Virus record (IMG/VR): IMGVR_UViG_2565956631_000001
Source of the DNA: a virus
Taxonomy: Duplodnaviria; Heunggongvirae; Uroviricota; Caudoviricetes
DNA length: 4,119 bases
Strand: one strand, 5' to 3'
A program made the translations under genes and the position numbers. Under the pieces are notes generated by a model. That model had not been told where the DNA came from. It saw only the letters and a program-made list of their open reading frames with translations, and did not search any database. Positions 1 to 4,119 of the stretch are shown here, in pieces (within the stretch, counting starts at the first letter, position 1; the number at the start of each line of letters is the position of its first letter).

Positions 1-227
1 TTCGCATCAGCTAACTCCTTCGTGTATTTAGCATCGAGTGCATCAGCATCAAGCTGGCGCTGTTGCATGTCAGTAATGGTGGCGTTCGCCAGCTTCAGTT
101 CTCTGGTGTTTTTGTCGCGCTGCTCTTTGTAGGTAATGGCGTTATCACGGTAGTGATTAACAGCCCATGACAGGCAAACGATGATGCAGATAACCAGAGC
201 GGAGATAATCGCGGTGACTCTGCTCAT
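1..227 (-). CDS. Rz: Spanin inner-membrane subunit Rz, N-terminal 75 codons; the C-terminus lies beyond the left window edge
   Basis: Reverse-complement translation from the ATG at 227..225 gives [61 protein letters not shown]..., with a hydrophobic N-terminal membrane anchor. This matches lambda Rz as I recall it, and it sits directly downstream of R as in the lambda lysis cassette. The ORF track omits it because it is truncated by the window edge. Confidence 0.85.
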
Positions 228-229
228 AC

Positions 230-700
230 CTAAATCTCTCTGACCGTTCCGCCCGCTTCTTTGAATTTTGCAATCAGGCTGTCAGCCTTATGCTCGAACT
301 GACCATAACCAGCGCCCGGCAGCGAAGCCCAGATATTGCTGCAACGGTCGATTGCCTGGCGGATGTCACCGCGATCAATCATCGGCAAAGCGCCACGCTC
401 TTTAATCTGTTGCAGTGCCACAGCGTCCTGGCTTTTCGGAGAGAAGTCTTTCAGGCCAAGCTGCTTGCGGTAGGCATCCCACCAACGGGAAAGAAGCTGG
501 TAGCGTCCGGCGGCTGTTGATTTGAGTTTGGGGTTTAGCGTGACAAGTTTGCGAGGGTGATCGGAGTAATCAGTGAATAGCTCTCCGCCAACAATGACGT
601 CATAACCATGATTTCTGGTTTTCTGCCGTCCGTTATCAGTTCCCTCTGACCACGCCAGCATATCGAGGAACGCCTTACGTTGATTATTGATTTCCACCAT
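230..700 (-). CDS. R: Endolysin R (lambda-type lytic transglycosylase)
   Basis: 156-aa ORF starting [39 protein letters not shown]..., essentially the lambda R protein as I recall it. A GGAG Shine-Dalgarno lies about 8 nt upstream, and the start overlaps the 3' end of S as in lambda. Confidence 0.95.
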
Positions 701-1007
701 CTTCTACTCCGGCTTTTTTAGCAGCGAAGCGTTTGATAAGCGAACCAATCGAGTCAGTACCGATGTAGCCGATGAACACGCTCGTTATATAAGCGAGATT
801 GCTACTTAGTCCGGCGAAGTCGAGAAGGTCACGAATGAACCAGGCGATAATGGCGCACATCGTTGCGTCGATTACTGTTTTTGTAAACGCACCGCCATTA
901 TATCTGCCGCGAAGGTACGCCATTGCAAACGCAAGGATTGCCCCGATGCCTTGTTCCTTTGCCGCTAGAATGGCGGCTAACAGGTCATGTTTTTCTGGCA
1001 TCTTCAT
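684..1007 (-). CDS. S: Holin S, class I, with the dual-start MKM motif for the S107 antiholin and S105 holin
   Basis: 107-aa ORF starting [39 protein letters not shown]..., with hydrophobic transmembrane segments and a charged C-terminal tail. It matches lambda S as I recall it, and the two in-frame ATGs separated by a Lys codon are present. Confidence 0.95.
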
Positions 1008-1030
1008 GTCTTACCCCCAATAAGGGGATT
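1005..1030 (-). promoter_or_regulatory. S translation-initiation region: upstream stem-loop (CCCC-UUAUU-GGGGG), Shine-Dalgarno and the dual start codons
   Basis: Minus strand reads AAATCCCCTTATTGGGGGTAAGACATGAAGATGCC. The CCCC/GGGG inverted repeat immediately 5' of the start is in the position of the structure known in lambda to set the S107:S105 start ratio (established knowledge; folding not computed). Confidence 0.5.
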
Positions 1031-1120
1031 TGCTCTATTTAATTAGGAATAAGGTCGATTACTGATAGAACAAATCCAGGCTACTGTGTTTAGTAATCAG
1101 ATTTGTTCGTGACCGATATG

Positions 1121-1162
1121 CACGGGCAAAACGGCAGGAGGTTGTTAGCGCAACCTCATGCC
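1121..1162 (-). terminator. Hairpin with 3' GUUUUG tract upstream of S; terminator-like or pause element
   Basis: Minus-strand RNA: GGCAUGAGGUUG-CGCUAA-CAACCUCCUGCC followed by GUUUUGCCCGUG. The stem pairs 11 of 12 positions by eye. This segment is where similarity to lambda resumes, by recollection. Function not established. Confidence 0.35.
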
Positions 1163-1298
1163 ACCCGCTTTCACGAAGCCAGCCATTGCGCTGGTTTTCT
1201 TTTATGCAAAGCACACCGCACCGTAGCCACAGCGGATAAGGTGATTATTTTTGTCTATCTGGTATTTGGTTTGATGTGCTTTCAGAAAGGTCGTGATT

Positions 1299-1334
1299 AA
1301 AACGCAAAAAGCCCCGAGCTATTAACTCAGGGCT
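1299..1334 (-). terminator. Intrinsic (Rho-independent) terminator about 65 nt downstream of the pR' start; candidate functional equivalent of lambda tR'
   Basis: Minus-strand RNA: AGCCCUGAG-UUAAUAG-CUCGGGGCU, a 9-bp stem including one G-U wobble, followed by UUUUGCGUUUU. On the plus strand the same stem has a C-A mismatch and a weaker T-tract, so it is better formed in the minus orientation. Confidence 0.55.
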
Positions 1335-1356
1335 TTATTTAACGAGTGCATTTATC

Positions 1357-1398
1357 CATCGTTGAGTCAAATTTACCCAACTTTATTCAAAAAGTCAA
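1357..1398 (-). promoter_or_regulatory. Late promoter pR' with embedded Q-utilisation (qut) site and promoter-proximal pause element
   Basis: Minus strand reads TTGACT (1398..1393), a 17-nt spacer, TAAATT (1375..1370), then TGACTCAACGATGG. This matches the lambda pR'/qut region as I recall it, including the -10-like AACGAT in the initial transcribed region that induces the sigma70-dependent pause where Q loads. It lies immediately downstream of Q. Confidence 0.7.
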
Positions 1399-1440
1399 TA
1401 TCATGCTGTTAATATGTTGCCATCCGTGGCAATCATGCTG

Positions 1441-2064
1441 CTAACGCGTGACCGCGTTCAAAATGTTGTCTGCGATTGACTCTTCCTTGTGGCATTGCAC
1501 CACCAGAGCGTCATACAGCGGCTTAACAGTGCGTGACCAGGTGGGTTGAGTAAGGTTTGGGATTAGCATCGTTACAGCGCGATATGCTGCGCTTGCTGGC
1601 ATCCTTGAATAGCCGACACCTTTGCATCTTCCGCACTCTTTCTCGACAACTCTCCCCCACAGCTCTGTTTTGGCAATATCAACGGCCCGGCCAGTACCGT
1701 GACAATCTCTGCATCTTGCGCCCGGCGTCGCGGCACTACGGCAATAATCCGCATAAGCGAATGTTGCGAGCACTTGCAGTACCTTTGCCTTAGTATTTCC
1801 TTCGAGCTTTGCCACACCGCGGTATTTCCCCGATACCTTGTGTGCAAATTGCATCAGATAGTTGATAGCCTTTTGTTTGTCGTTCTGGCTGAGTTCGTGC
1901 TTACCACAGAATGCAGCCATTCCGAATCCGGCTTGTGATTGCGCCATCCCCATAGCAGCCATCACATCAGTACCGGAAAGAGAGTCAGAAGCCGTGGCCC
2001 GTGGTGAGTCGCTCATCATCGGGCTTTTTGGCGAATGAAATTTAGCTACGCTTTCGAGTCTCAT
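1441..2064 (-). CDS. Q: Late-gene antiterminator Q (lambda type)
   Basis: 207-aa ORF starting MRLESVAKFHSPKSPMMSDSPRATASDSLSG..., containing the Cys-rich zinc-binding motif CRDCHGTGR...CGRCKGVG. It matches lambda Q as I recall it. Shine-Dalgarno GAGGGGAAG lies upstream, and the start overlaps the stop of the upstream gene (ATGA). Confidence 0.95.
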   Translation of the reverse strand: MRLESVAKFHSPKSPMMSDSPRATASDSLSGTDVMAAMGMAQSQAGFGMAAFCGKHELSQNDKQKAINYLMQFAHKVSGKYRGVAKLEGNTKAKVLQVLATFAYADYCRSAATPGARCRDCHGTGRAVDIAKTELWGRVVEKECGRCKGVGYSRMPASAAYRAVTMLIPNLTQPTWSRTVKPLYDALVVQCHKEESIADNILNAVTR

Positions 2065-2249
2065 CGTCTTCCCCTCTTGCCCTGTTTGACCATCAGGACG
2101 CCGTTGACTATTACATGACGCTCGCCTTTGCTGTCTCGGTTGTACTTGAGCACTGTTCCTCTTGCGCAGGAAAGCATCCTTGCCACTTCGGTCTGATTGC
2201 CTCGTGTCTGGATAAGAAGCTCTGGTATCGTTTGAATTGTGGCGTTCAT
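2061..2249 (-). CDS. ninH: NinH-like small DNA-binding protein
   Basis: 62-aa ORF MNATIQTIPELLIQTRGNQTEVARMLSCARGTVLKYNRDSKGERHVIVNGVLMVKQGKRGRR. The core GNQTEVAR...RGTV.KY...IVN.VLMV resembles lambda NinH as I recall it and is helix-turn-helix-like. GGAG lies upstream; ATGA overlaps with both neighbours. Confidence 0.75.
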   Translation of the reverse strand: MNATIQTIPELLIQTRGNQTEVARMLSCARGTVLKYNRDSKGERHVIVNGVLMVKQGKRGRR

Positions 2250-2608
2250 GCGTTCTCCAGTTCGGTGATTTTTATTCCAAGCCTTCCGCCTGGTACTTTC
2301 ACGCCACGAATTACGCGAATGTCATCGAATTGCTCGTCGTCTTCCGCAAATCCGGCGTGGATAAGGGAGTCGAGTAAACCTTTCAGGATGTTGTCGAGGT
2401 CGCGGCGGCGGGAGTCTGGAACGTCTGCGATGACTTTGATGCGGAGTCGTGATTTGGTGAAAATGTCTAACTTAAGTTGGCGGATGATTTGCTGAACGTC
2501 TTTTCGGTATTTCTGGCCTTTATCGCTGATGTAGTATTGGCTTCCCCGTCTTCGCCAGTAGGTGTTCAGCGACGGCGGGTATGGAAGCACAAACTGATAT
2601 TCGTTCAT
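2246..2608 (-). CDS. rusA: RusA-family Holliday-junction resolvase
   Basis: 120-aa ORF starting MNEYQFVLPYPPSLNTYWRRRG..., with the RRRDLDN acidic motif and a C-terminal GGRL.I.I.E segment characteristic of RusA, which is 120 aa in E. coli. Strong AGGAGG Shine-Dalgarno upstream. Confidence 0.85.
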   Translation of the reverse strand: MNEYQFVLPYPPSLNTYWRRRGSQYYISDKGQKYRKDVQQIIRQLKLDIFTKSRLRIKVIADVPDSRRRDLDNILKGLLDSLIHAGFAEDDEQFDDIRVIRGVKVPGGRLGIKITELENA

Positions 2609-2895
2609 GGTTTAATCTTCCCCTCCTTCAGCAGTATCGCCTGCGTCCTGATCACGCCTTCGAGGTGGTAAAGTCTGGCGTCTTTGTTGTCGAGATTATG
2701 GGTGCGTCGGTCGATTTCATCGTGACACGCGCTACAAGCCCATGCGCCGATCAGGTCGTCAGGCTTCATCCCCGTTCCGCAAATTCCAGCCATCCGGTAA
2801 TGTGCCAGAACTGTAGTTTCAGGATTGCCATTGCATACGCCGTAAATACGTACCTGGCATTCTCTGCCGCGCGCTTCTTTGCGTAGATTAGCCAT
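2605..2895 (-). CDS. ybcO: YbcO-like DUF1364 protein (putative zinc-binding nuclease)
   Basis: 96-aa ORF MANLRKEARGRECQVRIYGVCNGNPETTVLAHYRMAGICGTGMKPDDLIGAWACSACHDEIDRR..., with Cys/His residues spaced for metal binding. It has the size and position (immediately upstream of rusA) of ybcO in the E. coli DLP12 prophage; the family assignment is from recollection. GGGAGG Shine-Dalgarno upstream. Confidence 0.7.
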   Translation of the reverse strand: MANLRKEARGRECQVRIYGVCNGNPETTVLAHYRMAGICGTGMKPDDLIGAWACSACHDEIDRRTHNLDNKDARLYHLEGVIRTQAILLKEGKIKP

Positions 2896-3617
2896 TAAGC
2901 AGCCTCCCCTGTTACTTTCAGCATTCCGTTATCGAGCAGCTTTCTGGTCAGCCACTGTTGGCCACGCCCGGTGATTTTTGTGGTGAACGATATCTGTATT
3001 CCGTGATTTGTGTTGACCGCTGTTTCTTTCACTGTGAAATAGCCGCGCTCCATATATTCCTGCATTGGCACATTTCTCCGGGAACCTGAAGCAATAAGGA
3101 TTTTGTGATCGCGCATCCACGCAAACAGTTTGTTTGGACCAATTCCAACAACCTTTGCAAAGTTTCCAATCAAAATTCCGCTGGCCTCGCCAACGCGATC
3201 GGCAAACTCAACTTTAGGTGCGGCAATTGCGAGCTGGTTTTCCAGTTGCATTTTCTGCTCAGCAAGATCAGCAGCAAGGCGCAACGCTTCTGGTAGCGTT
3301 TTGGGGATATTAACCGCAGCTTCTTCAAGCTCTCGCCAGCGGTCAACAAGGCGAGCGGTGAATTCCGGCGACAGCTGGGCTACAACGACAATACTGTCTC
3401 GCTTTCCTTGTTCGCCTTCGAATACATACACACAAAAACTTTGATTTAAGCCTAACCCATTGATTCTTCCACAATCCTCAATTTGAGGAAGCCGGATAAC
3501 ACCATTTTTAGCCAGCGTTTCGATGGTACGTTTCACATTGTCATGACGCTTACCTGTAAGCTCAGCGATTTCAATGCTTGTCATTTTGATGGCATTGCCA
3601 TTTATTAACTCATTCAT
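2895..3617 (-). CDS. Phage regulatory protein with N-terminal Rha domain and C-terminal KilA-C (antirepressor-type) domain; Roi-like
   Basis: 240-aa ORF. The N-terminus MTSIEIAELTGKRHDNVKRTIETL is typical of Rha-family DNA-binding domains. The C-terminus ...GNFAKVVGIGPNKLFAWMRDHKILI... is typical of the KilA-C/antirepressor domain. Shine-Dalgarno GAGGAAGAAG upstream; the start overlaps the ninF stop (ATGAATGA). Confidence 0.8.
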   Translation of the reverse strand: MNELINGNAIKMTSIEIAELTGKRHDNVKRTIETLAKNGVIRLPQIEDCGRINGLGLNQSFCVYVFEGEQGKRDSIVVVAQLSPEFTARLVDRWRELEEAAVNIPKTLPEALRLAADLAEQKMQLENQLAIAAPKVEFADRVGEASGILIGNFAKVVGIGPNKLFAWMRDHKILIASGSRRNVPMQEYMERGYFTVKETAVNTNHGIQISFTTKITGRGQQWLTRKLLDNGMLKVTGEAA

Positions 3618-3786
3618 CGTCTTCTTCCTCGTACATTGAGCTATTCGGATCGCTCATCAGTTCTGCGCAGCAGTGCTCACACACGTGAACTTCCAGCACA
3701 TGCAGCTTCTGACCGCAGTTAGCGCACGTTAAAGCTCGCTCGACGCTTTCTTTCTGGTATTGAAGGGATTGGGATGGGCTAAGCAT
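3610..3786 (-). CDS. ninF: NinF-like small Cys-rich protein (not in the ORF track; found by manual translation)
   Basis: Manual reverse-complement translation gives the 58-aa product MLSPSQSLQYQKESVERALTCANCGQKLHVLEVHVCEHCCAELMSDPNSSMYEEEDDE, near-identical to lambda NinF as I recall it. It is probably absent from the track because it falls below the length cutoff. AGGA lies upstream; its start overlaps the stop of the upstream ORF. Confidence 0.85.
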   Translation of the reverse strand: MLSPSQSLQYQKESVERALTCANCGQKLHVLEVHVCEHCCAELMSDPNSSMYEEEDDE

Positions 3787-4119
3787 TATTGGCGTCCTGC
3801 ATCATGAGAAATACGATCATGGCGGCGCGGAGTGGGTTATTGTCTATGGTAATAAATTCACAAAATCTATCCGCCTCCCACCAATATTCATTCTTCATTC
3901 CAGGATTATTTCTTTCGTATGCACATATGCTGATCTGATGTTTTGCGATTACAGGCCATGCGTCTGCTGGGTTATTGCAGTAGTCGTACCATCGATAATT
4001 ACCATTTGCTTCATTGCCAACAGACCGTCCATCTGCGTTGTTCGGATAACCTAATGGTTTTGCCCCAACTATCACTTTAAATACTCGCTTGTTAATTTCA
4101 AAATCACTTAACTGTGAAT
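3779..4119 (-). CDS. Hypothetical protein, C-terminal 113 codons; the reading frame stays open to the right window edge, so the true start is outside the window
   Basis: The track reports a 98-aa ORF from a GTG at 4075, but the same frame has no stop codon from 4076 to 4117 (...SQLSDFEINKRVFK precedes VIVGAKPLGYPNNADGRSVGNEANGNYRWYDYCNNPADAWPVIAKHQISICAYERNNPGMKNEYWWEADRFCEFITIDNNPLRAAMIVFLMMQDANNA). Same strand as the operon, and its stop overlaps the ninF start. I do not recognise the family. Confidence 0.5.
   Translation of the reverse strand, partial: SQLSDFEINKRVFKVIVGAKPLGYPNNADGRSVGNEANGNYRWYDYCNNPADAWPVIAKHQISICAYERNNPGMKNEYWWEADRFCEFITIDNNPLRAAMIVFLMMQDANNA

Follow-up and report, generated by a model that had tools for sequence, protein, structure and literature searches.

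The interval between the antiterminator gene Q and the holin gene S in the stretch of DNA analyzed here (4,119 nucleotides of a Caudoviricetes virus, referred to as the window) is very probably the late-gene switch of a lambdoid phage of the HK140/HK620/HK97-like kind, present in the short-leader form first described for P22. This assignment starts from the observed anatomy of the sequence, its homologies, and the fold of a terminator together with its conservation, and nothing in the data contradicts it. That late promoters make short RNAs regulated by antitermination has been established since the 1970s for lambda, 21, phi80, 82 and P22 (PMC7547250). All genes of the window lie on the minus strand and follow each other from high to low coordinates in the order roi/antirepressor, a gp66-like ORF, rusA, ninH, Q, the gap under study, S, R and Rz, with just the start of Rz inside the window (Table 1). 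The top matches over the whole window were HK140, Kapi1, Gally, HK620 and HK022 with 95-97% identity, besides many E. coli prophages. Judged by these matches to HK140/HK620/HK022-type phages and E. coli prophages, the window comes from a typical HK97/HK620-like lambdoid phage or prophage.

Table 1. Features located in the window; positions are those of the 4,119-nucleotide stretch, and transcript positions refer to pR'.
Feature	Positions	Strand	Basis
roi/antirepressor	2895-3617	-	
rusA	2246-2608	-	
ninH	2061-2249	-	
Q antiterminator gene, 207 aa	1441-2064	-	ORF, protein identity
Late promoter pR': -35 TTGACT (1398-1393), 17-bp spacer, -10 TAAATT (1375-1370)	1370-1398	-	Promoter scan, alignment
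Initial transcribed region: predicted +1 at 1363, AACGAT at 1363-1358	1347-1363	-	Alignment, P22 annotation
Non-lambda block of 162 bp, P22/HK97-type leader cassette	1340-1179	-	blastn and alignments
Intrinsic terminator, tR'/t late equivalent	1299-1336	-	Terminator scan, fold, homology
Helix-bounded structured element, ~90 nt, just 3' of the terminator	1195-1288	-	RNAalifold, covariation
S-proximal leader block common to lambda (45015-45185)	1008-1178	-	98.8% identity
Holin gene S, 107 aa, dual start MKM; opens the late operon	684-1007	-	ORF
R	230-700	-	

The interval from the Q stop to the S start (1440..1008, minus strand) was compared by blastn with the corresponding interval of lambda (NC_001416, 44510..45185). 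Two collinear lambda-matching blocks were obtained, one on the Q side (window 1440..1341, lambda 44510..44609; 93% identity, E 1.6e-39) and one on the S side (window 1178..1008, lambda 45015..45185; 98.8% identity, E 2.4e-87). Between the two blocks no significant similarity to lambda was detected in this search, and the 162 bp of the window (1340..1179) stand opposite 405 unrelated bp of lambda (44610..45014). Since flanks with E-values of 1e-39 and 1e-87 enclose the dissimilar block, a chance arrangement is implausible. Searching inside 1340-1179 for hidden lambda homology with a word size of 7 returned just chance-level 8-13-mers, and a partial MAFFT alignment of lambda tR' with the terminator of the window found no support by BLAST and was treated as analogy. 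The pairwise alignment thus bears out an earlier note on this DNA, which had described a non-lambda stretch between Q/pR' and S. The same holds for the lengths, as the note had given the interval as 433 bp and the one of lambda as about 240 bp longer; lambda has 676 bp here, a difference of 243 bp. The boundaries it had placed at 1356 and 1170 had to be shifted by ~15 and 8 bp to the actual ends of the block at 1340 and 1179, but the likeness to lambda does begin to erode at ~1355, with four mismatches between transcript positions +9 and +17.

Directly upstream of the interval a Q protein of the lambda/P22 family is encoded, the family found in the lambda-type (type 1) Q switch. All of its residues are the same as in lambda Q (207/207, 100%), and 201/207 are shared with P22 gp23 (97%). 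A promoter scan of positions 950-1500 on both strands identified pR' as the sole sigma-70-like site. Between its -35 and -10 hexamers lies the Q-binding part of qut (~1392-1372, TTTTGAATAAAGTTGGGTAAA), which differs from lambda at two positions and is identical in P22 and HK022; homologous promoter and qut features are annotated in the records of HK140 and P22. Following lambda and the annotation of P22, the +1 position was set at 1363, the A of AACGAT, and the P22 record labels the homologous base 'P late RNA 5' nt'. The hexamer AACGAT at +1 to +6, a -10-like pause-inducing element, does not vary between lambda, P22 and the HK phages, and the sequence from +1 to +8 is identical to both lambda and P22. 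By analogy to lambda biochemistry, a sigma-70-dependent pause would be expected at +16/+17 (1348/1347). The two promoter hexamers and the pause element had been called lambda-like in the earlier note, and each was found where that note had placed it.

Within the 162-bp segment, past the pause site and ahead of the first late gene, lies an intrinsic terminator (1336-1299). The transcript is unstructured from +1 to +27 and then forms a stem-loop with a 13-bp stem (1336-1308, +28 to +56) followed by UUUUUGCGUUUU; the fold has a free energy of -23 kcal/mol and a z-score of -4.8. From this fold, release of the RNA is predicted at about +57 to +61, so that the Q-independent product would measure ~57-61 nt in comparison to 194 nt for lambda 6S RNA. 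The homologous hairpin of P22 is labelled 't late or tR'; antiterminated by gene 23 protein action' in the curated record BK000583, in which the homologous positions also carry 'P late or PR'', a qut-like site and the late RNA 5' nucleotide. In P22 the terminator annotation spans +31 to +59, and the record of Salmonella phage Emek marks the same hairpin as a rho-independent terminator. Among 95 unique viral-contig leaders, 22 sequence variants of the hairpin were counted, every one of which folds and is followed by an invariant U-tract; in the variant of ES18 and ST104, two consecutive pairs of the upper stem are altered on both sides in a compensatory manner. The function of the lambda leader is retained despite the replacement, because the incoming segment brings its own tR'-type terminator.

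Some unusual copies of the terminator hairpin were observed in addition. In one IMG/VR contig (L111), it is present at the same place as an exact reverse-complement flip. The identical 28-nt hairpin GCCCTGAGTTAATAGCTCGGGGCTTTTT moreover recurs in unrelated phage contexts, namely in Hafnia phage Meifeng ahead of tRNA-Arg/tRNA-Thr and the holin gene (L013:701-736), and in Pantoea phage AH01 after the endolysin gene (L014:701-730).

For pausing, Q loading, antitermination with read-through and the RNA end point, we draw on the established biology of lambda and P22 and propose the following course of events. The promoter pR' would fire constitutively, and polymerase would pause at +16/+17 when sigma-70 re-binds the -10-like AACGAT. 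As long as Q is lacking, polymerase would resume transcription and terminate at the hairpin (+28 to +56) and its U-tract, freeing a leader RNA of ~57-61 nt. This RNA would be the counterpart of lambda 6S RNA, with no sequence likeness past +22. Once Q has accumulated, it would bind the qut DNA between -35 and -10, load onto the paused polymerase and make it terminator-resistant, and the Q-modified polymerase would transcribe on into S, R and Rz. The hairpin starts ~11 nt past the pause site, and loading of Q would therefore have to be finished before the hairpin emerges. As the arrangement in P22 is identical, such tight spacing can be argued to work.

This leader is not peculiar to the window. 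The whole 433-bp interval is collinear, with 94-98% identity, in HK140, HK544, ECP1, HK106, mEp234, Sf101 and HK542 as well as in mEpX1, HK022, mEp213, mEp043, mEpX2, HK97 and Salmonella phage Emek, and in the HK97/HK022/HK140/HK544/mEp/Sf101 leaders the element is effectively the same, the differences being point substitutions only. For HK022, HK97, HK140 and the mEp phages it is the standard leader, and it has a homologue in P22, an outcome that the earlier note had named as one that would refute its own view. The lineage of the segment, for which that note had suggested a search, was traced to P22/HK97/HK022-type lambdoid phages: the 162 bp are present in 99 phage records, including HK97, HK022, P22 and relatives of P22. 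The match to P22 covers 100% of the segment with 74.8% identity, and homology to the P22 t late and the leader downstream of it was found in matching position relative to +1. P22 further shares the Q family (97% at the amino acid level), an identical promoter, qut and pause element, a homologous terminator at the same distance from +1, and a homologous downstream leader up to the holin gene. It differs by ~25% nucleotide divergence 3' of the terminator, by compensatory changes in the helix-bounded element described below, and in the hairpin loop, which reads UUUAACC in P22 and UUAAUA in the window. The 162 bp are thus an already described mosaic variant, the previously annotated P22/HK97/HK022-type leader, and not a new insertion. 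Of 5426 complete E. coli genomes, 330 contain the segment, whereas the 405 bp of lambda were found at a coverage of at least 80% in 217 E. coli genomes, many of which are laboratory lysogens. The short leader is found no less often than that of lambda.

Compared with the pR'-qut-6S-tR' region of lambda, the switch logic is the same. Q is identical, promoter, qut and pause element agree to 93% through +22, and the last 171 bp before S are shared. From +23 on, the leader of the window is unrelated to the leader RNA of lambda, which measures 194 nt (44588-44781) and ends with tR' at 44781; no homology to lambda 6S was detected by blastn after lambda 44609, that is, beyond the pause region. Lambda has orf-64 and ~230 further bp that are missing from the window, and does not contain the helix-bounded element. 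Relative to lambda, a module reaching from +23 to ~170 bp upstream of S has been exchanged in mosaic fashion.

Similar exchanges are evident in other phages, as lambda, HK446, IME10, HK75, HK633/HK620 and the window each hold their own cassette in this slot, and the late leader is a recombination hot-spot. The 405 bp of lambda (44610-45014; L001) are themselves a patchwork with sub-blocks 1-172, 178-259, 249-321 and 327-405 that occur separately in other phages. Positions 1-172, which correspond exactly to the stretch from +23 to the end of tR', stand alone in HK446, mEp506 and phiv205-1, and positions 1-259 occur in IME10; this 6S body (1-172) is thus also present in IME10 and is missing from the window-type leader. 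Other sub-blocks of 75-80 bp recur in phages of Klebsiella, Salmonella and Shigella, in P7/D6 and in HK75. Conversely, 24 of the 95 unique contigs with the leader of the window lack a lambda-type pR'. ES18 and ST104 share with the window the terminator, as the compensated upper-stem variant, and the downstream leader with the helix-bounded element, but have another late activator and another promoter region; the cassette has therefore been exchanged independently of the Q/qut module. Terminator and downstream leader form a portable unit that is also used behind other types of Q and promoter. The Q/qut/pause module accordingly has its natural 3' edge at the junction with lambda, at +22/+23.

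The slot also holds longer material in some phages. In HK633 (L137:198-806), and identically in HK620, an apparently non-coding insert of 609 bp lies between the late terminator and the helix-bounded element. Its core of ~370 bp is shared, with 80-90% identity, by 124 records of phages whose hosts include Klebsiella, Salmonella, Cronobacter, Aeromonas and Vibrio. No tRNA was found in the 609 bp, and a quick Rfam scan yielded just sub-threshold tmRNA-like matches.

The earlier note had read the difference from lambda as a segmental replacement in the slot where other lambdoid phages carry morons such as stx and tRNAs. Mosaicism and the variability of the slot stand, and the slot does take up cargo elsewhere, such as tRNA-Arg and tRNA-Thr in Hafnia phage Meifeng, tRNAs in phages L and Sf6 (PMC8022706), and the 609-bp insert of HK620/HK633. 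That the 162 bp are recent foreign, moron-like cargo specific to the phage of the window is nevertheless very improbable. The window is shorter than lambda at this place and not longer, no tRNA was detected in the window and no second promoter in 950-1500, the only ORF (51 aa) is not conserved, and the same segment occurs in the 99 phage records that include the classical HK97, HK022 and P22. A gene with its own promoter and/or terminator that is inserted in comparison to relatives, as the term moron implies, is thus not seen in the window, and the idea of a moron slot holds for the locus at large but not here. One might alternatively regard the window as a deletion derivative of the lambda leader that has lost ~243 bp, since the interval is shorter by 243 bp and both flanks are lambda-like. 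The probability of this explanation is close to negligible, as the 162 bp show no similarity to any part of lambda 44610-45014 and are homologous to P22 throughout, and the 405 bp of lambda are a patchwork themselves.

Downstream of the terminator, RNAalifold applied to eight divergent leaders revealed a structured element bounded by an outer helix (1282-1273 with 1217-1208) and containing an inner helix (1243-1240 with 1222-1219). Counting pairs on 16 distinct sequences, 91% of the cells were paired compared to 26-49% with the partners slid, and none of 500 shuffles matched the observed covariation. Five of the ten pairs of the outer helix vary on both sides, one position showing AU, CG, GU and UA. 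In its 5' half the loop is rich in A and C and poor in G (three G in 40 nt in the window; 18 C versus 11 G in P22), and the 3' half contains the conserved motif GUGG(C/A)UACGG. A covariance model (R1) was built from the leader sequences and used to search leaders and alternative cassettes. It recognized the element in every P22/HK-type leader and gave two further matches, to a divergent copy in HK633 (44 bits) and to a weak one in Hafnia phage Meifeng (22 bits), both located between the inserted material and the holin gene and both with extra compensatory helix variants and the loop motif UGG(C/A)UACGG. With the same model the element was absent from lambda, HK446, IME10 and HK75. An Rfam search of the whole window at permissive E-values gave nothing relevant, the sole match being snoU85 at chance level (15 bits, E 0.47).

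The element might be a cis-acting, previously undescribed RNA of the late leader that tightens or tunes expression of the lysis genes, a possibility that we put forward tentatively and regard as somewhat doubtful. An RNA helix is supported by the covariation. In every case, HK633 and Meifeng included, the element is situated ahead of the lysis genes and past the terminator or inserted cargo, and in several contigs homology stops exactly at the closure of the helix. Guesses as to its role include Rho loading as a backup to the terminator for polymerases without Q, a determinant of processing or stability, and a protein-binding site. The A/C-rich, G-poor 5' half of the loop resembles rut sites, but a closing helix is atypical for these. 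A role in processing would agree with RNase III processing sites in the lambda late leader, which Daniels et al. reportedly described in 1988 (cited in PMC7547250). The conservation of GUGG(C/A)UACGG suggests a specific ligand and is explained neither by Rho loading nor by processing or stability, and lambda, HK446, IME10 and HK75 manage without the element. Another possible role concerns the ~60-nt RNA from pR' to tR', which besides being a by-product of the switch could act in trans as an Hfq-dependent sRNA in lysogens. In Stx phages the pR'-tR' transcript is processed into StxS, an Hfq-binding sRNA with a demonstrated trans-acting function, and antiterminated phage promoters have been proposed by the authors of that work as a general source of sRNAs (PMC7547250). 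StxS likewise derives from a short constitutive RNA of an antiterminated late promoter ended by tR' (PMC7547250), but its Q type and sequence are unlike those of the window. With 27 unstructured nt at its 5' end ahead of a terminator hairpin and U-tail, the RNA has the usual layout of an sRNA, and from +1 to +27 no base differs between the HK phages of E. coli and P22, though identity further downstream is ~75%. This conservation is equally well explained by the needs of pausing and Q loading, ES18 and ST104 possess the terminator but not the 5' part, and for lambda 6S RNA 50 years have not brought any function to light (PMC7547250). We consider a trans-acting sRNA unlikely and the weaker alternative to a cis-regulatory leader element.

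Several minor features were noted in and around the S-proximal block, which is also conserved in P22 and ES18 as well as in Emek and ST104, two phages with a different holin. The block includes a stem-loop just 5' of the dual start of S and a conserved hairpin followed by GUUUUG (1168-1122). The latter, which corresponds to lambda ~45025-45071 and lies on the minus strand, consists of GGCAxGAGG and CCUCCUGCC within GCGGGU and GCCCGU (-25.8 kcal/mol) and is common to lambda, the HK phages, P22 and ES18, and also to Emek/ST104. Possible roles are secondary termination and processing of the late leader. Pair 5 of its GGCAxGAGG/CCUCxUGCC stem (1143-1158 region) is G-C in lambda, A-U in P22 and ES18, U·C in the window and HK140, G·A in HK022 and HK97, and A·C in Emek, a pattern that looks like recombinants between compensated variants. 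At the junction with the lambda homology, a small conserved hairpin (CCAGC..GCUGG, 1175-1198) varies in its loop among relatives and keeps its stem. On the plus strand it is followed by TTTTCTTTT and reads as an intrinsic terminator for antisense transcription. The promoter scan of 950-1500 revealed neither a plus-strand nor an internal promoter to go with this site, and an antisense RNA terminated here is therefore unsupported.

Regarding coding capacity, a 51-aa ORF with a GTG start (1059-1214, minus strand) is listed as 'hypothetical protein' in the records of HK140, ECP1, mEp234 and Sf101. As HK97 has a frameshift in it and the frame is not kept in P22, ES18 and ST104, it was rejected as a gene, and the 'hypothetical protein' of several GenBank records is probably an annotation artefact. 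An ORF of 65 aa with a TTG start on the plus strand (1103-1300) overlaps the covarying RNA helix. Scanning the window for tRNA and tmRNA genes gave none.

Taken as it stands, the late leader of the window matters little and adds another example of mosaicism, which is well known in lambdoid phages. In natural phages and prophages, the lambda-type Q/pR' module is commonly paired with the short P22-type leader and not with the 6S leader of lambda. The junction at +22/+23, located right after the Q-loading region, delimits the minimal qut module in nature, and the exchange of cassettes independently of the Q type is consistent with a Q-modified polymerase to which the identity of the terminator makes no difference. 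Experiments might be worthwhile only for the covarying leader element.

Follow-up and report, generated by a model that had tools for sequence, protein, structure and literature searches.

A probable tR' terminator of the P22/HK97/HK022 form, with a predicted short leader, behind a Q identical to that of lambda

Where would transcription from a lambdoid late promoter stop in the absence of Q, when the Q is that of lambda and the leader is not? The question is posed by a hairpin on the minus strand of a 4,119-nt stretch of Caudoviricetes DNA (the window, i.e. the whole stretch analysed), which the initial annotation had placed shortly after pR' and ahead of S, R and Rz in the late-operon direction; the gene map agrees with that placement, and the promoter is of the lambda type. 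We conclude that the hairpin is most probably tR', the intrinsic terminator of the Q-dependent late cassette, in the form carried by P22, HK97 and HK022, and we put the probability of this reading, which draws on homology and on folding, at about 0.9. The feature is already known; it is common in enterobacterial prophages, and public records already give the name tR' to its P22 homologue. We infer by homology that termination does take place, where the RNA has its 3' end, and that Q brings about read-through.

By its gene content, the window is an ordinary lambdoid late-control region, with all of its genuine genes, as judged from the list of open reading frames and from Pfam, on the minus strand (Table 1). 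The whole window is 95–97% identical, at about 89% coverage, to Kapi1, Gally, HK140, N7, HK620, mEpX2 and many E. coli prophages, and the spacer between Q and S is 94–98% identical to those of HK140, HK544, HK106, mEp234, Sf101, HK022, HK97, others, and Salmonella phage Emek. Directly upstream of the hairpin lies a Q gene of the lambda family, whose product shows 100% identity to lambda Q and 97% to P22 gp23, two proteins that can replace each other (PMC8022706).

Table 1. Features of the window and their coordinates (leader positions are counted from the late RNA start)
Feature	Position	Strand	Details
NinX-like gene	3779-4075	-	
NinF	3610-3786	-	
KilAC/Rha antirepressor-like gene	2895-3617	-	
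YbcO	2605-2895	-	
RusA	2246-2608	-	
NinH	2061-2249	-	
Q antiterminator, 207 aa	1441-2064	-	Pfam Antiterm PF03589, E = 6e-58
Q-S spacer, 433 nt	between Q (1441-2064) and S (684-1007)	-	
Late promoter pR'	1398-1370	-	promoter scan; -35 TTGACT 1398-1393, 17-bp spacer, -10 TAAATT 1375-1370
Q-binding/qut stretch TTTTGAATAAAGTTGGGTAAA	1392-1372	-	between -35 and -10 hexamers
Late RNA start, +1 = A1363	1363	-	from identity with lambda and the 5' nucleotide of the late RNA marked in the P22 record
Sigma-dependent pause element, -10-like AACGAT, +1 to +6	1363-1358	-	identical in lambda and P22
5' part of leader, +1 to +23	1363-1341	-	can form weak 5'-terminal hairpin AACGA...UCGUU
Segment differing from lambda	1340-1179	-	about 160 nt, against about 405 nt in lambda (alignment with lambda, Emek, HK140)
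Predicted terminator stem-loop, +28 to +56	1336-1308	-	13-bp minimum-energy stem with 3-nt loop; alternative 9 bp with 7-nt loop
GC core of the hairpin, +31 to +53	1333-1311	-	
U tract UUUUUGCGUUUU, +54 to +65	1310-1299	-	predicted release near +60 to +62
Second hairpin	1168-1122	-	GGCAUGAGGUU-GCGCUA-AACCUCCUGCC within a longer stem, then GUUUUGCC
Holin S	684-1007	-	Pfam Phage_holin_3_1, E = 2.4e-30
R endolysin homologue	230-700	-	without Pfam match; name from annotations of matching records
Rz, start only	downstream end of the window's gene order	-	

The elements that should precede a Q-dependent terminator are present and in the expected arrangement, namely pR', a Q-binding element between its hexamers and a -10-like pause element at the start of the transcript. 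The promoter is identical to the annotated P late of P22 and nearly identical to lambda pR', its qut stretch differs at two positions from the sequence that the mEp234 record gives for lambda qut, and the sequence that follows the -10 hexamer, TGACTC-AACGATGG, is the same in P22 and nearly so in lambda. The start site is fixed by the P22 record, in which the first A of AACGAT is marked as the 5' nucleotide of the late RNA. Yin et al. 2022 (PMC9388147) describe a nozzle formed by lambda Q and assign the pause element a part in the loading of Q; on this model RNA polymerase would initiate constitutively at pR', pause at the sigma-dependent pause element and come to a halt near +16/+17. Without Q, the GC core of the hairpin, extendable to the full stem-loop, would together with the U tract release an RNA of about 60 nt. 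Q, in turn, would bind between the -35 and -10 hexamers, load onto the paused complex and, with NusA, make a nozzle on the RNA-exit channel; the Q-loaded complex would be unable to form the terminator hairpin and would read on into S, R and Rz, the holin gene S being the first late gene to require read-through. Is the distance between pR' and the hairpin too short for this to work? The RNA 5' end threads through the Q nozzle at an RNA length of 14–16 nt (PMC9388147), which is well ahead of +28, so the short distance should be no obstacle.

Two further observations concern the leader upstream of the hairpin. At positions +9, +11, +15 and +17 (1355-1347, minus strand, spans +9 to +17), the leader departs from lambda and matches P22, and the differing stretch surrounds the +16/+17 pause site although the Q is 100% lambda Q; these differences place a mosaic joint with lambda inside the pause region, where it could alter the lifetime of the pause. 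Additionally, AACGA of the pause element is complementary to UCGUU at +19 to +23. The resulting 5'-terminal hairpin is weak (-3.5 kcal/mol, with 12 of 200 shuffles equally stable), and both of its arms co-vary elsewhere, as AAUGA/UCAUU in contig L095 and as AAGAAUG/CAUUCUU in contigs L077 and L083, changes in other leader types that look compensatory. Sigma-dependent pausing accounts for the 5' arm; its conserved complement may serve as a stabiliser of the mRNA 5' end. In L077 and L083, which are IMG/VR contigs with a Q about 99–100% identical to that of lambda, the 5'-terminal hairpin, just behind Q, spans +1 to +33 and is followed 2–4 nt later by UUUUUU; were transcription to terminate there, the RNA of this leader type would be no longer than about 40 nt. 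L083 also has a lambda-like tR' 3' arm further downstream of that hairpin.

The hairpin itself was read base by base. From 1340, the minus strand runs AAAUAAAGCCCUGAGUUAAUAGCUCGGGGCUUUUUGCGUUUUAAU, in which A1334-GCCCUGAG (1333-1326) and CUCGGGGC (1318-1311) with U1310 flank the loop UUAAUAG (1325-1319). These arms give a 9-bp stem (1334-1326 with 1318-1310) that contains a U1329-G1315 wobble and closes a 7-nt loop, and the tail that follows is UUUUGCGUUUU (1309-1299), just as the initial annotation had described it: a GC-rich stem of 9 bp, a loop of 7 nt and this tail. Folded with RNAfold, 1336-1308 reaches 13 bp and -19.1 kcal/mol (z = -4.44, with none of 200 shuffles equally stable), and the 8-bp GC core by itself contributes -15.2 kcal/mol. 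The plus-strand version carries a C-A mismatch in place of the wobble and folds to only -13.5 kcal/mol, i.e. 5.6 kcal/mol less, so that the strand asymmetry suspected from the letters has a counterpart in folding energy.

How good a terminator is it predicted to be? In a simple terminator scan it is the largest hit of the window (13 pairs, six of them G-C). The six hits that the scan finds in the window do not exceed the number in shuffles (4.8 ± 2.0), and because the hit total is at the chance level we ran a whole-window test, in which the most stable hairpin closing beside a T-rich 8-mer was sought on both strands and in 150 dinucleotide shuffles. The hairpin was the best site at -18.0 kcal/mol, a value that none of the 150 shuffles reached (their best sites averaged -11.4 ± 1.9). 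An approximate d'Aubenton-Carafa-type score is positive both for this hairpin (21.6) and for lambda tR' (15.3). Folding and terminator prediction on both strands, which were among the checks proposed for this hairpin, agree on a stable structure at the best site of the window. A point against the tR' reading is the break in the U tract (U5-GCG-U4). Several tR'-like terminators that stand behind other Q types share the tract TTTT(T)GCGTTT. In position, hairpin and U tract (+28 to +65) follow the pause site and precede S, the first of the late genes, whose start is 292 nt away from the end of the tract. With 3' ends placed 7–9 nt past the stem, i.e. near +60 to +62, the predicted Q-independent RNA from pR' is about 58–65 nt long.

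The assignment to tR' comes most directly from relatives in which the same element has been named. Searched with 61 nt that span the hairpin, 93 phage records gave matches at 89–100% identity, P22 among them; mEp235 and Gally have copies 100% identical to that of the window, and those of HK544, HK140 and HK022 are 95–97% identical to it. Homologues of the hairpin are annotated in P22 (NC_002371, X78401), Emek and ES18. In the P22 RefSeq record (NC_002371.2, 37917-37945), the entry names the element "t late or tR'" and has it antiterminated by the action of the gene 23 protein, and the element lies at +31 to +59, 30 nt downstream of the marked 5' nucleotide of the late RNA. A second P22 record (X78401.1, 5588-5626) has "inverted repeat; terminator tR'; terminator tQ", Emek has "rho-independent terminator" in an annotation made by MFOLD, and ES18 has "terminator, putative". 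That the P22 records state no evidence type for tR' is a point against our reading. Short Q-independent late RNAs, regulated by antitermination, are described from the late promoters of P22, 21, 82 and phi80 (Sy et al. 2020, PMC7547250), and for that of P22 the passage concerned credits Roberts et al. 1976. This passage and the P22 annotation notes are what speaks for termination without Q and for read-through with Q plus NusA.

Annotation is also where the practical value of this analysis lies, for many records leave the hairpin unmarked or mislabel it, and several draw hypothetical ORFs across it. The HK620 record is a case in point. Positions 898-940 of L006 (HK620, NC_002730) carry this hairpin, with 100% identity as far as GGGGCTTTTT and then a tail of its own, CATTTCTGCAATCC, and the RefSeq annotation labels it 'qut' and puts 'tQ' at 1529-1555, about 650 nt downstream, which speaks against the tR' reading. 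Either the 'qut' label is wrong or the late leader of HK620 has two successive terminators.

Does the structure persist when the sequence and the Q protein change? A scan of viral contigs for the exact pattern GGGGCTTTT(N)GCGTTT returned mostly unrelated generic terminators, and only copies behind Q-like genes were used; these relatives lie directly downstream of genes for long-Q proteins of 254–276 aa and for Q proteins of 227–229 aa. The result was a set of 15 distinct variants from four or more Q types, whose hairpins were re-aligned alone with MAFFT and whose pairs were also counted from the stem base. The set had been seeded by the base of the 3' arm and the T tract and then hand-picked, so that weight attaches only to pairs of the upper stem. 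Across the 15 variants, the stem base GCCC/GGGC never varies and the fifth pair is U-G in all but one, which has C-G; pairs 7 and 8 vary on both sides (A-U, C-G, G-C). When the hairpins are aligned with MAFFT, 98.6% of the cells are paired, against 24–64% in slid registers, and two pairs show two-sided change, one of them with C-G in six variants and A-U in five. Related terminators behind other Q types, as far as this alignment goes, keep the stem via compensatory changes. The late-strand fold is better than the opposite-strand fold in all 15.

With respect to lambda, homology holds to about +23 with four substitutions, is lost from 1340 to 1179, and returns at 1178 (CTTCGTGAAAGCGGG), about 170 nt upstream of S, to continue as far as S. 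The hairpin falls inside this replaced segment, as was thought at the outset. The leader is not a copy of lambda 6S RNA, for it is predicted to be about 60 nt long and its homology to lambda stops near +23; counted from +1, it is much shorter than the 194 nt of lambda, in line with the original prediction. MAFFT did align the lambda tR' hairpin with that of the window, a homology that we find unconvincing, the likeness being the generic CGGG-U tract only. The same segment holds, on the plus strand at 1175-1198, a terminator-like hairpin, CCAGCCAUUGCGCUGG followed by UUUUCUUUUAU (-12 kcal/mol, z -2.5, two of 200 shuffles equally stable), whose significance is doubtful because no plus-strand gene is close by.

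What the initial annotation missed is how ordinary a short leader is. Among 5426 complete E. coli genomes, 333 carry the 116-nt module from pR' to the terminator, counted at a coverage of 80% or more. In a census of the best 80 IMG/VR contigs with a Q about 99–100% identical to lambda Q, 37 had a leader of the lambda 6S type, 33 the short type, four a third, also short, type with a different hairpin (GCCCCGCGG-AUAACA-CCGUGGGGC), and six had others. The lambda 194-nt leader is, by this count, one among several interchangeable cassettes, and the short one is unexceptional. A few contigs fuse a hairpin of the window's type straight to lambda sequence from beyond tR' (e.g. ...GGGGCTTTTTGCGTTTGCACAACAGGTA), which puts recombination joints within or beside the T tract. 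Since leaders of some 60 nt occur about as often as the long type behind an identical Q, the 194-nt 6S RNA of lambda should not be assumed to be typical.

Could the hairpin be something other than the Q-independent stop? It might chiefly serve, within the 5' UTR, to stabilise the late mRNA or direct its processing, with the stop further downstream, for example at the second hairpin (1166-1128 within 1168-1122), which is very stable (-25.8 kcal/mol, z -3.5) and shared with lambda; the HK620 annotation, too, has its tQ far downstream of a hairpin of the 1336-1308 type. The second hairpin is followed by only four U, however, and it failed the terminator scan, and its lambda counterpart lies well beyond the experimentally known tR' (+135 to +194) and is not the primary stop there, whereas 1336-1308 has the canonical GC stem and U tract and was picked, itself or as a homologue, by the independent annotators of P22, Emek and ES18. 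We consider a downstream stop very unlikely. About 115 nt separate the hairpin at 1168-1122 from S downstream of it. It is conserved in lambda, Emek and HK140, with a single internal position opposite C variable (U, G or A), and may have a part in the processing or stability of the late mRNA. It is overlapped by a 51-aa GTG open reading frame on the minus strand (1059-1214), between tR' and S, which HK140 annotates as a hypothetical protein; a Pfam search with this frame gave no match, and it is probably not a gene. Still less weight, indeed next to none, goes to the idea that 1336-1308 arose by chance as an inverted repeat, or that it terminates plus-strand transcription. The chance-level total of scan hits would fit the former, and the A-tract and U-tract flanks do render the hairpin partly symmetric, but an equally good site arose in no shuffle of the whole-window test, the position of the hairpin is conserved across many phages, every gene of the window is on the minus strand, and the plus-strand fold, with its C-A mismatch, is the weaker one. 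A plus-strand terminator role was rejected on that weaker fold, in the window and in all 15 relatives.

A different kind of alternative leaves the site as tR' and its terminator role intact, and adds a second role: the terminated RNA of about 60 nt would double as a functional, Hfq-binding, trans-acting sRNA, made constitutively in lysogens. Precedents speak for the idea, for StxS of Stx phages originates likewise from pR' and tR' (PMC7547250), and lambda 6S RNA was recovered with Hfq and with RNA partners in RIL-seq (bioRxiv 10.1101/2024.10.31.621285), a study that also reports, without coordinates, a lambda RNA of about 63 nt, 'LPR2', near 6S RNA. The layout of the window's leader is sRNA-like, with a 5' stem, an A/U-rich linker UUAAAUAAA, the terminator hairpin and a U tail, and the high conservation of the module in E. 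coli genomes could be taken in the same sense. Against this, the pause element, pause site and terminator use up nearly all of the 60 nt and leave little room for a seed, conservation of the module can be explained by the pausing and termination roles together with recent common descent, and no Rfam family covers the leader (searched against Rfam at E ≤ 1, the complete window gave as its sole hit a spurious snoU85, away from the hairpin). An additional sRNA function strikes us as unlikely, and the fuller proposition, that the lysogen RNA is an Hfq-associated trans-acting sRNA with effects on host or prophage physiology like those of StxS, as decidedly unlikely. If it were true, the leader cassettes found on one Q (the 6S type, the short type and at least three others) would amount to sRNA alleles that can be exchanged for one another rather than to mere spacers.

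Read as tR', the hairpin can be set beside four known systems. StxS (EcOnc15) is made in lysogens of Stx phages by constitutive transcription from pR' that ends at tR' (PMC7547250); there, a longer precursor is cleaved by RNase E at +173 and processed to 74 nt, and both Hfq binding and targets have been demonstrated. Lambda tR'/6S has the same function and cassette as the window, with an identical Q and with pR', qut and pause element near-identical through +23. The lambda terminator, in contrast, is a compound hairpin of 55 nt (+135 to +189, -26.3 kcal/mol) whose RNA ends at +194, whereas that of the window is a simple hairpin of 23–29 nt at +28 to +56, with a predicted RNA of about 60 nt; the spacer between Q and S is 676 nt in lambda against 433 nt here, and orf-64, present in the lambda leader, is absent from this one. 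Behind the ES18 gp73-type long Q, and in contigs L114, L123 and L195 with a Q of 227–229 aa, the terminators share the window's stem base GCCCYG...CGGGGC with its U-G wobble and, soon after the late promoter, the U tract UUUU(U)GCGUUU, but they differ in their upper stems, their loops (a GCGA tetraloop in ES18), their upstream leaders and their Q families. P22 tR' is 92% identical over 61 nt and agrees with the window in position, promoter, qut, pause element, stem base and U tract; the two differ in the loop, where P22 has 1 nt more and three changed positions (UUUAACCG as compared with UUAAUAG).

Follow-up and report, generated by a model that had tools for sequence, protein, structure and literature searches.

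The open reading frame immediately upstream of ninF in the window (the whole 4,119-nucleotide stretch of viral DNA analysed here) is almost certainly ninX, a small gene of P22-type nin regions whose products belong to Pfam family PF10765 (Phage_P22_NinX / DUF2591). The product, NinX, is a folded, selected, stand-alone protein of 115 amino acids, translationally coupled to ninF, and its carrier is an HK620/P22-like lambdoid prophage or phage of E. coli. The gene is already known – it is a member of a catalogued phage family, with a near-identical allele in RefSeq – and as a single gene it matters little, since the family is large and its members are routinely annotated. Its value lies at the level of that family, which spans some 1900 clusters at 50% identity, has a confident fold and forms a sharply delimited island of variation, flanked by genes with 93-95% identity.

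The window ORF and its assignment to NinX

The frame runs on the minus strand, the coding strand of all window genes, from 4117 to 3779 as 112 sense codons and a TAG stop; as the sequence-only reading had stated, its translation is stop-free up to the window edge. When the ninX stretch was shuffled by mononucleotide, an openness of 112 codons was kept in one of 5000 shuffles. The nearest record, from E. coli prophage L001, holds a gene of 348 nt (115 aa) that is 97.9% identical at the nucleotide level and begins MDYSQLSDF. By comparison with this homologue the ninX CDS in the window (3779..4119, minus strand) comprises codons 4-115 of 115 plus the TAG (3781-3779), and what is missing is M-D-Y alone: window bases 4119-4118 form part of codon 3 (Tyr), the window starting at that codon's second base, and the predicted ATG lies 7 nt past the window end. 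The truncation that had been noted at the window edge is thus trivial, with 112 of 115 residues visible. Residues are numbered below from the first visible one unless stated otherwise; the full-length number is the visible number plus three.

A 98-aa GTG-initiated ORF (3779-4075) appears in the list of open reading frames because the true ORF runs past the window edge. As the whole gene it was rejected: the frame is open to the edge and the ATG of the homologues lies 7 nt beyond it. The in-frame stop just upstream that would have left only a short GTG-initiated fragment, a possibility raised earlier, does not occur.

On its downstream side ninX meets ninF (3610..3786, minus strand), which encodes a 58-aa zinc-ribbon protein (PF05810, E=1.8e-12). 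The junction reads ...AATAATGCTTAGCCC: the ninX TAG (3781-3779) lies within ATGCTTAG, which also contains the ninF ATG (3786-3784), and the two genes overlap by 8 nt. Both the coupling and the naming of the downstream gene as ninF, proposed from the letters alone, are borne out. Along the minus strand the order of genes is ninX, ninF, roi/ant (KilAC and Rha domains), YbcO (DUF1364) and RusA, followed by NinH, Q, holin S, lysozyme R and the start of Rz; from its position ninX should be expressed within a tightly packed, translationally coupled, delayed-early rightward operon.

The unusual composition that had been remarked upon is real. In the visible part of NinX, Asn, Trp and Tyr make up 13.4%, 3.6% and 5.4% of residues, compared to 4.3%, 1.1% and 3.0% in the other eight window proteins; of Cys there are three (C47, C65, C86), rather than the four that had been counted. 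GC content is 41% in ninX and 49% in the remaining window.

Assignment to NinX is based on profile, motif and nucleotide matches. PF10765 matches the window ORF with 51.5 bits (cut-off 22.6; E=1.4e-13) across profile positions 3-114 of 114, and phrog_444, a family with no assigned function, matches it at E=8e-42. Every defining feature of PF10765/NinX that could be tested was found: the motif SDFEIN at the N-terminus, D-Y/F-C-N-x-P-x-D-A-W in the centre and NPLRAAMIVFL in the C-terminal helix are all present, and the invariant NinX columns D5, C47, R97, A99, M100 and L104 are all matched. The Pfam scan of the ORF gave PF10765 and no other family, the NCBIfam scan gave no match, and Rfam and tRNA scans across the window found nothing. 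At the nucleotide level, a megablast search with a 520-bp ninX-ninF query turned up similar DNA in 219 phage records; of 5426 complete E. coli genomes, 1700 contain such DNA as well. Many of the matches span the conserved parts of the query only. Genes under the matches are annotated as NinX, "DUF2591 family protein" or "phage protein NinX family protein", and the window's own allele is present at 97-99% identity in four E. coli prophage records (P0001, L001, L003 and L004).

The sequence-only reading placed the gene "where lambda carries ninE". This placement fails: in prophage L001 and phage CUS-3 a 58-aa NinE gene lies directly upstream of ninX, either ending 2 nt ahead of the ninX start or overlapping it, and among 80 related IMG/VR loci (in which ninE was located by tblastn with NinE, as a gene separate from ninX) ninE is found no more than 400 nt upstream of ninX in 61, and in 66 ninF follows it. 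ninX has therefore not taken the place of ninE: the genes would stand in the usual P22 order, ninE-ninX-ninF, and ninE is expected just beyond the window edge. A published account gives P22 the genes ninA, B, D, E, F, G, H, X, Y and Z; ninX is absent from lambda (PMC8022706). The observation that the gene is not lambda NinE or NinD was accurate: lambda NinE, like NinX, is encoded by a small gene of the nin region whose translation is linked to that of its neighbours, but the two are unrelated proteins, and the Pfam scan of the window ORF gave no match to NinE (PF05322-type). P22 NinX, on the other hand, shares with window NinX the full-length profile match, the length class, the N-terminal, central and C-terminal motifs and the place between ninE and ninF. 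It differs in its interior: the inner modules of window NinX are of another type than those of P22, CUS-3 and HK544. In P22 and HK544 about 50% of the 520-bp query is matched, in two pieces at ~96% identity, while in CUS-3 the whole query is matched at 86.8%.

The family is large and uniform in layout. An exhaustive search of 1.84 billion representatives found 1928 clusters (50% identity) that match the NinX profile at E<=1e-3; the best 150 of the 1928 representatives are stand-alone proteins of 103-158 aa, matched across nearly the whole protein, and no domain fusion was found among them. There are 1532 word-sharing homologues of window NinX, and PF10765 was present in all 120 listed (median length 116 aa). 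The usual length is 105-130 aa; longer members, such as P0090 (189 aa) and P0145 (158 aa; match 40-157), were seen, whose extra length could reflect a miscalled start codon or an added N-terminal segment.

Some homologues are found in loci that have neither ninE nor ninF. In two of these (L066, 2512-6601; L046, 596-2506) NinX homologues stand amid small early accessory genes – HNH endonuclease, DUF551, a TraR/DksA-type zinc finger and DUF4222 – with an integrase close by in the former and a 636-aa Dcm-Dam double methyltransferase fusion in the latter; in a further locus (L010, 4732-5406) a small terminase subunit lies downstream of the NinX homologue. Such contexts are generic early or accessory ones in unrelated temperate phages, and give no pointer to function.

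Conserved segments, variable modules and the predicted fold

Conservation along NinX was read from an alignment of 71 diverse sequences, which was also the basis of an AlphaFold2 model (pLDDT 94.9, pTM 0.87). Three conserved segments alternate with two variable modules. The conserved N-terminal segment (LSDFEINKRV; residues 1-17, 4067..4117, minus strand as for all segments) contains the first predicted helix (5-17). It is followed by variable module 1 (GAKPLGYPNNADGRSVGNEANGNYRW; residues 18-43, 3989..4066), modelled as a loop and a beta-hairpin (33-44, with strands 33-37 and 40-44), and by the conserved central motif (YDYCNNPADAWPVIAK; residues 44-59, 3941..3988), which contains the second helix (50-59). 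In the alignment this motif is D-Y-C-N-N-P-A-D-A-W-P-I-I; its Cys (C47) is invariant, and conservation is 90% or higher at D45, N48, D52, A53, I56 and I57. Variable module 2 (HQISICAYERNNPGMKNEYWWEADRFCEFITIDN; residues 60-93, 3839..3940) is the source of most of the Trp and Tyr and of two of the three Cys, and is modelled as a three-stranded sheet spanning residues 63-92 (strands 63-69, 77-84 and 87-92). The protein ends with the conserved C-terminal helix (NPLRAAMIVFLMMQDANNA; residues 94-112, 3782..3838; helix 95-111), within whose strongly conserved terminus, NPLRAAMIVFLMMQ, R97, A99, M100 and L104 are invariant across the alignment. Comparison of the positions of the modelled elements with the segments of the alignment therefore indicates that the conserved segments are predicted helices, and the variable segments five predicted strands.

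The modules make ninX a hypervariable island. Pairwise identities were calculated for 61 loci that carry ninE, ninX and ninF; these loci were picked for their similarity to the query, and the medians, like the dN/dS values below, are from pooled, phylogenetically non-independent pairs. Median identity is 0.93 for NinE and 0.95 for NinF, compared to 0.52 for the whole of NinX. Within NinX (full-length numbering) it falls from 0.70 at the N-terminus (1-20) to 0.12 in variable module 1 (21-46), rises to 0.56 in the central motif (47-62), falls again to 0.23 in variable module 2 (63-96) and reaches 0.95 at the C-terminus (97-115). The earlier suggestion that this is one of the nin region's variable slots for accessory genes is sound; ninX varies far more than the genes next to it. 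Published comparisons give the same picture: the nin regions of Sf101 and HK544 are identical apart from ninX, which is 43% identical (PMC4159516), and between phage L and P22 most nin genes are near-identical, with ninX at 70.9% at the DNA level (PMC8022706).

In a megablast search with the whole window, HK620, HK140, Kapi1, Gally and N7 match at 96-97%, but the match begins only at base 284-368 of the minus-strand query: the unmatched bases before it hold nearly all of ninX. The boundary of homology falls at 3752-3835, in ninF or the 3' end of ninX, and HK620-type homology starting there therefore marks a mosaic joint at the conserved ninX C-terminus / ninF start. Among 82 related loci, 12 share the window's type of module 2, 12 its type of module 1 and three share both; the two modules assort independently. 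Within the window's type of module 2, dN/dS (pooled Nei-Gojobori) is ~0.17, so that the module, rather than eroding, is kept as a functional unit and replaced as a whole; in each segment of NinX dN/dS lies well below 1. Mosaic recombination between alternative alleles could account for the hypervariability with no arms race.

Fold comparison (Foldseek against BFVD and PDB) returned uncharacterised proteins only, with no characterised inhibitor among the matches. An uncharacterised protein from Burkholderia cenocepacia J2315 (4PUP / 4QYB) and a phage protein from Bacillus cereus ATCC 14579 (1R7L, which we take to be the founder of Pfam 'Phage ABA sandwich') superpose over most of the NinX chain with identities of only 15-17%; both being uncharacterised, they add no function. 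None of the three entries was recovered by phmmer or by profile hmmsearch of PDB sequences at E<=10, and searches of PDB sequences with the single protein or with the 71-sequence profile gave chance matches only (E>=0.13). According to its title, 4QYB is the crystal structure of a disulfide-bridged dimer; in NinX a single Cys, C47, is invariant.

A possible partner-binding role and the alternatives to it

The sequence-only reading held that no function could be inferred, and this stands: neither PF10765 nor phrog_444 has a characterised function. What it named as refuting it, a confident match to a nin-region family that is well characterised, has come about by half: the match is confident and to a named nin family, but that family has no characterised function. 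In the full-text literature searched, NinX, DUF2591, PF10765, phrog_444, 1R7L and 4PUP were found in genome-annotation mentions and not in a functional study, and neither the NinX annotations nor the literature searched gave a partner protein or an assigned function.

The anatomy of the protein nevertheless suggests a role. NinX is an acidic, single-domain protein in which, if the model is correct, three conserved helices form a scaffold bearing a five-stranded beta-sheet made of two modules; these modules pass as whole units between phages. We propose that NinX may bind a partner protein stoichiometrically – a host factor or a component of host defence – and that specificity for the partner would come from the exchangeable sheet modules, and the fold from the conserved helices. 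NinX would then be a dispensable accessory, a host-interaction or counter-defence factor outside the recombination machinery. We give stoichiometric binding, with specificity set by the sheet modules, a little short of an even chance; the proposal is made because NinX is small and acidic, is without catalytic or nucleic-acid-binding signatures, and combines a conserved scaffold with swappable, constrained modules. Its charge (pI 5.0, net charge -3.4; family median pI 5.0) suits a protein binder better than a binder of nucleic acid. A DNA-mimic reading was rejected: the net charge of about -3.4 is far from the acidity of Ocr or ArdA-like proteins.

A stronger form of the proposal, that NinX is an arms-race protein (anti-defence or host-takeover) with the beta-sheet modules as specificity cassettes on the three-helix scaffold, is possible, if on the doubtful side. 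Were it true, the host targets engaged or neutralised would differ from one ninX allele to another, and this would account for ninX alone being hypervariable where nin regions are otherwise nearly identical. No family of defence components in PADLOC-DB matches window NinX at E<=1. The conserved scaffold, the swappable but constrained modules and the predicted early expression make NinX a reasonable and cheap candidate for anti-defence or host-interaction screens using P22, HK620 and lambda hybrids.

Other readings have to be set against protein binding. That NinX is a nucleic-acid-binding accessory with a dsRBD-like core, beside NinB/Orf, RusA or NinG, and YbcO, seems unlikely. The alpha-beta-beta-beta-alpha domains that it calls to mind (RNase III dsRBD, Staufen, the N-domain of ribosomal protein S5, hibernation factors) resemble NinX at most in topology, and NinX departs from dsRBDs in its extra N-terminal helix and hairpin, in having no sequence similarity to them, in being acidic rather than basic and in the absence of the dsRBD lysine motif; nor did the Pfam scan of the window ORF give a dsrm match at E<=0.01. 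The lambda nin region is non-essential and ninX is absent from lambda (PMC8022706), the termini of ninX are conserved at the DNA level while its interior is exchanged, and its GC content is lower than that of the rest of the window: all of this would also be expected of a passenger gene caught between conserved recombination joints, with little or no function, under relaxed constraint and mosaic exchange. We nonetheless regard a passenger as distinctly unlikely, given that ~1900 clusters keep a similar length and similar motifs, that the alignment yields a very confident predicted fold, that dN/dS is well below 1 in all segments, the window's variable module included, and that ninX has an unbroken frame, coupled in translation to ninF.

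The invariance of Asp5, Cys47 and Arg97 across the 71 diverse sequences might be taken to mean that NinX is a small enzyme using these residues, which we consider very improbable: no enzyme family is matched by sequence or by fold, the protein has just 115 aa, and the invariant residues sit in helices and helix caps, where a structural role fits. There is next to no chance that the gene is, as first described, a previously unrecognised one in the ninE slot that is substantially cut by the window edge. With ninX lacking in lambda, the gene resembles no lambda nin protein, and in that respect the description was apt; yet membership of PF10765 is confident, P22 NinX has its own Pfam family and routine RefSeq/GenBank annotation in hundreds of records, ninE lies upstream in relatives and three codons only are missing.

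Other features of the window

The rest of the window is a late-early region of HK620/HK140/Kapi1 type, with 96-97% identity to those phages. Between ninF and YbcO (2895-3617, minus strand) is the gene for a 240-aa Roi/antirepressor-like protein with a Rha N-terminal and a KilAC domain; in P22, HK544 and Sf101, ninG (Rap) directly follows ninF. The position between ninF and YbcO is a second variable slot of this nin region.

Further downstream, between Q (1441-2064) and holin S (684-1007), the minus strand carries a match to a lambda pR'-type promoter (TTGACT-17-TAAATT, 1398 to 1370), followed by a strong intrinsic terminator with a stem of 13 pairs (1336 to 1308) and a run of T. The layout of this segment (1308-1398) resembles that of a late promoter and the 6S/tR' terminator acted on by Q.
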